From: Candidatus Thorarchaeota archaeon
Lineage (GTDB): Archaea; Asgardarchaeota; Thorarchaeia; Thorarchaeales; Thorarchaeaceae
Assembly: GCA_048882045.1 (NCBI GenBank)
Contig: JBHLRZ010000001.1
Span: 64,001 to 128,000, forward strand
Length of the DNA stretch: 64,000 nucleotides
Direction of reading: 5' to 3'
Both the position numbers and the translations under genes were made by a program. The notes beneath the pieces were generated by a model. That model saw nothing but the letters and a program-made list of their open reading frames with translations. It was not told the origin of the DNA and did no database searches. This document shows positions 1-64,000 of the stretch, in pieces. How positions within the stretch are numbered: position 1 is the first letter of the stretch; the number at the start of each line of letters is the position of its first letter.

Positions 1-158
1 TCGAACGCCCCGGATTCAGAGTGAAGCGAAGAAGGAGAAAGAAGACAAAGGTCCCACACAGGCACCGACTTACTCCAGAGGAAAGCATGGTCTTCATCAA
101 GAACAAGTTTGGAATCGAGATACTAGAAAAGGAGCGTGAAAGGACATACCTGTTCTGA
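1..158 (+). CDS. rpl5: 50S ribosomal protein uL5, 3' part (truncated by window start)
   Basis: Frame from nt 3 reads ERPGFRVKRRRRKKTKVPHRHRLTPEESMVFIKNKFGIEI...* (archaeal L5 C-terminus); lies upstream of S14/S8. Confidence 0.9.
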   Translation, partial: ERPGFRVKRRRRKKTKVPHRHRLTPEESMVFIKNKFGIEILEKERERTYLF

Positions 159-166
159 GGTGATCT

Positions 167-337
167 ATGATGAGTCAAAAGAAAGAACGTCCAAAACGAA
201 AGAGAATGGGCAAAGGCAGCAGAAAATGTGTCCGCTGCGGTACACACCAGGCTATCATCAGATCATACGGCTTGAACATGTGCCGACGCTGTTTCAGAGA
301 AACAGCGGAGAAGCTCGGGTTCCGCAAATATCAGTAA
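167..337 (+). CDS. rps14: 30S ribosomal protein uS14 (Zn-binding); absent from ORF track
   Basis: Own translation [56 protein letters not shown]; CxxC..CRRC; SD GAGGTGA upstream. Confidence 0.95.
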
Positions 338-353
338 GGAGGCTAAGGAGAAA

Positions 354-746
354 GTGACAATACTAGACCCATTGGCTGACGCAATGTCTAACATCTACAA
401 CAGCGAGATCGTGGGAAAACCCGAGGTGGTTATCGCTCCTGCATCACGCCTGATAGAAAAAGTACTGCAGGTCATGCAGTCGAAAGGATACATCGGGGAG
501 TTCGAAAGAATCGACGATGGTAAAGCAGGCCGCTTCCGTATCCAGCTCATGGGGCGGACAAACAAATGCGGTGTGATCAAGCCCAGGTTCCCAGTCCGAC
601 GTGATGGATTCGAGAAGTTTGAGAAAAGATTCCTACCAGCTTACAACTACGGAATACTGATTGTAACAACTCCCGAGGGTGTGATGACACATCAGGATGC
701 CAAGACTCGTGGGATTGGTGGGAGACTACTAGCATATGTATACTAA
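354..746 (+). CDS. rps8: 30S ribosomal protein uS8
   Basis: [10 protein letters not shown]...[15 protein letters not shown]...GGRLLAYVY; GTG start. Confidence 0.97.
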
Positions 747-759
747 GGAGATCCGACAA

Positions 760-1323
760 ATGGAAGAAAATTCAATCTACGAACAACGGATCGAGATTCC
801 CAGTGAATGTCAGGTTTCTCTAGAAGAAAAGACTGTTACAGTCAGTGGTCCAAAAGGTTCGCTGACCAGATCGTTTCCCGAACCGCAGACCAGCATCAAG
901 ATTGAGGGCAATGAACTCATCGCAAACACCCACATCAACAGGAAACAGTCTAGAGCTCTGGTTGGAACGGTCATTGCTCACGTTCGAAACATGCTCACTG
1001 GAGTGCAGCATGGCTACGAATATGAGATGAAGATAGTATACAGCCACTTTCCAATCACTGTTGAAGTAAAGGATGATTCAGTTATCATCAAGAACTTCAT
1101 CGGTGAACGAGGCGTTAGGATCGCTCGTTTGATTGGTGATGTGGAAGTAAAGACCACTGAGGATGAACTATTCATCAGCGGGATCAACATTGAACATGTA
1201 TCACAGAGTGCAGCCAACATACAGCAAGCATGCAAAATCCGTGATAAAGACCGAAGAGTCTTCCTCGATGGCATCTATGTGATTAGGAAGAGGAAAGGCG
1301 AGGAAACTAAGGCAATCGTATAG
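760..1323 (+). CDS. rpl6: 50S ribosomal protein uL6
   Basis: GPKGSLTRSF, YSHFPITV, DRRVFLDGIYV; start refined to ATG 760 after SD GGAG. Confidence 0.95.
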   Translation: MEENSIYEQRIEIPSECQVSLEEKTVTVSGPKGSLTRSFPEPQTSIKIEGNELIANTHINRKQSRALVGTVIAHVRNMLTGVQHGYEYEMKIVYSHFPITVEVKDDSVIIKNFIGERGVRIARLIGDVEVKTTEDELFISGINIEHVSQSAANIQQACKIRDKDRRVFLDGIYVIRKRKGEETKAIV

Positions 1324-1335
1324 GAGAGGAAATGA

Positions 1336-2130
1336 ATGTCAAAGAAACCAAAACTCAGTGAGGTCCCAGGAGTTGGACCAGCAATGGAAGAAAAACTTCG
1401 TGATGCTGGCATCAAGACAGTCCTCAGTCTATCGAAGATGGATCCAAAGAAACTCGCTGAGAAGGTGGAGGGTGTCGGAGAGGCCAGCGCAAAGAGTTTC
1501 GTATCCGAAGCCAAGAAACTGGTCCCGAAAGACAAACCAAAACCAAAGAAGAAAACAGAGGAAAAACCTGCGCCTAAGAAGAAAAAGGTAGAGCCGAAAG
1601 TCGAGAAACCGAAAAAGAAGAAAGCTACTCCTAAGAAGAAGGCTCCACCAAAGAAGAAGAAAAAGAAGCAAAAATTGGAAGTACCTCTTAGAGTTCAAAG
1701 GACAGACCAGCGAATTCTCAGGATTGCTCAGAGGAAGAAGAGGCAAATGCCTCAGTTTCGTCATGAACAAGCCCATAGATGGATTCGAGTAAATGACAGC
1801 TGGCGCAAGGTCCGTGGAATCGATAGTGCGACACGTGAGAAAAGGAGAGGACGCATTGCTATGGTGTCATCAGGTTATAGGACACCGAAAGCAGTGAGAA
1901 ACCTACACCCTTCACTCTTTGTCGAAGTCATGGTCTACAGAGCTTCAGAGGTGGAGAACCTAGATCCCGAAGTACATGCGGTCAGAATCGCAAGTACAGT
2001 AGGGGCAAGAAAACGACAGGAAATAATCTCCGCTGCTGACGCAAAACTCCTCAGGGTTCTCAACCCAGGAAGAAGTGACGAGATAGATGAGGAGGACCTC
2101 TTCACAGATCTTGACTTGGAGGTGGACTAG
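1336..2130 (+). CDS. rpl32e: 50S ribosomal protein eL32 with N-terminal helix-hairpin-helix domain and Lys/Pro-rich linker
   Basis: C-terminal WRKVRGIDS...SGYRTPKAVRNLHPS...RVLNP; N-terminal VPGVGP/VEGVGE HhH motifs. Confidence 0.93.
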   Translation: MSKKPKLSEVPGVGPAMEEKLRDAGIKTVLSLSKMDPKKLAEKVEGVGEASAKSFVSEAKKLVPKDKPKPKKKTEEKPAPKKKKVEPKVEKPKKKKATPKKKAPPKKKKKKQKLEVPLRVQRTDQRILRIAQRKKRQMPQFRHEQAHRWIRVNDSWRKVRGIDSATREKRRGRIAMVSSGYRTPKAVRNLHPSLFVEVMVYRASEVENLDPEVHAVRIASTVGARKRQEIISAADAKLLRVLNPGRSDEIDEEDLFTDLDLEVD

Positions 2131-2132
2131 TA

Positions 2133-2579
2133 ATGAAACTCAGTACCCAGAAGAGATTAGCCGCTGACGTTATGAAGGTTGGGAAGTCCAGAGTCTGGAT
2201 TGACCCCGAGTTCGAAGACGAAGTAAGCCTAGCCATCACAAGAGATGACATCCGACGTCTTGTGGATGAAGGGGCTATTCAAAAGAAACCGATTCGTGGG
2301 GTTAGCAGAGGACGAGCTCGTTATAAATTGAACCAGAAGCGAAAAGGTCAGCGGGCAGGACCTGGAAGAAAGAAAGGAAAGGCAACTTCCAAGCTGAGCA
2401 GCAAAGAACGATGGATGATGAAGATTCGACCCATGCGTAAGGAGCTCAGAAAGCTCAGAGACGAAGGCAAAATCACACCCAGAGTTTATCGAGAACTCTA
2501 CTTGAAAGCGAAGGGTAATGCTTTCCGTAACACTGCTCACCTCAGAACATACATTTCAGAGAGGAGGCTGTCCAAATAA
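2133..2579 (+). CDS. rpl19e: 50S ribosomal protein eL19
   Basis: [36 protein letters not shown]. Confidence 0.97.
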
Positions 2580-3331
2580 TGGCACAGGGACCAACTTACA
2601 GAGTTAAGTTACGAAGAAGGAGAGAAGGGAAGACGAACTATTATCGTCGAAGACGTCTTCTTCAATCACGTAGTCCGAGACTGGTTGTTAGAAAAACAAA
2701 TTCAGCTACAATAGTGCAGGTCATTAATGCCACTGTTATTGGCGACTCTACAGTAGCCTCAGCAATCTCAACAGAACTGTCCAACCACGGTTGGGTCGCT
2801 GGAACAGGGAACCTTCCCTCAGCCTATCTTACAGGACTCCTTGCAGGGCTTCGTGCAAAGAATAGAGGTGTGAAGGAAGCAATCCTAGATGTGGGTCTGA
2901 ATCCACCAGTCAAGGGATCAAGAGTCTATGCAGCACTCAAGGGTGCTGTTGATGCAGGTCTGGATGTACCACACGATCCTGAAGTACTCCCTGATGAATC
3001 AAGAATAACGGGAGAACACATTGTGGCATCATTTGAGCACTTTGGAACTGATTCAAACATGTTCAGTAAGCTTGGGAAGAAGAAGACAACTATCTCGACA
3101 ATTCCAAACAAATTCAAGACTGTCAAGAAAGCAATCGAAGACCTTCCTGCTGCTGAACTCAAGAAGAAGAAGCGGAAGGCTCCAGCCAAGGCAAAAGCCA
3201 AGCCCAAAGCTGAGAAAACAAAGAAGGAGAAACCAGCTGTCAAACCTCCACGTGCAACACCTCGGAAACCAAAGCCAAAGAAGCTCATTTCAAGAGGTAA
3301 GGGCAAGAGGGGGAGAAAGGGCAAGAAGTAG
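2579..3331 (+). CDS. rpl18: 50S ribosomal protein uL18 with basic C-terminal tail
   Basis: [33 protein letters not shown]. Confidence 0.95.
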
Positions 3332-3343
3332 GGGTGACATGTA

Positions 3344-4024
3344 ATGAGTAGACAACAAAGAAGAAGGAGACAACCTCGAGCAGAGATTAACCCACTGGAT
3401 GATTGGGTTCCAAAGACAAAACTAGGTAGGCTTGTGAAAGAGGGACACATCAACTCGATTGATGAGATCATGCAGAACAATTACAGAATCAGAGAGCCTG
3501 AGATTGTTGACGCTCTGTTTCCCGACCTCAGACAAGAGGTTGTGGATGTGACCCTAGTGCAGCGCCAGTCTGACAGCGGACAGCAAAAGAGCTTCAGAAT
3601 CACTGTAGTGGTTGGAAATGGAGAGGGAGTTCTGGGAATTGGTATCGGTAAAGCACCAGAGTTTGTACCCTCTGTACGTGCTGCCGAGGCTCGAGCAAAG
3701 CTGAACATCATGATGTTCCGTCGAGGCTGTGGGTCTTGGGAATGTAGATGTCATGATCCTCACAGTATTCCATTCCAAGTGAAGGGCAGCTCTGGTTCAG
3801 TAAGTGTCACCCTGAGACCCGCTCCTAAAGGAACTGGTTTAGTCACTGCTGATGTAGGGAAGATAGTACTACGTATTGCAGGACTTCATGATGTATGGTC
3901 AATCACAAAGGGTAGGTCAAGGACTTCCTCCAATTTTGCGAAAGCATTTGTTAATGCATTGGCTCAGACCTACAAGATGTTACCACCACAAGAGTGGAGT
4001 TCAACAGGAGTTGCTGAAACATGA
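3344..4024 (+). CDS. rps5: 30S ribosomal protein uS5
   Basis: WVPKTKLGRLV, RGCGSWEC, PAPKGTGLV. Confidence 0.97.
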   Translation: MSRQQRRRRQPRAEINPLDDWVPKTKLGRLVKEGHINSIDEIMQNNYRIREPEIVDALFPDLRQEVVDVTLVQRQSDSGQQKSFRITVVVGNGEGVLGIGIGKAPEFVPSVRAAEARAKLNIMMFRRGCGSWECRCHDPHSIPFQVKGSSGSVSVTLRPAPKGTGLVTADVGKIVLRIAGLHDVWSITKGRSRTSSNFAKAFVNALAQTYKMLPPQEWSSTGVAET

Positions 4025-4503
4025 GTGAGGAAGAAAAAGTCGTACTTGCAATTCGAGTGAGAGGTCAGGTAAGAGTCAAGCCACAAATAGCGGACACTCT
4101 GGACAAACTCCTACTAGGTCGTCTTCACCAGGCTCGACTAATCAAGGTCACTCCGAGTATGCAGGGGATGATTACAAAGGCAAAGGACTACATCACCTGG
4201 GGTGAGCCTACAGAAGACCTGGTCTTCAAGCTTCTCACGAAGAGAGGACGCCTACCAGGAAACGAGAGATTGACCGATGCCTATGTGAAGAAGAATTCTA
4301 ATGTCAGCAGTATCAAGGCGTTGGCAAAGGCGATTGCAAGTGGAAAGGCTACGATGGCTGATGTTGAAGGCTTGAAGCCAATATTCAGGCTTACTCCTCC
4401 AACTAAAGGCTTCAAGGGTAAGAAGAATTTGGGTGTTGGAATGGGAGGAATCACAGGCTATCGTGGGGAAGATATCAACGAACTGGCCCTACGTATGCTT
4501 TGA
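4021..4503 (+). CDS. rpl30: 50S ribosomal protein uL30
   Basis: IRVRG, KDYITWGE, PIFRLTPPTKG, GYRGEDINEL. Confidence 0.95.
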   Translation: MSEEEKVVLAIRVRGQVRVKPQIADTLDKLLLGRLHQARLIKVTPSMQGMITKAKDYITWGEPTEDLVFKLLTKRGRLPGNERLTDAYVKKNSNVSSIKALAKAIASGKATMADVEGLKPIFRLTPPTKGFKGKKNLGVGMGGITGYRGEDINELALRML

Positions 4504-4513
4504 GGTGAAAAGA

Positions 4514-5044
4514 ATGTCTTGGGACGATGATGACGAAACTCGAAGAAAAATCAGACGCTGGTTTGGTGACTTCCTACCTGAAGAGATGTTTCGTATGATA
4601 GAAGAGATGATGGAGAAGATGATGAGCGAAATGAACGAAGGATCACTGTTTAATCCAGAGTCCTTCGAAGAGATGCTCAAAGACCCAAATGGTACAAGTC
4701 CCTACGTCTTCGGATTCTCAATGAATATTGGTCCCGATGGAAAGCCCATCATCCAACGGTTTGGAAATCCACCAGGGAATGAGGGAATGGCACCTTCATC
4801 AACCCTTGAACCTCTTGTGGATGTGGTGGAGGAGAAAGACGAAATCATTGTAGTTGCTGAAGTTCCGGGTGTAGAGAGGGATGAGATAAAGGTCCGGATC
4901 AAGGGAAAAACCCTCACAATAAATGCTGAGAATCCTGAGAGACCCTATCACAAGGTCATAGAGCTTCCTAGCAATGTACAGAAAGAGGAAGCAAAATCTG
5001 CTATTCGTAACGGCGTACTGGAGGTTCGTCTGAAGAAGGCATAG
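4514..5044 (+). CDS. hsp20: Small heat-shock protein (archaeal Hsp20/alpha-crystallin family)
   Basis: YVFGFSMNIGPDGKPIIQRFGN, EPLVDVVEEKDEIIVVAEVPGV, RNGVLEVRLKK; start refined to ATG 4514 after SD GAGGTGA. Confidence 0.93.
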   Translation: MSWDDDDETRRKIRRWFGDFLPEEMFRMIEEMMEKMMSEMNEGSLFNPESFEEMLKDPNGTSPYVFGFSMNIGPDGKPIIQRFGNPPGNEGMAPSSTLEPLVDVVEEKDEIIVVAEVPGVERDEIKVRIKGKTLTINAENPERPYHKVIELPSNVQKEEAKSAIRNGVLEVRLKKA

Positions 5045-5059
5045 GATGGAGAGATATCG

Positions 5060-5509
5060 ATGCAAAAACGAAGATCAAAGAAAATCAACAAGATGCGAGG
5101 ACGCCGTGCAGCAGGCTATGGTTTCAGTGCAGGCCATCGTGCCTCTGGACAGAGAGGTGGAAAGGGGATGGCTGGATCCAAAAAGCATCACTACATCAAA
5201 GTCATGCAGGAGAATCCTCGATACTTCGGTAAGTGGGGTTTCAAGAGACCTCAGAAGGTGATCGACCATCCTGTTGCTGTGAACATCGGAGATATAGATG
5301 AAGCAGCAGATAGACTCGTCGCCCAAGAGCTAGCTACTATGACTGGAAAGAAATACAATATTGATGTTTCGCGGTTGGGCATAGACAGGATTCTGGGATC
5401 TGGAAAGGTAACCCGTAAGCTCAACCTGACAGGTGTGAAGTCTATTACACCGAGAGCCAGAGAAAAGGTCACTGGTGGCGGTGGTACAGTCGACCTTCCT
5501 GAGGAATAG
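5060..5509 (+). CDS. rpl15: 50S ribosomal protein uL15
   Basis: KMRGRRAAGYG..HRASGQRGGKGMAG, FGKWGFKRP, ILGSG. Confidence 0.95.
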   Translation: MQKRRSKKINKMRGRRAAGYGFSAGHRASGQRGGKGMAGSKKHHYIKVMQENPRYFGKWGFKRPQKVIDHPVAVNIGDIDEAADRLVAQELATMTGKKYNIDVSRLGIDRILGSGKVTRKLNLTGVKSITPRAREKVTGGGGTVDLPEE

Positions 5510-5587
5510 TACGGTTTCATTCTGACCAGTACGTTTTAAAGGAGAGGCCATCTGGAACCCGAAAAGTACCTGCAGGAGGCACAAGGA

Positions 5588-7108
5588 ATGTCTAGTCGAT
5601 TCCTAAAAGCATTATCACCATTCGTACGGATAATGCCGGAGGTTAAAGCCCCAGACAGAGAGGTTTCTTTTCGTGAGAAGTTTGTCTGGACCGCTTTGAT
5701 ACTGATAATATTCCTAATCATGTCACACATGCCTCTCTACGGTGTTGACAAGAACGTAGGAACTGACTACCTTTGGGCAATGCGAGTCATACTTGCCAGT
5801 ACTCGCGGAACACTAATGGAGCTAGGTATAGGACCAATAGTCACTGCAGGTCTGGTCATGCAGCTTCTATCAGGATCGAAGATTATCGATGTAGACTTTG
5901 GAGACCCAGAAGACAGAGCCCTCTTTACTGGAGGTCAGAAGGTCATTGCAATGTTCATGACTGCCTTTCAGGCAATCGCATACATCCTTGGTAATGCGTA
6001 TGGAGAGCTTGATCCTACTAGTGCACTCATCGTTTTCTTACAGCTGTTCATGTCAGGGATTATTGTCATTCTGATGGACGAATTGGTGCAGAAAGGCTGG
6101 GGTCTTGGATCAGGTGTGTCATTGTTCATCATGACAAATGTCGCAGGTCAAGTTCTGTACAACTCATTGAACTTCATCGACGTTGAGTCTGCTTCACCCA
6201 TTGGTTATATGGGTGGAACAGAAGCCAATCCAGTACCCACTAACCTGCCAAAAGGGATCATATCAGCTATGGTGAGCAACCTTCTCAGATTCTTCGGAAT
6301 TGGTATAAGTCAAGGACTTACTGTTGATGCGGGTTGGTTCGTCGTACGAAATGGGTATGACCCGAGTCTGCTCTCGTTGACAGTAACATTTGCCATCTTC
6401 TTTGCAGTCATCTGGATGGAGTCTGTAAGAGTCGAGATTCCGTTACAGTATGCAAAATACCGAGGCATGAAAGCTAGATACCCAATCAAACTCCTTTACA
6501 CCTCGAACATTCCAGTCATTCTTGCTCAGGCACTCTATGCCAACATACTCTTCTTTGGACAGATCCTGTGGGGTTCTCTGAATCCTGAGGGGACTAACCC
6601 ATTCCTGAGTTGGATAGGCACATTCGAACGGGCAGATGACGGAAGAATGGTAGCAATATCAGGACTGGCCAAATATATCACACCCCCACAAGGCGTCTTT
6701 CGACTCATAGACGAAGGTATGGAAGGCTGGCTCCATATTATCATCTACTCCGCACTCATGATACTACTGTGTTGGGGCTTCTCGAAGATCTGGGTGGACA
6801 TTTCAGGCATCGCGCCGCGAGATGTTTCCCGACAACTTCTCAATTCAGGATATATTGTCCCTGGATTCAGAACCAGTGAGAAGGTCCTCGAGAGACTACT
6901 GGAAAGATACATTCCAATCGTTGCAGGTCTTGGTGGGCTCCTGATAGGCATACTAGCTGCAACTGCTGACGTCATGGGAGCCTTGGCAAGTGGAACAGGG
7001 ATATTGCTCATGGTATCAATCATAAAGCAATATTATGAACAGATAGCCAAGGAGCAACTTGCTGGAATGGGCGGCGAAGGTGCAGCAGGGCTACTCGGTA
7101 TACTATGA
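5588..7108 (+). CDS. secY: Preprotein translocase SecY/Sec61alpha
   Basis: GTLMELGIGPIVTAG, KGWGLGSGVSLFI, YPIKLLYTSNIPVIL, SGTGILLMV. Confidence 0.98.
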   Translation: MSSRFLKALSPFVRIMPEVKAPDREVSFREKFVWTALILIIFLIMSHMPLYGVDKNVGTDYLWAMRVILASTRGTLMELGIGPIVTAGLVMQLLSGSKIIDVDFGDPEDRALFTGGQKVIAMFMTAFQAIAYILGNAYGELDPTSALIVFLQLFMSGIIVILMDELVQKGWGLGSGVSLFIMTNVAGQVLYNSLNFIDVESASPIGYMGGTEANPVPTNLPKGIISAMVSNLLRFFGIGISQGLTVDAGWFVVRNGYDPSLLSLTVTFAIFFAVIWMESVRVEIPLQYAKYRGMKARYPIKLLYTSNIPVILAQALYANILFFGQILWGSLNPEGTNPFLSWIGTFERADDGRMVAISGLAKYITPPQGVFRLIDEGMEGWLHIIIYSALMILLCWGFSKIWVDISGIAPRDVSRQLLNSGYIVPGFRTSEKVLERLLERYIPIVAGLGGLLIGILAATADVMGALASGTGILLMVSIIKQYYEQIAKEQLAGMGGEGAAGLLGIL

Positions 7109-7121
7109 CATTGAGATTGAT

Positions 7122-7157
7122 CCAAGGGGAGAGTTGGTTCTTCCCTTGGTTTCTTTT
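7122..7157 (+). terminator. Hairpin plus T-rich tract after secY
   Basis: CCAAGGGGA...TTCCCTTGG stem followed by TTTCTTTT. Confidence 0.55.
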
Positions 7158-7223
7158 GATTGCTAATGAGCAGACTTTATAACTGGTACATTTAACCAGC
7201 GCCTAATCTTCGAAGGTCGGTGT

Positions 7224-7823
7224 ATGGACCCTATGGCAGAATCCAGAAATGTTGTAATCGTGACTGGCATTCCAGGTGTTGGAAAAACTACCGTGATCAA
7301 TACTGCCGTTGAACAGGTCAAAGAGAAGCATGGCGAGGATATCCTCATGCTCAATATTGGAACAGAAATGTTTGAGGTCGCAGTGAAGGAAGGCTATGTC
7401 AAAGACAGAGATGAACTACGCAAGCTACCAACAGCGATACAGAGAGAGGTTCAAAGACAAGCGGGAATTGTCATCGCAGAGAAAGCCAAATCAGCAAGGG
7501 CGATTGTTGACACCCACACCCTCATTCAGACCAACAATGGGTTCCTGATAGGACTACCTGAATGGGTGGTTACTGCGATCAAACCAAAGACTGTCGTTCT
7601 TGTTGAAGCGGACTCTGAGAAGATTGCTAGTCGCAGGAGTGGAGATGAAACCAGAACACGTGACGCACAAGCAATCACTGATATTCAGATTCATCAAGAA
7701 ATGTGCAGGGCTGCAGCAGTAGCAGTAGGGACTATTACTGGTGCGACCGTCAGAATAATCAAGAACCGTGAGGGACTTGTAGAGGAAGCAGCCTCTGAAC
7801 TTGCGGAAACCCTAATGGAGTAG
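7224..7823 (+). CDS. adkA: Archaeal adenylate kinase
   Basis: GIPGVGKTT P-loop, DRDELRKL, IVDTH, GLP; canonical position after secY. Confidence 0.93.
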   Translation: MDPMAESRNVVIVTGIPGVGKTTVINTAVEQVKEKHGEDILMLNIGTEMFEVAVKEGYVKDRDELRKLPTAIQREVQRQAGIVIAEKAKSARAIVDTHTLIQTNNGFLIGLPEWVVTAIKPKTVVLVEADSEKIASRRSGDETRTRDAQAITDIQIHQEMCRAAAVAVGTITGATVRIIKNREGLVEEAASELAETLME

Positions 7824-7829
7824 AAAGAA

Positions 7830-8387
7830 ATGCAGGATATTTTTGGCGATATTTTAGGCTGGTTTACCTTGGTCTTTAAAGACCCACCAATGGCGGGTAT
7901 CTTCATTCTTTTCATATCCATGAGTATATCCACGATAAGCAATCTCGCAATGAGGCGCTTCACTGATATGAGACGGCTTAACAAGCAACAGGCTGAAATC
8001 AAGAGATATCGAGAATTGGAACAAGAGGCAAAGAAGACACAGAACGAGAAACTCCTAAAGAAGCTCAAGAAACGCAAAGCCTACATCGATCGCATTCAGC
8101 GGGAACAAATGACAGCACGGTGTAAACCATCACTGATATTCTTCATTCCGTTCATTTTCATATTCTCATTTCTTAGAGGATTCTATAACACAGGTGGTGT
8201 AGATGATTTGGTTGTTGTTCTTCCTTTCAACATCCAGAAAGTCCTCCCATTCCTAGTAGGGATGCTCGGTGCTCCTACTGGCGCTGGATTTGGACTGAGT
8301 TTCTATGGATTCTACTTCCTTGTGGGACTCGGAATGTCAAGTATACTTCAGCGTATCATGGGAACTCAGGTTCTTACAAACCCATAG
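7830..8387 (+). CDS. DUF106 / EMC3-TMCO1-Get1 (Oxa1 superfamily) membrane insertase
   Basis: TM-coiled coil-TM-TM layout; canonical position between adk and L34e. Confidence 0.8.
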   Translation: MQDIFGDILGWFTLVFKDPPMAGIFILFISMSISTISNLAMRRFTDMRRLNKQQAEIKRYRELEQEAKKTQNEKLLKKLKKRKAYIDRIQREQMTARCKPSLIFFIPFIFIFSFLRGFYNTGGVDDLVVVLPFNIQKVLPFLVGMLGAPTGAGFGLSFYGFYFLVGLGMSSILQRIMGTQVLTNP

Positions 8388-8500
8388 CGCCAATCTGATA
8401 TCAGGTCTGACTAGTTTTTTGCAAAACTAGTAGGTTCTATCAGCAATAAGAAGAAACAGCCAGACATATTCAAGGAATCTGAAATGTTTCTGAGCAATAA

Positions 8501-8755
8501 ATGATATTGAAAGTACTGAGTCCTCTGGAAGAATTTGCACGCCTGATTGGAGGACACTTGGAAGAAATTTGGGGATTTCTTATATTCATTGGAGGAGCCT
8601 CGGCTTTCATTGTGATTCTAGTAGGAGCAATCCTCATGTTTGTAGGTGTGAAAGTAGGAAAGATCACTGGACAAGGTCTCATCCTAGGTGGAATCATACT
8701 CGCAATCATCATTGCATACTTCACGATGTATCCACCAGATTTCACTTCAGGATGA
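8501..8755 (+). CDS. Small two-TM membrane protein, hypothetical
   Basis: Two hydrophobic segments; fills the gap between DUF106 and L34e. Confidence 0.65.
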   Translation: MILKVLSPLEEFARLIGGHLEEIWGFLIFIGGASAFIVILVGAILMFVGVKVGKITGQGLILGGIILAIIIAYFTMYPPDFTSG

Positions 8756-8829
8756 GAAATTCCAAGCGACACCGCTTTGCTTAAAAGGAAAGTCTAGACG
8801 GTCCCCAGAGAGAAGACAGGTGTCATAAA

Positions 8830-9093
8830 ATGCGACCAGGTAGGCTTACTCGAGGACGAGCAAACCGCACTGTGAGGACTCCAGGTGGCAGGAGAGTCAT
8901 TCACAGGCAAAAGTTCTACAAGTCAGGAGGAGCCTGTGCGATCACAGGTTCAAAGTTGCATCTATCCCGAGATACCAAGCATGGTCGTAGGCGAAGTGCA
9001 AGTCGTTCAGCAAAGAGACCAAACCGACCATATGGGGGAATGGTTTCAGCCAAGGCTCTGCGTCGAGGTATCATAAAAGCTGCACGAGAGTAA
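8830..9093 (+). CDS. rpl34e: 50S ribosomal protein eL34
   Basis: VRTPGGR, KRPNRPYGG; upstream of cmk. Confidence 0.92.
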   Translation: MRPGRLTRGRANRTVRTPGGRRVIHRQKFYKSGGACAITGSKLHLSRDTKHGRRRSASRSAKRPNRPYGGMVSAKALRRGIIKAARE

Positions 9094-9097
9094 TAAT

Positions 9098-9634
9098 ATG
9101 AAACGCGTCGTCACCGTTGGTGGTCTTCACGGTACTGGCAAGAGTTCAGTGGCAGACGCGATTTCCAAAAAATTTGACTTGAGGCGAATGTCCGCAGGTG
9201 TGGTCTTCCGTCAACTTGCGAAGGACAGAAACCTCACCCTCGAGGAATTCAGTAGAGTTGCCGAAGGTAACGAAGACATCGACAGACTAATCGATGACAA
9301 GCTTCGTGAAGAAGCAGAGAAAGGAAATGCTGTTATTGACGGTCAACTAGCAGCATGGATGGCTGGGGACAATGCAGACCTGAAGATCCTATTGATCGCA
9401 TCAACAGAAAACAGAATTCGAAGGATTTCAGAGAGGGATGAGACTGATTTTGAATATGCTCGACGGGAAACCATTACTCGGGAGGGAAGCGAGAAGGCAA
9501 GATACCTGGAGTATTATGGTGTAGATATTTCGGACCATTCAATCTATGACCTAATCATTAACACTGACAAATATGATCTTGAAGATGTCATAGCCATTGT
9601 TTTTACAGCTATTGAACATTGCTTTGGAAAATGA
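9098..9634 (+). CDS. cmk: Cytidylate kinase (archaeal type)
   Basis: GLHGTGKS, SAGVVFRQLA, IDRLID, YDLIINT. Confidence 0.92.
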   Translation: MKRVVTVGGLHGTGKSSVADAISKKFDLRRMSAGVVFRQLAKDRNLTLEEFSRVAEGNEDIDRLIDDKLREEAEKGNAVIDGQLAAWMAGDNADLKILLIASTENRIRRISERDETDFEYARRETITREGSEKARYLEYYGVDISDHSIYDLIINTDKYDLEDVIAIVFTAIEHCFGK

Positions 9635-9763
9635 CCAGTAAATAGTAACAAGCGTAAGGCTCTTATTGCCATCACGAATCCGCTCGACTATTCTCCCAGT
9701 CTAAGGGATGATGCTGCGAGGTGACTCGGATGCAGACCAACGACAAGGCGAGGTGTATTGAAG

Positions 9764-10045
9764 ATGAGTCTCTACGAAACTGGAAGAGTATGTGTAAAGA
9801 CTATGGGGCGAGAGGCCGGTAGTCTTTGTGTAGTTATAGAAAAGAAAGACGAGTCCTATGTAGTGGTGACTGGACCTAAGCATCTGAGCGGAATAAGGAG
9901 GCGAAACTGCAATATCAGACATTTGGAGCCGCTTGAAACCATACTCACAATTACTGCTGATGCAGACGATAATGCAGTCGAAAAGGCTATTGAAGAGGCT
10001 GGATTGACTGATAAATTCAAAACCAAGATTCGTCTTCAGATATAG
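9764..10045 (+). CDS. rpl14e: 50S ribosomal protein eL14
   Basis: GRVCVKTMGREAG, VTGP, RRRNCNIRHLEP. Confidence 0.95.
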   Translation: MSLYETGRVCVKTMGREAGSLCVVIEKKDESYVVVTGPKHLSGIRRRNCNIRHLEPLETILTITADADDNAVEKAIEEAGLTDKFKTKIRLQI

Positions 10046-10074
10046 AATGATTTGTCATCAGGAGGGTAGATTCG

Positions 10075-11091
10075 TTGACGGGCATATTGCCTGCAGATAG
10101 GCCCCGTGAACTGATTCTGAAATCATCTGAAACCACCAATCCAGAGTATGGATTTTCATCATTAGAAAACTTACCAATAGAGTATTTACTTGAGAATGGA
10201 GTCATTGCTCTAGACAAACCATCTGGTCCTACAAGCCATGAGGTCGCTACATGGGTGAGAAAAATCCTAGAGGTTGACCGTGTGGGTCATGGTGGAACTC
10301 TCGATCCTGGTGTCACTGGTATACTGCCAACTGGAGTAGGAAATGCAACCAAGGCTATGCAGGCTTTGCTTCCTGCTGGAAAAGAGTATGTTTGTGTGTT
10401 GGAACTCCATCACAATACTCCAGAGGATGAAATTCGAAGAGTAATCGGAGAATTTGTAGGTAGGCTCTACCAGAAACCACCCTTGCGGTCTTCTGTGAAG
10501 AGAGTGCTCAGGGTTCGTGAAATATACTACAATGAAATTCTCGAAATCAAGGGTCGTCTGGCACTATTTCGTGTAGGATGTCAGGCTGGTACCTACATTC
10601 GAAAGCTATGTTTTGACATTGGGGAGGCTCTAGGAGTGGGAGGACACATGCGAGAACTGCGAAGGACTCGGGTGGGATCTTTTAGAGAAGATGAGCACAT
10701 GTGCTCACTCTATGACCTGAAAGATGCTTTCATGTTCTGGAAGGAAAACGGAGATGAAACTGAACTCAGGAAGTACTTGCTCCCAATCGAATTTGGACTT
10801 GGGCATCTTCCTGTGATAAATATCCGTGATTCTGCAGTGGATGCAATTTGTCATGGAGCTGACCTAGCGGCTAGTGGCGTTGTCAGTTTGAGTAGTAATA
10901 TGAGGAAGGGAGACATAGTCGTTCTAAAGACCTTGAAGGGGGAGGCTGTTGCTGTTGCTAAATGCAGTGATACTAGTGACAGAATAGCCAAGGCAAAGAG
11001 CGGGATTGTTGCCAAGAGTGAACGAGTCCTAATGGAGCGAGGTCGCTATCCTTCACTCTGGAAGAAGAAGACCCAGGACGAATCGTCTTAG
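10075..11091 (+). CDS. cbf5: H/ACA pseudouridine synthase Cbf5 (TruB + PUA)
   Basis: DKPSGPTSHEV, GHGGTLDP, GTYIRKLC, AVDAICHGA; TTG start. Confidence 0.96.
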   Translation: MTGILPADRPRELILKSSETTNPEYGFSSLENLPIEYLLENGVIALDKPSGPTSHEVATWVRKILEVDRVGHGGTLDPGVTGILPTGVGNATKAMQALLPAGKEYVCVLELHHNTPEDEIRRVIGEFVGRLYQKPPLRSSVKRVLRVREIYYNEILEIKGRLALFRVGCQAGTYIRKLCFDIGEALGVGGHMRELRRTRVGSFREDEHMCSLYDLKDAFMFWKENGDETELRKYLLPIEFGLGHLPVINIRDSAVDAICHGADLAASGVVSLSSNMRKGDIVVLKTLKGEAVAVAKCSDTSDRIAKAKSGIVAKSERVLMERGRYPSLWKKKTQDESS

Positions 11092-11136
11092 AGTATCATT
11101 CAACCATCTTTTTATTCAGAAATGTGTAGAAGTGAA

Positions 11137-11489
11137 TGGCTCTGGAGCAGAAGCGCGACTGACGGTACTCGCTCTTCGGAGCGAGAGCTGAGGAAACTCC
11201 CGACTGCGTGTCGACACCAGTCCTACTGAAGTAGGGAGGCGAGAGCCTCGCTCTGGGAACAGAAACGACACCCCCAAGCTGGATATGACAATGATACAGA
11301 GATTCAATCTGTTGAGGATCAGTTTGGAACGGTTGAAACGGCCTATCACTGGGCAGCAATCTCAAGAGTAGGCTTGCGATGAGTCGACCTGAAGCCTAGG
11401 GTAGAGAGCATAGTTTGATGTTGCAAGACTCCAGATAGGTAACATTCTGGAGTGGAACAGAATTGGGGTTACTCTCTGGACCAGAGCCA
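11137..11489 (+). ncRNA. rnpB: RNase P RNA, archaeal type A
   Basis: P1 TGGCTCTGG/CCAGAGCCA; GAGGAAACTCC; P8 CCTAC-TGAA-GTAGG; P9 GAGGC-GAGA-GCCTC; ACAGAAACG; TTGAAACGG; 3' AACAGAA-TTGGGG-TTACT; T-rich TATA-like element ~11108-11116. Confidence 0.93.
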
Positions 11490-11499
11490 CCCCACCCTT

Positions 11500-12042
11500 T
11501 CATTCTCGCGTATGCTCTTGCATTATCTCCCCTTGAACCGCGACTACTTCACCGCTGGTCTTGCACTCTGCATACGCATCAAGCCACTCTCGATTGAGAG
11601 TGATGAATGAATCCCCCCATTTGAAGACAGACAAGATATCAAATGCTTCTTCGGTCAGTCCGAGAATGTAGAAACCTGCAGCAAGCGCTTCTGCAGTGGA
11701 GAGCTTTATTGGAATGTAAGTGTTGATTGGATTTGCGGCAAGAAGGTATGGGAGAGACCTCTGAGCACCTGCTCTTGAGGCAATGAATATCTTTTCAGCC
11801 TGTTTCCATGAACAGTCAAGTGCGACGAGACCAGACTTCAAGACAGAGTCCTTGTCAGCTGGTGAAAATGCGATTTCGGAAACAGGATTGAGAACCACTG
11901 CTCCTCGAGGGATGTGACGCATATTTTGAACTATCTGGGCTTTTCTCATCTTACCCAGTCGCGTACCTGTGCATTTCTTTGGATCACACTGATTTGCGTG
12001 ATAGACAATGACTTGAGGTTTCTGGGTCAAGATATAATCCAC
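11500..12042 (-). CDS. tsr3: rRNA aminocarboxypropyltransferase Tsr3 (DUF367)
   Basis: QCDPKKCTG, LDCSW, LPYLLAANPIN, LSTAEALAA, FKWG..F. Confidence 0.93.
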   Translation of the reverse strand: MDYILTQKPQVIVYHANQCDPKKCTGTRLGKMRKAQIVQNMRHIPRGAVVLNPVSEIAFSPADKDSVLKSGLVALDCSWKQAEKIFIASRAGAQRSLPYLLAANPINTYIPIKLSTAEALAAGFYILGLTEEAFDILSVFKWGDSFITLNREWLDAYAECKTSGEVVAVQGEIMQEHTRE

Positions 12043-12110
12043 CGATATGTGAAGTCGAAGAGCAAAGGATTTCTGTGTTGTCCTACGCCCTCAAGTAGAG
12101 GAACTTCATC

Positions 12111-12380
12111 ATGCTCTATAAACCTGGTAACTCTTGTGAGATCTGCAACCAAGACGGACCATTCAGCTCATGTCAGATGTGTGGAGCAATTGTCTGTGAT
12201 TCTTGCAAGGTTGAAGGAGATAACATCTGCATCAGCTGCGAAGAAGCAAGATGTCAGGTCTGTAATGAGTATCTGGCTTCAAGGGCATGCAACAGCTGCG
12301 GTATGCTAGTGTGCGAAGACCACGGAACAAAGGTCAACGAAGCAACGTTTTGCGAGAAATGTCGGAAGAGTGACGAATGA
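12111..12380 (+). CDS. Small tandem zinc-finger protein
   Basis: Eight CxxC/CxxH pairs in 89 aa, in two similar halves; overlaps tiaS start (ATGA). Confidence 0.75.
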   Translation: MLYKPGNSCEICNQDGPFSSCQMCGAIVCDSCKVEGDNICISCEEARCQVCNEYLASRACNSCGMLVCEDHGTKVNEATFCEKCRKSDE

Positions 12381-13708
12381 ATAGGAAACTTGTGCAAATT
12401 GGGATGGATGACATCGATAGTCCAGAGGGACGATGTACAACACACTTTGCTACTATCCTAGTTGAGAAAATTGATAGTCTAGATGTAGAGTGGATTGACT
12501 ACCCAAACCTCATTCGTCTGAACCCAGGAATTCCCTACAGAACCAGAGGAAATGGAGCAGTTGCCCTGAGATTTCTATCTCAAGAAACAGACTCAATTCT
12601 ACCAATGGTTCAAAACCTTGTTGAAGAGTATGTAGAAGTCGGATATCCAAATACGAATCCTGGTGTTGTTATCCTAGAAGGCGATATCCCGAAAGGTGTA
12701 GATGACCTCTCCAGCCAGGCACTTTGGAGAGTTGTGCCAATCAGACTTGCTCAGAGAGTCATTGAGGATTATAATATCCCTCATTTCTCATTCGGAAATG
12801 GGAGGGGACTCATTGGTTCTCTTGCCGCTGTAGCGAACACACTGGAGAACGATCACACCTACGAATTCATTGCCTATCGTTCACTCGAAGACTGCAAAGG
12901 CAAACGTGGAGTTGACGCCAATTCAGTACGTTCAATGGACAAAGAAATGGGAGATTGTGTCTTCTCAAACATCGATGAGTCGGCAAATAGGACAATGATC
13001 GAACCACATGGTCCCGACCCAGTTCTTTTTGGCGTACGTGGAGAAACTGCTGATTGTGTCATCCGAGGAGGCAAGCAGATAAAGAGCGAACAAAGTGTTG
13101 ACAGATGGATGGTGTTCAGATCAAATCAAGGAACAGCTGAACACCTGAAGTATAGTGTTGAAATCAAAAACCTTAGGCCGTACATGGCTGTTGTCGTGGA
13201 TGGATTTGTGAAAAACAAGCCAAAAATGGTTGAGGGAGGACACTCACTGTTCATTATTGCAGATGACAGCGGCCAGGTTGATTGTGCGACTTATGAACCG
13301 ACAGGTGAGTTTCGAGAGGTTATTATGAGGCTGATTCCCGGTGACAAGATTCGTGTACATGCGGGAGTTAGACCACCTTCAAGAACTCACGGTCTCACAT
13401 TGAATGTTGAGGGGCTAGATGTTGTCGAACTCGCTCCAGTAATCGAGTTTTCCAATCCATTGTGTCCAAAGTGTGGTAAGAGAATGAAGAGTGCAGGACG
13501 TGGAAAGGGACACAAATGTGCAAAATGTGGGCACAAAGACTCAGAAAGTATGAAGACAGAAACTAGAGTTACAAGGGACCTGCACGAAGGACTCTTCTTA
13601 CCGCCAACTAGAGCTCAACGACATCTAACAAGGCCGTATTCACGATTTAATAAAAGGAACAGGAATCGACCAAAGCAATTGATACCTGACTGGCATTCCA
13701 ACTCATAG
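12377..13708 (+). CDS. tiaS: tRNA(Ile2) agmatinylcytidine synthetase
   Basis: IGMDDIDS..GRCTT, PNLIRLNPGIPYRTRGNG, PHGPDPVLFGVRG, SNQGT, C-terminal Zn ribbon, RHLTRP. Confidence 0.95.
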   Translation: MNRKLVQIGMDDIDSPEGRCTTHFATILVEKIDSLDVEWIDYPNLIRLNPGIPYRTRGNGAVALRFLSQETDSILPMVQNLVEEYVEVGYPNTNPGVVILEGDIPKGVDDLSSQALWRVVPIRLAQRVIEDYNIPHFSFGNGRGLIGSLAAVANTLENDHTYEFIAYRSLEDCKGKRGVDANSVRSMDKEMGDCVFSNIDESANRTMIEPHGPDPVLFGVRGETADCVIRGGKQIKSEQSVDRWMVFRSNQGTAEHLKYSVEIKNLRPYMAVVVDGFVKNKPKMVEGGHSLFIIADDSGQVDCATYEPTGEFREVIMRLIPGDKIRVHAGVRPPSRTHGLTLNVEGLDVVELAPVIEFSNPLCPKCGKRMKSAGRGKGHKCAKCGHKDSESMKTETRVTRDLHEGLFLPPTRAQRHLTRPYSRFNKRNRNRPKQLIPDWHSNS

Positions 13709-13736
13709 AGAAAGGTTTGCACAAAATCGGATATCT

Positions 13737-14135
13737 CTAGACTCTTCGGCCTCTTCTACCACCAGGCTTTCTTGTTCCATCGTGTGGCATCGGAGTTACT
13801 TCATCGATAATACCGATTCTAAGACCAGCTCTGCTGAGTGCACGGATTGCAGCTTGCGCACCTGGACCAGGTGTCTTAGGTCCATGACCACCAGGAGCTC
13901 GTACTCTGATATGAATTCCATAAATGCCCTTATCCTTAGCTTCACGAGCTGCTTGAAAAGCGGCCTGCATAGCAGCATGTGGAGATGACTCATTTCTGTC
14001 AGCCTTCACCATCATTCCACCAGAATATCGTGCAAGGGTCTCTGCCCCAGTGATATCAGTAATCATTATGATGGTGTCATTGTAAGAAGCAAATATGTGG
14101 GCTATTCCCCATTTGTCGCGATCGTCTTTACTCAT
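13737..14135 (-). CDS. rps11: 30S ribosomal protein uS11
   Basis: [40 protein letters not shown]. Confidence 0.97.
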
Positions 14136-14775
14136 GTTCGTCATCTCCTTCCGAATCAAGATCGTCATTAGTTACAGGTTCAGCCTCTGAAGGTCTTCCA
14201 CGCTCAACCGCATCAACCTCTTCAAAAGCTGCAGCTGATGCTCGAGTTGCTGCGTCGGATGCAGCAATCCTTGCTGGATGTGACTTGTCATTCAACGGAG
14301 ACTTTGCAGTGTATCGAAGACGTTCCTCCTCAGACACTGTTATGAGTCGTTGGGGTGTGTTTACCCTAGCGGCATCAAGCGCAATGTGTCCATGGGTGAC
14401 TAACTGGCGAGCATGATGCATGGAACTTGCTAGTCCCTTTCTGAACACAATCGTCTGTAGACGTCTTTCAAGTAAGTTTTCAAGTGTAAGGTCCAGAACG
14501 TGGTCAAGTGTTGGTTCCGTTGTCAGGATTCCAATGCGGGTCAACTTTGTGACAAGCTCACGTTCCTGTAGTTCTCTCTCGGATGGAGGAAGTGCAAGCA
14601 TATGACGCGCATTCCGGCGATAGTTGGAGAGGTCAGTCTTGTGTTTCCAGAGTTCTTTCTTGTTTCTTAAACCATAAGCACCGATGAGTTGAAGCTCCTG
14701 CTCAAATCTATCACTGTCGAAGGGTTTCTTCGGAGCTACGTACTTTTTCTTTTGCTTGCGTGGATCACCCATCAT
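14128..14775 (-). CDS. rps4: 30S ribosomal protein uS4
   Basis: [35 protein letters not shown]. Confidence 0.97.
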
Positions 14776-14787
14776 TCATTCCCTCGA

Positions 14788-15237
14788 CTATACTTTCTTC
14801 CTCGACACACCAACAGCCATTCCGCCACGACCGGTTGTTCGGGTATGCTGACCTCTGACTCGAAGGCCTAATGAATGCCTGACACCTCTCCAAGACTTGA
14901 TTCTTCGAAGTCTGTCAATATCATTCCTATGAGCGAAATCTAAGTCGGACGCAATCAGATGCAACATCCTTCCGCTCATTCTATCTCGAGGACGATTTAC
15001 ATACCAGTCAGGAAAGTTAGCTGCTACAGGATCTTTAATGACCTTCTCAATCTTCTTTATCTCTGCATCAGTCAAGTAACCGAGCCTCTTTGAAGAATCA
15101 ATCTCTGTTTGTGTGATAATGGCTCGTGACAATCTTAAGCCTACACCCTTGATGCGTGTGAGCCCTTGGAGCAAGTTCTCTTGTCCATCTATGTCACTTC
15201 CACCTATACGGACGATATGTTTGTAATCTTCGGACAT
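14788..15237 (-). CDS. rps13: 30S ribosomal protein uS13
   Basis: IKGVG, SWRGVRHSLGLRVRGQHTRTTGR; start refined to MSEDYK. Confidence 0.96.
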   Translation of the reverse strand: MSEDYKHIVRIGGSDIDGQENLLQGLTRIKGVGLRLSRAIITQTEIDSSKRLGYLTDAEIKKIEKVIKDPVAANFPDWYVNRPRDRMSGRMLHLIASDLDFAHRNDIDRLRRIKSWRGVRHSLGLRVRGQHTRTTGRGGMAVGVSRKKV

Positions 15238-15407
15238 GGTATATGACCTCATCTGACTGGTCTGAGGCTTGTTCGCGTCTTGGAATTGGCTTATAATAGT
15301 TGCCATCAAGCCGCGTAATCTACAGCCCTAGACACGGTCAGGGGGAGTTCTTATGCAAAGAGTAGGCATACGATAGCAGAAAGTGGACCTTACGTGGGGC
15401 AGATGCT

Positions 15408-15803
15408 ATGGGAAACAAGCTACAATTAGAGCCAGAAGCTACACCTTCAGTACTTTCCAATATCCCAAACACATTACAATCATTCCTCATGAATTCAATC
15501 AGGAAAAAGACTCGTGAAAGAAAGACGGTTCTGGTGGCAAGTAATAGTCTGGCAAATCGGTTCATCTTGGAGCAGTGGGGAATAAGAGCATCTCAGAGGA
15601 GGAGATACAAGAACCTCTTTGCATCAGTGCGTCAACGATGCAGAGCAATGTTCCATAACTATCTCGCCCGTGGGAAAACAGAATGGGTTTCTGAAAGCAA
15701 TAGGATAATCTTTGGTGTGTACAAGTTCGATGAGATAAGAGGGAATCTCATCTTGGCATTCGTGAAAGTTACATCTGAAACTGAGTGGTCATTGCCAAGA
15801 TGA
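15408..15803 (+). CDS. Hypothetical basic protein
   Basis: 131-aa ORF between S13 and the GTPase; no recognised motif. Confidence 0.6.
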   Translation: MGNKLQLEPEATPSVLSNIPNTLQSFLMNSIRKKTRERKTVLVASNSLANRFILEQWGIRASQRRRYKNLFASVRQRCRAMFHNYLARGKTEWVSESNRIIFGVYKFDEIRGNLILAFVKVTSETEWSLPR

Positions 15804-16694
15804 CTAAGCTTCACTCTCGATGCAAAGCAACTGTTCAACTGGCATATCAGGAACATCTATCTCAAAGAATTCAGATAATACTTGGACAAGTATTTTGAGC
15901 AGATCCTCTCTGTAAGCCAAATCAATCGCCACCATTGCATGAGAAGATGACCCCATGACCTTGCTGATCGCTGTTGGATCTAGGGAATTGGGAGTGTCCT
16001 GTTTGTTAGCGAATATGACTATGGGCATCTCAGGATGCTCTTCCAGAATTTCGGAGAAGATTGTCTTTGAAGAGATGATATTCTTCAGGGTGGAGTCAGT
16101 TATTAGGAATATCATGTCTGTCAAAGAAAAGTCCCAGAGTTTACCAGCAGCCTCACGTCCCGCAAAGTCGAAAATCACTATATCGTAGTTTGCGAACTTC
16201 ATGTCCCTAATGACTTCACAATTTACTGCGATTGTTGGAATATGAGTGTCTGGAGGTTCTATTCCCATCAGAAGATGAAGAAGTGAAGTCTTTCCGACTC
16301 CCAGATTTCCTACTAGAGCAATCACGAATTGAGATTGGACAAAACGCGCAATGATTTGTTCATAGTTCTCCTTTACATATTTCATTGTTTGTTTTTCCAT
16401 GATTGAGCGAAGTGAAGTTGCGGCTCGATTTATCTTGCTGATTGTATCATCATCATTGGTGTCGTCATCAACTACAAAGATGATTATTCCTTTGCCACAT
16501 TCTCGACTCACGAATTTGTATTCTCCGATAGTGACTGGCTTGTATTTTAAACGCTCAGATTTCTTGATTAACTTCTCAAGTTGTGACAGATACTGCTTGA
16601 TAATCTTCATCGGAATTGAATCCGCCCAATATTCTGATGATGCAATCTTGCGCCTGTTCTTTGCATTCAGCAAGATTGTGCTATATATCATCAC
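15804..16694 (-). CDS. Longin-like domain fused to Arf/SR-beta-like small GTPase
   Basis: G1 GNLGVGKTS, G2 PTI, G3 DFAGRE, G4 NKQD; N-terminal ~115 aa with longin-like pattern (IYSTILL...YKFVSRE..IIIFVVD-helix). Confidence 0.85.
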   Translation of the reverse strand: MMIYSTILLNAKNRRKIASSEYWADSIPMKIIKQYLSQLEKLIKKSERLKYKPVTIGEYKFVSRECGKGIIIFVVDDDTNDDDTISKINRAATSLRSIMEKQTMKYVKENYEQIIARFVQSQFVIALVGNLGVGKTSLLHLLMGIEPPDTHIPTIAVNCEVIRDMKFANYDIVIFDFAGREAAGKLWDFSLTDMIFLITDSTLKNIISSKTIFSEILEEHPEMPIVIFANKQDTPNSLDPTAISKVMGSSSHAMVAIDLAYREDLLKILVQVLSEFFEIDVPDMPVEQLLCIESEA

Positions 16695-16829
16695 GCGGAA
16701 CCTCCTCTAGGCAGGTATTCTATGAATTTTCTATTCTTAAGCTGTTGTCTTATAGACTGGAATTAAGGGCCACGGAAAACTAGTGATAATGGAAAAGATG
16801 AAAAGGCATGTCAAAGTCAGAGGCATTAA

Positions 16830-16950
16830 GCCGAGGTAGCCAAGCCCGGTTCACGGCGACAGCCTGGAACCAACAGTCGTACGAGCGATTGTCGCTCAGA
16901 CAGCTGTTCTCCAATAGGAGGCATGAGTTCAAATCTCATCCTCGGCGCCA
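16830..16950 (+). tRNA. tRNA-Ser(GGA) with 32-nt intron at 37/38 (16870-16901) and encoded CCA
   Basis: Acceptor GCCGAGG/CCTCGGC-GCCA; anticodon stem ACAGC/GCTGT, loop CT-GGA-A; long variable arm; T arm ATGAG-TTCAAAT-CTCAT; CTGG/TCAG central helix of BHB-like motif. Confidence 0.92.
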
Positions 16951-16952
16951 AC

Positions 16953-17999
16953 TTACTCCTTGTGTTCTATAAATGACATTTCACCAACATAGCTGATGCC
17001 CATCATCTCTTTTACTCGTTCAGGTTCTTTCGTATGACCAAGAACCCATGCAAGCTTCACGAGTGCCGCTTCAGAAGTCATGTCATAGGCACTCATAGCT
17101 CCAACCTCCAATGCAGCTCGTCCAACCTCATAGATGGACAGGTCTGCTTGACCAAATGCACACTGTGAACTGATCATGACGAAACACCCTTGATCAATGG
17201 CTTGGAGGATTCCGCCTGTCAGGGCGTTCTCATCAGTAGGGACATTGCCAGATCCGAATCCCTCAATGATTATCCCATGGTAACCCAAGTCTACAATCCG
17301 CGAAAGAATCTGGGGTGGCATACCCGGGAACACCTTGAGAAGAAACACGCGGTCATCAATACGTGTGTCAAACCGAGGTATTAGACCGTGGTCACGTTTC
17401 TTTCGACCTTCATAGAGGACAATATCACGTGCAAGCAGACCTAGAGGAGAAGGGTCCATTGAATCAAAGGCGTCGTACGAATTTACACGTACCTTCTTGG
17501 CTCGAGTCGATCGATGAATCTCACCATTGAACACTATGCAGGTCTCGCCTAAGTCCCCGAAAGCAGCAACTCGAATAGCGTCTAGTAGATTCCTCGGACC
17601 ATCACTCCATGGTACTGATGCGGGTATCTGAGACCCTGTGAACACAATTGGCCGGCCAAATTCTTGAACCATGAAACTGACTGCTGCTGCTGCGTACGTC
17701 ATTGTGTCGGTCCCATGGGTGATAACGATACCAGTGAGGTCTTGGATCTCTTCATTCACCTCTTTAATGGTGCTCGCTAAATCTTGCCAGTGATGTGGTT
17801 GTGCGTTTGCAGAATCCAGTTGGTAGAGCTCTTTCCAGACGACCTCGATATTGTCCATACCTTTAGGAAGGCGTTCGATGAGCTCCTCGATAGACAGTCC
17901 AGGGCGAAGTGCCCTTGTACCAGAGTCATAGACACTGGAGATTGTTCCTCCTGTAGTGATGATACAGACTTTGACATTATTTTCAGAGCTCAGTTTCAC
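16953..17999 (-). CDS. ansA: Type I L-asparaginase
   Basis: TTGGTI, HGTDTM, TGSQ, SDGPRNL, DMTSEAA; no GatD N-domain; GTG start inferred. Confidence 0.85.
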   Translation of the reverse strand: MKLSSENNVKVCIITTGGTISSVYDSGTRALRPGLSIEELIERLPKGMDNIEVVWKELYQLDSANAQPHHWQDLASTIKEVNEEIQDLTGIVITHGTDTMTYAAAAVSFMVQEFGRPIVFTGSQIPASVPWSDGPRNLLDAIRVAAFGDLGETCIVFNGEIHRSTRAKKVRVNSYDAFDSMDPSPLGLLARDIVLYEGRKKRDHGLIPRFDTRIDDRVFLLKVFPGMPPQILSRIVDLGYHGIIIEGFGSGNVPTDENALTGGILQAIDQGCFVMISSQCAFGQADLSIYEVGRAALEVGAMSAYDMTSEAALVKLAWVLGHTKEPERVKEMMGISYVGEMSFIEHKE

Positions 18000-18049
18000 A
18001 CACCTGTGTCCACGAGCTCTTGCTGATTTATCCGTGTTTTGCTTGAGTT

Positions 18050-18997
18050 TCAATCGTTCTCTGTAGGTTTGATGACCACAGCAGAACCATCCCGACCAAG
18101 TTGGATTTTCATACCATCGCGAGCAAGTACGGAGTTAGGAAAAACCTTCCTTGCCTCCTCGATGATTTCATTCCCCTCAAAATATCGAGGACTGTAATGA
18201 GTAAGTACGAGAAGATTGGTTCCAGCGTCACGAGCCAACTCTGCAGCATCTGTTGCTGTAGAATGACCTCTCTCGTCTGCAAGATTACTATGTTCGGTGG
18301 TGTACATTGCTTCACTGATCAGGATATCAGCATCAGTGGACGACTCTCGAAGTGCCTCGCAAGGGCGAGTGTCACCAGAGTATACAATCTTAATTGACTT
18401 GGGACCAAGTTCTGTGACCATCTCTGGGGTGACAATGAAACCATTGTCTAGGACAATTGTTTTGCCTGATGCTAGTGATTTCCAAAGTGGACCCTCTGGG
18501 ACACCAAGCTCTTCAGCTTTAAGCGGAAGGAATTTTCCAGTCGGGCGGGACCATATGATTTCGTAGCCAAGTGCATACCCTCGATGCTCTACCTCAAACG
18601 CACGCACTGTCAGGTGTTGTTCTTGGAAGATAACTCCTGGTCCAATCGAGCGGACTTCCGCCTCAAATGTTGTTCCCAGATTGATCGTAGACTGATTGAC
18701 CTTGACGTATTCAATGAGCTCCTCTGGACCAAAGATGAGCAAAGGTTTGATTCTACCAAGCAATGAGAAACGAAAGAGTAAGCCAGGCAGGCCAAGAACA
18801 TGATCTGCATGAACATGACTGATGAAAATGGCCATCTTCTTGTTCAATCCTAGGCTAAGCTTTTCATACTGTCTTTGAACATCCTCGCCAGCATCGAAAA
18901 GTAACACCCACCCTTCATATCGGATTGCAATGGATGGATGATTTCGACCTTTTGTGGGAATCGATCCACCTGTGCCAAGAAAGACAATTTCAATCAT
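18050..18997 (-). CDS. rnz: Ribonuclease Z
   Basis: LGTGG, DAGE, SHVHADHVLG, GVPEGP exosite, YSGDT, HST, LTHYSPRY. Confidence 0.95.
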   Translation of the reverse strand: MIEIVFLGTGGSIPTKGRNHPSIAIRYEGWVLLFDAGEDVQRQYEKLSLGLNKKMAIFISHVHADHVLGLPGLLFRFSLLGRIKPLLIFGPEELIEYVKVNQSTINLGTTFEAEVRSIGPGVIFQEQHLTVRAFEVEHRGYALGYEIIWSRPTGKFLPLKAEELGVPEGPLWKSLASGKTIVLDNGFIVTPEMVTELGPKSIKIVYSGDTRPCEALRESSTDADILISEAMYTTEHSNLADERGHSTATDAAELARDAGTNLLVLTHYSPRYFEGNEIIEEARKVFPNSVLARDGMKIQLGRDGSAVVIKPTEND

Positions 18998-19054
18998 CAG
19001 ACAGTCTTGTGAGGTTAGAAACTTGGACAAGATATGACTTGCGACTAATGGCAT

Positions 19055-20467
19055 TCAAGCTAAATCGAGAGGGATGTTCTTCGGAGAAGCCTCCCTTCGA
19101 ACGACACTGTATGTATAAGCATCAAAGAACTTGGAAACATCCCACTTCCATTGGTCCTTTCTCCGATCATACAATGCAGCAACTTTTGATGTACCACCTA
19201 CTCCAGCAGCAACAACATGAGCTGAGTAGTCATGTATCTTTGATGTTTCATCGTTCAGGACATCAATCAGATTCTGTCCTGATCCAGCAGGTAGTGCAGA
19301 AACTAGCAACACTTTCTTTTCGGATGGATCTTCTAAGTTTTGAATCCGAGAGTGATACGTGAGAGGAAGATAATCCCATGCGGGAATAATGTCACCTGAA
19401 CATTCTGGACTGAGCAGACAGATGACGCGGTCACTCAGAGCAGGGATGTTCACTCGAGCGCGAGGCAAAACAATTCCCTTCCTCAAGAGTTGAGTTCGTT
19501 TCCGAAACGCTGTTGAAGATGACAGTTTGGTAGCCTTAACAATGTCCGCAGCTGTCCCCCCATAATTGTCGACCAATGCGTCTATTATCTTCACATCAGC
19601 GTATGTAAATCCATGAGGCTTTGGAGGAATAGCAGGGGCAACATCCGCCAAGACAAGGGGATTGCCTCCTTTCCTCAACATTAGCCGGAAATGGAGAAGG
19701 TCAAGATTCCATCCTCTGTTTGGACTAAAGTAACGACCATTCAACTGCGGTCTTCCTGCGGAGAGCCCCCACACAGACACACTTCCTGTGCTGTTACGGA
19801 AACTCTTGATTGTGTCCAAGAATTCCTGTCGCTTGTCGTGGGGGATTGTTGCCACTACAAGTACTAATGGAGAATATCCATCAATCATCAAGGTCTTCTG
19901 AACATAGGGTCCAGACAGAACTAAAGTTGGGTTTTCGAACATGATTAGAACCCTTTCTAGTCCCAGTTTGTGTGTATTGAGCATCCCGCCAGTTTTCAAG
20001 ACCTCTGAATCATTCAACCGCTTGTACGCACGACGTGTCTGACCATAGGATAGTCTTGCACGTTCAGCAATGACATTCAAGGACTCTCCAGGGTTCTTGA
20101 TTGCAGCCTCAAGATATGGGAGCTCTGTTCTTGAAAGGACAGAGATGTTTTCCTCCCACAGGTCTACAATCAGACTCATGACATCGCGTTGACTGATTAT
20201 CGTTACATCACCAAGCTTGACAACTTCCTCTAGACGACGAGTAAGAAGAAGATAAAGACTGCCTCGATATGAGAGGACTATCTTCCTCAAAAGCTTGAAG
20301 TCTGCATCCTCTGTAAAGACCTCAAGTTGACCTCCCTCTTCAAAAGTCCTGACAAAACGTAAGACAGCCATTGCACTCGGGGATAGTTTCTCCCAGAATT
20401 TTGGAGTGTCGCTATCAGACATTATCGTTTCATCCTGACCATCCTGTACCAAATCTGGCTCAGTCAT
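19055..20467 (-). CDS. Hypothetical protein with two Lrp/AsnC-like HTH modules
   Basis: SLNVIAERARLSYGQTRRAYKRL and ADIVKATKLSSSTAFRKRTQL HTH-like segments. Confidence 0.6.
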   Translation of the reverse strand: MTEPDLVQDGQDETIMSDSDTPKFWEKLSPSAMAVLRFVRTFEEGGQLEVFTEDADFKLLRKIVLSYRGSLYLLLTRRLEEVVKLGDVTIISQRDVMSLIVDLWEENISVLSRTELPYLEAAIKNPGESLNVIAERARLSYGQTRRAYKRLNDSEVLKTGGMLNTHKLGLERVLIMFENPTLVLSGPYVQKTLMIDGYSPLVLVVATIPHDKRQEFLDTIKSFRNSTGSVSVWGLSAGRPQLNGRYFSPNRGWNLDLLHFRLMLRKGGNPLVLADVAPAIPPKPHGFTYADVKIIDALVDNYGGTAADIVKATKLSSSTAFRKRTQLLRKGIVLPRARVNIPALSDRVICLLSPECSGDIIPAWDYLPLTYHSRIQNLEDPSEKKVLLVSALPAGSGQNLIDVLNDETSKIHDYSAHVVAAGVGGTSKVAALYDRRKDQWKWDVSKFFDAYTYSVVRREASPKNIPLDLA

Positions 20468-20552
20468 AATAGTCCCCCACGGACATCGTTCTAAACTTGA
20501 GTAATATTATACTACAGTGTCATCTGGGGAGAATATAAGACCGTAAAGTCTG

Positions 20553-21305
20553 TCAGAGCGGCTTACTGTCAGTCCATAGAGACTCAAAATACGCACGAGC
20601 CATGGATGCAAAGAGGCTGGCACTCGAATAGATGCCAACGAATTCTGTATCGGACTCGCCTCCTGCAAGCATGATCAGAGTCTGCTGTTCATCTACAACC
20701 AAGCCCACACCAAAGACTCTCTCTCTTGTTTTTACTTCAAAGTTCGAAGGTATCAATGGAATTATCGTATCAGGGACATTGGATGTGAGGATGCGTGTGT
20801 GTGATTTGACAGATAGAACATTCTCAGCCACAGTTGTTAGATCCTCCATTTCCAGATCAAGACCAGGAATCGAGAGGAGAACTTCATCTTTCGCTGACTC
20901 AAGCATCTCTACAGCCTTTGAAAGGATCGCTGCACGTCCATGCATCACATAGACATCTCTGGTCGTGACCTTTGTTTCCTGTTCGTATAAGGGTTGGAGC
21001 TCATCGATAACAAGCTGACTTGACTGCTCAAGCTTATGTTCCCAGTCGAGTCGAATAACTCGGACTACCTCAGTCGGAGACTTAGCAACATAGATTGTGG
21101 GGCGACCTCGTTTTACAATTATGAACTGCTTCTCCTCAAGTCGGCCTAAGACATCGTATATCCGGGAATAGGGGACCTTTGACTTGGCTGATATGTCGGA
21201 TGCACCCATCTGTCCCCCTTCCACCAAGGCGAGATACGCCTGGGTTTCATATTCTGTGAGACCTAGCTGTCGGAGAGCCTTTAGGGTAGCATCACTCACT
21301 GACAT
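20553..21305 (-). CDS. TrmB family transcriptional regulator
   Basis: LGLTEYETQAYLAL, SKVPYSRIYDVLGRLEEKQF, C-terminal effector domain ending YFESLW. Confidence 0.9.
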   Translation of the reverse strand: MSVSDATLKALRQLGLTEYETQAYLALVEGGQMGASDISAKSKVPYSRIYDVLGRLEEKQFIIVKRGRPTIYVAKSPTEVVRVIRLDWEHKLEQSSQLVIDELQPLYEQETKVTTRDVYVMHGRAAILSKAVEMLESAKDEVLLSIPGLDLEMEDLTTVAENVLSVKSHTRILTSNVPDTIIPLIPSNFEVKTRERVFGVGLVVDEQQTLIMLAGGESDTEFVGIYSSASLFASMARAYFESLWTDSKPL

Positions 21306-21458
21306 TGTATTTCCCTGTTTCAGATGTCAGCTTCTGTCTTAAGGCTTATCAGCTTAAGACTGAAATGAGAGTGTTTTTATCTCGCCAAGGAATTTGGAAA
21401 ATCAGGAGGGGCCAGAACAAGTCCTCTATTTTATGAATCAAGGAGAAGGCGTCATCTC

Positions 21459-22478
21459 ATGACTCGAGATAAGAAACTTGCCAAAGACACGCCAGCATCA
21501 AAACTGCTTGAAGATTTTGTTGATTCGGATCTCATTCCAGATGATAGTGCCCACAGAAAAATGAGTGATGATGAATACATTGAGATGATGTTAAGAAAAG
21601 AAGCTGAACGCAAAACTCTGAGAAGTAGGCGTGATAAATCATTATCAGAAGAAACACATATGGAATCAGAGAACGAGGTGATACCAGAAATACCAGAGGG
21701 ATCATGTCCCTCGTGCTATTACTGCACAATAATCAGAAGAATCGGATCAAGTGTATACTGCGTATGTGCAAATCCAAAGCGAACCATTGATGGCATGTAC
21801 TATGACTATCGTATTTGGGTCAAAAGTGAGTTGGACTTGGCTTGTCACCGTGAGCCTCCTTTAAGAGGAGTTCAGAAACTCATCATACAGAAGGTCGAAG
21901 AACAGCATATTCTACTAGAACCAAACATACCTGGTGAAACCAATCCGGAGGAGAAATATACTATTAGTGATGAGTCAGAATCGGTAAACCTCTTTGACGA
22001 CAGATTCGAGCTTGTCGAACGAGTTGATGACACCCCTGATATTGAAGACCCAGACGTCCCAAATCTGAATATACGTCCACCAGAGCGGCCAAAGATGGAT
22101 CTTGAGTCAGAGCTCAGAAATATCGAAACATTATCTCCTGAAGAGATTGCTGAATCTCCTGATGAGAGAGTTGATACTCTGTTTAGAGAAGAAACAATTG
22201 CAGTATACAAACATAGAGCACTTGAAACACTTGAGAAGTATAGAAAAGAAAGACCACTAGACCAGAAGCAGTCTGAGGTCCAACCAATCGTTTCTGAGAA
22301 GATGGCACCGATGAGAAACTGTGAATCTTGCTACTTCTGTGTTAATAACAAACGAATCGGTGGTTCCAGCTGGGTTCATTGCACCAACATTGTAAGATCA
22401 GCTGATTCTGTGACTGCAGCATCATGGGTTAAAAGCAAGCTCAATGCGGCCTGCTGGAAACGACCAGAGTCACTCTGA
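21459..22478 (+). CDS. Hypothetical protein with duplicated Cys-rich domain
   Basis: Two copies of CxSCY(Y/F)C-x4-RIG...C-x-N...WVKS.L..AC around an acidic linker. Confidence 0.7.
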   Translation: MTRDKKLAKDTPASKLLEDFVDSDLIPDDSAHRKMSDDEYIEMMLRKEAERKTLRSRRDKSLSEETHMESENEVIPEIPEGSCPSCYYCTIIRRIGSSVYCVCANPKRTIDGMYYDYRIWVKSELDLACHREPPLRGVQKLIIQKVEEQHILLEPNIPGETNPEEKYTISDESESVNLFDDRFELVERVDDTPDIEDPDVPNLNIRPPERPKMDLESELRNIETLSPEEIAESPDERVDTLFREETIAVYKHRALETLEKYRKERPLDQKQSEVQPIVSEKMAPMRNCESCYFCVNNKRIGGSSWVHCTNIVRSADSVTAASWVKSKLNAACWKRPESL

Positions 22479-23033
22479 ATACCATTTCAAGAATGCCTCA
22501 AATGCTTTTGTCCTATGTGATATTCTAACCTTCTCTTCAAAGGTGAGTTCAGCATATGTCTTTGAGTGCCCCTCTGGTACAAAGATTGGGTCATATCCGA
22601 ATCCACCAATTCCAGCTGCTTCATCAGCAACAGAACCAGACATAATCCCAACAAATGTTTCTAGACACTCACCATCAAAAAATCCCACTGCAGTTTTAAA
22701 AACTGATGCTCGTTTTGTCTTGTCCTTCATCAGCTGCAAAATCCCTGCATATCCTATGTATCTGAGAACCATACCGGCGTATGAACCAGGAAATCCATTG
22801 AGTGCCTCAACGAAGAACCCAGTGTCATCTACAACAACAGGCTTTTTGAGAGATTCAAATGCAGTCTTAGCGGCTGCACGTGCTATCTCCTCAATGTTGT
22901 CCGATCGAATCTCATGCTTCTCAATTGAAGTGGTTTCGAAATCCACATTGTATTTCTTGAAGAGAGGAGTAAGCTCCTTGAGTTTGTGTTTGTTTTGAGT
23001 GACCAGGACTATCTTATCCCTTGACATATTCAA
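22470..23033 (-). CDS. rdgB: Non-canonical purine NTP pyrophosphatase (Ham1/RdgB)
   Basis: TQNKHK, DDTG, LNGFPG, GFGYDPIF, SHR. Confidence 0.93.
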   Translation of the reverse strand: MNMSRDKIVLVTQNKHKLKELTPLFKKYNVDFETTSIEKHEIRSDNIEEIARAAAKTAFESLKKPVVVDDTGFFVEALNGFPGSYAGMVLRYIGYAGILQLMKDKTKRASVFKTAVGFFDGECLETFVGIMSGSVADEAAGIGGFGYDPIFVPEGHSKTYAELTFEEKVRISHRTKAFEAFLKWYSE

Positions 23034-24138
23034 GGATCTCCTTGATTACACTGTAAGATGGTTTGGTCTTCTCAAGATCAAACATGCCTGTCGCGTTCCA
23101 GAGAATGACATGTTCAAGCCCTTCTTTCACCAAGTCTTCAAGGATTCCAATGAGGGTTTCTTTGTCGCCGGACATATAGAACTCATGTAAAACTTCCAGT
23201 GGCACCTTTTCAATAGCGTCTAGTGTGGTCTTTCGATCATATCGCATTGGAACATAGGTAGTTAGACCATGAAAATTATCACCAAAAGGATGTGAGTATC
23301 CTAAACGTACCCAGTCTTTTGCTGAATGCATTAGAGCAAATGCTTTGGCAAGGGGAGTTTTCATCATCCTCTCACATTCCATTGGATCATCATCAATAAT
23401 GCACCATTTCCACAGGGCTGCAGTGAAAGGTCCAGTGCGATTTAGTTTCTTTCTGTAATCCTGAATGATTCTTAGACCCTCTCCGTATTGCTTTGCGCTT
23501 GCGACAGATGGGATCCATCCATCGCCAAATTCAGCGGCAATCTTCAGCATTTTGGGGCCCATGGCGGCTATCCAGATTGGCGGTGGTTTTCCGTCCACGG
23601 CAGGCGTTAGAGACAAGACTGCGTCTTTGAGTTTCCAGTAGCGACCGTCATAGTTGAATGGTTCATGGGTGTTCCAAGCTACTTTGATGATTTCAAGAGC
23701 CTCTCTTAGCTTCCCAACCTGACCAGAGTAGTTAAGGCCATAGGGTTCAATATTCTCAATCTCGCCAGCTCCAATACCAAGTACTGTTCTTCCTCTACTG
23801 ATATGGTCGAGTGTAAGAAAGGTCTGGGCGATAAGGATTGGATGTCGTCTGATTGGTTCAGTAACTGAAGAGATCAGCTGAACATTCTCAGTAACTGCTG
23901 CGCAGGCGCTCATTATGCTAGATAGCTCGTAGTATGTGTGAGGCGATTGTTGAAAGACAGCCAGTGGTGTAATATCAGGGGTCCAGATGCTCTGAGGTAC
24001 AAACCCTGCAAAGTGGTCTGGAAATGCCATACTGTCATACCCTAGAGAGTCTATCGTCTTTGCATTCTTCAGAGCATTGTCCCAGGGTGGGAGGAAGGGA
24101 CCAGGTGCTCCAATCTTCAAGTCATGTATATCAATCAT
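23014..24138 (-). CDS. LLM-class flavin/F420-dependent oxidoreductase
   Basis: FPDHF, TLDHISRGRTVLGIGAGE, PPIWIAAMGPKML, GDGW. Confidence 0.88.
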   Translation of the reverse strand: MIDIHDLKIGAPGPFLPPWDNALKNAKTIDSLGYDSMAFPDHFAGFVPQSIWTPDITPLAVFQQSPHTYYELSSIMSACAAVTENVQLISSVTEPIRRHPILIAQTFLTLDHISRGRTVLGIGAGEIENIEPYGLNYSGQVGKLREALEIIKVAWNTHEPFNYDGRYWKLKDAVLSLTPAVDGKPPPIWIAAMGPKMLKIAAEFGDGWIPSVASAKQYGEGLRIIQDYRKKLNRTGPFTAALWKWCIIDDDPMECERMMKTPLAKAFALMHSAKDWVRLGYSHPFGDNFHGLTTYVPMRYDRKTTLDAIEKVPLEVLHEFYMSGDKETLIGILEDLVKEGLEHVILWNATGMFDLEKTKPSYSVIKEILEYVKG

Positions 24139-25319
24139 TATTTGCACGTCTCCGCGAAGTGTATGAGGACCTTCTTGACCCTCTCAAAGTCCTCTAAATG
24201 CATGAACTCATCAAGTCCATGATAGTTGTTGTCATCTCGTAGTGTGCCATAGCAGACTGTTGGAATCCCGTGGGATGTGAAATAGTGACCATCATTCCCT
24301 CCGAGGTCCGCTGCGATGGTTATGTTTGGGTCATCAACCTCCTTGACCGCTTCGTGGAATGCAACGACATACTTATTCTTAGGATCAGAACCCCAGCCGG
24401 CATGTTTCGTTTTGAAATCAAGTGTGGCATCAACCCAAGTTTCTTCCTTTGCTTTCTCGAAGAATGCCTCTATGTCATTGGCAACTTCTTCGACATCTTC
24501 CTCTGGGATGGTCCTGCAGTCAAAAGATATCTCAGCTTTTCCAGGGATTGTGTTAGTCTTACTTCCTGCATTATAGACGGTCATTGAGAATCGGCCCCAA
24601 AGGGTCTGGTGCGGGCTGCCAGGTGGTGCTGGTAGTTTGGACTCTACCTTTCTACGTACATCAATATAATCTAGCATGACCTGCATCAGAGGAATAGAGA
24701 GATGGATTGCGTTTGCAAACTTGAACGGATACCCAGCATGCCCCTGTGTGCCTCTAACGGTTATTGTACCTGCAATGACTCCACTTGCACCATTACTAAC
24801 ATATTCGGGTCCAGAGTCAACAACTATTCCAAAATCACCACGGATCTTTGGAGGACCATTCATGAGATAATCAATTCCATTGACCCCTCCAATCTCCTCA
24901 TTTGGGCTAATTAGGATCTTCCAGTTGACCTTTGAGCTACCCTTTTTGATGAGTTCCTTTGCAGAACTGACAGCAGCAACAATGTTCCCTTTATTGTCGC
25001 TGACACCTCGACCGTATGCTTTGTCTTTCTCTAGTGTAAGCTCGAAGGGGGGGTTCTTCCACTCATCCACTTCGCCTGCTGGAACGACATCGTAATGCGT
25101 GCAGAGAAGGACTGTTGTCTTTGCACCTACATCCATGTTAGCAACAATGTTCGGTTGTGGGATTCCATCATGTAATGAATCAAAGACCTCGACTCTGAGA
25201 CCAGCCTCCTCACAGTACTTCTTAATGATTTCAGCGCAGACTGCATAGTTCTTCTTTTCATCACTGTTTGTGTCAAGCTCGACTATTTCTGTGAGAAATT
25301 CAGTTTCCCATTTGTCCAT
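24138..25319 (-). CDS. M20 family metallopeptidase (DapE/ArgE-like)
   Basis: HYDVVP, YGRGVSDNKG, EEIGG, GHAG, YHGLDE. Confidence 0.9.
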   Translation of the reverse strand: MDKWETEFLTEIVELDTNSDEKKNYAVCAEIIKKYCEEAGLRVEVFDSLHDGIPQPNIVANMDVGAKTTVLLCTHYDVVPAGEVDEWKNPPFELTLEKDKAYGRGVSDNKGNIVAAVSSAKELIKKGSSKVNWKILISPNEEIGGVNGIDYLMNGPPKIRGDFGIVVDSGPEYVSNGASGVIAGTITVRGTQGHAGYPFKFANAIHLSIPLMQVMLDYIDVRRKVESKLPAPPGSPHQTLWGRFSMTVYNAGSKTNTIPGKAEISFDCRTIPEEDVEEVANDIEAFFEKAKEETWVDATLDFKTKHAGWGSDPKNKYVVAFHEAVKEVDDPNITIAADLGGNDGHYFTSHGIPTVCYGTLRDDNNYHGLDEFMHLEDFERVKKVLIHFAETCK

Positions 25320-25368
25320 CTCAATACATCTCCAACGGGGCATGTGTGTAGAGCTTACCTCACTCATA

Positions 25369-26172
25369 TTATTTCTGGCAGGTCTGGCAGTAGTTCGTTA
25401 CGATGCGGTTTGACTTGACTTCAGAAACCCTACCACCGCAGAGAGGACACTGACTCCCTCCGCGATTATGGACCATCAGGAAGTCCCTCTTCTCTATAGC
25501 AATCTCGTCGAGCGACCTCTCCGATATGATATCACGAATTCGAGTGAGTACCTTTCGCATAGAGTGATAGAGCCTTTCTACTTCATCCTCACTCAGTGAC
25601 GAACGACTACGAAACGGGAGAATTCCAGCATAGAGTAGAATCTCGTCAGCGTACGCATTACCAATTCCTTTCACAAATCGTTGGTTTCGAAGGACATTCT
25701 TGATTTGACCATTATGGCGTTTGATTCGCGTCTTGAACGCTTCGACAGTCAGCTCTGGATCCAGTGCTGAGGGGCCGCGGTTTCTGAATCCTGCAACTTG
25801 AGAATATTCCCCCCTCGGAACAAGATAGATTCGTCCCATCTTCTTTCTATCAGAATACCACAGTGTTCCTTCACCAGTGTGGATTGAAACCATGTCATAG
25901 CTTGTTGGATTCTTGTAACGAGGAATGACCCTGAATCTGCCTGTGAGCATGGGATTCACAACGAACTCATGATCATCCAGGGACAGAATCAGAAACTTGC
26001 CATCAGCTCTTGTTGAGCGAAACACCTGCCCTACAGCAAGTAATTCAAATTCGTCAATAGGTTGCCCATGGACAACTATGTGATTGTGGACTTTTGTCTT
26101 TTTCACAGTCTTTCCATTGAGTTCCTCGGTTAGCAACTCTGCAATAATCTCAAGTTCAGGAAGTTCAGGCAA
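25369..26172 (-). CDS. Fpg/Nei-family DNA glycosylase/AP lyase
   Basis: TTG start gives M-PELPELE catalytic N-terminus; GKFL, GIGNAYADEIL (H2TH), CPLCG...CQTCQ Zn finger. Confidence 0.92.
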   Translation of the reverse strand: MPELPELEIIAELLTEELNGKTVKKTKVHNHIVVHGQPIDEFELLAVGQVFRSTRADGKFLILSLDDHEFVVNPMLTGRFRVIPRYKNPTSYDMVSIHTGEGTLWYSDRKKMGRIYLVPRGEYSQVAGFRNRGPSALDPELTVEAFKTRIKRHNGQIKNVLRNQRFVKGIGNAYADEILLYAGILPFRSRSSLSEDEVERLYHSMRKVLTRIRDIISERSLDEIAIEKRDFLMVHNRGGSQCPLCGGRVSEVKSNRIVTNYCQTCQK

Positions 26173-26292
26173 ACTCTCACCAGTCCAATGATACCAATGC
26201 TTCAAATAGAATAAGACAGTTTTCCTCTTCTAAAACACAACGACCAAAAGGCACCGACGTGTCCAGAGTAATATCGATAGAGGTGTTGAAGA

Positions 26293-26955
26293 GTGAACCA
26301 TCGCCTGAAAAATCTCGTTGTTGTGGTTCTGACATTCGTCATCACATTATCAGGCGGACTTCTTACAGAGTATGCAAGACAGTCAATGGTCTTTTCTTGG
26401 GCTATTAATGTCGGAAACGAGTTTGTCTATGATGTCACAGTCATTGGCAACCGAACAACAACGTCACAAGTTCTTCCACCCCCTTTTGAACCAATGAACA
26501 ACACACGGATTATTGTTGAAATCACTTCACTTCCGAATCTGACTTTGATGTACTATTCCTTTATCTTTGTTCAAGAGGTCGTGAATTTTCTGAAGACATC
26601 CTCTCAGTTCGAGAATAGATCTCCCATTCCTCCTGAGCTGTACAACACAATAAACTCGCATGTGTCTATGAGCATGCTTCCCATCGGAGCATGGGGTCAT
26701 CTGGACTCACTATTTCCAGACCAGACTAATATCGAACTCTCCGACCACGAGTCATTCATCTCTCGATATGACAATGGCGTCTTCTTCTTTGGACATTGGG
26801 AGAACCAAACAGGACCAAGACCAGAAGTGAATGAATGGCATGGAATCTATGATATTGAAACTGGAGTTCCTAGTCTTATTACCATCTCTGTAATTTCAAG
26901 AGGAGCTCTTGTTTCTGATATCTATACTATTACGATGACCTTGGTCAGCCAATAA
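26293..26955 (+). CDS. Hypothetical secreted/membrane-anchored protein
   Basis: Basic N-terminus plus hydrophobic helix; several NxS/T sequons. Confidence 0.7.
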   Translation: MNHRLKNLVVVVLTFVITLSGGLLTEYARQSMVFSWAINVGNEFVYDVTVIGNRTTTSQVLPPPFEPMNNTRIIVEITSLPNLTLMYYSFIFVQEVVNFLKTSSQFENRSPIPPELYNTINSHVSMSMLPIGAWGHLDSLFPDQTNIELSDHESFISRYDNGVFFFGHWENQTGPRPEVNEWHGIYDIETGVPSLITISVISRGALVSDIYTITMTLVSQ

Positions 26956-27007
26956 TACCAATGACATTCGAGTATGACTTAAACAGGAAAATGTACCAAT
27001 ACTGGAT

Positions 27008-27601
27008 ATGGAGCCGACAGTTTATCACATACAAAAAGGCCGCCTCGTGAAGATGAAAGATCCAGGTGCTTTCGGTCGTGGCGACTGCTATCTCGTAGAT
27101 GCAGGCATGAAGATCTATCTATGGATTGGTCCAAACTCTAGTGTTGACGAGAAGTTCCTCACTGCTGCTTCTGCAGTCATGAGAGACACCGCGCGAGAAG
27201 GCAAAGCTGACATCGATAGAATCGAGGGAGGAAATGAGCCAGAAGAGTTCAAGGCACTCTTTGATGACTTCAGTCTTACTGATGAAGACACAGAGGGCAT
27301 TCTCAAGAAGGTTCAGTTAGAAACACGTGAACACAAACTTTGGCGCGTGCATCGTGAGGCGGATGAAACATTCTTCAAAGAGGTTGATCTTGACAGAGCT
27401 TCACTGAAGAGTGACGACGTCTTCATACTCGACACGTTTGACGACATCTATGTTTGGCGAGGTAAGGATGCCACTGCACGAGAGAAGTTTGATGCAACCA
27501 TCCTTGCAAGGAGATATGATGCAGAACGTGTGGGGGTTCAGGAAATCGAACTGATTGAGGAAGGAAGCGAACCAGACGAGTTCTTCAAATCTTTCCCATG
27601 A
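27008..27601 (+). CDS. Two-domain gelsolin-like protein (Asgard 2DGel type)
   Basis: Two repeats: GDCYLVDAG..IYLWIG..S..DEK...EGGNEPEEF and SDDVFILDT..IYVWRG..A...EK...EEGSEPDEF. Confidence 0.92.
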   Translation: MEPTVYHIQKGRLVKMKDPGAFGRGDCYLVDAGMKIYLWIGPNSSVDEKFLTAASAVMRDTAREGKADIDRIEGGNEPEEFKALFDDFSLTDEDTEGILKKVQLETREHKLWRVHREADETFFKEVDLDRASLKSDDVFILDTFDDIYVWRGKDATAREKFDATILARRYDAERVGVQEIELIEEGSEPDEFFKSFP

Positions 27602-27602
27602 A

Positions 27603-29045
27603 TTATACTAACCTGTAGTGACCCGGACGAGGTTCATAGAGGACTCCACTGTCCTTCATCCGAGTCAGGGTCTCTGCAGCAACATGACGTTCGACTCCAG
27701 CCTCCTGAGTAATCTCATCTAGAGTGGGACCTAGAGATCCCTTCTTTCCGGTGTCGAGGGTTCTTATTGCTTTCAATACCTTTGTATTGAACCTATCAAA
27801 CCTGCTGCCCTTGCCCCAGTCCGTCTCTACTCCTTCTTTTAGTTCTGTGAGTTCGATGAACTCCTTTAATGCAGGTTCTAGGATTCGATTCCATGAGGTC
27901 TTGAGGTCCTTGGCAGTGACCTTGTCTTTCCAAAATGCTCTTGCGGTTGATCGAGCCAATCTGAGTGCACTCAAGGGTCGCCCCAGTGCGTCTGCATCAA
28001 GGAGGCTGCCCCGTGCCATTACACCCTCCTCAAGACCAAAGCTCTCCCTTAGTGTATCCAAGCGTGAGAGGACATATTCAGTCCCTGAATCGATTGTACG
28101 CTTCGAAACCTCTGGTGTGAGTAGTTGGAATGTTATGGCCGATTTCAAGATAGGTAGTCGTAGTTCCGATGGATTTCCAGTTTCAACCCAGAAGTCTTCT
28201 GATGCAAGTGCGATTGGTACATCAGGAAGTGAAGCTGTCTGTGACCCTGTGAGTGTTCCCATAGAAACCTCTCTGAATCCTGATGGGTCTATTCGATAGA
28301 CACACAACTGTTCCATCCTCTTCTTCGAGTAGGATCCGATGTCAAAACGTAAGAGCTTGGGAGCCTTGACTCTAACACTCCGAATGCTTCTGAATGCTGA
28401 AGGTCGTCCCTTCATAGAGGGAGGGAGGACATTTCTAATAAAGGACAAAAAACGTCGCACCTTTGTTTGAGATGCAATAGCCTGGATTCCTGTTGTAAGT
28501 CCCCCAATGCTATCCTCATATGGAGGACTTGAAACGAAGAGACGTGCGAACACCCTTTTGCTTGCTTCAGCCATACCTACATGCTCAAAGAGAAGATTGG
28601 AGATATCCTTCAGGGAGGAGGGAGGCTGAATGTTTGTAAGAAAGTCGATGGAGAGAGGCTCGTAGGAATCTGCAGCGATTGCACGTGTGATTGTTTGAGA
28701 ACTCATGAGAGGTTCAGGTGCAACAACTCTCTTCCCAGTCACTTCAATGAAAGCACCATCAGGTGGAAGTGGTTTATCTTCTGGGAATAGAATGAACTCA
28801 CCCTCAAGAAGCCACTGACTGGGGGTGAGCAGTATCATCGACTTGTCCCTTGTGTGATGGACAAATCCACTGTATCGATATAGCTGTCTTGAAACTCGCT
28901 CGCTGAAGTCCTGTAGCAAGCGTGACTCCCATTGTGTGAGTTCGGTTCCAAACTGCCTGCTGTAGAGGTCACTCACACTGACTGCGTCTGCGAGTCTATC
29001 GTGCTTAGAGCCTAATCTTTCAAACAGGTCCTCATACACATCCAT
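27603..29045 (-). CDS. Degenerate MCM-like protein (OB + inactive AAA+ + lid + winged helix), putative
   Basis: PDGAFIEVTG (OB-like), GRPLSALRLARSTARAFWKDKVTAKDL (MCM lid-like), GVLYEPRPGHYRLV (archaeal MCM wH end); no Walker A/B. Confidence 0.6.
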   Translation of the reverse strand: MDVYEDLFERLGSKHDRLADAVSVSDLYSRQFGTELTQWESRLLQDFSERVSRQLYRYSGFVHHTRDKSMILLTPSQWLLEGEFILFPEDKPLPPDGAFIEVTGKRVVAPEPLMSSQTITRAIAADSYEPLSIDFLTNIQPPSSLKDISNLLFEHVGMAEASKRVFARLFVSSPPYEDSIGGLTTGIQAIASQTKVRRFLSFIRNVLPPSMKGRPSAFRSIRSVRVKAPKLLRFDIGSYSKKRMEQLCVYRIDPSGFREVSMGTLTGSQTASLPDVPIALASEDFWVETGNPSELRLPILKSAITFQLLTPEVSKRTIDSGTEYVLSRLDTLRESFGLEEGVMARGSLLDADALGRPLSALRLARSTARAFWKDKVTAKDLKTSWNRILEPALKEFIELTELKEGVETDWGKGSRFDRFNTKVLKAIRTLDTGKKGSLGPTLDEITQEAGVERHVAAETLTRMKDSGVLYEPRPGHYRLV

Positions 29046-30017
29046 CTAACTTTCACCCTCCCTTCGTAGATATTCACGATATGCTTTTGGATAAAGTTCG
29101 GAGAGTTCCTCAATAGTTGGCAACCGTTCACTATATGGAATGTATGACTGACCAAGCTCAACCTTCGATATTTCGTCTTCAAGTAGAGGTCTGAGCTGTT
29201 CATTAGTTTCAAATCCAATGAAGTGTCTGAAGTTGGCTTTTGCAGCAACCGCAGTAGTACCATTTCCCATGAATGGATCTAGAATGATTTCACCTGGTTT
29301 TGACGAGAAGTCCACGCATCTTGAAACTACCGCGAGAGGAAGTGTCGTTGCGTTCTTGGTCTGACCAGTACGGTACTTTCGCTTGAACAACCAAACGTCT
29401 TCTGGATAGTTCTCAATCTTATTGAAGAAGTACTTTTTCGGGTTCTTGACGAAAACTAGGATATGGTAGTGGCTGGAAACGAATCGTTTCTTCGTATATA
29501 CTCCGAAGGGATAGTGCCAAATCAGATGGTTGAGTGTGACTAATCCAGCTTTACGAGCACCACTCAAAACAGATTCGAGATTGGTCCAACCACTGAATAC
29601 GTAGGCTGTTGATGTTGGTTTCATTATACGAGGAAGTTCTGCAAGCCATGCATCAGTGAATGCATGATACTCTTTCACTTCTTCATATCCTGTAACAACT
29701 AGGTTCTCATCCCGGTTATACACACTGCTCTTCCCATCAAAGTCAATTCCAAAGGGTGGATCCGCAATGACAAGATCGATAGAACGGGGAGGCAGTTTTT
29801 TCATTCCTTGAACACAGTCTTCGTATAGGATTGTGTCTAGATCCATACCCTCAAGGAACTCAGTCTTTGCAAACAGCTTCGATGCCTGATTATGACTCCA
29901 GTCATAGGTAGGTCTGAAATAGAACTCTGCAAGATTTGGTATATACCGTTTGCTTTGTTCCTTATCTGATTGGACTTTTTTAGACGGAGTCATGTGTGAG
30001 TTCACAGTCAGATGCAT
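29046..30017 (-). CDS. Site-specific DNA methyltransferase (N6A/N4C, beta class)
   Basis: IADPPF (motif IV) precedes ILDPFMGNGTT (motif I). Confidence 0.9.
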   Translation of the reverse strand: MHLTVNSHMTPSKKVQSDKEQSKRYIPNLAEFYFRPTYDWSHNQASKLFAKTEFLEGMDLDTILYEDCVQGMKKLPPRSIDLVIADPPFGIDFDGKSSVYNRDENLVVTGYEEVKEYHAFTDAWLAELPRIMKPTSTAYVFSGWTNLESVLSGARKAGLVTLNHLIWHYPFGVYTKKRFVSSHYHILVFVKNPKKYFFNKIENYPEDVWLFKRKYRTGQTKNATTLPLAVVSRCVDFSSKPGEIILDPFMGNGTTAVAAKANFRHFIGFETNEQLRPLLEDEISKVELGQSYIPYSERLPTIEELSELYPKAYREYLRREGES

Positions 30018-30063
30018 GATGGTTATTCTTAAGCCTAGTCATACTTTGAAGGACTAGCTTATT

Positions 30064-31161
30064 CTACATGAGGTCTGAGGGATCGACACCACGAGACATT
30101 GCACGTTGTGTCATCCAGGCTAGCTGATTCGTAGGTTGCTCTGGTTTGTTTGGAGTTTCAACCCGCTTAATCTTGAGTGCGTCTTCAGGACATACGACTG
30201 CACAGACCCCACATCCAATGCATCGCTTAGGATCTACAACACAGATATCTTCAGGCACACTGAGTGCTCCAAACTGACAGCGATCAATACAGTTCTCGCA
30301 TCCTGTGCAGAGGTCAGCATTTACAGTCATCAAGAAATCGGTTTTGATATATTCACGGGGCTCAGCGACCTTATCTACTCCTCTGAGTACACCGCAGCAA
30401 CACGTGCAGCAGTTGCAGATGAATGTATGACCAGACTGTACGTTGTATGTGCAATGAATTAATCCTGCGTCTTCAGCTTCTTTGAGAAGTCTGAGTGATT
30501 CCTCTTTCGTGATGGGTTTTGTGAGAGGGTCGTTATCAAATGCATTCTCCTTGTTTGGAGCAAATGGGAGACAGACCGATAGCGGATAATCACAACCTTC
30601 GTCAATGAGTGTTTTCTGTTTTCTACAGATACACTCACGAACTCCCCAAGAAGCGGCAGACTCGATTAATTGTTCGGCCTGTTGAAAACTGTGAATCTCG
30701 AGCTCTGTACTCACAGCCTGATTGACTGGTATCACCTGAAAGATGACTGGCTCACTCGTTGTGATCTTCTTGAATCCAGTGACATTTTGAAAATACTGTT
30801 CTAGGATTTGAGCGAACTCTGCGTCCATCCGGCCCAGTTGTTCCTCATAGATGCCAACTGCAAAAGGCAACAGACCATATTTCCTAGCTCCCGCACTCTT
30901 TGACATCCAAGAGCTGATCTGACCCTTCTCGTGCATTGTTTCTAGAAGTGATTCTAGCTCTTCCTTTGAGCGATTCAATCGCATACTTACTTCATCTATA
31001 GTTTCACCAGTAAGCTTCAGTTGACTAGCAAGCTCAGCCTCTTCTGGTTCGAATATCCACTCGAGTAACTTAAGATGTGAACCATCATCAACTGGTGGAA
31101 ATCCATTCGGAATAGTATCGAGAACTTGAGCAAGTCTTTCGTATGGATTCATAGCAATCAC
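30064..31161 (-). CDS. 4Fe-4S ferredoxin-domain protein with N-terminal HTH-like region
   Basis: CICR, ICNCCTCCC, CTGCENCIDRC, CIGCGVCAVVCP. Confidence 0.85.
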   Translation of the reverse strand: MIAMNPYERLAQVLDTIPNGFPPVDDGSHLKLLEWIFEPEEAELASQLKLTGETIDEVSMRLNRSKEELESLLETMHEKGQISSWMSKSAGARKYGLLPFAVGIYEEQLGRMDAEFAQILEQYFQNVTGFKKITTSEPVIFQVIPVNQAVSTELEIHSFQQAEQLIESAASWGVRECICRKQKTLIDEGCDYPLSVCLPFAPNKENAFDNDPLTKPITKEESLRLLKEAEDAGLIHCTYNVQSGHTFICNCCTCCCGVLRGVDKVAEPREYIKTDFLMTVNADLCTGCENCIDRCQFGALSVPEDICVVDPKRCIGCGVCAVVCPEDALKIKRVETPNKPEQPTNQLAWMTQRAMSRGVDPSDLM

Positions 31162-31202
31162 AACTAAGTTTTCCTATGCAGAGCTATACATAACACTTCT
31201 GT

Positions 31203-32546
31203 TTATTCAGGACAATTCAGTGTGATGCCCAATGGGCTAAGCTCCTCATTCACTTTCGACGTTATGACCTCACAATCTTGTCCTTTTCCAATCAGGATAT
31301 GAGTAAGTGACTGTTGAAATGGAGGAAGGAATGGCAGATTACTTGCTTCTAGGATTGAGTTATAGGCTTCTTTGACCTTGGGTACTTTGAGATAATTCTC
31401 TAGCTCAGTAAGACTCGTCTTTGTGTCAAGGAGCATCTGACTAATCTTCTTTAGAAATGCAGGTTTTGGCACATTGACTGATGGACCAAAAAGTCCTTCA
31501 ACATTCTCTTCAAACCAATTTTGCATCCGATCTATATCATAGACTGGTAAGACAATAGGAGATTCGCCCTCTGTTTCGGGAGCGATAATTCTAATCATCC
31601 CGCGTTTTTCTGCTGACAGTACGAAGTCTGAGAATCTTCTATACCCTAGTTTTTCAGTTTCAAGACCAAGTTCACGGATAGTAATACCGATATCCCTCAG
31701 TGTATATGGCCTGCCCTCGTTGAGTCCGTCTTCTGCTACTTTAGCGAGAAATGCAAAAGCTTCATTGACCTCCTCTGATATCTTAACTGATTGCGGTGGA
31801 AGTTTCAATGGGAGCACCAGAATGGTTGCAGGGAGGTCTCCTTCAAGTTTGACATATCCTTGTGCTTCCGACCATTCGAGGAAGTCATGCCAATGGTCAA
31901 AGCCCATCTCCTTCTCACTAAATTCTGGGTTTAGTGATGTCATAACATGTTTTGCATGTCCCACACCAGGTTTACTCCCAGTCTTTGCAATCAGTCTGAT
32001 GACTTCTTGTAGTTGAACTGCAGCAAGATGTCGCAACTGAACAATGCTTTGGACAGACTCTTCGCAGTCCTCTGGGTGAACACAATCCAATGCTGGTCGG
32101 AATGAAAAGATATCACTGTAAATTGTGGCCAAATCAGGTAGTTCTGATGCAGTGATGATAGGATTACTGATGAGCCACAGTTCGACTCCATGCTCTTTGA
32201 GAGCTCCTGCAATAAGCTTGAAGTCACCATCGCCTGTAATCATCACGTATCTAGTGGTTTCTGGATAGTGCTTCAGATGATCCAGAATATATGCAGCCAT
32301 CTTGTAATCGCTTGCATTGTCTTTGACATCAGGTACATGAATCAGGTCATATCCGATAGAGTATAGTTCCTCAGCCATCTGCCTTCGCAAGTCCCAATCA
32401 GCAAATGCATACATCTTGACGATAGTCCCAGCCTGTCGAATGTGATTGGTCATAGAAAGATGTGTTGCTGACTCATCAGAAACATTCTCGACATCCCAAA
32501 AGACAGCCATGTGTTGAGGGGTCTCCGTGGAGGTCATGTTACTCAC
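31203..32546 (-). CDS. NYN-domain RNase with two OST-HTH/LOTUS domains
   Basis: FWDVEN, DNASD, ITGDGDF (NYN); FSEKEMGFDHWHDFLE and EKLGYRRFSDFV (LOTUS). Confidence 0.85.
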   Translation of the reverse strand: MSNMTSTETPQHMAVFWDVENVSDESATHLSMTNHIRQAGTIVKMYAFADWDLRRQMAEELYSIGYDLIHVPDVKDNASDYKMAAYILDHLKHYPETTRYVMITGDGDFKLIAGALKEHGVELWLISNPIITASELPDLATIYSDIFSFRPALDCVHPEDCEESVQSIVQLRHLAAVQLQEVIRLIAKTGSKPGVGHAKHVMTSLNPEFSEKEMGFDHWHDFLEWSEAQGYVKLEGDLPATILVLPLKLPPQSVKISEEVNEAFAFLAKVAEDGLNEGRPYTLRDIGITIRELGLETEKLGYRRFSDFVLSAEKRGMIRIIAPETEGESPIVLPVYDIDRMQNWFEENVEGLFGPSVNVPKPAFLKKISQMLLDTKTSLTELENYLKVPKVKEAYNSILEASNLPFLPPFQQSLTHILIGKGQDCEVITSKVNEELSPLGITLNCPE

Positions 32547-32681
32547 ATTCCATTCAGTTATGGTGGTGGAAGCGCCTATATATGAGCCTGCTGCACCTCA
32601 TAGGATTTCCAAAAGGCACATCGGAAATGCTATTTAGAGGATTAAAAGTGAGCGGACCAATCTATGACCAGGTGATATTTT

Positions 32682-34088
32682 TTGACTTCTAAAAAGAGGG
32701 ATTCAAGCCACCCAGACATTCTTAGGATGACGAAGAGAGCATACCGTGAGTTACTCGCGCTCCTCCCAGAGGGAATAGGTATCACTGACCTTGATGAGAA
32801 CCTTGTTTTTGTGAACGATGCATTTGCCAAGATGTTGGAATATGACTTAGAGGAACTCCAGGGGAAGAATGTGGCAGATTTAATCCCAGACGAGTATCAG
32901 GACACTCTTCGTAATGCCACAGCCAGTAGATTGGAAGGCATTTCGTCAGCCTACGAGATAGGAATGATACGAAAGGGCAATGAACAGATTATGGTTCGTG
33001 TTTCAGCGGTTCCAAGACGTGATGAGGAAAACAATGTCATAGGAGCTATTGCAGTGGTCATTGATATTACAAAAGAACATTTTGTTGAAGATGAACTTCG
33101 TAAGCTTTCACGCGCTGTTGAGCAGAGTCCAACCTCAGTAGTCATAACAGATGCTGAGGCCAATATAGAATATGTCAATCCAACTTTTACTATTCTTACA
33201 GGTTATTCCCTTGATGAAACTCTGGGTGTGAATTCGAGGATTCTGAAATCAGGTCTAACACCTGAGGAAACCTATACAGAGTTATGGAAAACATTGAAAG
33301 AAGGTCTTGCGTGGAGGGGGCATTTTGTCAATAAAAAGAAGAATGGTGAACTCTATTGGGAAGATGCTTGGATATCACCCATATTCAGTCCTGATGGACA
33401 CATATCTCACTATGTGGCTGTCAAAGAAGATATCACTCAACGGATAATCACCGAGCAGAGGATTGCACAATCACACAGAGATCTGGAACTTTATGCATCC
33501 TTTTTGCAACATGATATTAGAAATGACCTTCAAATCATAATGAACCATATTGAAGCAGCGAAGCTCCTAGTGAACGGACAAAGTCCAACAAATCAGTACC
33601 TCGATATAGCTGAGGCTGCATCAGAGAGAATGGTCCATCTTCTCGATATCTTTGGAAGACCAGGTGCAGCAGATGATAGAAACCTCTTGAAGATACTTGA
33701 GAAGACGAAGGAACAAGCAGAAAAGACTCACTCAAACCTGAGTGTCAACATAACCTCAACAACGGAGGAAACCGAACTTAGGAGTGCTCGTTTGCTTCCG
33801 ATTGTTTTTGACAACTTACTACGTAACTCTGCGGAATATTCCAAAGGACACGTAAAGGTTTCAATCGAAATTTCACGGGAAAATGAGAGTATTCACATAA
33901 TTCTTAGTGATGACGGACCAGGCATAGACCACGACATTCGGAAAATCCTTTTCCAGAAAGGGACATCTACGACTGGGGGAGGATATGGGCTATACCTGTG
34001 TAGGAAAGTGATTGAGGGGTATGGAGGATCGATTGAACTCATCCCACAAGACATTGGAACAGCATATCAAATCATTCTACCTACTTGA
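32682..34088 (+). CDS. Cytoplasmic PAS-PAS histidine kinase
   Basis: Two PAS domains; HDIRND H-box; NLLRNS, DDGPGI, GGGYGLY. Confidence 0.92.
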   Translation: MTSKKRDSSHPDILRMTKRAYRELLALLPEGIGITDLDENLVFVNDAFAKMLEYDLEELQGKNVADLIPDEYQDTLRNATASRLEGISSAYEIGMIRKGNEQIMVRVSAVPRRDEENNVIGAIAVVIDITKEHFVEDELRKLSRAVEQSPTSVVITDAEANIEYVNPTFTILTGYSLDETLGVNSRILKSGLTPEETYTELWKTLKEGLAWRGHFVNKKKNGELYWEDAWISPIFSPDGHISHYVAVKEDITQRIITEQRIAQSHRDLELYASFLQHDIRNDLQIIMNHIEAAKLLVNGQSPTNQYLDIAEAASERMVHLLDIFGRPGAADDRNLLKILEKTKEQAEKTHSNLSVNITSTTEETELRSARLLPIVFDNLLRNSAEYSKGHVKVSIEISRENESIHIILSDDGPGIDHDIRKILFQKGTSTTGGGYGLYLCRKVIEGYGGSIELIPQDIGTAYQIILPT

Positions 34089-34090
34089 AA

Positions 34091-35134
34091 TCAAGCAAAC
34101 TCGCTTGGAAGATGAATAGCGAACTCACAGGTATCATCCCCTTTAGTTAGCGATTTAACAATCTCTATATCAAGACGTCTTTCAAGAATTCCTTCCCAAA
34201 GCTGTTTTGGCCATCCAGCAGAACAGTTGCAGAAGATCTCAGGAGTTTTGTCGATGCAGTTTCTGATTAATGGGCAGAAACAATACGCTCTACGTCTTTC
34301 CTCGTCTTTTTCAGCCTTTTCATATGCATCCGGATTGGCAGGACCCTTTTCCGAGTAAATGATGTGGCCTTCTCTTCTTAGAAGCTTGGGATAGTATCCA
34401 CCCTTCTTCTTCATAGCGCTGATTACAGCATCCACGTTCCCTGTCAATTTGAATAGGTCCCGCATAGGTGGAATCAGATCTTCAGGAAAGACATGCGCAC
34501 AGTAAGATAGTATTTCGAATTGCTGCTGTTGGTCGGAATGACTTTCTAGGAGTTTCAATGATTTACATAAAGCATCTTGACGGTCAGATGCTGATGAGTC
34601 AACATCGAGTTCTTTCATCGGCTCAAATACTTTATCTTTGATTTCAGGACCTAAAACAGATTCCAGCTGAGATGTGAACCTCAATGTCCAATCATGAAGT
34701 ATTGATTGAATTTCAATGATTGTTTCTTCTGGGGTGGACATGTCCAGATTGTGGAAGACTTCTCTTGTTGACTCAGCTATAGGATGTCCTCTCTCGTAGG
34801 TGTATAGAGCAACCCTTCTATACGCATCATCAATCTCACTGTATGGTCCCTTATGAGTGGTTGTCATGGCTTCTCTTGGAGGAAGTTTAGCAATTACAAT
34901 CCCGTCTCTTTCGATTGGTTCATCTATCGGGATACACACATCCATATCACGACCGTCTTCATCACTGACACCCCAATGATTGACTACGATTGGGCTACCA
35001 ATCTCATGAGTTCCCACGATTTTTCTGATTCTGTCAAACTCATCTGGAAGATCCTTGACAGTTCCATGAATTCTGTTTATTGCTACCAAAATCTCGTTTA
35101 GTACTTTGTATTTGACGCCTGACTCGTAATCCAT
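34091..35134 (-). CDS. GyrI-like ligand-binding domain plus Cys-rich DUF6144-like domain
   Basis: HKGPYSEI..AY; YCFCP, FCNCSAG, SLTKGDDTCEF. Confidence 0.75.
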   Translation of the reverse strand: MDYESGVKYKVLNEILVAINRIHGTVKDLPDEFDRIRKIVGTHEIGSPIVVNHWGVSDEDGRDMDVCIPIDEPIERDGIVIAKLPPREAMTTTHKGPYSEIDDAYRRVALYTYERGHPIAESTREVFHNLDMSTPEETIIEIQSILHDWTLRFTSQLESVLGPEIKDKVFEPMKELDVDSSASDRQDALCKSLKLLESHSDQQQQFEILSYCAHVFPEDLIPPMRDLFKLTGNVDAVISAMKKKGGYYPKLLRREGHIIYSEKGPANPDAYEKAEKDEERRRAYCFCPLIRNCIDKTPEIFCNCSAGWPKQLWEGILERRLDIEIVKSLTKGDDTCEFAIHLPSEFA

Positions 35135-35250
35135 AATCCATGATGATGCAGGAACTCTATATCAATCGCCAGTTCGTAGCAAGAAATCAGATATTACTTG
35201 ACTGGCCAACTTTAAGAGAGAGTAGCAGGTTTTATCGTTGGGTCATTTCC

Positions 35251-36693
35251 ATGAAGATAGAAGTGTGGAATTGGATATCAAAAAATGAGAAGAGAATCAT
35301 TGAAGCAAGTGATAAAATATGGCACCTTGCTGAGCTAGGGCTTGTTGAGGAGAAATCAGCAAAATATCTTGCAAAGTTACTTGAGGACGAGGGATTCTCA
35401 ATAGAGATGGGCGTCGCAGAAATGCCAACTGCTTTTGTTGGGACCTATGGAAAGGGAGCGCCTATTATCGGTTTCATGGGGGAGTATGATGCTTTACCCG
35501 GTCTTTCGCAAAAACCAGTTCCGTATCAGGAACCCATTGAAGAGGGGGCACCAGGACATGGTTGTGGTCACAATATTCATGGTGTGACTGGTGTGATGAG
35601 TGCGATAGCAACTAAAGTGCTATTGGAGAAACATGGACTCCAAGGAACTGTCAAGTTCTTCGGTACTCCTGCAGAAGAAACCTACAGTGGAAAAGTGTTC
35701 ATGGTCAGAGCTGGGTGTTTTGATGGAGTGGATGCTGTCCTCAGTCATCATCCAGGTAGTTTCAATGTGGCAGGTTTGGGAAGTACTCTGGCAATGAATT
35801 CAGCTAAGTTTCATTTCTATGGAAAGACTTCACATGCAGCTGCAACTCCATATGTCGGAAGGAGCGCACTCGATGCAGTGGAGCTGATGAATGTCGGTGT
35901 GAATTTTATGCGTGAGCACGTTGTCCAAGAGGCACGGGTGCACTATGTTATCGAAGAGGGAGGAATGCAGCCTAACGTTGTACCAGACTACGCTCGTACT
36001 TGGTACTATATCAGAGCTCCCGAAAGAGAACAGGTCGACCCGATCTATGAGTGGGTGCTAAAAATCGCTGAGGGTGCAGCTCTAATGACGCAGACAAAAC
36101 TGAAGGTGGAGTTCATCGAGGGCCTCAGTAATGAGCTACCGAGTAGGGGACTGAGTAGTCTCGTCATATCGAATATGAGAGAGATTGGGGCTCCAGAATA
36201 TACCGCAGAAGAGATGAAGTTTGCATCGGAAATGGCAAAGACGGTAACAAAGGAGGCAAAGATTGAACAACTGAGAGCTTCCAAACGTCCCGGATGGGAA
36301 AAATTGGTCGAAGATAATGTCCACATTGACCGCGAGATACACGACCCATGGGATGAGGATATTGTATGGCCAGGTTCAACAGACACTGGAGATGTCACGT
36401 GGATTGCGCCAACGATGGAGTTCAGTACAGCCGCAACCACTCTAGAAGCAGCAGGTCATGATTGGCAGTTCACTGCATGTTGTGGTATGAGCATCGGACA
36501 CAAGGCTCTGATCTTTGCCACAAAAGTCATGGCGGGTTCAGCAGTTGAACTGATGACAAAACCGGACTTGTTGAAGAAGATAAAGGATGAGCATGCTGAA
36601 CGAATGACTGGTAAGAAATACATCTGTCCAATTCCACCCGAGGTCAAACCACCCTTGGAAATCGCAAGGAAAGCAGCAGGTCTTGAAGATTAA
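35251..36693 (+). CDS. M20 amidohydrolase, AbgB-like
   Basis: EYDALPGLSQ, GHGCGHN, PAEE, GRSALDAVELMN, GSTDTGDV. Confidence 0.9.
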   Translation: MKIEVWNWISKNEKRIIEASDKIWHLAELGLVEEKSAKYLAKLLEDEGFSIEMGVAEMPTAFVGTYGKGAPIIGFMGEYDALPGLSQKPVPYQEPIEEGAPGHGCGHNIHGVTGVMSAIATKVLLEKHGLQGTVKFFGTPAEETYSGKVFMVRAGCFDGVDAVLSHHPGSFNVAGLGSTLAMNSAKFHFYGKTSHAAATPYVGRSALDAVELMNVGVNFMREHVVQEARVHYVIEEGGMQPNVVPDYARTWYYIRAPEREQVDPIYEWVLKIAEGAALMTQTKLKVEFIEGLSNELPSRGLSSLVISNMREIGAPEYTAEEMKFASEMAKTVTKEAKIEQLRASKRPGWEKLVEDNVHIDREIHDPWDEDIVWPGSTDTGDVTWIAPTMEFSTAATTLEAAGHDWQFTACCGMSIGHKALIFATKVMAGSAVELMTKPDLLKKIKDEHAERMTGKKYICPIPPEVKPPLEIARKAAGLED

Positions 36694-36805
36694 GCGTCAT
36701 TTAAGTCGAAATCATAGTGTTCACAATAGTGGAGTTGACCTGCAACAAATCTATATCCTTCAAATTGTAATGTTTTAGCAACCGCTTCGTGAGGTCGATA
36801 GTACT

Positions 36806-37933
36806 TTGAGAGAATGTCCTAAATGCCATCGACAGAATCAGCCTACACGAAAGTATTGCACTCGTTGCGGCGCGATTCTGATAGCAACAGATGACGCGCA
36901 ACCCCAAAAACCCGAACCAGTTGTTAAAGAAGCTCCAAAAGTGAGAGAAGCTCCATACAGTGAACCAACTCCTGCAATGGATGAACCTCTGGTCAGACCA
37001 AGCAGAGTTGAAACCGGTCGTATGAGACCTGCTGAACGACATGTTGAGAAGACAGAGCTTGAGAAAGCAAAGGAGGCGTTTGCCAAGGCTGAAGACGTTG
37101 GTATTGAAGAAGCGACAGGAGAGGGAATAGTTGAAACTAGAATGCTCAGAGCTAGTGAAGTTCGTGAGCTGATGGACAATGCAGCAAGTTGGGCTGAGAC
37201 TCAACCTCTTCAACCCAGTGGAGGAATGGATGGAACAGAAACACCAGCTCCTCCACCGATGCCAACATCAACGGATATCGAGAGAGGCATTCTAGGAGAG
37301 AAATCTGAATTTGTCGAGAAGCCTAAACCTGTCCCAGAACCGACGCTACCTCAGGCAGAAGTACCTGCTTCGCTTGCACCTGTAGGTCCACCTGGAGCAC
37401 CAGCTGCAGCTCCCAAACCTGCCCCCTCAATCCCGCCTTCACCTGCACCTGCAGTTAAACCAGTAGCAACTAAAACAGTTGACTCTCCTCCAGATGTCAA
37501 AGCTGAGATATGGGAGTACGAATCAAAGATTCCTGAGAGAGAGTTTCTTGATGATTTCAACATCAAGGGAATTCTTTCAGACCTGAAACATTCTCTTATG
37601 GAACTGAAACAGGCTGAAGCGGATCTTAGCTCTTGTTCTTCTCGTCATGATGAAACAGTAACACAGTACAAGAACGCTGCTGAGGTCAAGAGAATGAATT
37701 TTGAATCTCTTGAAGAACAGACCAAGCATGCAAAGGAAGAATGGAACGACGCGGAGAAGGAATTCCGTCTGGCTGATGATAGAAGAAAGAAAGAGCTCAG
37801 TAGCAGGGAAAAACGTGTCGAGAAGATACAGAAGCAGATCAGTAAATCGGAATCCATGATGGATAAACGTATCAAAGAGCTCAATAAGGAGAAGGAAAGG
37901 CGAGCTCAGGAAGAGGCAAAAAGATCATCATAG
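36806..37933 (+). CDS. Zinc-ribbon / Pro-rich / coiled-coil protein
   Basis: CPKC..CTRCG; PAPPPMP, PVGPPGAP, PSIPPSPAP; ~120-aa heptad-rich C-terminus. Confidence 0.8.
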   Translation: MRECPKCHRQNQPTRKYCTRCGAILIATDDAQPQKPEPVVKEAPKVREAPYSEPTPAMDEPLVRPSRVETGRMRPAERHVEKTELEKAKEAFAKAEDVGIEEATGEGIVETRMLRASEVRELMDNAASWAETQPLQPSGGMDGTETPAPPPMPTSTDIERGILGEKSEFVEKPKPVPEPTLPQAEVPASLAPVGPPGAPAAAPKPAPSIPPSPAPAVKPVATKTVDSPPDVKAEIWEYESKIPEREFLDDFNIKGILSDLKHSLMELKQAEADLSSCSSRHDETVTQYKNAAEVKRMNFESLEEQTKHAKEEWNDAEKEFRLADDRRKKELSSREKRVEKIQKQISKSESMMDKRIKELNKEKERRAQEEAKRSS

Positions 37934-38173
37934 CATTCTAAGTTTTCCCAAAGGATTGTTTCCTGAACACCCTGGGGAGCATCTTGAGTTCATAGATAAT
38001 ATTGCATCAGGGGCTGATGGAGTATTCCTTGATTTGGATTACAACAAGAGTGCTATGTGTAAATCCACGTTGTCTTGTAACTTCACATTGCGTAAATGAA
38101 GCATGGACATTCTGAATTAGAGCTGTATCACTTATCCAACGTCTTAATAACCGGTTTTGAGATAAGACATGAA

Positions 38174-39724
38174 GTGATTCAATTGCAAAGACACAAATTC
38201 GGAATTCTACTCTTACTTGTCCTTTTAAGTCCGATTCCAACAGTTTTCGTTGGCAATACAACACCTGATGTTTCTACATTTCAAATCAATACACCAGCTA
38301 ATGGAGTTAATCCGTTCGATAGAGGTCCTATGGTCGGAATGGTGACCAATGAATCAGCGGTTATATTCTGGCGAACAAATGTAACTACTAATGCAACACT
38401 CAGGTATGGACTAAACGCTTCAGTGTTATCAAGTATGGATAACACGACACTTGACACAGATCATTATTTCCACCTGACTGGACTCGACATTGATACTAAG
38501 TATTACTACCAAGCAGTGTCAAATGGTACAGAGAGCCCTGTCTATCATTTCCTTACAGCTCCGCCTGATGGAGAGGAATTTAAGATGATCGTCGTGGGAG
38601 ATAACAGGCCACGTACAGAAATCACCCAACCACCTGAGTGGGAACAGATTGCTCAAATGATAGCAGATGAACAGCCGCATATTGTCATTGCAACCGGTGA
38701 CTATGTCAGGGACGTAGAAGAAAACGTTGAAGACAATCTTGTTGCCTGGAACTATTTCACTGAGATAAATGACCTGATTGGTCATTATGCTCCAATATAC
38801 GCTGCAATTGGGAACCATGACAAAGCAAGAGGCGGTGGTCCGCTGCATTTGGAATACTTCTTTGACGCATTTGTCCAATATGGTGAACCTTCACCATACT
38901 ACTCATTTGATTATGCAGGTGTGCACTTCACTTTCTTGATGACCTATGAGCTTGGATTGGAATTGAAAATAGTTGGAGATCAACTCGCATGGCTTGAGAA
39001 TGATCTAGCAACCACGAATAAAACGATGAAGTTTGTAGTTGCACATGCTCCTTTATACCCAGTAGTGCATATTGATGATTCTCTCAATATTTATCCAGAG
39101 GAGAGAAATGCGCTACAGGCACTATTCGAAGAGTACAATGTTTCACTATATCTATGTGGACATGACCATCTGTACGATAGACTTACAGTTAATGGATTAA
39201 CTCAGGTCATTTCTGGAGGAGGAGGAGCTCCTCTGTATGACCATCCATTCTGGGGTGGAGGGTACCATCACTATACGAGGTCATTTGTGAGTGCAAGCCA
39301 CATAAACATCTCATCAATCAAATTAGATGGTTCAGTAGGTAATTATTACGAATTGCCCTATGATGGCCCAATCGAGATCAGACATCGTATTTATCCAAGT
39401 GGAAGCACACATCCTGTTGGAACTTTGCCAGTTATCTACTTCAGTGAAGTTCCTGTTGAGAAGTACTTCTCATGGGATTCAGGGGAGAACCAGACCGAGT
39501 TGACAGGAATTCCAAACGCTGATGGGAACCATACGTTGGATGTCTATGCTGTAAACGATGAAGGAGTATGGACGCATGAGGCATTCTTCTGGGTAGCAAC
39601 AGGTGCAACGACACCAACACCCACAGTTACAGGAGGCGCAATTGATCCGCTCCTCATCATTGGTGGCGTGGCAGTTGCAGGCGTAGTAGTTGTTGTTGCA
39701 GTATTTTGGTTCAGAAAAAAGTAG
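38174..39724 (+). CDS. Secreted, C-terminally anchored purple-acid-phosphatase-like metallophosphoesterase with FN3 domain
   Basis: Signal peptide; GD, GDY, GNHD, HAP, GHDH; Thr-rich linker + TM + FRKK. Confidence 0.88.
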   Translation: MIQLQRHKFGILLLLVLLSPIPTVFVGNTTPDVSTFQINTPANGVNPFDRGPMVGMVTNESAVIFWRTNVTTNATLRYGLNASVLSSMDNTTLDTDHYFHLTGLDIDTKYYYQAVSNGTESPVYHFLTAPPDGEEFKMIVVGDNRPRTEITQPPEWEQIAQMIADEQPHIVIATGDYVRDVEENVEDNLVAWNYFTEINDLIGHYAPIYAAIGNHDKARGGGPLHLEYFFDAFVQYGEPSPYYSFDYAGVHFTFLMTYELGLELKIVGDQLAWLENDLATTNKTMKFVVAHAPLYPVVHIDDSLNIYPEERNALQALFEEYNVSLYLCGHDHLYDRLTVNGLTQVISGGGGAPLYDHPFWGGGYHHYTRSFVSASHINISSIKLDGSVGNYYELPYDGPIEIRHRIYPSGSTHPVGTLPVIYFSEVPVEKYFSWDSGENQTELTGIPNADGNHTLDVYAVNDEGVWTHEAFFWVATGATTPTPTVTGGAIDPLLIIGGVAVAGVVVVVAVFWFRKK

Positions 39725-39740
39725 CTATGAATCAGTAAGT

Positions 39741-39772
39741 TTCGATAGTAGGTGTTTCTACCTACTATCGAA
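39741..39772 (+). terminator. Perfect 13-bp inverted repeat, probable terminator
   Basis: TTCGATAGTAGGT-gtttct-ACCTACTATCGAA then T-rich; 17 nt after stop. Confidence 0.65.
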
Positions 39773-39920
39773 TTCGTTTATTTTTCAAAATCTTGCGCCA
39801 ATAATAAGCGAGTTTGTGGTACAGACCACGTTATAGGTCAAAGATTGTCCTGTTCTTATATTCATTCAGAGAGTGGTCAAACTACGTCATACGTACAATA
39901 TCAAAATGAGATGATGAAAC

Positions 39921-40532
39921 GTGAAGTTAGAAAAACGTGAATTTGGAGGATACCTACTCTTTATCGGAGGATTACAATGGTTCATTGGATTGCTTGCCGC
40001 CGAAGCATGGTATCCCGGATATAGTAGTCGCATAGACTATGTCAGTGAATTAGGCATTGGACCAACAGCGCTGTTGTATAATGCATCAATCTTTGTCCTG
40101 GGAGTGTGTGTAACCACAGCAGCATACTTCTTGCACAGAAGTGGAGTTGGGAAAACCATTCCGTTTCTCATTGGAATGGCAGGGATTGGAGCAATGGGAT
40201 TAGGAATCTTTCCAGGGTATCTCCAACCAATGCATAGCATCGCCACATTGATAGCAATATTTTTTGGTTCAATTTCAGCCATTGCATCGTACAAAATTCA
40301 GATGAAACCAATGGCGTACATCTCGGTGGTTCTAGGACTTGTTTCGTTGGGTTCTGCTATCCTCTTCTTTCCATACTTGGGCTTTCCAACGGGTTCGACT
40401 GTAACATTTCTTGGAATGGCCAAGGGATCACTGGAACGTTGGGCTATCTATCCACTAATCGCATGGCTCTTGGGTACAGGGAGTCATCTGACTGGAGTGT
40501 CAGGAGATCTGAATAAGTCTTCAGACCACTGA
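39921..40532 (+). CDS. DUF998 family membrane protein
   Basis: YPGYS..DYVSELG, GIFP, H, GSLERWAIYP. Confidence 0.8.
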   Translation: MKLEKREFGGYLLFIGGLQWFIGLLAAEAWYPGYSSRIDYVSELGIGPTALLYNASIFVLGVCVTTAAYFLHRSGVGKTIPFLIGMAGIGAMGLGIFPGYLQPMHSIATLIAIFFGSISAIASYKIQMKPMAYISVVLGLVSLGSAILFFPYLGFPTGSTVTFLGMAKGSLERWAIYPLIAWLLGTGSHLTGVSGDLNKSSDH

Positions 40533-40722
40533 GAATAGGTAGTTTAGGATGATTGGTCCTTTCGATATTGAGTTGTTACGTAGTGCGTAACGGACATAAA
40601 GAAGGATTAATCATCTACAAATCTGAGTGGAGTGAAATCCAATGTCAGTTAGTTATAGAAGTCTTCTCTCTAAGACTCAAAAAACTTTCAATGAAAAAAT
40701 CTGGACTAGATTCTAAGGATTT

Positions 40723-41679
40723 GTGATGCCTGTGGTCGAGATACGATTCAATGGACTTAGCCAAGACGATTGTAAGAAACTTGCAATACTCAACATGGAA
40801 ACCAGAAAAGGAACACCTGTCGAATCCAATATGAGATTGGAGGAAGTAACCAAGAGTATCAAAAACCTATCAATAAGTGATGGGTATCGGACAGTGACTG
40901 CACATAAGGATGGGAGAATTGTAGGGTGGCTCTACTACTATATTCAATTCCCACTGATGACCTTCATCAATGGTTTCTATCCAGTAGTTGAATCAGGTTC
41001 TGAAGATGTCGCTCGAGCAATGATTGAGGCTTCCAAGAAAGAAACTGTAGAGAGGGGACATAACAGATTGGAGATAGAGCTGGTTTTCCCATCAGATGTT
41101 CACAGAGAGTACTCAAAGAGTCTTGTTGATCTCTATATTAAATGTGGATTCCAGTTCGCTGCTGAAGAAATACACATGAGATGTAATCTGAACGAATCTA
41201 TTATACCCGAGAGAAACCCACCTGAAGGATATACTCTGAGAATGTTCTTGGACACTCCATATGAAACACTAGAACAAGTGGGATATAGAACCCTGAAAGA
41301 CAGCAAGGAGGGTTTGTTTCTCTCCATGACCCACGATGAGCAGATGGTGACTCTGCAATATTTCTTTGATAAGGAAAAGTCCTACATAGACGATGCATCA
41401 TTGATTCTAGAGAGCAATGGTGAAATTATGGGATTCGTGATTACACGAATTGGAGATGATGATGAACCAGAGATTGGACCTATCGGACTTGTCCCTGAAG
41501 CTAGAGGTAAAGGACTTGGGAGTTTTCTGCTTGTACGTGCACTGAAGAGTTTGAAAGACTCAGGTTATACCTCAGTATCTCTTGACACAACTGTAACAAA
41601 TCATCCAGCTCAAAGACTCTACAGGAAATATGGGTTCGAAGATGTATACTATAAGCAGTTTTACTTTTGGTCACCGTAA
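40723..41679 (+). CDS. Tandem GNAT acetyltransferase
   Basis: LVPEARGKGLG, NHPAQRLYRKYGF. Confidence 0.88.
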   Translation: MMPVVEIRFNGLSQDDCKKLAILNMETRKGTPVESNMRLEEVTKSIKNLSISDGYRTVTAHKDGRIVGWLYYYIQFPLMTFINGFYPVVESGSEDVARAMIEASKKETVERGHNRLEIELVFPSDVHREYSKSLVDLYIKCGFQFAAEEIHMRCNLNESIIPERNPPEGYTLRMFLDTPYETLEQVGYRTLKDSKEGLFLSMTHDEQMVTLQYFFDKEKSYIDDASLILESNGEIMGFVITRIGDDDEPEIGPIGLVPEARGKGLGSFLLVRALKSLKDSGYTSVSLDTTVTNHPAQRLYRKYGFEDVYYKQFYFWSP

Positions 41680-41752
41680 TCGTAAATTCGAACACGAAAA
41701 GTGCATACCATCATATAGCCGAAGCTCTATATCCTTGATGAGGCATGAACAA

Positions 41753-42280
41753 ATGTCCGAAGCCAAGAAGACAATCACTTTAGAAAGAAATGAACACCTC
41801 TCACCTCGAATAGGACAGCTCTATTCTATGATGGAGAGAACGCGTGAGAATCTACTAAGGCGTATAGAATCACTCTCAAAGGAAACGATTGACTTCACTC
41901 CAAAACCAAGGCTGATTGAATCTATTGGTACTCTGCTTATCCACATCGCGGCAATAGAATTTAGTTGGATCTTTGAGGATATTGTTGGGAAAGAGATGGA
42001 GTATGAGAAGTGGAAATATGGATTCTCTCTTAGAGAGAATATTGACCAAATAGAGGGAGAAGATGTCGAGTTCTATCTTTCTCGACTCAATGAAGTTCGA
42101 CGAGAGGTGTTCGACTTCCTGAAGACTCTTTCTGACAAAGATCTCGATTCACTAGTTGATGTGGAATCTGAAAAAGTGAGTGTGGAGTGGATCCTCTTTC
42201 ATCTTATTGAGCATGAAGCCATGCATATTGGGCAGGTTTCAGTTCTAATGAGATTGTGGAAAGCTCAAGATACAGCTTGA
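41753..42280 (+). CDS. DinB/DUF664 family protein
   Basis: SIGTLLIHIA, HLIEHEAMHIGQ. Confidence 0.85.
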   Translation: MSEAKKTITLERNEHLSPRIGQLYSMMERTRENLLRRIESLSKETIDFTPKPRLIESIGTLLIHIAAIEFSWIFEDIVGKEMEYEKWKYGFSLRENIDQIEGEDVEFYLSRLNEVRREVFDFLKTLSDKDLDSLVDVESEKVSVEWILFHLIEHEAMHIGQVSVLMRLWKAQDTA

Positions 42281-42470
42281 GATTCAAGAAAAACATTCGA
42301 AAGAGCCTTTGGAAATATAAGCGATCTAGAACAACACTTCTTTCATTATGGAAAATGATGTACAAACATTTGTCGGAATACAATCATGATGCACGTTTTG
42401 GATGAACATTTTCGGAAACCTCATATCAATCTGAATACATACGTTTAGGAGATAATCGCGAGGTGATTAT

Positions 42471-42758
42471 ATGAAATATATCGTATTCTGGGAGTATGAA
42501 CCAAAGGAGATTGACCAAGCTGTCAAGAAACTTGTAGCGTTTAGAGATATGATTAAGAAAGACCCTGACAAATATGCAAAACCCGTTACACCCAATTACA
42601 CTATGAGTGTCGGATTCAAGGGATTTCAACTGTTTGAAGCCACAGACCCTGAACAGCTTGCACGAATGGTGCTTCATTACAGACCAGAAGTGAAGTTTGA
42701 GATTGTGCACATCACTGAAACAAAGAAGACAATGAAAATCTACGATGAGTCAAAATAG
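42471..42758 (+). CDS. DUF3303-like small protein
   Basis: MKYIVFWE...GFQLFEATDPEQL; SD GAGGTGA. Confidence 0.65.
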   Translation: MKYIVFWEYEPKEIDQAVKKLVAFRDMIKKDPDKYAKPVTPNYTMSVGFKGFQLFEATDPEQLARMVLHYRPEVKFEIVHITETKKTMKIYDESK

Positions 42759-42930
42759 TGATTTCTTCTAGATTAGAGTTAATCCAACCGACTGGGCATT
42801 AGAGCCCTTCCTCAGAAACCAGTAGTAACTCAAACAATTAGTTTCTTTTTAACGAGAGCAAGAAAGAATCCTCAAAATCCATCTTCGAATATGATTCCGA
42901 ACCTCTTCAGACTTTGAAATTTAACGGAAA

Positions 42931-42970
42931 TAAAAACAAGAGAGCGAAGGGGGCACTAAGCCCACCTTCG
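42931..42970 (-). terminator. Hairpin plus T-tract downstream of actin
   Basis: Minus strand CGAAGGTGGGC-TTAGT-GCCCCCTTCG followed by CTCTCTTGTTTTT. Confidence 0.65.
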
Positions 42971-42986
42971 TTGAACTATGTATATA

Positions 42987-44126
42987 CTAGATACAGCGGT
43001 GTATCACTTCGGGTCCTACTTCCTCGAACTCCTTCTTGGACACCCACATCTTCTGGAATGTCTTGAGTGAGCCGAGAATGCTTCCACCAATCCAGACAGA
43101 GTACTGCCTCTCGGGTGGAGCGATGATTCGGACCTCGATGTTCTCTGGGACTAGCTCGGTGATCTCCTTGTGGAGTCTCTCCTTGAGTCCTGGGAACATG
43201 GTTGAACCGCCTGAGAGCACAATGTTGGCGTATAGGTCACGTCTCAGGTCAACGTCACAAGCCTTGATTGACTCGACAATGTGGTCATCGAGTGGCATGG
43301 TGTCTAGACCAATGCCGCTTGGGTTGAAGAACAGCTCGGGTGCCTGGAACCTCTCTGCACCAATTGTGATTACCTCACCATCTGGTAACATGTAGGGCTT
43401 GTCAACACCTGCCTTGTCGGCAACTGTCCTTTCCCTCTCGGGATCAAGAGCAACGTAACATAGCTTCTCTTTGATATCTCTGACAATCTCTTTTTCTGCA
43501 CCGCTTACAAATGAGTAGCCAGCCTGCCTGAGCAGTCTGCGCAGATACTCGGTGATGTCCCTACCAGCAAGGTCAATTCTTCGAATGGCGTGGTTGATTG
43601 AAAAGCCCTCATAGATTGGTACTATGTGGGTAACACCGTCGCCTGAGTCAATGACCAGACCAGTGGTCCTTCCGGATGCGTACAATGAGAGTACGGCCTG
43701 CGTGGCAACGTACACTGCTGGTACACCAAAGTTGTCGAACATGACAGATGCCATGCGCTCTCTGTTTTCTCTAGGGTTGAATGGGGCTTCCGTAAGAAGA
43801 ACTGGATTCTCGCTAGGATCTACCTTCAAGTCGTTGTAGAATGTGTAGCTCCAAATCTTCTCGATAGCGTCCCAGTCTTCCACCTTACCATGAGCGATTG
43901 GGTAGACCAGACGGAGTACACCACGAAGGTTGATTGCCTCTTCACCAATGTAGTAGTCACGTGTATAGTGATCCACGTCGGTCATGATTGACTCGTAACG
44001 TGGGTAACCAATCAGTGTGGGCCAAACGCTGCGTGGCTGATCTTCGCCGGCGTAACCGTTCTTGCTCAAACCTGTACCATTGTCGATGACAATGGGTTTT
44101 GCGCCAAGAAACTCGTCTTCAGCCAT
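42987..44126 (-). CDS. Actin (Asgard Lokiactin-type)
   Basis: [73 protein letters not shown]. Confidence 0.98.
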
Positions 44127-44231
44127 TTTCTATCGGTCCTCGTTTGTGATTAGTTCAAAGTCCTTGAGACCTTGTTCTAACATTTTGTTGATGCTTATTC
44201 TATTTAAGGATACGTCCGTCAAACTCGGATT

Positions 44232-44263
44232 TTTTCGAAAAGTATTTGAATTATATATATAAT
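44232..44263. promoter_or_regulatory. Palindromic elements in the actin / wHTH-CARF divergent intergenic region
   Basis: TTTTCGAAAA (44232-44241) and ATTATATATATAAT (44250-44263) are perfect palindromes. Confidence 0.45.
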
Positions 44264-44372
44264 GCCGTGTTTTTGGTCCATTTTTTGAGGTTCTCACGGC
44301 AATACCTTCGATAAGTATAAAAGGTTAATACTCGTAATTACTAGCTAATACATCCGCGGGTCGTGTCAAAGG

Positions 44373-45146
44373 ATGCTCGGAAGGACCATTGAAGATATAG
44401 TTCGTGAAGAAATCGAAACTGTCAGAGCCAGAAGAACGATTCTTGATCACCTGGAAGGTGGACTGAAGACGGGAGCAGAACTCAGGGAAAAGATTGCTAC
44501 TGACATCAAGGCTCAGATGGTACGGGACGGAGCTAGTAAGCGAGAGATTGCAAAGGTAAATGTGACAAGCCCCAAGCTCTATCATAACACAAGACGCTTG
44601 GAAGAACTTGGAATTATAGTCAGCTGGAAACAGTCTCAATACCGCCTTTTCGAACTAGTTCCCCGGGCAGTACTCCCGGTTCGTAGGGCTCTAAAGATAT
44701 CAAAACCGTTAATGTATGTTACTTCGCTAAGCAACCCTGAAGAACAGCGACCCTTTGTGCAGTGGTTGGCAAACAATCCGCATTTCAACCCAAAAAAGCT
44801 CCTTGTCTTTGTGGAAGCTGTCCACTGGACTCGAGGAGTTTCACGTATACTTGACAGGTTCATTCCCGATGATGCTTTTCGAGTATGGACAACAGAGTGG
44901 GTAGAAGTGCCTGATACTGTAACAGGAACTCGAGAAGCACAAGAATATGGAGACCTCCAAGGGACGTGCGATTTCATTGAGGACACTCTTCTAAAACACT
45001 TGTTCGATTACGATTTTGTATTCGACCTAACCCTGGGACCAACGCTTGTGGCACTCGCTATGGCCAAGTTGGCAACAGAATACTCAATTAATGCATTTCA
45101 TGTTACAAACTATGACGCCAGCGATGCGGAGCTTAGTTACTATTGA
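44373..45146 (+). CDS. Winged-HTH + CARF-like Rossmann domain regulator
   Basis: N-terminal wHTH (SPKLYHNTRRLEELGII); C-terminal LMYVTSLS...PKKLLVFV...VFDLTLGPTLVALAM...FHV matches CARF/Csa3 topology. Confidence 0.7.
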   Translation: MLGRTIEDIVREEIETVRARRTILDHLEGGLKTGAELREKIATDIKAQMVRDGASKREIAKVNVTSPKLYHNTRRLEELGIIVSWKQSQYRLFELVPRAVLPVRRALKISKPLMYVTSLSNPEEQRPFVQWLANNPHFNPKKLLVFVEAVHWTRGVSRILDRFIPDDAFRVWTTEWVEVPDTVTGTREAQEYGDLQGTCDFIEDTLLKHLFDYDFVFDLTLGPTLVALAMAKLATEYSINAFHVTNYDASDAELSYY

Positions 45147-45159
45147 TGGATGTGATGAT

Positions 45160-45855
45160 ATGGTAGATGACTCTGATCTCACGCTTTCTTGGGAGCCCAT
45201 TCAGCTCATGAAACGCATGGATTTGTTAGCTGAAACTGTTGAACAAACACGCATCAACACTTCAAAGAATAACACTCGCCTGCTGAACAAGCTAGAAAAG
45301 TGGAAACAAGATATCACTTACATTCAGGATTCCCTAAAGCGTATCGAGAAGATGCTTGTTCCAAAGTTGGAGAAGATTCTGAAAATAGGTTTCCGAAACA
45401 AAGAGCTGTTCCAAGTAGCTATGTTCCAACCAAGCACGAAGAATTTGTTTTTGGAACTCAAAACACAATATAGACGAACTGATTATGACCCACTAGGGTC
45501 TGATAGATTCGCTGAAATGATAAACCTCAGTGAGATGGCCAAGGTTCTTGCACTGGTTGGTGACGCAGTGATATCGTCTGCAGTCCTCCAACACCTCTGG
45601 GAACCTCATCTTGGGGATGCTGGTAAGATAACTCAGAAGAAAGCGAAAATAGTGAGCAACAATCACATGGCGAAGTTGTGCGACAAGTGGAAATTATACA
45701 ATTATCGAATACACTTTGATCCTGAAACCCCCAGTAAATCAGAGATGGATCATGATAAGGGGACTCTGGTGGAAGCTATCTATGGGATCATATACATTGA
45801 GCATGAGTACAAGATGATACACAAACAGGTATTACATCTCATCAATACTCGGTGA
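45160..45855 (+). CDS. RNase III-domain protein without dsRBD (Mini-III-like)
   Basis: LEKILKIGFRNKELFQVAM, LALVGDAV, IVSNNHMA, GTLVEAIYGIIY; start refined to ATG 45160. Confidence 0.85.
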   Translation: MVDDSDLTLSWEPIQLMKRMDLLAETVEQTRINTSKNNTRLLNKLEKWKQDITYIQDSLKRIEKMLVPKLEKILKIGFRNKELFQVAMFQPSTKNLFLELKTQYRRTDYDPLGSDRFAEMINLSEMAKVLALVGDAVISSAVLQHLWEPHLGDAGKITQKKAKIVSNNHMAKLCDKWKLYNYRIHFDPETPSKSEMDHDKGTLVEAIYGIIYIEHEYKMIHKQVLHLINTR

Positions 45856-47365
45856 GATCATACTGGTCTTCTCTATGTTTCGGCAATGCGGATACAGGGA
45901 ATTCTTTCTCAAACCTTCGGCGAACCTTACCAGCGATTTTTGGATCGGAGTAGATTCTTACAGAGGGTATAGTTTCAGTTTGTTGCCAGAGAAGTTGCAT
46001 CAAAGGTCTGCCCTCTTCGGTGTCATCCAACTCAACTAAATCGAATCCAGCATCTCCGCCAACTAGCAAGGGAATCTTTGCTAGTTTCTTCTTTCCGAAG
46101 GATGGGATGACAACATCAACAATCACGCTACCAGGTTCATCTGACAGGTCTTCTTCTATCGCAATCAGCTTATTGATGTCCTTGGAACTCTCGCGAAACT
46201 TCTTCTCGATTTCTTCATTGAATGATGTGAGTTGTCTTGACAAGACAACCTTGAACAGTCTACGATACCGAATTCGAGCTGCATAGTCCCGAACAAAATC
46301 AATCTCAGAGTTTTCGAGCCATCTGAAGAGATCCCCATCAGTCATCCTTGTAAACATTCCAACACATTCGTTCCGCGAAAGATTTTCTTCACGCATTCTG
46401 AAATAAGTGGCCTTGGAAATCACAGCCTCGGCTAGCTTGACTGCATGATGCAAGTAGAGATCACTAAACATCCAATTTCGACTGATGATCAGCGCTTCCA
46501 GTGAATGAATTGCCTTCAGCATGAAAGCACGGACGTACTTTCCTTCTGAGTTCTTTACTACACGATTGGTGAGTAGAACTCTTTCAGCGGGAAAGATTCC
46601 AAGTTGAACACCACTGAAATGAGCGTCGCGAATCAAATAATCAGTCTTATCAATGTCCAGAGGGTGGTCAAGAAACTCTGAAAGCAAGTCCTTGATAGGA
46701 TTGTTTGATTGTCGTTTGAGGATGTTGACGACATCTTTGGGGTCGATGTCATTTTGAGTCAGTGTGTCTTTGAGGCTACTGTTGAGAATGAGAAATGTAC
46801 CAAGATCAAGATGGTCCAACCCAGCCCATGCATGAAGTGCAAATTCAATGGTGTGAGATGTTGGTGGATGTCCCACATCATGGAGTAGGGCTCCAGCACG
46901 GAATAGTTTCTGGTGATAGTCGTCGAGAAGCTTGGAAAGTGGTTCAAAACACGCTTTGTCAAGGTCGTCACAGTAGTTAACGACGCGAATGGATTTCTGT
47001 GCTAAGAAGTTTGTACCAATACAATGCTCAAACCGTGTGTGAGTGGCTCCTGGATAGACAAGATGAGCAGGACCAAGTTGCCGAACATATCTGAGCCTGA
47101 GCATCTCCCATGTAGAGATGACGTCAAGCTCCCATGGTTCAAACAGAATTGCACCATGAACTGGATCTTGTACAGCTTTTTGTCGAGTATGTCTCTCACC
47201 TATTGAGATCATTCGGTTGTGTTTTTCGATTCTCTTCTGAATCTTCATCCAAGTTTCGTCCTTAGATTCCTTGGCTGAAGTAACTTCAGATTCCCTAAGT
47301 CCTGTGAGACGAATCAATCTAATTATTTCTGTATCAAGATCGTTTTTCAAACTCATCAGTCCCAT
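45842..47365 (-). CDS. HD-domain phosphohydrolase, SAMHD1/dNTPase-like
   Basis: DPVHG, RLRYVRQLG, YPGATHTRFEH, LLHDVGH, DKTDYLIRD, LYLHH. Confidence 0.9.
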   Translation of the reverse strand: MGLMSLKNDLDTEIIRLIRLTGLRESEVTSAKESKDETWMKIQKRIEKHNRMISIGERHTRQKAVQDPVHGAILFEPWELDVISTWEMLRLRYVRQLGPAHLVYPGATHTRFEHCIGTNFLAQKSIRVVNYCDDLDKACFEPLSKLLDDYHQKLFRAGALLHDVGHPPTSHTIEFALHAWAGLDHLDLGTFLILNSSLKDTLTQNDIDPKDVVNILKRQSNNPIKDLLSEFLDHPLDIDKTDYLIRDAHFSGVQLGIFPAERVLLTNRVVKNSEGKYVRAFMLKAIHSLEALIISRNWMFSDLYLHHAVKLAEAVISKATYFRMREENLSRNECVGMFTRMTDGDLFRWLENSEIDFVRDYAARIRYRRLFKVVLSRQLTSFNEEIEKKFRESSKDINKLIAIEEDLSDEPGSVIVDVVIPSFGKKKLAKIPLLVGGDAGFDLVELDDTEEGRPLMQLLWQQTETIPSVRIYSDPKIAGKVRRRFEKEFPVSALPKHREDQYDLTEY

Positions 47366-47407
47366 GCCTGGGAAGAAAATAGCCTGTATTTAAGACATGA
47401 CGATGTG

Positions 47408-47953
47408 TCAAGTTAGTCTTCGAGACTTTTTGACACGTTCTCTCGCAGACATGTACTCGAGTGTGTTCTCGGTTTCCATAGCATTGCAGTACTCATTTGG
47501 ATTGCAGTAGCCCCAACCTCTCATCCTGTTGCATGATGTCGACCCAATAGCCTTGTAGAATGGAGCGTCGATCAGGTTCGCCTTGGAAAGGTAGGTTGCA
47601 ACTGTCTTTATGCTCTTCTTGGCAAATGCAAGTCTGATACATGGTGGTGCTCTTTGTACAGTTTCCCATTTTATTAACTTGAATAACTGTGACCAGAGCA
47701 AGCATCTCTTTGCTACATACAGAAAATCGCACTTTGGACAGCATGCATGATGAATAGAGAGTTCACAGAGCTCATCACGTATGGGTTTTGTCAATCCAGA
47801 ACCTCTCAGAAGATGGAACTTGATCTGAGTAAATCGTTCAGGAGTAAATGTACCAAATTCTCTAATGAAAGATTTCAGCTCCTCTGTAACAGTACGGGGA
47901 CTCTCTGTCCACTCCTCCTCACTCAAGGAGGGAGGTCTATTCACATCTTTCAT
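47408..47953 (-). CDS. Stand-alone primase large-subunit C-terminal Fe-S-like domain protein
   Basis: APPCI ... TSCNRMRGWGYCNPNEYC...NTLEY resembles the PriL-CTD pattern PPC...SC..M...C...C...NPL.Y. Confidence 0.6.
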   Translation of the reverse strand: MKDVNRPPSLSEEEWTESPRTVTEELKSFIREFGTFTPERFTQIKFHLLRGSGLTKPIRDELCELSIHHACCPKCDFLYVAKRCLLWSQLFKLIKWETVQRAPPCIRLAFAKKSIKTVATYLSKANLIDAPFYKAIGSTSCNRMRGWGYCNPNEYCNAMETENTLEYMSARERVKKSRRLT

Positions 47954-48086
47954 TGCATCATCTCATTCCGCAAACAATGACTTAAGCTCATCAGTGTTCA
48001 AACACAACGCGTGATTAGTATTCTGATGGAACAAGTTTTAATTAGACCCCAAGGTCAGTAATCAATCACCTGAGAGGACCCTCATT

Positions 48087-49100
48087 ATGACCAAGCTTGA
48101 ACTGCTAGCAAAGGTTCCATTCAGAGAAGTAATCACTTCAATCAATCTAGTTGACATGACAGAAGATGGGAGGGCCAATCTAATAGTTTCCACCCAGAAT
48201 GGAGACATTAGAATCTATGAATATATCGAGGGGAAAACCAAGTTGGAAGAGATAGGGTTGTTGAGCGACCTTCCTCCCCTCTCAGCGATAGGAATTGGAG
48301 ATGTTATTGGTAATGGCGTACCAGACTTCGTTGTTGGAGGCGTTGACAACAATCTCAGGGTCATTTCATTCATAGACAAGAAGCTTGATGTGATTGCTAC
48401 AACACCTCTTGGAAGCTTGCCTACTGCAGTTGGTGTCCTAAATGTTCTATCAGATGATAGAGCAGAAGTCATGGTTGCATCATCAGATGGGACACTAAGA
48501 TGTTATGGATGGTTTGACATTGCATTAGACAAACTGGCTCACAAAGTTCTTGAGCGTCCAATTTTCTCGATGCAGCCTCTGATGAGCAAAGGCCTCCCAT
48601 TCAGTCGTTTCGTCTTTGGGGATGATTCAGGACATCTCTTCGTTTACCAATATGCTGATGATAGACTTCATGAGAGAGCAAAGATCAGTGTAGGTGGAGA
48701 GGTCACTCTAGTGGCCTCTGGAGACATGACTCAAGACGGAAATAGTGAAGTCATGACAGTATCAGATGAGAGAAAACTAACTCTCTTGGGAATAGTCAAA
48801 GGAGCAATGGAGAGGTTTGATTCTGTAAAAGCACCCAAGCATGTTACTTCTCTAAAGATTGGCAAGTTTTGGGAAAACGGAAATGGTCAGATTATTGCCA
48901 GTCACGCAAACTCAACCATTACTGTTTTGAGTCTTGTAGGAAATCGTATCATGGAAGATACATCGCTCAAGACAAAAGGAAAGTCAGTAGAGTCTCACAT
49001 CAGCCTTGGAGACATTGTAGGTGATTCCAAGTATGAGATTGTTCAGACAGTCGGAACCGATCTATTTCTCATACGAGTTGTAGAAAAGGATGTGTCTTAG
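48087..49100 (+). CDS. Cytoplasmic FG-GAP-like beta-propeller (BBS2/ITFG2-like)
   Basis: About seven repeats, e.g. DMTEDGRANLIV, GDVIGNGVPDFVVG, GDMTQDGNSEVM, GDIVGDSKYEIV; no signal peptide. Confidence 0.75.
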   Translation: MTKLELLAKVPFREVITSINLVDMTEDGRANLIVSTQNGDIRIYEYIEGKTKLEEIGLLSDLPPLSAIGIGDVIGNGVPDFVVGGVDNNLRVISFIDKKLDVIATTPLGSLPTAVGVLNVLSDDRAEVMVASSDGTLRCYGWFDIALDKLAHKVLERPIFSMQPLMSKGLPFSRFVFGDDSGHLFVYQYADDRLHERAKISVGGEVTLVASGDMTQDGNSEVMTVSDERKLTLLGIVKGAMERFDSVKAPKHVTSLKIGKFWENGNGQIIASHANSTITVLSLVGNRIMEDTSLKTKGKSVESHISLGDIVGDSKYEIVQTVGTDLFLIRVVEKDVS

Positions 49101-49516
49101 GTTAGGTTGGGCATGAACACTTCATTTGGTTGTAAGACCTTGATTGTCTTCACACTAGTGTTTGCCTTAATTTTCGGCACAACATTGTCCTCGACCCAAT
49201 TTTTGACGTTTAAGCGAGCGTCATTGATAGTTTCACCCTCAGCATTCATGTCAAATCTGATGAAGAGATGATAGGGTTCTCTCTCTGTGAAGTCCTTCTT
49301 TATCATGGCCCAGAAAGCCTTAGATCCTGCTGGAACATCTATTCTTCCGAGAATCTCAGACCACGATTTGCCTTCTATTCGTTTTGAAACAATAGCGAGG
49401 TCTTTCAATTCAGGTAATTCCTTTAGTGCTGCTAGCACTTTGTCCCCCGTTTTCTTCGTGTCAGAAATATCGTCGAACTCTGCAATGAGATAGTGATCAG
49501 CTCGGAACTTAGCCAT
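49097..49516 (-). CDS. Hypothetical protein
   Basis: 139-aa ORF with SD GGAG; no recognised motif. Confidence 0.7.
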   Translation of the reverse strand: MAKFRADHYLIAEFDDISDTKKTGDKVLAALKELPELKDLAIVSKRIEGKSWSEILGRIDVPAGSKAFWAMIKKDFTEREPYHLFIRFDMNAEGETINDARLNVKNWVEDNVVPKIKANTSVKTIKVLQPNEVFMPNLT

Positions 49517-49572
49517 GTGTTCTTTACTCCATCCTGTGAATCGTAGGCGGCCTGATTGCTTTGACTCTTAAA

Positions 49573-50178
49573 TCATTCCGTTTGCCTCTTGCTGAGCTGA
49601 GCACTGTAGTGATAGAATCTATAGCCAGCTGTTAGCAAACCCATGAGAGTAACAATAATCAGTCCCCAGAGAAGCATGTCGATAACTGAGAAGATCACCA
49701 GGGTGAACAACCTCTCGGATCGACCTCCAACACCGATATCAAGGTCTAAAACACCGAGACTTGTGGCACGTGCTCTTGTATAGCTTGTCAACAGCCAACC
49801 AGTAATTGCTACTAGAACCCATAGAGAGACAGGAAGCCCGAGAAATGTTATGGTGAGATATTCGACAGCTAATGACCCTAAAATCAAACCCTCGGAGATT
49901 TTGTCAATCACAGAGTCTATGAATGCTCCAGAATCGGAAGCAATGTTTAGTTCTCTAGCGACAGTCCCATCAACACCATCAAACAGACCTGAGAGAAATA
50001 CAAGAATACCAAAGAGAAGAGCAGACCCGGTCATATTGAGTCCGATTGCAGCCAAGAAAGCTAATAGCAGACTGACGTAAGTGATCGTGTCAGGACGAAC
50101 GCCTCTACTTGCTAGGGGTTTAGCTATTGCTACTACCAGTCCCTTGAAGATTCGTCTTACTCTGAACCTACTTGGCAT
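49573..50178 (-). CDS. CDP-alcohol phosphatidyltransferase (archaetidylinositol-phosphate synthase-like)
   Basis: DGVDGTVAR..GAFIDSVIDK, SYTRARA, RSER. Confidence 0.9.
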   Translation of the reverse strand: MPSRFRVRRIFKGLVVAIAKPLASRGVRPDTITYVSLLLAFLAAIGLNMTGSALLFGILVFLSGLFDGVDGTVARELNIASDSGAFIDSVIDKISEGLILGSLAVEYLTITFLGLPVSLWVLVAITGWLLTSYTRARATSLGVLDLDIGVGGRSERLFTLVIFSVIDMLLWGLIIVTLMGLLTAGYRFYHYSAQLSKRQTE

Positions 50179-50184
50179 CTTTCA

Positions 50185-51192
50185 TCAATCCATATAGTAA
50201 TGTATTGATTTGTACACTATTGCCCTTTGTATTCGACTCTGCGCTTGTATCGTTGATTCACCGAGAACAACCGAATCCGAGATGATACAGCGATTCAAGA
50301 GTCTACTATTTGAGTCTAAAGATACATTGGGCCCAATTCTGCACCCCTCATCAACAACACAACCAGGAGATATCAGGACAGGTCCGACAATCTCGGTCCC
50401 TTTATGAAGTGAGATGTTTGATCTCAAAGAGAGGGTATTTCCGACTTCAACAATATCACCGGGCGGTACAAAGATATGATCAGATTCCGTCATTTCTCCC
50501 CTCTCTAGCAATAACCTATCAGCTTTTAGAAGATCAGAAAGTGTGTCTATATCAAGACTTGGACTCCCCACCGGATATGCCATCAGACTACGATCTTCAT
50601 GTGCCCATTCATTCAGGACTGAAACTAATCTTGTTTCGCCAGCGTCAAGGGCCTTCTTACATTCCTTTTTGATTGATGAGTGGCCCATCAACACCATTGC
50701 ACTTTGACTCATAATATCAGTGACGACGACTCCATCTCCTAGTCCTGTTATTAGACCATTTCTGATTGAAACAGGCGTACCATAGTTAGATGTATCATCA
50801 ACTGCAAGCATCATGATATTAGAACGAGTCTGTTCATTGTAACGAGAAACCATTCCTGAGAGAATTGAGGGTTCTATCATTATGTCTACGGGTATAAGAA
50901 GAAAGTCATCGTTGAAGGATTCTGTTGCAGTCACAAAGGTTTGAAGAGGACCAATTTCATAGTCTGTCACTCGGACAACTGATACTCCTTTCTCGGATGA
51001 TAGATGATCTTCAATTTGAGAGCCCTTCCAACCAACTGCAACAACAATCTTGCTACTTCCTGATTCTGAAAGTCTTTTTATTGCCCAATCCACAAGGGTC
51101 TTGCCGCCCACCTTTAGGAGTGCTTTTGGTATGTCGTCTGTAAGCGGACGCATTCTCTCGCCCAGACCAGCTGCAAGAATCACTCCGTGGAT
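50185..51192 (-). CDS. NDP-sugar nucleotidyltransferase with left-handed beta-helix
   Basis: ILAAGLGERMRPLTDDIPKAL, DIDT, hexapeptide repeats; start is either ATC 51192 (see findings) or GTG 51183. Confidence 0.85.
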   Translation of the reverse strand: MHGVILAAGLGERMRPLTDDIPKALLKVGGKTLVDWAIKRLSESGSSKIVVAVGWKGSQIEDHLSSEKGVSVVRVTDYEIGPLQTFVTATESFNDDFLLIPVDIMIEPSILSGMVSRYNEQTRSNIMMLAVDDTSNYGTPVSIRNGLITGLGDGVVVTDIMSQSAMVLMGHSSIKKECKKALDAGETRLVSVLNEWAHEDRSLMAYPVGSPSLDIDTLSDLLKADRLLLERGEMTESDHIFVPPGDIVEVGNTLSLRSNISLHKGTEIVGPVLISPGCVVDEGCRIGPNVSLDSNSRLLNRCIISDSVVLGESTIQAQSRIQRAIVYKSIHYYMD

Positions 51193-51268
51193 GCGAATTC
51201 CTCCTCAATAATACTCTTCGAACGCAAGGGACATATGTATGTTTGTAGGGGTACAATTGGGAAATCAA

Positions 51269-51976
51269 TTGACGGCTGAAATCATGACATTTGATGACAA
51301 GGACAATGGCGATAATGTCCTCGACAGAGCGGCAGAAGTCATCTTGTCAGGCGGCGTCGTTGTCTATCCCACCGACACTAGTTATGGACTCGGTTGTGAT
51401 CCAGGAAATACAGATGCAATGGACCGGCTCCTAGCAATAAAGCGACGAGACCGTAGAGTGGGAGTTCCACTGCTTTTCGCAGATACAGAGCAATGTGAGT
51501 CGTATCATGATTTTTGTGACCTCGAAAAGATAATAGTAAGGACATTTTGGCCTGGACCCTTGACTCTAATTGTGAGTCCGCGACCAGAGGTTCCGAGTCA
51601 CATAACAGCCGGTCGAGGTTCTGTAGCCATCAGAGTACCAGACCATACAGTACCAAGAGGCATTGCGCGGAGAGTTGATGGGCCGATAACAGGCACTAGC
51701 GCTAATCGAAGTGGTGGACCAAGTCCATTCGATCTATCAGTTGCAATGGACCAGCTTGGAGATGAGGTCGATCTCTATATCGATGGAGGTGTATCTTCCG
51801 CCCGAAACAACTCGACAATCATTGGTGTACAAGAATGTGAAGAAATTGGAGCCACACAGAACATCAAAATCTACAGGGAAGGTCAATGGACAGTTGAGGA
51901 CATTTCAAGAATGTTGAAGGGCGATTCAGAGGCAATGATGTTCTGGACTAGTCGGATTATCGATGCCGATATGTGA
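51269..51976 (+). CDS. sua5: Threonylcarbamoyl-AMP synthase (YrdC/Sua5 domain)
   Basis: YPTDTSYGLG, KRR, FWPGPLTL, AIRVP, TSANRSG, STI. Confidence 0.92.
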   Translation: MTAEIMTFDDKDNGDNVLDRAAEVILSGGVVVYPTDTSYGLGCDPGNTDAMDRLLAIKRRDRRVGVPLLFADTEQCESYHDFCDLEKIIVRTFWPGPLTLIVSPRPEVPSHITAGRGSVAIRVPDHTVPRGIARRVDGPITGTSANRSGGPSPFDLSVAMDQLGDEVDLYIDGGVSSARNNSTIIGVQECEEIGATQNIKIYREGQWTVEDISRMLKGDSEAMMFWTSRIIDADM

Positions 51977-52521
51977 GGCGAAAAGGACTGCGAAACTACA
52001 ATCTGCTTGTTGCCACTCCAAGAGACAGAGAGAGAGCGGCAAAATCAGAAGTTCTCTATTTTATTGGTGATCTCATAGGAGATTCGGAGCTCAAAGTTGC
52101 TCACACACACATTTCTGGCCTACTTGCCTGCAAGACTTCCTTGAACCCTTTTGAGGTCGTGGGAAAACTTCGAGAGTTTGCTTTGGAAAATGCATACCAG
52201 TTTAGATTCGCAATCCGTTTCACACCTCTTGAGGAATGTGTTGACTCAAATATCGAGGATATTGTGGAAGCCACGAAAAGACTACTACCTAAGATTGGAG
52301 AAGATGAGAGCTTCAGGGTCACTGTAAGACGACGACATACAGAACTGGAGAATATGGAGATTGTGACAGCGGTTGCAGCTGAGATTCCCAGAAAGGTGAA
52401 TCTTGATGCTCCTGACAAGACTGTCCTCGTGGAGGTGGTTGGTGATTGGACGGGCCTCTCCGTTTTATCAGGAGATGATGACATCCTCTCAATCATGACA
52501 ATGCGCGATAACTTGTACTAA
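51973..52521 (+). CDS. THUMP-domain RNA-binding protein
   Basis: SFRVTVRRRH, KVNLDAPDKTVLVEV. Confidence 0.88.
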   Translation: MRRKGLRNYNLLVATPRDRERAAKSEVLYFIGDLIGDSELKVAHTHISGLLACKTSLNPFEVVGKLREFALENAYQFRFAIRFTPLEECVDSNIEDIVEATKRLLPKIGEDESFRVTVRRRHTELENMEIVTAVAAEIPRKVNLDAPDKTVLVEVVGDWTGLSVLSGDDDILSIMTMRDNLY

Positions 52522-53099
52522 CTGTCAATCGCGACAAGAGAGATCCTACTCACAACACACTTTGCGAGTGCTTTCTGTAGCTCAAAATCATCTTCTGAAT
52601 CGGTAAAGGTTCTGACTTCTTTCATATCAATCTGGAAATGCTCTCGAATCCTTGAGAAACGTTTTTTCGTTGCCTCAAATGGTCGAGGCAATTCTTTTCC
52701 GATCTTTGTAGCTAGTTCATTGAGTGTTTCTCCTACAGTATTCCTATCCGTGCCGATAACTACTGCTGCAACATACTTGATGCCATCAAATACCCCCAAA
52801 TCTTCAAGCGCCTTGCCAATTTGTCTCTGCGCAGAGGCATAGACTATGACTTCCACGTCGAGACTTCGAGAGTGCATATAGTTCCCATCTTGTGCATTCA
52901 ATGCATTCTGTGCTGATGAAAGGAGATGGGTTTCATCGACTATTAGGTGGCTATTCATTAGTTGGACAGTCAATCCTGGACTTGCTAGTGATTTTGCTAA
53001 CTCAAGAAGTTCATCCTGACAAAGACTGTTTGAATTATGGATTTCTGAAATTCCCACAGCTGTGACCGTTTCGTCGGAGCTCAGCATTTCGATTCGCAA
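52518..53099 (-). CDS. cgi121: KEOPS complex subunit Cgi121
   Basis: QLMN..I...HL..A..A, SRSLDVEVIVYASAQRQIGKALEDLG. Confidence 0.88.
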   Translation of the reverse strand: MRIEMLSSDETVTAVGISEIHNSNSLCQDELLELAKSLASPGLTVQLMNSHLIVDETHLLSSAQNALNAQDGNYMHSRSLDVEVIVYASAQRQIGKALEDLGVFDGIKYVAAVVIGTDRNTVGETLNELATKIGKELPRPFEATKKRFSRIREHFQIDMKEVRTFTDSEDDFELQKALAKCVVSRISLVAIDS

Positions 53100-53113
53100 T
53101 GAGGTTCATCCCT

Positions 53114-53695
53114 TTATAGACGTTTGATGAAGTAATCAGCAATTGTTGGTTCAAAGCCAACTTCGAATACAAGTCGATCGCGAAGCTGTTTCATTGTGAG
53201 AGATTCGTCCTCCTCACGAAAAGCTTTGATCAGAGAAATGATGGATGCACGAAGTTCCCATGGATATACAGTCCAGCTAGTCGTTTCGACCATATACAGG
53301 TCAGGGACAACTTTCGACGTTGGTTTGTAGTGAAGTACTGCAGAACATACCTTAGCTGCTCCAAGGCTTTTGATGTGCTCAATTGCGTGATACAATGTGT
53401 CACCGGTGTCTGCAACCTCGTCAATAAGGAGTACATTCTTTCCATTCATTGATCCAGTCAATGGTTGAGTTACTCGAGGTTCCTTGCCTTTTACACCGAC
53501 ATCTGTATAATACTCAATTCGGATGTTATGCAAAGAGTCCATGTAGAGAACATCAGATAGTATACGGGCAGGAATCCAACCCCCTCGTGCAATTCCAACG
53601 ATAATGTCTGGTTTGAAACCACTTTCTACAATTCTCTCAGAAAGTTGTAGAGTGAGGTTGTACACATCGCTCCAGTTCAGAATCAGATAATCCAT
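53114..53695 (-). CDS. Purine phosphoribosyltransferase (archaeal Hpt/Gpt-like)
   Basis: GIARGG, VLLIDEVADTGDT, VYPWE. Confidence 0.88.
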   Translation of the reverse strand: MDYLILNWSDVYNLTLQLSERIVESGFKPDIIVGIARGGWIPARILSDVLYMDSLHNIRIEYYTDVGVKGKEPRVTQPLTGSMNGKNVLLIDEVADTGDTLYHAIEHIKSLGAAKVCSAVLHYKPTSKVVPDLYMVETTSWTVYPWELRASIISLIKAFREEDESLTMKQLRDRLVFEVGFEPTIADYFIKRL

Positions 53696-53802
53696 CTTAT
53701 AGCCTCATCGAACCCTTGTGAGATTCGGGTGCCTCGTCCTAATTAATTCGTCTGATTTTGATGAGCACAACCTAAATCAGAGAGGTGTCATCTATCAATC
53801 AC

Positions 53803-55068
53803 ATGAAACCTGACATTCTCCTCACCAATATTGGACAGATTGCTACTCTGGAAGGCTATAGTGAGAAACCGAAAACAGGAGAAGAAATGAATGAGGTTTC
53901 AATCATTGAAAATGGCGCCATAGCCATAAAGGATGGGAAGATAGTTGCGGTTGGAACCACGAAAGAAGTCCTCTCTGAGGTTTCAGAGGACCCCGATCTG
54001 CCAAGTATCGAGTTTCCCGAGATGCTTGCAGTTCCTGGATTCATTGACAGTCACACGCATTTGGTCTTTGGTGGTTCAAGAGAGAACGACTTTGCAATGA
54101 AACTGGCTGGGAAGACCTATCTGGAGATACTGGAGGCAGGCGGAGGAATCCTGAATACATTAAGATCGACTCGAGCAGCAAGTCTTGAGGACTTGGTGAG
54201 TAATGGCTTTTCATATGCTGAGGGCATGCTGAGTATTGGAACTACTACACTAGAGGCAAAGAGTGGATATGGTTTAGATACAGAGAATGAGCTGAAGATG
54301 CTCAAGTCGGTTGAGAATCTTCGTGAGATGCTTCCAACCAATTTTGTATCAACATTCATGGGGGCACATGCAGTTCCTCCAGAGTACACAGGCAAGACCG
54401 AAGACTATGTAGATATCGTCATTAACGAAATGATTCCAGCAGTAGGAGAACAAGGATTTGCAGAGTACTGTGATGTGTTTTGTGAGAAGGGTGTCTTTGA
54501 TATTGAACAGTCTCGTAGAGTCCTTCTTGCAGCAAAGAAGCACGGAATGAAACTCAAGGTCCATGCAGATGAGATTGTTCAACTGGGAGGAGCAAGTCTA
54601 GCAGCAGAGGTTGGTGCAGTGTCGGCGGATCATCTGCTTATGGCTTCTAATGAGGGTTTGGAGGACTTGCTCAAAGCAGGAACCATTGCAACATTGTTAC
54701 CAGCAACAGCATTTAGTCTGGATACTGCATATGCAGACGCACGAATGATGATTGACTTGGGACTTCCATTGGCTTTGGCTACAGATTTCAATCCAAACTG
54801 TGCAAATGAATCTCTATTCTTCACGATAGCACTGGCCTGTTACAAGATGAAGATGAAACCCAAAGAAGCACTGTCAGCAGTTACAATCAACGCTGCCCAC
54901 GCACTTGACCGAGGACATACGCATGGCAGCATAGAGGTTGGTAAGAACGCCAACATCTTGGTCTTGGACTGTCCTAATCCAGAGTATCTAACTTGGAGGT
55001 TTGGAGTTAATCTAGTACATACCGTGATTGTTAATGGCCAGGTTGTTCACACAAAGCTTGGACCCTGA
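53803..55068 (+). CDS. hutI: Imidazolonepropionase
   Basis: DSHTHLVFGGSR, EAKSGYGL, DVFCEKG, HADEI, ATDFNP. Confidence 0.95.
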   Translation: MKPDILLTNIGQIATLEGYSEKPKTGEEMNEVSIIENGAIAIKDGKIVAVGTTKEVLSEVSEDPDLPSIEFPEMLAVPGFIDSHTHLVFGGSRENDFAMKLAGKTYLEILEAGGGILNTLRSTRAASLEDLVSNGFSYAEGMLSIGTTTLEAKSGYGLDTENELKMLKSVENLREMLPTNFVSTFMGAHAVPPEYTGKTEDYVDIVINEMIPAVGEQGFAEYCDVFCEKGVFDIEQSRRVLLAAKKHGMKLKVHADEIVQLGGASLAAEVGAVSADHLLMASNEGLEDLLKAGTIATLLPATAFSLDTAYADARMMIDLGLPLALATDFNPNCANESLFFTIALACYKMKMKPKEALSAVTINAAHALDRGHTHGSIEVGKNANILVLDCPNPEYLTWRFGVNLVHTVIVNGQVVHTKLGP

Positions 55069-55070
55069 TT

Positions 55071-56603
55071 CTAGACATCCAACAATGGACCAGTTATTTT
55101 CTCAGCAGAAGCTATCAACTTTCCTTGATTAATGAGAGCTCGAATCTTGTTGATATCAGGAGCCAGTGCTCGATCATCCTCAAGCATACTTACTTCCTTT
55201 CGGAGGGCTGTTTTTGCTGCTTCAATTGGTTCTGATGCCTTCAGTGGGGCGAGAAGGTCAATCCCTTGGGCTGCACACATGTATTCAATGGCAATCACAT
55301 TCCTGATATTTCCAAGAATGTTTGATGCTTTGCGTGCAGCGATTGTTCCCATGCTCACGTGGTCCTCTTGGTCTGCGCTAGTAGGGATAGAGTCAACACT
55401 TGCAGGATGAGCGAGTCCCTTGTTCTCTGAAACCAGTGCGGCTGCTGTGTACTGAGCAATCATCATTCCTGACTCAAGACCGCCCTCAGTGGTTAGAAAT
55501 GCAGGAAGTCCGCTCAGGTGAGGATTCACGAGACGGTTTATTCTTCTCTCGGAGATGTTTGCAAGCTCAGCCAGAGCAATGCTCAAGAAATCCATTGCTA
55601 GTGCGATGGGTTGGCCATGAAAATTGCCACCTGAAACAACAGTGTTGTCATCAGAGAATACGAGTGGGTTGTCTGTTGCTGAATTGAGCTCGGTTTCGAT
55701 GACACTCTGCACATATCTGATGGTGTCAAGTGTTGCTCCAATCACCTGGGGAATACAGCGTAGTGAATAAGCATCTTGAACTACACCACAGTCTGCATGG
55801 GACTTATTGATCTCACTGTCGGGAAGAAGAACCCTCATTGCCACTGCTACATCAGTCTGACCTTCGTGTGGACGAATTGTATGGATTCTCTCATCAAAAG
55901 CAACACGAGTCCCACGTAACGCCTCCAGACTCATAGCTGCAGCGATCATTGCATCCTTCACAGTGTCGAACGCATCATAGACAGTGATAGCGCCAACTGA
56001 AGCCATGGGCTGGGTGCCATTGATGAGTGCCACACCTTCTTTGGCTTGAAGTTCTAGAGATCTGATTCCTGCTTTCTTCAGAGCTTTAGCCCCATCCATA
56101 CGGTCTCCTTTGTAGACTGCTTCGCCCTCTCCAATCATAACGAGGGCCATATGAGCCAGAGGCGCCAGGTCACCACTAGATCCCACAGATCCCTGTTGTG
56201 GTACTACAGGTGTCACGTCCTTATTCAGCAGCTCAATCAGAGTAGAGATTACCTCTAGCCTGACACCAGAGTATCCTTTCGCAAGAGCATTTGCACGAAG
56301 GAGCATCATACCCCGGACTACTTCAACTGGAAAGGGATCTCCAACGCCAACACTGTGACTGCGTATCAGATTCACCTGAAGCTTTGCAAGGTCTACTGAA
56401 CTGATACACACATCTGAGAGGTCTCCAAACCCAGTGTTGATTCCATAGACTACTTTTCCCTCTTTTATTGCGGCCTCAACTACCGCTCGACTGCTCTTGA
56501 TTCGAGGGATTGTTGATTCATGCAAAAGAACTGGCTCATTGTATCGGGCAACCTGCACAACATCTTCTAGAGTGAGACTCTCACCATCAACCATGACGGG
56601 CAT
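55071..56603 (-). CDS. hutH: Histidine ammonia-lyase
   Basis: YGINTGFG, SVGSSGDL (MIO site), QDAYSLRC, GGNFHGQP, QEDHVSMG. Confidence 0.95.
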   Translation of the reverse strand: MPVMVDGESLTLEDVVQVARYNEPVLLHESTIPRIKSSRAVVEAAIKEGKVVYGINTGFGDLSDVCISSVDLAKLQVNLIRSHSVGVGDPFPVEVVRGMMLLRANALAKGYSGVRLEVISTLIELLNKDVTPVVPQQGSVGSSGDLAPLAHMALVMIGEGEAVYKGDRMDGAKALKKAGIRSLELQAKEGVALINGTQPMASVGAITVYDAFDTVKDAMIAAAMSLEALRGTRVAFDERIHTIRPHEGQTDVAVAMRVLLPDSEINKSHADCGVVQDAYSLRCIPQVIGATLDTIRYVQSVIETELNSATDNPLVFSDDNTVVSGGNFHGQPIALAMDFLSIALAELANISERRINRLVNPHLSGLPAFLTTEGGLESGMMIAQYTAAALVSENKGLAHPASVDSIPTSADQEDHVSMGTIAARKASNILGNIRNVIAIEYMCAAQGIDLLAPLKASEPIEAAKTALRKEVSMLEDDRALAPDINKIRALINQGKLIASAEKITGPLLDV

Positions 56604-56713
56604 TTTATCCACCAAGGTCTAACATATACAGCAACTAGTGTGTACTAGTTACCGTCGAGAGTGATTCATAGAAGCTCGCTTTAGTAGTTATCGTTGAATT
56701 TTGTAAAAATACT

Positions 56714-57220
56714 CTATACTATTCGCTCTTCCCGAGGTCCTAGTTTTAATCCCGTATCAAGCATAAAGCTCTTGTTGCAATTCTGACAGACCACTGATCC
56801 ATCATCTTGAATGTTCTTCTCTGAATAAAGATAGTAAGCGTTACAGAATGGACACCCCGACCCCTTACGACCTGGGTATTTTCGACTAAGTTCCCAACCA
56901 TGAAGTCTAGCAAGTTGCTCGATTTTCCTCAGAAATGTCGACTCTGCAGCAGCTTGTGAGCCAAAATCAATTCGAAGGAGACCCTCTCCACCACCGCTAG
57001 AGAGTACAGTTATTTCACATTCGTTGATTTCTACGTAGTGCTGGACAATGATAGTAATAGTTTGCTCACTCATTGTTCGGAGTGCTAGCTCAGAACGGAT
57101 GAAGACAGCATTAATCATTCCTCCGCATTCCCAGACCTTCTCAAGTTTGTCAGAGTAATCTTCACGTAATAATGATAGAAGAGAGTCTATCTCGATATTT
57201 CGAACTACGAGAGTGACCAC
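56714..57220 (-). CDS. DUF6054-like domain plus C-terminal Zn ribbon
   Basis: SSGGGEGLLRIDFG..AAE; CPFC...CQNC. Confidence 0.6.
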   Translation of the reverse strand: MVTLVVRNIEIDSLLSLLREDYSDKLEKVWECGGMINAVFIRSELALRTMSEQTITIIVQHYVEINECEITVLSSGGGEGLLRIDFGSQAAAESTFLRKIEQLARLHGWELSRKYPGRKGSGCPFCNAYYLYSEKNIQDDGSVVCQNCNKSFMLDTGLKLGPREERIV

Positions 57221-57277
57221 TTTATTGTAATCCTCAAATTGAAATTGGATTGAATCAACTTAATCTTTAGCAAAGTA

Positions 57278-59299
57278 TTATGCCTCTTCGAATGTCTTCT
57301 CAACCAACTGTTCTACTAGGCCTTTCTTTGGAATATGTGGAAGCGAAATTTGGCCTTTGTTTCCAAGTCTTTGATTCCATTCTATGACGGTTTCAATTGC
57401 GTTTTCGTTGCGCGCCCAGGCCCGACGGGCAACTCCTCCCATGACATCCCAGTCCAATGCAGATTGTATGATTGAATCAACTCGATCACTGCCATCAAGA
57501 ATCAACCCAAAACCACCATTGATTGCTTTACCAGTGCCAACTCCACCGCCATTTGAGAGGACACAGAGAGTCATGCCCCTTGCAATGTCACCAGCCCAGG
57601 CTTGATGTGCCATATCACTCATCACATTGCTTCCATCACGGATGTTAGCGGTTTCTCTGAAAGGGCTGTCAGTCCCTCCTGTATCATGGTGGTCTCGACC
57701 AAGCATAATCGGACCAACCTTTCCGGTACGCACCATTTCATTGAATTTCAGAGCAATATTCACGCGACCCTTGGCATCAGCGTACAGGATTCGTGCCTGT
57801 GACCCTACAACAAGAGCGTTCTTTTCAGCATCTCGAATCCAGATGTAGTTGTCCCTGTCCTGACCACGTTGATCAGGGTCAATCTGTGACATTGCCATCT
57901 TGTCCGTTTCAATTAGGTCATCATGCTCTCCACTCAAACAAACCCATCTGAAGGGACCATATCCATAGTCAAAACAGAGAGGGCCCATTATGTCTTCAAC
58001 ATAGGACGGGAAGATGAAGCCATCAGATGTGTTCTCTCCGTTCTTTGCTATCCTCTTGACACCGGCATCAAAGACAGCCTTCATGAAGCTGTTTCCGTAG
58101 TCCCAGAAGAATGTCCCCTGTTTTGTCATTTTTTCAATGAGTTCAAACTGTTTCCTTAGGGATTTGTCGACTAGGTCATTGAACTGGTCACGATCACTCT
58201 TCAGGAGTTCTCGGCCTTCCTCGTATGTAATACCCTGAGGTGTGTATCCTCCTCCATAGACATCATGACAGGATGTCTGATCTGAAGCCAGTTCTATCAT
58301 GATATCCTTGTCAACAACATACTGCCAGAGGTCTACTACATTGCCGAAGTAACCTATGGAAACAGGTTCTTCTTTCTGACGATAATCCTTGACCCATTCG
58401 AATATCTCATCAAGGTCAGACGAGTGTTTGCTCAACCAACCCTGCTCAAATCTGGTTTCAATCCGACTCTTGTCGACCTCAGCAATTATACCAATACCTC
58501 CAGCAATCTCAACTGCCTTTGCCTGCGCACCGCTCATCCCACCTAGACCGGAAGTGAGGAACACCTTGCCTCTTAGGTCCTTGTCATCTGGAGTGCCGAG
58601 GTACAACCTTCCTGCATTCAGAAGAGTGATGTATGTCCCATGTACAATTCCTTGAGGACCGATATACATCCAGCCTCCAGCTGTCATCTGACCATAGTTT
58701 GCGACTCCCATGGCGGCTGCATGATGGAATCCCTCCAATGTGTCAAACATACCAACCATGAGACCGTTTGTTGTGATGGCACGAGGGGCATTAGGATGAG
58801 ATGGGAAGAGACCAACAGGATGTCCTGAGCTTACAACAAGGGTCTGTTCATTCGTCATCTGTTCCAGATACTTCTTGATCAACTGATATTGGAGCCAGGA
58901 CTGACAGACCTGACCGCTCTCTCCATATGTGACAAGTTCGTAAGGATAGAGGGCTACATCAAAGTCCAGGTTATTGTCAATCATTAGCTGGAGGGCTCGA
59001 GCTTCAAGAATCCCCTTGTATTGGTCCACATGCTTTGCTTTGATTGGCCCCTCCGGACGGTATCGATAGGCGTAGATGCGTCCCCGCGTCATGAGTTCGT
59101 TCAGGAATTCTGGAGCCAAGGTTTCATGGAGATTCTCTGGCACATATCGCAGGGCATTCTTTACGGCAACTACTGTGTCAGATGGACTCAGGTTGAATCC
59201 TCTATCGGGAGCTCGTCTGTACTGAGGGTCAAAAACAGGCTCGGGAGGTAATTCAGAAGCGAGCTTGATAGTCATAGCCTTAGTAGTATCGAATTTCAT
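57278..59299 (-). CDS. hutU: Urocanate hydratase, long (~670 aa) form
   Basis: YGQMTAG, IGPQGIVHGT, GLGGMSGAQ, DQTSCH, GRDHHD. Confidence 0.96.
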   Translation of the reverse strand: MKFDTTKAMTIKLASELPPEPVFDPQYRRAPDRGFNLSPSDTVVAVKNALRYVPENLHETLAPEFLNELMTRGRIYAYRYRPEGPIKAKHVDQYKGILEARALQLMIDNNLDFDVALYPYELVTYGESGQVCQSWLQYQLIKKYLEQMTNEQTLVVSSGHPVGLFPSHPNAPRAITTNGLMVGMFDTLEGFHHAAAMGVANYGQMTAGGWMYIGPQGIVHGTYITLLNAGRLYLGTPDDKDLRGKVFLTSGLGGMSGAQAKAVEIAGGIGIIAEVDKSRIETRFEQGWLSKHSSDLDEIFEWVKDYRQKEEPVSIGYFGNVVDLWQYVVDKDIMIELASDQTSCHDVYGGGYTPQGITYEEGRELLKSDRDQFNDLVDKSLRKQFELIEKMTKQGTFFWDYGNSFMKAVFDAGVKRIAKNGENTSDGFIFPSYVEDIMGPLCFDYGYGPFRWVCLSGEHDDLIETDKMAMSQIDPDQRGQDRDNYIWIRDAEKNALVVGSQARILYADAKGRVNIALKFNEMVRTGKVGPIMLGRDHHDTGGTDSPFRETANIRDGSNVMSDMAHQAWAGDIARGMTLCVLSNGGGVGTGKAINGGFGLILDGSDRVDSIIQSALDWDVMGGVARRAWARNENAIETVIEWNQRLGNKGQISLPHIPKKGLVEQLVEKTFEEA

Positions 59300-59375
59300 G
59301 GAAACACATCCATTCTTAGTCCATACTCACACACATGCCCTTCATAAAATACTCGCTGAAGAAGACATGCTGCAA

Positions 59376-59747
59376 TCATGATGGAGGAATGAGTGCATTG
59401 AACAAGCTGTCTTGAGGCAACTTCTCTGTCTCGAGAAAAGCCGTCCAGAGGCCATCCCTAGTCATCACACTCAAGGTCATACCTTCTTTGTATAATCGTA
59501 GGAGATACTCTAGATGCTTGATTAGATCCTGAATGAACTTTGACACATCCTCACCAGACTGTGGATCCTGTCGAGAGGGGAGAGAAACCTCGACTTCGAT
59601 TCTTCGTGGTGCCTCTGGATCCACTATAGCAAGAATTCGAACCCAGTCATTCTCACATAGGATTGACATGCACTCTTCGTCCTCAGATTCTAGGCCTGAA
59701 GCCAATGCTTCTTGCCATCTGGACTTCAATTCAAGAAGAGAAACCAT
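59376..59747 (-). CDS. Hypothetical protein coupled to upstream wHTH gene
   Basis: Start overlaps wHTH stop (TGATG); 123 aa. Confidence 0.65.
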   Translation of the reverse strand: MVSLLELKSRWQEALASGLESEDEECMSILCENDWVRILAIVDPEAPRRIEVEVSLPSRQDPQSGEDVSKFIQDLIKHLEYLLRLYKEGMTLSVMTRDGLWTAFLETEKLPQDSLFNALIPPS

Positions 59748-60049
59748 CAGACCACCATACCATAACGATGAAACACCGCCTTCGCATTCTCATGATTGAC
59801 AGCATAGAGTGTTCTCCGCATGTCATCCAGGTTTGGTATCCTTGCACAAAGATTAGTTTCGACAAGCCGATCTAAGGCAAACGTGACAGTTCTTAATGGA
59901 ACATCTGCTTCTTTGCTGATTACACGAGGAGGATGCGGACCCCTTTTTGTCAAAAAAGCAAGGATCTGGAGGGCACTTTTTGGAAGTCTAATGGCTGATT
60001 GCACATTTTCCACCATGAGGAATTGTACATGATTTGGATATGTATGCAC
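59747..60049 (-). CDS. Archaeal MarR-like winged-HTH regulator
   Basis: LPKSALQIL..L...GP, RTVTFALDRL, PNLDDMRRTLY. Confidence 0.8.
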   Translation of the reverse strand: MHTYPNHVQFLMVENVQSAIRLPKSALQILAFLTKRGPHPPRVISKEADVPLRTVTFALDRLVETNLCARIPNLDDMRRTLYAVNHENAKAVFHRYGMVV

Positions 60050-60204
60050 GTTACGTCTCAGATTCGGAAACCTACTTCATCATTTGGTGAATCTTGTTGT
60101 TTCTGGAATCTCGAGCTTCGGAAAATTACATTAAGAAAAAGCCGAAGACATTGCGTTTTTAACCGTGAGTCATCTCTCTAACCTCAATCGCAGGTTGAGG
60201 ACCT

Positions 60205-61326
60205 ATGAGTAGTATTTGGACCAAAGCACGTAAGAACACACCCAAGATAGATTGTGGTCTCTGTGGATTTCCAACCTGCGCAACCTTTGCTCGTTCCCTT
60301 GTAACAAATGAAACAGATCTGTCAAGATGCCCAATCCTCTCACTAGATGCTTTTGGAAACAATCAGAATGAACTGGCTGAACTGCTAGCTGACGTTCCAA
60401 TAACAGCAAAACCGGCCCCTGAGAGACCGGAAGATGGAGTTCTGATGTCAAAACCGTGCATGGATGCACCGGAGCTTCAGATGGCTGAGATGCGAATCTT
60501 CAATGGAGTAGATCCTGGATCCCCCCAGAGATTTGGCGTTTTGGATCCAGTCATCCTTTGTTGGCTTTTAGATTGTGTATCATCTAAATATCAGGATATG
60601 AAATGCAGTGTGGACCTTGCGTATGCATGGGGAGACATGGAAGAAACTAAGATTCACATTCTCAGAGATGGAAAGGTGAGAATGAGACGTGCAAGGGGAA
60701 AAGAGCATGCTTTAGAATCCTTCAGGATAATTGAACGGACAGTTATTGGAGCAACTATATGCAATTGCTGTGGGCATGATCTTTTCTCGGTGCTTGCAGG
60801 ACTGGCACCAGCGAAGAAGGCCCATACTATCCTCAAGGCTGGAAGCTCACTAGTGATTGATCCCGGACAGATTAATTGGACCTTGAGTAGTAATGCGATT
60901 GAAACCGCATTAGAAAAGAAGATGTTTAATCTAATCGAACCAATACATACTAGTCTAACAAATCAACTCGATCTTATGATAACCGGAGATTTCGATACAG
61001 AGAGTAAGTTCGATGCACGACCAGAGATATGCAAATACATCAGCATGATGCTTGAACCAGAGTCTCAAACCTATGTTACCATGTTCTTGAAGGGGTTAGC
61101 GAATGAGTTCTTCATGGATGGAGGACTGCGAGGACTCCGTGAGATTCGATTGCTAGTCCAAGAACAGCCTAAGTACAGTGATTTTGTAGTAGATCTATTG
61201 AGTAATGTGAGAACGAAGAATATGTCAGGATATGACATTGATTCGCTTGATCAACCTTCGACACTCTTGCTAGCACATGCCTTGAGAGTTTCCAGAGCAC
61301 TAGATCTCTACGATAGGTGGAAGTAG
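60205..61326 (+). CDS. Fe-S cluster-domain protein
   Basis: PKIDCGLCGFPTCATFA...CP N-terminal motif; CNCC. Confidence 0.75.
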   Translation: MSSIWTKARKNTPKIDCGLCGFPTCATFARSLVTNETDLSRCPILSLDAFGNNQNELAELLADVPITAKPAPERPEDGVLMSKPCMDAPELQMAEMRIFNGVDPGSPQRFGVLDPVILCWLLDCVSSKYQDMKCSVDLAYAWGDMEETKIHILRDGKVRMRRARGKEHALESFRIIERTVIGATICNCCGHDLFSVLAGLAPAKKAHTILKAGSSLVIDPGQINWTLSSNAIETALEKKMFNLIEPIHTSLTNQLDLMITGDFDTESKFDARPEICKYISMMLEPESQTYVTMFLKGLANEFFMDGGLRGLREIRLLVQEQPKYSDFVVDLLSNVRTKNMSGYDIDSLDQPSTLLLAHALRVSRALDLYDRWK

Positions 61327-61327
61327 T

Positions 61328-61633
61328 CTAGGCTAGCTTACGCCAGGTCAATGGAGAAACATGTGATGTGAGTGGAGTGTTCTTGTATTTCTCCATTAGA
61401 AGTTTAGCTTGATCCATATTTACATGATATTTGGGCCGTCTCATATCAAGTAGGTTTGGAATCCGTTTCAGAATCTGGTCCCTCATTAGACTTCTAAGTG
61501 CGAAACTGACGGTACGTGGTGCCATATCCAATTTGTCACTGATCTCTTTAGGACACATGGGACCATCGAGTATCAACGCACTTAGGATTGCGAAGGTGCT
61601 CTTGGGAGTTCTTCCAGGTCGTACAGACACCAT
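61328..61633 (-). CDS. Archaeal MarR-like winged-HTH regulator (paralog of 59747-60049)
   Basis: PKSTFAIL..L..DGP, RTVSFALRSL, PNLLDMRRPKY. Confidence 0.8.
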   Translation of the reverse strand: MVSVRPGRTPKSTFAILSALILDGPMCPKEISDKLDMAPRTVSFALRSLMRDQILKRIPNLLDMRRPKYHVNMDQAKLLMEKYKNTPLTSHVSPLTWRKLA

Positions 61634-61811
61634 ATTTACACTCCTTCTTTCTTGATTCTGAGAAGGTTGCAAAGGATATCTATTTGCGTGAAGCTTTTGG
61701 GTGTGGTTTTAGCTTGAACAAGAAAGTTCAGAGCTCAAACACGAAACGGCAAGTGCGGTTTTGAGACGAACTATCTCTCAAGATATATCAAGAACTTCAT
61801 CCATTGAGATT

Positions 61812-62180
61812 ATGGTGTCAGAACTGGCAGGAATTGTCTTCTATAGAACAACAATGCTTGAAACAATCGTTGACTTCTATGTGAACGATGTTGGGATGCA
61901 CATCTGGTTGGAACAGGATGATTGTACAATTCTAAGTCATGGAAATCTCCTGCTTGGATTCTGTAATCGTGATACAGTAGAGGTGGACTCTGTGATCTGT
62001 TTCTTTTATCCTACTGAGGATGATGTGGATGCCATGTATGAATTACTCAAAAACATCGCATCAACCGAACCAGCTATCAGTGAGAAATATCAGATCTACC
62101 AGTTCTTCGCAGAAGATCCAGAGGGTCGAGCTTTGGAATTCCAATCTTTCCTTCATCCAGTAGAACCAATCGGCTTTTAG
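61812..62180 (+). CDS. VOC/glyoxalase family protein
   Basis: FYVNDVGM, FFAEDPEGRALEFQ. Confidence 0.85.
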   Translation: MVSELAGIVFYRTTMLETIVDFYVNDVGMHIWLEQDDCTILSHGNLLLGFCNRDTVEVDSVICFFYPTEDDVDAMYELLKNIASTEPAISEKYQIYQFFAEDPEGRALEFQSFLHPVEPIGF

Positions 62181-62181
62181 C

Positions 62182-62769
62182 TTAGAGTGCAACCAGAGTG
62201 CTAGTTTCGACAGTCCAACCCAGTTCTTTTGCTGTCTTGAAGGCTTCACATGCCTCATTGTATTTACCAATAATCCAGAGGACTAAACGGAGTTTGTTCC
62301 ATAAATTGGGATCTTTCTTGTCCTCTTTGATCTCTTTTCGTATATTCTTGACCAACTTCTTATATTCCTTGATCTCGAGCTTTCTAGATTCTTGAGCCTT
62401 CTTCAAGATTTCATGTATCTGATCACTCAGGATTCCGACAGGATATTTCAAAAACTCATCTGGCCTTTCTTTCATGAATGAATTGATTGCAGATTTTGGA
62501 GTGTCCTTCGCCCTCCAAAGCTCTCCATTGACCAATTTTTCTTCATATCCGCTCTGCATGAACTCCATCAATTCTTGAAGATTCGATGTGATTTCATGAT
62601 CAGCACCTAGTGTCTTCTGACACCAGTCTAATTCACGATAAACAAGCTCTGAACCAACAACGTATGTAACTCGAGGGGTGGCCTCTATCCGCTTCAAATC
62701 GTTTAGAAGGTCCTTGACAGTGTATTGCTTTCTCTTAGTCAGTTTCGTGGCCACCGTAGCTTCACCCAC
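62182..62769 (-). CDS. Hypothetical protein with C-terminal TPR-like helix pair
   Basis: DPNLWNKLRLVLWIIGKYNEACEAFKTA. Confidence 0.65.
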   Translation of the reverse strand: MGEATVATKLTKRKQYTVKDLLNDLKRIEATPRVTYVVGSELVYRELDWCQKTLGADHEITSNLQELMEFMQSGYEEKLVNGELWRAKDTPKSAINSFMKERPDEFLKYPVGILSDQIHEILKKAQESRKLEIKEYKKLVKNIRKEIKEDKKDPNLWNKLRLVLWIIGKYNEACEAFKTAKELGWTVETSTLVAL

Positions 62770-62826
62770 CTGATGTTATGCTACTACTCTTTTGCCTGAT
62801 AAATAATATCAGCGTGTAGTTCCAAG

Positions 62827-64000
62827 TTAGTATGAAACGTGCAATTGGACTCTCTGCACGTATTTCTTAATGTCAAACTTTCTCTTGAGCCCGTTGGCAT
62901 TCATGTAACGTACCTTTCCGAAAATCTCACGTTCCTTCCAGGCTCTGTCATGCTTTCCAAAACACCATGCTACGCCGGTATAGCCATTCGGGTCACGACC
63001 ATCAAGTTCGTACCTGTTGTTTAGAGTTATACATGTGTTATAGGCATCCTCAGGTGACTCACTCCATTCGAGAATCTTCTTGCCCCAATACATCCTCATG
63101 TATCCGTGCATCTTTCCATAATTCCTCATTTCGTGTTGTGCAGCATTCCAGTATGGATCGTGCGTCTTGGCCTGTTCAAACTCACGAAAAGAGTAGTTGT
63201 ATTCTCGAGGGTCTAGAGCATGGATATCGAGGGTTTCTTTTGCCCAATTAGGTAGACAATCGATATTGTCATAGTCATCATTGAAGTAAACAAAGTTCAT
63301 ACTTAGCTCTCTTCGTACAACAAGCTCTTCGATATAGGATTCTGAACCAAGACTCTGGCTCTTCATAATCTCAAGGGCGATATCCAAGGGAGAAACTTGG
63401 CCAAAGTGCAAGTAAGGACTCATTTTCGAGAGTCTATCATGAGCAGGATCGTTTCGTCGGGTGTCGAAAACGTCCAAATCATTTGCTATGAATCTTCTAA
63501 GCATACGTCTAGCAGAGCTGGTACCGCCTTGGAGCTGAATCTGTTGGTGCGTTCGATTCTTAAAACGGAGGTCTTTCAAGACTGCTTCTATGTCAATGAG
63601 ATCAACATCTCCTTGTTCGAACTCTCCAAATCGGTTCTTCAGGCGTCGCTTTTGTACAGGTATTAGATAGTCGTCGAGGAGTCTGTTAAGTTTTGGTCTA
63701 ATAGTACCAGCAGAGTATTGTTCTTTCTGCGAAACTGTTTCAATTGGTACAATAACATTCGATTCAACCTGGTGCAAAGAACATTCAAGAGACCCCGCCA
63801 ATTTCAACCTCCACTTTCTCTGTGGTCTTAGATAATCTCGGTCAACGACTACAATGGAAGCATCTTCACCAAGATCAGAAACAATCTTTGTTGGAACATC
63901 ACGATAGATTACAAAGGGGATTCCTCGTTTCTTAAGAGATTCCTTCACTTCCGACAGGCCTTGGAGCATGAATCGATAGTGTGACACATTAGCTTCTGGA
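62827..64000 (-). CDS. phr: Class II CPD photolyase (5' end beyond window)
   Basis: PEANVSHYRFMLQGL, SKMSPYLHFGQ, EELVVRRELS, HGYMRMYWGKKILEW, DGRDPNGY. Confidence 0.93.
   Translation of the reverse strand, partial: PEANVSHYRFMLQGLSEVKESLKKRGIPFVIYRDVPTKIVSDLGEDASIVVVDRDYLRPQRKWRLKLAGSLECSLHQVESNVIVPIETVSQKEQYSAGTIRPKLNRLLDDYLIPVQKRRLKNRFGEFEQGDVDLIDIEAVLKDLRFKNRTHQQIQLQGGTSSARRMLRRFIANDLDVFDTRRNDPAHDRLSKMSPYLHFGQVSPLDIALEIMKSQSLGSESYIEELVVRRELSMNFVYFNDDYDNIDCLPNWAKETLDIHALDPREYNYSFREFEQAKTHDPYWNAAQHEMRNYGKMHGYMRMYWGKKILEWSESPEDAYNTCITLNNRYELDGRDPNGYTGVAWCFGKHDRAWKEREIFGKVRYMNANGLKRKFDIKKYVQRVQLHVSY

Follow-up and report, generated by a model that had tools for sequence, protein, structure and literature searches.

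Replication in archaea is usually described as the work of one active MCM homohexamer, and dedicated non-catalytic relatives of this helicase, such as MCM-BP and MCMDC2, are treated as eukaryotic additions. The winged helix (WH) of MCM is a protein-docking module. MCM genes have been captured by archaeal mobile elements, and BREX pairs the MCM-like protein BrxL with a methylase. Inactive relatives of MCM are not restricted to eukaryotes, since a catalytically inactive homologue that carries natural internal deletions and a non-conserved Walker A, M. kandleri MCM2 (PDB 3F8T), has already been described in archaea (PMC2933578).

The window, a stretch of 64,000 nucleotides from a Thorarchaeota (Asgard) genome, contains an unannotated gene whose product resembles MCM along most of its length. 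This product is very probably a paralogue which has conserved the MCM fold and is catalytically dead. Searches of one paper library for inactive or MCM-like paralogues in Asgard archaea and Thorarchaeota found nothing on this family.

Gene and Domain Organization

The ORF call and its translation identify a real ORF with an ATG start, whose coordinates, together with those of the domains and of the upstream neighbour, are collected in Table 1. The AF2 model of the protein has a pLDDT of 85.6 and a pTM of 0.82, residues 1-22 being of low confidence. The N-terminal helical region may be what is left of MCM subdomain A; of all the domains it shows the lowest conservation within the family, and R30 in it is nearly invariant. 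The OB fold comprises the strands E57-65, 70-74, 83-86, 99-108, and 121-130, and its G60 and G104 are invariant. The following region contains three helices (H134-138, H145-152, and H160-171), is paired by hhalign, at low per-column confidence, with the MCM segment IAPSI..IK..LLLFGG..RG, and ends in VSSP-x6-GGL, the best-conserved motif of the family, in which S172, P174, G181, and G182 are invariant or nearly so. The AAA+ core (strands 184-189, 218-227, 232-237, 259-266, and 276-280; helices 193-206 and 241-249) is shrunken to about 110 aa, compared with about 150 in MCM; in Thorarchaeota, its charge is strongly basic (net +9).

Table 1. Features of the MCM-like gene and of its upstream neighbour (positions in the window).
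Feature	Position	Strand	Details
Whole gene, very probable ATPase-dead MCM paralogue	27603..29045	-	480 aa; stop codon 27603-27605
N-terminal helical region, residues 1-55	28881..29045	-	DSSP and pLDDT of AF2 model
OB fold, residues 56-131	28653..28880	-	five strands, without Zn-finger insertion; equivalent of MCM N-terminal subdomain C
N-to-C linker and pre-AAA+ helices, residues 132-180	28506..28652	-	AF2 model
Degenerate AAA+ alpha/beta core, residues 181-290	28176..28505	-	without Walker A, Walker B, and arginine finger
MCM-type AAA+ lid with sensor-2-like helix, residues 291-400	27846..28175	-	hhalign, PDB profile matches
Long linker helix end and C-terminal WH, residues 401-480	27606..27845	-	archaeal MCM/RPA32-C type
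Upstream neighbour, beta-class N6/N4 DNA methyltransferase	29046..30017	-	PF01555 E 1.9e-36; DPPF and FxGxG motifs

The first-pass annotation had pointed out four segments in MCM order, and all of them are present in the translation in that order. The first, PDGAFIEVTGKR (residues 94-105), sits in the OB strand E99-108; the LFEHVG...VSSP helix pair (residues 151-173) belongs to the helices H145-152 and H160-171, which precede AAA+ strand 1; the helix starting with GRPLSALRLARSTARA (residues 355-381) corresponds to the lid helix H356-370; and the C-terminal GVLYEPRPGHYRLV (residues 467-480) forms the wing of the WH (E469-479). In a low-stringency hhalign comparison (mact 0.05) with 26 Asgard MCMs, which spans residues 16-477 against 91-694, the four segments are collinear with the MCM OB motif PGDxVxVTGI (the strand paired with residues 94-105), the pre-Walker-A helix (IAPSIxG..IK..LLLFGG), the sensor-2 helix (ARQLE..RLAEARA), and the WH.

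Structural and Sequence Relationship to MCM

When the AF2 model was compared with the PDB by Foldseek, only MCM2-7 and archaeal MCM chains were listed, with E values from 4e-13 to 2e-10 over 400-600 aligned columns. VIA-align gave Z scores of 13.4-17.3 over residues ~45-400 to a wide set of MCM chains (MCM7/3/5/4/2, MCM8/9, M. acidophilum MCM, PfMCM AAA+, and M. kandleri MCM2), the best being 17.3 to eukaryotic MCM7 and 16.7 to archaeal MCM; the match to PfMCM AAA+ (4r7z; Z 16.7) has an rmsd of 4.1 over 227 aligned aa. Non-MCM AAA+ proteins score lower, namely RavA (12.0), MoxR-like ATPase (10.8), BchI (9.5), and BrxL (8.7). The same structural ranking was obtained with a member of only 19% identity whose label is Nitrososphaerota (Z 13.9-17.0). 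Since Foldseek reaches an E value of 4e-13 and VIA-align Z scores of 13-17 to MCM chains, the likeness of the modelled fold to MCM is far beyond chance. The matched region extends over both the OB and the AAA+ folds, so that the similarity is not limited to the WH.

In terms of sequence, the significant similarity is to the lid and the WH. The family profile matches the lid and WH of archaeal MCM in the PDB (best E 8e-8; 8x7t_D and 4fdg_B, E ~1e-7) and, in the per-genome search, the host's own MCM (E 3e-9). The hhalign comparison of the family alignment with the host MCM gave a probability of 95.6% (E 1e-8; 294-473 against 486-690), within a range of 95.6-96% for the host and Asgard MCMs. Among the 32 family members scanned against Pfam, three match MCM_lid, while the WH is recognized as MCM_C in 10 and as MCM_WH_arc in seven. 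It is important to note that the curated MCM models do not reach their thresholds (Pfam MCM_WH_arc 12.3 bits for a cut-off of 26.1; NCBIfam MCM 14.4 bits for a cut-off of 940), and that PF00493 and MCM_OB do not match the protein in the Pfam scan; the family has thus been missed by both collections. Taken as modelled, the protein contains the collinear OB, AAA+ core, lid, and archaeal C-terminal WH of the MCM family, and Foldseek, VIA-align, and hhalign agree on the MCM-fold protein with a degenerate AAA+ domain that the first-pass annotation had proposed.

The WH also has structural matches with Z scores of 7-9 to many WH domains of transcription factors, and individual members weakly match HTH Pfam models of the TrmB, MarR, or LexA type. 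These matches would suit a regulator that binds specific DNA sequences, or a chromatin protein, acting in either case through the WH, with the MCM-like body as a relic oligomerization scaffold. Nevertheless, in sequence the WH is nearest to the C-terminal WH domains of MCM (2m45_A, SsoMCM WH, E 2.7e-6) and RPA32 (P. abyssi RPA32 WH, E 4e-6), the RPA32 entries matched are complexes with the partner proteins SMARCAL1, UNG2, and PolD, and the net charge of the WH is near zero across the family. Moreover, the OB fold, the pre-AAA+ motif, and the lid are conserved to the same degree as the WH, which argues against a mere scaffold. A regulator of this kind is therefore considered very unlikely.

Loss of the Catalytic Motifs

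The comparison of 32 family sequences indicates how far the ATPase site has degenerated, the motif equivalences within the AAA+ core being drawn from DSSP and from a stretch of the hhalign alignment that has low confidence. The P-loop columns (190-195; GDPGxxKS in MCM) and the Walker B columns (232-237; IDEFDKM in MCM) are unconserved, the latter motif being absent, and column 273, which in this low-confidence part of the alignment corresponds to the arginine finger (SRFD in MCM), contains a mixture of L and K. In contrast to these losses, R356, aligned with sensor 2, is R or K in 27 of the 32 sequences, and R369 and E259 are invariant, while D275 is kept in 30. The core is shorter than that of MCM by about 40 residues, and hhalign places deletions where the helix-2 insert and the pre-sensor-1 beta-hairpins of MCM would be found. 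The absence of catalytic motifs reported by the first-pass annotation was borne out: the protein has no GK[ST] at the P-loop position, no DEFD, and no SRFD. The same is true of the Zn finger, which is absent because the 480 residues include a single Cys.

Without a Walker A, a Walker B, or an arginine finger, the protein is predicted to neither bind nor hydrolyse ATP in the manner of MCM, and would not be a translocating helicase. One cluster of the Nitrososphaerota type has VGKS at the position equivalent to the P-loop, and together with the conserved acidic residues E259 and D275 this could be read as the sign of an NTPase with a non-canonical nucleotide site. Such an activity is hardly credible, given that the other 31 sequences show no conservation at the P-loop columns, that neither an hhhhDE motif nor an arginine finger is present, and that the core is so much shorter than that of MCM.

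Distribution in Archaea

Full-length copies are found in all 85 genomes of the family-level clade of Thorarchaeota to which the window belongs and in all three genomes of the family f9. More than 220 homologues with 58-88% identity have a length of 479-480 aa, and, judged from these sequences, the family is strongly selected across the Thorarchaeota clade. Outside it, related proteins are sporadic in other Asgard and TACK archaea, with distant full-length members labelled Odinarchaeota, Asgardarchaeia, Methanomethylicaceae, and Thaumarchaeota/Nitrososphaerota; beyond Asgard, this distribution is that given by the source labels of the sequence-cluster members. A FastTree phylogeny, midpoint-rooted without an outgroup and therefore to be read qualitatively, groups the Thorarchaeota clade with P0131 as its sister. 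In most Asgard genomes searched with the profile, canonical MCM stands alone. Thus, the family is not the Asgard speciality that had been suggested and, as most other Asgard lineages searched lack the gene, its product is not a general MCM cofactor.

In the host, the gene is single-copy and diverged from MCM, and one intact MCM of 694 aa is kept with all its motifs, including CxxC...CxxC. A second PF00493 match in this genome was considered as another MCM and rejected, as it is a MoxR AAA_3 ATPase.

Gene Neighbourhoods

The ATG of the MCM-like gene follows directly on the TAG stop codon of the upstream methyltransferase gene. The two genes are adjacent, with the methyltransferase upstream, in 10 of 17 genus-level Thorarchaeota loci, and the five genomes without adjacency that were checked all have a methyltransferase orthologue on another contig, so that the genes co-occur. 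Combined with the weak structural match to BrxL, this arrangement might indicate that the protein is an accessory subunit which forms an epigenetic or restriction-like module with the methyltransferase; it could, for instance, encircle or read DNA and in this way target the methyl mark or read it. On the contrary, the methyltransferase is 1.3 kb away in one more locus and missing beside the gene in six of the 17, and the distant members whose surroundings were examined all lack it as a neighbour. PADLOC gives no defence-family match for the protein, which contains no nuclease fold or motif and no Lon-like domain, and the Thorarchaeota locus is a stable housekeeping neighbourhood of the core genome (with an Fe-S protein, NYN-LOTUS, gelsolin, and Fpg among the other neighbours) and not a defence island. 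The methyltransferase is a frequent, dispensable neighbour, and an accessory subunit of this sort is improbable. Restriction-modification or defence was rejected as the primary reading on the blank PADLOC result, the lack of a nuclease, and the non-obligate methyltransferase.

In the host genome, the MCM-like gene is close neither to MCM nor to either Orc1/Cdc6 gene, which are on a different contig, and no closeness to a replication origin was found. Elsewhere, the neighbours include a family-B DNA polymerase (in f9), Orc1/Cdc6 and Cren7 (in Methanomethylicaceae), a ParA module, DNA glycosylases, and a DNA methyltransferase, which provide a soft context for a role in replication or repair. The distant loci are heterogeneous and several of them resemble putative mobile or variable regions; for this reason, a shared replication role is not established. 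One of these loci encodes a tyrosine integrase and a DUF927/AAA protein (Pfam), another IS110 and a TrwB/HerA-like ATPase, and a further distant member is adjoined by toxin-antitoxin clusters. In an all-against-all comparison of the neighbours of distant members, the sole recurrent pair of partners was a protein of about 140 aa and ParA, in two loci.

These mobile-looking surroundings, the recurrent ParA partition module, and the patchy phyletic distribution outside Thorarchaeota would be explained if the protein were a domesticated replication or maintenance protein of a mobile element, either origin-binding or hijacking the host MCM, that derived from an element-borne MCM and became fixed in the Thorarchaeota chromosome. 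The conserved housekeeping neighbourhood and the presence of the gene in every genome of the clade speak against it, as do the viral structure matches, which are weaker than those to cellular MCM (best E 1.6e-10, with uninformative names), and the PHROGs search, whose sole match is to a DNA helicase C-terminus (E 1.8e-4). Such an origin and function of the Thorarchaeota protein is accordingly viewed as unlikely.

A Possible Role in Replication or Repair

A diverged, ATPase-dead MCM paralogue that serves as a non-motor adaptor or mimic is the best explanation overall, and it is moderately favoured. As far as the sequence can tell, the protein probably serves DNA replication or repair as an adaptor without motor activity; taken by itself, a non-catalytic role in these processes has about an even chance. 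In the proposed mechanism, a single-copy paralogue would have diverged from MCM and lost Walker A, Walker B, and the arginine finger, while the body plan was kept (a short helical N-terminus, a Zn-less OB fold, a shrunken AAA+ core, the lid, and the WH). The lid and the WH may then dock on a factor that recognizes MCM, which could be Orc1/Cdc6, the face of an MCM subunit, or a polymerase, and DNA contacts would be open to the OB fold and to what remains of the AAA+ core, which is basic. An adaptor or mimic is suggested because the lid and the WH, which are docking modules in MCM and RPA32, stay MCM-like and the trans-acting sensor-2 position is basic. The engagement of an MCM partner through these two modules is put forward tentatively; the co-fold of residues 25-480 with residues 100-610 of the host MCM scored 0.19, against a mark of 0.32, a value that speaks neither in favour of binding nor against it.

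A more specific version, for which the odds are rather low, is an archaeal MCM mimic whose lid-WH module, copying that of MCM, controls helicase loading. This mimic would sit at the site on Orc1/Cdc6 where MCM docks, or would cover the face of an MCM subunit that carries the ATP site, and it possibly arose by domestication of a mobile-element protein that hijacked host replication. If true, it would represent a prokaryotic licensing regulator or chaperone with an origin independent of eukaryotic MCM-BP.

The family shows that an Asgard family-level clade, together with scattered TACK and Asgard lineages, maintains what appears to be a strongly selected pseudo-enzyme of MCM fold. Should MCM, Orc1/Cdc6, or a polymerase turn out to be the target of this protein, replication in the prokaryotes most closely related to eukaryotes would have a new level of control, and the family would be a convergent example of replicative helicases spawning regulators. 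At minimum, the family merits a definition of its own, which would end its annotation as "hypothetical protein."

Comparison with Known Systems

The protein shares the collinear OB, AAA+, lid, and WH domains with archaeal MCM (8x7t from Asgard, 4fdg and 6mii from S. solfataricus, PfMCM 4r7z, and the host MCM), as well as significant sequence similarity in the lid and the WH and a basic residue at the position aligned with sensor 2. It differs in being about 210 residues shorter, with no Zn-finger subdomain and a reduced helical N-terminus, and in the smaller AAA+ core devoid of Walker A, Walker B, and the arginine finger.

The resemblance to BrxL of BREX (PDB 8emc) consists of the MCM-like N-terminal and AAA+ fold and of a gene that often follows a DNA methyltransferase gene. 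However, the Z score is only 8.7, and the protein ends in a WH, with neither a C-terminal Lon-like domain nor an active AAA+ domain; other BREX genes are absent.

With MCM-BP and MCMDC2 the family has in common that an MCM-derived protein without a working ATPase exists beside the active helicase. The first-pass annotation had regarded it as a possible counterpart of these proteins, a claim that can be retained as an analogy only: the MCM-BP model (Pfam MCM_bind, PF09739) gives no hit with E <= 1 in the whole host genome and is absent among the 25 Pfam families listed for the 32 members, so that membership in MCM-BP was rejected, and significant sequence similarity is confined to the lid and WH of archaeal MCM. 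In view of this result, of a distribution that is not Asgard-restricted, and of the absence from most Asgard genomes searched, orthology to MCM-BP or MCMDC2 is unsupported.

M. kandleri MCM2 is also archaeal and shortened, and 302 of 459 residues are aligned by VIA-align with a Z score of 16.3, a value tied with those of active MCMs. In sequence, the relation to it is marginal (profile E 0.29 to 3f8t_A), and the present family differs in having kept a C-terminal WH and in being conserved throughout a family-level clade.

Conservation of the gene

The dead MCM-like gene is genuine and under selection. Its ATG directly adjoins the TAG stop of the gene upstream and is preceded, at about 12 nt, by a GGAGG-like motif. 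Its product shares 58-88% identity with more than 220 proteins of 479-480 aa, the named homologues carry the label Candidatus Thorarchaeota, and a search with the family profile recovered a full-length copy in each of the other 85 genomes from the family-level clade to which the window belongs, as well as in 3/3 genomes of a second family (f9). The two-domain gelsolin gene downstream, convergent with the dead MCM-like gene, marks the genome as Asgard. A 191-aa ORF lies antisense, entirely within the gene (27724-28299, + strand), and is probably spurious, since the conserved frame is the opposite one. In one related genome (G334:C15:114799-116198) the gene is broken into two pieces that overlap, and an in-frame TGA was counted in the second; this copy may be a pseudogene with a frameshift, or the split may stem from faulty assembly.

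Resemblance to MCM

The protein is MCM-like by three independent routes: sequence profile, predicted structure, and a second member of the family. No model of Pfam, NCBIfam or PADLOC matched it above threshold; the sub-threshold matches were winged-helix models only, the archaeal MCM_WH among them. Searched exhaustively, 1.8 billion representatives yielded a wider family (446-487 aa, 20-32% identity), 32 members of which were aligned. The resulting profile matches the solved archaeal MCMs 8x7t_D and 4fdg_B (E 8e-8 and 9e-8), its positions 363-476 covering the lid helix and winged helix (WH) of MCM, and finds the canonical MCM of the host (E 3e-9 per genome) and those of many other Asgard genomes, always via positions 362-476. 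Aligned with the host MCM by hhalign, this profile gave 95.6% probability and E 1e-8, residues 294-473 pairing with MCM 486-690. At low stringency (mact 0.05), the alignment with 26 Asgard MCMs is collinear over residues 16-477 against MCM 91-694, per-column confidence being high only from about residue 294 on. In these alignments, the lid helix and the WH are the regions nearest MCM; the WH of the family is also near the C-terminal WH of RPA32 (profile E 4e-6).

In a Foldseek search of the PDB with the AF2 model (pLDDT 85.6, pTM 0.82), all matches listed were chains of MCM2-7 or of archaeal MCM (E 4e-13 to 2e-10 over 400-600 aligned columns), in agreement with the MCM-like fold proposed in the first-pass annotation. 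Within a VIA-align library of 48,161 representative chains, eleven MCM entries scored Z 13.4-17.3 over model residues ~45-400; the P. furiosus AAA+ domain gave Z 16.7 (rmsd 4.1 Å, 227 residues) and the inactive M. kandleri MCM2 Z 16.3. Non-MCM AAA+ proteins rank next (RavA 12.0, MoxR-like ATPase 10.8, BchI 9.5, BrxL 8.7). Whole-chain comparisons gave low TM-scores (0.3-0.4) and high rmsd, as would be expected if the domains are oriented differently in a model of the free chain and in subunits bound in a ring. The model of a member from a cluster labelled Thaumarchaeota/Nitrososphaerota, only 19% identical to the dead MCM-like protein, has pLDDT 86.9 and gives the same ranking (Z 13.9-17.0 to the MCM entries above); the MCM fold is therefore a property of the whole family, beyond its Thorarchaeota branch. 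The RPA32 WH matches the WH of this second model with Z 9.4 and rmsd 1.4 Å.

The four segments singled out at first pass are all present in the model, in the order and at the places proposed. The OB-like segment (residues 94-105) lies within an OB strand and pairs with the MCM PGDxVxVTGI strand, and the AAA-entry segment (151-173) forms the helices right before AAA+ strand 1 and pairs with the IAPSI..IK..LLLFGG helix, both pairings falling in low-confidence hhalign columns. The lid/sensor-2-like segment (355-381) is a lid helix, paired by hhalign with the ARQLE..RLAEARA sensor-2 helix, and the C-terminal end (467-480) is the WH wing, paired with the MCM WH.

Loss of the catalytic motifs

The host MCM carries GDPGTGKS, CIDEFDKM, AAANP, SRFD, the sensor-2 ARQLE and a CxxC...CxxC Zn finger. 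All catalytic motifs, Walker A, Walker B and SRFD among them, and the Zn finger are indeed missing from the 480 aa of the dead MCM-like protein, which has a single Cys. Its AAA+ core comprises ~110 residues versus ~150 in MCM, and the alignment places apparent deletions at the helix-2 insert and at the pre-sensor-1 hairpin of MCM. GK[ST] triplets are scattered in some members at inconsistent positions; only one cluster, P0159, labelled Thaumarchaeota/Nitrososphaerota and without Walker B, has VGKS at the site equivalent to the P-loop (around residue 190), and this may be a relic of an ancestral Walker A or a coincidence. Because the catalytic motifs are lost, we infer that the protein acts neither as an ATPase nor as a helicase of the MCM type. 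What remains is a conserved protein that has the MCM fold but lacks the ATPase machinery; its identity as a dead MCM paralogue is very probable.

Features of the dead MCM-like protein and of its genomic surroundings. Residues are numbered as in the 480-aa protein and conservation refers to columns of the 32 aligned sequences; nucleotide positions are those of the window unless preceded by a genome and contig (G, C) or locus (L) of the comparison set.
Feature	Position	Strand	Remarks
Dead MCM-like gene	27603-29045	-	ATG-started ORF, 480 codons
Two-domain gelsolin gene	27008-27601	+	converges on dead MCM-like gene, 1-nt gap
DNA methyltransferase, beta-class N6/N4	29046-30017	-	DPPF and FxGxG motifs intact
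365-aa protein	30064-31161	-	two 4Fe-4S ferredoxin motifs, Cys-rich middle part
NYN nuclease	31203-32546	-	weak OST-HTH/LOTUS signal
P-loop equivalent	residues 190-195		unconserved
Walker B equivalent	residues 232-237		unconserved
Arginine-finger equivalent	residue 273		unconserved
VSSP-x6-GGL, preceding strand 1	residues 172-183		S172 31/32; P174, G181, G182 invariant
Core acidic residue	E259		invariant
D of former SRFD	D275		30/32
Sensor-2 position	residue 356		R/K in 27/32
Lid helix	R369		invariant
Thorarchaeota-like copies in other families	G006:C10:5287-6696; G306:C155:1190-2584; G088:C153:3287-4678
Small protein and ParA/MinD-type ATPase	L087:6092-7367; L009:1415-2498		near two distant members
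Family-B DNA polymerase, 857 aa	L086:6577-9150	-	family f9; dead MCM-like gene convergent on it
Methanomethylicaceae locus, family member beside Orc1/Cdc6	L008:7739-8788	-	Cren7 and TFB close

Genomic setting and distribution

A single intact MCM gene is encoded by the host genome; it sits on contig C2, where one of the two Orc1/Cdc6 genes is ~4 kb away. The dead MCM-like gene is on contig C1 and thus unlinked to them. The other match to the MCM P-loop model of Pfam, PF00493 (G000:C12:50198-50557; L002:1351-2340), is no MCM but a 329-aa MoxR-type AAA_3 ATPase.

The common order in 17 genus-level Thorarchaeota loci is Fe-S protein, methyltransferase and dead MCM, with gelsolin convergent downstream. 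The convergent pair is kept in 15/17 loci, and the genes for the 365-aa protein and the NYN nuclease make up an upstream block that many Thorarchaeota loci conserve. The methyltransferase lies immediately upstream in 10 of the 17 loci, 1.3 kb off in one, and does not adjoin in six; in all five genomes checked from these six, its orthologue is on another contig, so that the two genes co-occur and adjacency is dispensable. Having an orthologue in every Thorarchaeota genome checked, adjoining or not, the methyltransferase looks like a core 'orphan' methylase; no nuclease gene was found near it in the window.

In a sample of 400 Asgard genomes, full-length matches fall in the window's family and f9, with few exceptions: one distant member of 472 aa in family f32 (locus L087), and three Thorarchaeota-like copies (E ~1e-120) in genomes of three other families, which may be mis-binned contigs or recent transfers. 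The other matches listed are the C-terminus of canonical MCM and a few short ORFs matching the winged-helix end only. Beyond this sample, cluster members are labelled Odinarchaeota, Asgardarchaeia, Methanomethylicaceae and Thaumarchaeota/Nitrososphaerota. This makes the family old and patchy; it is core only in Thorarchaeota and is no hallmark of the Asgard archaea.

Neighbours of the distant members are heterogeneous, and no methyltransferase adjoined those examined. They include a tyrosine integrase with a DUF927/AAA protein, IS110 with a TrwB/HerA-like ATPase, toxin-antitoxin clusters, Orc1/Cdc6 with Cren7 and TFB (this Methanomethylicaceae locus may be an origin region), the family-B DNA polymerase of f9, and an HhH-GPD glycosylase. 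A pair recurring in two loci consists of a ~140-aa protein that belongs to no Pfam family, preceding a ParA/MinD-type ATPase; in f32 it is directly downstream of the dead MCM in the same orientation, and it is possibly a partition module linked to the latter. These neighbourhoods give hints, not strong ones, of DNA metabolism and, in some lineages, of mobile or variable regions.

Possible function

The chances of a role in replication or repair in general seem about even. The likeness in lid and WH, the RPA32-type WH, the basic sensor-2 position and the basic core favour a tentative reading that, in its specifics, is less likely than not: the protein would act as a non-catalytic adaptor or mimic, engaging a partner of MCM, be it Orc1/Cdc6, the face of an MCM subunit or a polymerase, and perhaps DNA as well. 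In archaeal MCM, the WH contributes to recruitment by Orc1/Cdc6. The matched RPA32 WH entries are, by their titles, complexes with partner proteins, which by analogy points to the WH as a putative protein-docking module rather than a DNA-reading head. The sensor 2 of MCM acts in trans on the ATP site of the neighbouring subunit (PMC4619765), and it is notable that this position apparently stays basic while all cis elements are lost. The shrunken core has a net charge of +9 in Thorarchaeota (family mean +3), and contact with DNA is plausible since it is so strongly basic there.

Comparison with known systems

No published description of the family was found in a literature search, and no curated model covers it. 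The dead MCM would work like, and very probably descends from, MCM; since the catalytic and Zn-finger features of membership are absent, it should be filed as an MCM-derived pseudo-enzyme family and not as MCM. MCM-BP and MCMDC2, of which a counterpart had been suspected, are analogues in logic only, and a search of the host genome with the MCM_bind HMM found nothing. BrxL is a remote structural relative that differs in C-terminus and context. The nearest archaeal precedent is MCM2 of M. kandleri, described as an inactive homologue in which Walker A is not conserved and internal deletions occur naturally (PMC2933578; PMC3972481); its structural match to the dead MCM is as good as those of active MCMs, and its sequence match to the family is marginal (profile E 0.29). 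Dead MCM relatives are, as a kind, already known; the present one is a solid, previously unannotated pseudo-helicase, with a function that we infer, in the archaeal lineage closest to eukaryotes.

Follow-up and report, generated by a model that had tools for sequence, protein, structure and literature searches.

CARF-containing regulators

Proteins of the CARF superfamily have a Rossmann-like fold of six strands, with strands 5 and 6 paired as a beta-hairpin. Hallmarks of the superfamily are a polar serine or threonine that closes strand 1 and, after strand 4, a signature [DN]-x-[ST]-x-x-x-[RK], of which the basic residue is described as 'often' associated (PMC4012209). Members also pair as homodimers whose pocket sits on the two-fold axis, and take a cyclic oligoadenylate or another nucleotide as ligand. 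Of the described systems close to the locus analysed here, Csa3 is known to act on adjoining genes as a regulator that is dimeric and binds cA4 (PMC8844856, PMC8699464). Csa3 proteins, such as Saccharolobus Csa3a (PDB 2wte, 6w11, 6wxq), belong to type I and type III CRISPR loci and have the CARF domain followed by a winged helix-turn-helix (wHTH). RtcR, an activator of the RNA repair operon rtcBA, has a CARF-AAA+-HTH architecture (PMC4012209) and is a precedent for a CARF regulator of a non-CRISPR operon.

The gene that is the subject here, termed X, lies beside an actin gene in a Thorarchaeia genome. It has the two-domain plan of Csa3 in common and matches the Csa3 fold at Z 12.3, but differs in several respects: the wHTH comes first, the CARF domain is of the CARF_m5 family, the motif lysine/arginine is lost in Thorarchaeia, the genome is without CRISPR/Cas10, and the neighbour is actin, not cas genes. 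With this domain order and no Pfam match to X, the protein falls outside Csa3; the Csa3_N family (PF22662) is reached only below threshold, in two distant relatives (13-17 bits, cut-off 27). RtcR, by its description, differs from X in its bacterial origin, its sigma54-type AAA+ module and the divergence of its CARF domain; the homology in common is the CARF fold only.

Closer in sequence are CARF_m5 paralogues of about 215 aa that are linked to type III CRISPR systems in Asgard genomes (for example L079:5145-5789 and L080:9544-10197). They display the same wHTH-CARF order, match PADLOC CARF_m5 at 5.9e-44 and, in comparison with the X profile, give an hhalign probability of 99.3%. Unlike X, they are patchy in distribution, keep the full motif and are found beside Cas10, Cmr3, RAMP and Cas1 genes. 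They also form a separate clade, as the tree splits X orthologues (31 rows) from paralogues (18 rows) with an SH-aLRT of 98; the paralogues adjoin, or share contigs with, Cas10, RAMP and Cas1 genes. The domain order of X, which the earlier note on this DNA had taken for a reversal of the usual one, is no novelty: the family is already catalogued as CARF_m5, and the order recurs in the CRISPR-linked paralogues.

The locus and its genome

In the window, i.e. the whole 64-kb stretch of DNA analysed, the actin gene is followed by a spacer, X and a gene encoding an RNase III-domain protein (Table 1). Every coordinate of the layout first proposed (actin and X on opposite strands 246 bp apart, X and the RNase III gene 13 nt apart) holds when rechecked on the sequence. 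The actin is 97-98% identical among genera of Thorarchaeia and 64-79% identical to the X-adjacent actins of other Asgard families. No Rfam match was found across positions 42000-48000.

Table 1. Features of the actin-X locus, in window coordinates. TATA-like and BRE positions are assigned by eye, from consensus only.
Feature	Position	Strand	Remarks
Actin gene	42987-44126	-	eukaryote-like Asgard actin of 379 aa; Pfam Actin at E 7.8e-132 (440 bits)
Actin-X spacer	44127-44372		246 bp
Block GAGGACCG (actin strand)	44134-44142	-	just 5' of actin ATG; invariant in 12 Thorarchaeia spacers; likely ribosome-binding site of actin
Conserved hairpin	44151-44179	-	predicted 5' end of actin mRNA; RNAalifold
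Actin TATA-like box CTATTTAAGG (+ strand)	44200-44209 (element 44200-44218)	-	conserved in 12/12 aligned Thorarchaeia spacers
Block TACGTCCG beside actin TATA-like box, BRE position	44211-44218	-	conserved in 12/12 aligned Thorarchaeia spacers
12-nt direct repeat TTCGAWAAGTAT, copy 1	44234-44245	+	candidate X operator on actin, 24 nt from actin TATA-like box
12-nt direct repeat, copy 2	44307-44318 (element to 44324)	+	candidate autoregulatory site
X TATA-like box TATAAAAGG	44316-44324	+	overlapped by copy 2 of the 12-nt repeat
Near-palindromic block ATTACTAGnTAATA	44337-44351	+	20-35 nt before X ATG; near-invariant in 12 Thorarchaeia spacers
X gene	44373-45146	+	257 aa, wHTH + CARF
X residues 1-111	44373-44705	+	winged helix-turn-helix, ArsR/PadR/MarR type; structural matches
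X residues 112-257	44706-45146	+	CARF domain, CARF_m5 family; fold and profile matches
X CARF motif D218-T224	45024-45044	+	reads D-L-T-L-G-P-T
Shine-Dalgarno-like GGATGTGATG	45148-45157	+	inside the 13-nt X-RNase III gap
RNase III-domain gene	45160-45855	+	231 aa; ATG at 45160, 13 nt past X stop
HD + HD_assoc_2 protein gene	45842-47365	-	507 aa, Pfam; convergent with RNase III gene, 14-nt overlap

A search of the whole source genome, which is 93.4% complete, gave no match to Csm1, Cmr2, the Cas10 palm domain, Cas1 or SMODS, and there is no CRISPR-like array within the 64-kb window. These results agree with the earlier observation that cas genes, an array and a cyclase are absent from the 64 kb, and the independence from CRISPR proposed on that basis is upheld for the source genome. 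In a genome without cas1 and cas10, and in a window without an array, X does not have the setting of an ancillary CRISPR gene. Among 85 genomes of Thorarchaeia, nine have a Cas10-like match of any kind vs 79 that have X.

Domain structure of the X protein

The AF2 model of X, based on an alignment of 53 sequences, has a pLDDT of 87.8 and a pTM of 0.83. Residues 1-111 resemble wHTH regulators (VIA-align; RosR Z 11.9, TubR 11.3, HlyU 11.1, CzrA 10.7), and X orthologues show weak PadR and HTH_20 matches. Residues 110-257 match eight solved CARF domains at Z 12-14, among them, besides Csa3, 1xmx (14.1), Cdn1 (14.0), Csm6 (13.2), Can2 (12.9) and Card1 (12.8). When X was compared with the PDB by Foldseek, ranks 1-39 were CARF proteins throughout. 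The strands of the superfamily fold are found in the model at E113-119, E142-148, E173-179 and E214-218, with a terminal pair E240-244/E254-256, and strand 1 ends in Y115-V-T117-S118-L-S120 and thus carries the polar residues expected there; for T117 and S118, conservation within Thorarchaeia is 90% or more.

Profile searches concur. PADLOC CARF_m5 (PDLC01987) matches X at E 6.6e-20 (70 bits; X residues 14-246 on profile positions 6-188 of 195) and the Frey orthologue at E 2.8e-51. X is the single match to this profile in the genome, and so is single-copy. With X itself as query, Pfam and NCBIfam gave nothing beyond a sub-threshold DUF6309 match, which was disregarded, and phmmer against PDB sequences gave no match. 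By its predicted structure, then, X is a one-component type of regulator with an N-terminal winged helix and a C-terminal CARF domain of the CARF_m5 family. Both the wHTH-then-CARF architecture and the CARF assignment, originally drawn from topology, are borne out by the structure prediction, the fold search and the CARF_m5 match.

A homodimer of X is also predicted, with an ipSAE of 0.70 vs 0.00 for the best control. Of proteins solved as one-chain pairs, 20 of 30 attain this mark; of those solved as single chains, one of 23 does. The dimer runs have at least 91% of contacts in common and a pLDDT of at least 84. The interface comprises residues 189-197, 219-235 and 242-257, with 224:224 on the axis. 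The prediction does no more than support binding of X to itself as a CARF-type homodimer, and as CARF dimers are already solved, the score may reflect likeness to known structures.

Conservation of the actin-X pair

Orthologues of X are found in about 15 Asgard families. Strong ones (E below 1e-57) were detected among 400 Asgard genomes in f1-f6, f14-f19, f28 and f29, the X-bearing genomes carrying the source labels Thor, Hermod, Baldr, Frey/Jord and 'Hod'. X and actin are head-to-head in ten of the families (f1, f2, f3, f4, f5, f6, f14, f16, f28, f29) and follow each other in tandem, X first, in f17; f15, f18 and f19 have X without linkage to actin. In the large families f8, f11, f13, f21 and f22, X is absent or is represented by paralogues only and actin has other neighbours; actin can therefore be run without X. 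A 221-aa gene upstream of the f13 actin (L066) was considered as an X candidate and rejected: its product is a metallo-beta-lactamase and shows no similarity to X.

The source genome is far from alone in having X next to actin, and the recurrence of this adjacency across Asgard families lends support to the link between X and actin suggested at the outset. It is a different matter with X and the RNase III gene, the pair singled out in the earlier note. The RNase III gene is an add-on limited to Thorarchaeia, and the ancient unit is therefore actin and X, not X and RNase III.

Elements in the actin-X spacer

The block next to the actin start codon is followed upstream by a hairpin with nine pairs, five of which show compensatory changes, and 95% of cells are paired in the RNAalifold alignment. 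Its covariation score was reached in none of 500 shuffles, and slid controls were at most 46% paired. At the X end of the spacer, the near-palindromic block consists of overlapping palindromes, I4 and I5, and is a predicted transcription start or leader of X.

The direct repeat of 12 nt is conserved across Thorarchaeia spacers. Exact copies of the 12-mer number five in the genome, two in the actin-X spacer and three inside unrelated coding genes. The latter three, within thioredoxin, GNAT and methyltransferase reading frames, were considered as a regulon and dismissed as chance, their number being equal to the control count. In f6, f16, f28 and f29, the actin-X spacers carry an exact 13-mer, GATATCRTCYATA, in constant orientation, and this is the sole genome-wide copy in the complete or near-complete genomes G117, G007 and G298. 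Comparison of the Thorarchaeia 12-mer with the 13-mer of the other families gave no likeness. The position is the common property: the 13-mer is 25-29 nt from the actin TATA-like box, such that in five lineages a conserved cis-element lies 24-29 nt from that box. Instead of an operator, the two copies of the Thorarchaeia 12-mer could represent the BRE-TATA core of a tandem pair of X promoters.

As the head-to-head pair and the promoter-side motif recur across Asgard families, X is probably a dedicated, and possibly a ligand-controlled, switch for actin. On balance, we regard it as somewhat probable that X is a CRISPR-derived CARF transcription factor that was taken over to control actin.

Gene order that was simply inherited may account for part of the actin-X synteny, or there may be further targets of X. 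It is conceivable, but in our judgement unlikely, that X is a transcription factor for which actin is not the target, and that it regulates only itself and the genes downstream (in Thorarchaeia, the RNase III gene) or a nearby pair of inositol-phospholipid-like genes encoding a CDP-alcohol phosphatidyltransferase and an NTP-transferase; the ligand would be a nucleotide-activated product of the transferase pathway, and the adjacency to actin would be a relic of gene order. The pair is tail-to-tail with X in f4, f6, f14, f16, f18 and f19, with a gap of 6 nt in f6; it is found more distantly in f1 and at 4.4 kb in Thorarchaeia. The link persists in f18 and f19, where actin is not adjacent, and the transferase resembles archaetidylinositol-phosphate synthase at 125 bits, below the cut-off of 180. 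Self-regulation is suggested by f29, where the 13-mer overlaps the X TATA-like box, 35 nt from the X ATG. Against this, X and the transferase pair converge and have no control region in common. The spacing of the motif from the actin TATA-like box is fixed, and that from the X ATG varies tenfold (35-391 nt for the 13-mer). Inherited order is also hard to reconcile with the flanks, which are reshuffled on both sides among families while actin and X stay head-to-head in ten.

The CARF motif and a possible ligand

Control of actin by X need not involve a signal. The motif of X in the window was reported in the earlier note as DLTLGPT without lysine, which is exact: D218 and T220 are present and the basic residue is replaced by T224. 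In all Thorarchaeia sequences T, S, P or Q takes the place of the lysine/arginine, which is also lost in f2 and f3. The loss is compatible with CARF membership, since the basic residue is only 'often' associated with the signature (PMC4012209). Orthologues in f4-f6, f14-f19, f28 and f29 keep the full D-[VL]-[TS]-x-G-x-[RK], which fits the published signature. As the Thorarchaeia clade, f2 and f3 are without the canonical residue, ligand gating is least certain in this window.

A reading in which X regulates actin with the CARF domain as a dimerisation scaffold only, with no small molecule sensed, at least in Thorarchaeia, accommodates this loss. It also accommodates the cyclic oligoadenylate (cOA) synthase that was not found in the genome and the residues invariant across families, L24, G34 and N72 in the wHTH and R104 in the linker, none of which is within the CARF domain. 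Yet the Thorarchaeia CARF surface is strongly conserved (T117, S118, E148, W152, R154, G155, R158, R162, D218, T220 and P223 are invariant or close to it), an arginine-rich insert specific to Thorarchaeia could stand in for the lost residue, and most other families retain the complete signature. We hold a CARF domain that is purely structural to be quite unlikely.

The RNase III-domain protein of Thorarchaeia

The protein encoded downstream of X has an RNase III domain (PF00636, 51.4 bits, cut-off 27) that starts at residue 68 (45361-45852), preceded by an N-terminal extension (about 67 aa), and it lacks a dsRBD. The four acidic metal ligands of RNase III (E40, D44, D107 and E110 in Aquifex) are kept in part: the counterparts of D44 and E110, D135 and E205, are invariant, and the positions of E40 and D107 hold A131 and T202 (serine in one orthologue). 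The single catalytic domain with G-D-A and E-A-x-x-G motifs is a likeness to the RNase III family; the N-terminal extension, an insert before the signature and the Ala/Thr at the E40/D107 equivalents set the protein apart from class 1 RNase III, Drosha and Mini-III alike.

The name Mini-RNase III, applied to the protein at first, is fitting in that the dsRBD is absent in both, but the sequence is far nearer to Drosha and to bacterial RNase III. For the profile of the Thorarchaeia orthologues, E-values were 6.6e-11 with Drosha RIIIDa, 1.1e-6 with bacterial RNase III 3o2r and only 0.14, over 55 residues, with Mini-III 4oun; Mini-III consists of the catalytic domain alone, at about 140 aa. An identity with Mini-III was therefore rejected.

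The gene is found beside X in 80 of the 85 Thorarchaeia genomes, and the gap is short or overlapping at every Thorarchaeia locus examined, consistent with the tight operon described for the window. From this arrangement, X and the RNase III gene would be co-transcribed. The RNase III gene, the HD + HD_assoc_2 gene and a 181-aa gene are additions restricted to Thorarchaeia, the HD gene being part of an insert outside the ancient actin-X pair. RNase III and HD genes are missing from every X-bearing family other than Thorarchaeia.

A stand-alone stress or antiviral module had been put forward as an alternative. In such a module, a nucleotide alarm signal would cause the CARF sensor to control or activate the RNase III and perhaps also the neighbouring HD hydrolase, which is SAMHD1-like. 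The nearest relatives of X are indeed CARF proteins linked to type III CRISPR, the operon is tight, and the HD protein has weak dGTPase-like matches. Defence islands, though, are patchy, and this locus is single-copy, near-universal in Thorarchaeia, vertically inherited and in a fixed position, for which an antiviral role is a poor fit. The genome yielded no signal synthase, and the neighbours of RNase III homologues elsewhere among Asgard families are unrelated, with no shared gene context. The RNase III protein has no PADLOC match, and X has a DNA-binding domain and no effector domain. Such a module is very improbable.

Least credible of all is that X represents a ParR/TubR-like adaptor that binds iterated sites by the actin gene and couples DNA to filaments in a segregation-type system, instead of or besides acting as a transcription factor: the order of cis-site, actin-like gene and DNA-binding protein recalls parC-parM-parR, the N-terminal domain matches TubR, and iterated or inverted copies of a 9-nt unit surround the 13-mer in the f6, f16 and f28 spacers, but TubR is one among many wHTH matches of similar Z, the partner is a eukaryote-like cytoskeletal actin and not of ParM type, and a CARF domain is without precedent in such adaptors.

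A proposed model for control of actin by X

With X as a regulator of actin, the following scheme can be drawn, in which binding to the 12-mers, the direction of regulation, and the existence and identity of a ligand are what we infer. The winged helix of X would bind DNA and the CARF domain would form the dimer, which in most of the family would have a pocket for a nucleotide-type ligand on the two-fold axis. The conserved role of X in Asgard archaea would be control of the divergent actin gene and probably also of its own promoter. The putative dimer site TTCGAAAAGTAT (44234-44245), 24 nt upstream of the actin TATA-like box, has a position typical of archaeal activators; the second copy of the 12-mer, over the X TATA-like box, has one typical of autorepression. 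A ligand in the CARF dimer would alter the geometry of the two winged helices and thereby set actin output. In Thorarchaeia, the dsRBD-less RNase III would have been gained downstream and co-transcribed with X, and the ligand may differ or be lost, as the CARF motif there has lost the canonical lysine/arginine.

A more far-reaching version is doubtful. It posits that a type III CRISPR sensor was taken over early in Asgard evolution as a ligand-controlled actin switch, with a nucleotide-type signal for which one candidate is a product of the co-travelling inositol-phospholipid-like enzymes; in Thorarchaeia the switch would have a further link, to a dsRNA nuclease for which the 5' hairpin of the actin mRNA could be a substrate. 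Under this version, a nucleotide-type signal inside the cell would govern cytoskeletal expression in the archaea most closely related to eukaryotes.

Significance

To our knowledge, nothing is known of the control of eukaryote-like actin in Asgard archaea. In the literature searched, no paper connected the actin gene of an Asgard archaeon with a neighbouring CARF or winged-helix gene. The locus presents a concrete candidate that can be tested: a small soluble protein with a sensor domain open to ligand screening, and a DNA motif of 12-13 nt whose spacing from the actin promoter is fixed. In one Asgard class, the locus also has an RNase III that lacks a dsRBD, shows Drosha-like sequence affinity and belongs to a fixed operon. 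If X does control actin, it would represent, alongside RtcR, a clear instance of reuse of a CRISPR ancillary sensor family for core cell biology.

X and actin as the conserved unit

When X, the 257-amino-acid winged-helix and CARF protein encoded divergently from actin, was used in a word-indexed search, only proteins from Thorarchaeia were found (61-92% identical). Searching 1.84 billion representatives with a profile detected relatives at ∼25% identity, and these retain the canonical D-[VL]-T-x-G-x-[RK] signature. The first relative examined in context, a Frey/Jord protein, is head-to-head with actin and has no RNase III gene beside it. When 400 Asgard genomes, sorted into numbered families, were scanned with the profile, strong orthologues (E below 1e-57) came up in f1-f6, f14-f19, f28 and f29. 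In most of these families X is head-to-head with actin (see table). In one lineage of Thorarchaeia a UbiA gene is inserted between the two. By source label, X-bearing members are Thor, Hermod, Baldr, Frey/Jord and 'Hod'. The earlier note, which read the locus as a CRISPR-independent operon of wHTH-CARF and Mini-RNase III genes divergent from actin, was largely right, but what is ancient is the pair of actin and X, RNase III being a partner in Thorarchaeia only. The searchable literature other than the CARF census paper held no report of a link between X and actin.

In the large families f8, f11, f13, f21 and f22 the profile gives weak matches only, and the upstream neighbours of actin are LRR, DUF285 and metallo-beta-lactamase proteins. 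LRR proteins adjoin actin in f22, f11 and one lineage of Thorarchaeia (L063:3069-4100, L064:2-910, L003:1469-2884 of the fetched loci) and may represent another recurrent neighbour of actin. The actin frame seems split or frameshifted in one Hermod genome and one Logan contig (L055:2934-4245; L011:3288-4439), which may represent assembly error or an interrupted gene.

Features of the actin-X locus in the window, and gene order in other Asgard families and loci
Feature	Position, family or locus	Strand	Remarks
Actin, 379 aa	42987-44126	-	Pfam Actin, 440 bits
Actin-X spacer, 246 bp	44127-44372
Conserved sequence before actin ATG			Spacer of Thorarchaeia
Actin-leader hairpin	44151-44179	-	Predicted 5′ end of actin mRNA; conserved in Thorarchaeia
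Actin TATA-like box and adjoining block	44200-44218		Conserved in Thorarchaeia
TTCGAWAAGTAT, two copies 73 nt apart	44234, 44307		Second copy overlaps X TATA-like box
Near-palindrome before X ATG			Spacer of Thorarchaeia
X ORF, 257 aa	44373-45146	+
RNase III-domain ORF	ATG at 45160		13 nt past X stop; PF00636, 51 bits, residues 129-214
HD + HD_assoc_2 gene, 507 aa	45842-47365	-	Convergent with RNase III gene, 14-nt overlap
181-aa gene without known family, then FG-GAP-like propeller	Beyond HD gene
HD/181-aa/propeller block	45842-49100
Transferase pair	49097-51183	-
Transferase pair elsewhere	L061:2441-3992; L056-L058; L044-L047; L054-L055; L010
X head-to-head with actin	f1, f2, f3, f4, f5, f6, f14, f16, f28, f29
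X then actin, same strand	f17
X and actin non-adjacent	f15, f18, f19

Candidate regulatory elements in the spacer

The spacer of Thorarchaeia contains sharply conserved blocks (see table). The 3.6-Mb genome has five copies of the repeated 12-mer TTCGAWAAGTAT, two in the spacer and three inside unrelated coding genes; the reversed pattern, used as a control, occurs three times. Outside Thorarchaeia, an exact 13-mer, GATATCRTCYATA, is found in the spacer of f6, f16, f28 and f29 in identical orientation, with an inverted partner in three of the four. It is found nowhere else in genomes G117, G007 and G298. In the f29 genome G304 the copy in the spacer differs at one position, and the sole exact copy is outside the spacer (G304:C1:256768-256780), where it could be a product of chance or an additional target site.

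In all five lineages 24-29 nt separate the start of the element from the TATA-like box of actin, and anything from 35 to 391 nt separates the element from the X ATG. It is chiefly because the register with the actin promoter is fixed that actin, and not X alone, is placed under the control of the candidate element. The 12-mer and 13-mer are unrelated in sequence, which fits the difference in how the recognition helix begins, with T-S-P-K-L-Y-H-N-T in Thorarchaeia and S-D-A-x-L-Y-F-N-L elsewhere.

The actin-leader hairpin has nine pairs, five with compensatory changes, and 95% of cells are paired; its covariation score was reached by none of 500 shuffles. The hairpin could be an mRNA stabiliser or a nuclease target. 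A second hairpin-like segment is inserted downstream in some lineages of Thorarchaeia.

Fold and family of X

X has no Pfam family, NCBIfam family or PDB sequence match. A first model, from sequences of Thorarchaeia only, was mediocre (pLDDT 68.6), yet every one of its 49 best Foldseek hits in the PDB was a CARF protein. A better model, built on an alignment of 53 sequences spanning the whole family (A5), reached pLDDT 87.8 and pTM 0.83. In exhaustive VIA-align comparisons, residues 112-257 matched VC1899 (Z 14.1), Cdn1 (14.0), Csm6 (13.2), Can2 (12.9), Card1 (12.8) and Csa3 (12.3), and residues 1-111 matched winged helices of the ArsR/PadR/MarR type (RosR 11.9, TubR 11.3, HlyU 11.1). Evidence that makes no use of structure comes from PADLOC, whose profile 'CARF_m5--CARF' matches X over residues 14-246 (E 6.6e-20), the sole CARF_m5 match in the genome. 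By predicted structure and by profile, X is a winged helix joined to a CARF domain, as the earlier note had proposed for its C-terminal half, and its family, CARF_m5, had been catalogued before.

By its published definition (PMC4012209), a CARF domain has a Rossmann-like sheet whose last element is a beta-hairpin, and S/T where strand 1 ends. The modelled X shows this sheet with its terminal hairpin, and S/T closing strand 1. D-L-T-L-G-P-T does follow strand 4, as previously read, and the basic residue of the signature is missing from every sequence from Thorarchaeia.

A predicted homodimer scored 0.70 (best control, 0.00), which supports binding without showing it; among proteins of known structure, 20 of 30 that form pairs of one chain attain this mark, as does 1 of 23 single chains, and the pass may reflect only likeness, because CARF dimers have already been solved. 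At least 91% of contacts were common to the runs, with pLDDT of at least 84. The predicted interface takes in the motif and helix 4, and residue 224 of each chain faces that of the other.

Origin of X

Weaker-scoring paralogues of ∼215 amino acids have the same architecture (CARF_m5 5.9e-44, hhalign probability 99.3%), with CARF_Card1 at or near the Pfam cut-off. They adjoin, or are on the same contig as, Cas10, Cmr3, RAMP and Cas1 genes. A maximum-likelihood tree, in which several rows have long branches, separates 31 orthologues from 18 paralogues by one branch (SH-aLRT 98). On the simplest reading, a single recruitment brought a type III-associated wHTH-CARF protein to the actin locus; vertical descent followed, during which adjacency was lost three times.

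The RNase III gene and its neighbours

The coordinates first assigned to actin, X and RNase III hold in the ORF listing and on reading the sequence. The RNase III gene is present in 80 of 85 genomes of Thorarchaeia and is absent from every other family with an X orthologue. In more than 60 genomes compared by eye, its coordinates always place it on the strand of X, 20-70 nt downstream. Full-length homologues (30-43% identity) are sporadic in f8, f10, f11, f21 and f22, with unrelated neighbours. The protein has a ∼67-amino-acid N-terminal extension and no dsRBD. Residues D135 and E205 never vary; Ala and Thr occupy the positions equivalent to Aquifex E40 and D107. Its best profile matches are Drosha RIIIDa (6.6e-11) and bacterial RNase III (1e-6), with Mini-III at 0.14. 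It is thus 'mini' in architecture only, and does not belong to the Mini-III family.

The sporadic homologues in f8, f10, f11, f21 and f22 make up a dsRBD-less RNase III family of ∼228 amino acids that carries the same N-terminal extension (L071-L078, e.g. G135:C1:2549991-2550653). It is distinct from the Rnc described beside Asgard Argonautes, which has a dsRBD (bioRxiv 10.1101/2023.12.14.571608).

The HD/181-aa/propeller block, whose last gene is FG-GAP/BBS-like, is kept throughout Thorarchaeia with 45-75% identity between genera. In f2 (locus L060) the propeller comes directly after X, which suggests that the RNase III, HD and 181-aa genes were inserted between the two in Thorarchaeia.

Alternative readings and significance

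In many families, including f18 and f19 where actin is non-adjacent, X is tail-to-tail with a CDP-alcohol phosphatidyltransferase and NTP-transferase pair. Given this linkage, some of the synteny may reflect the gene order of an ancestor, or X may act on other targets as well. An antiviral module fits poorly, since X is single-copy, near-universal and at a fixed locus, no signal synthase was found in the genome, and RNase III and HD are lineage-specific. No CRISPR-like array was found in the window, and Csm1, Cmr2, Cas10 palm domain, Cas1 and SMODS had no match in the whole assembly (93.4% complete). That X is a ParR/TubR-like adaptor is only remotely possible.

For X as a regulator of actin, ligand gating is least secure in Thorarchaeia because the basic residue of the motif is lost; in favour of gating, the CARF surface there is highly conserved and carries a lineage-specific Arg-rich insert. 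The pair that travels with X, often with a 139-aa gene, consists of an archaetidylinositol-phosphate-synthase-like CDP-alcohol transferase and a sugar-1-phosphate nucleotidylyltransferase-like gene. That it provides a candidate ligand of X is speculation, but an inositol-lipid-type pathway adjoining actin and its putative regulator is intriguing.
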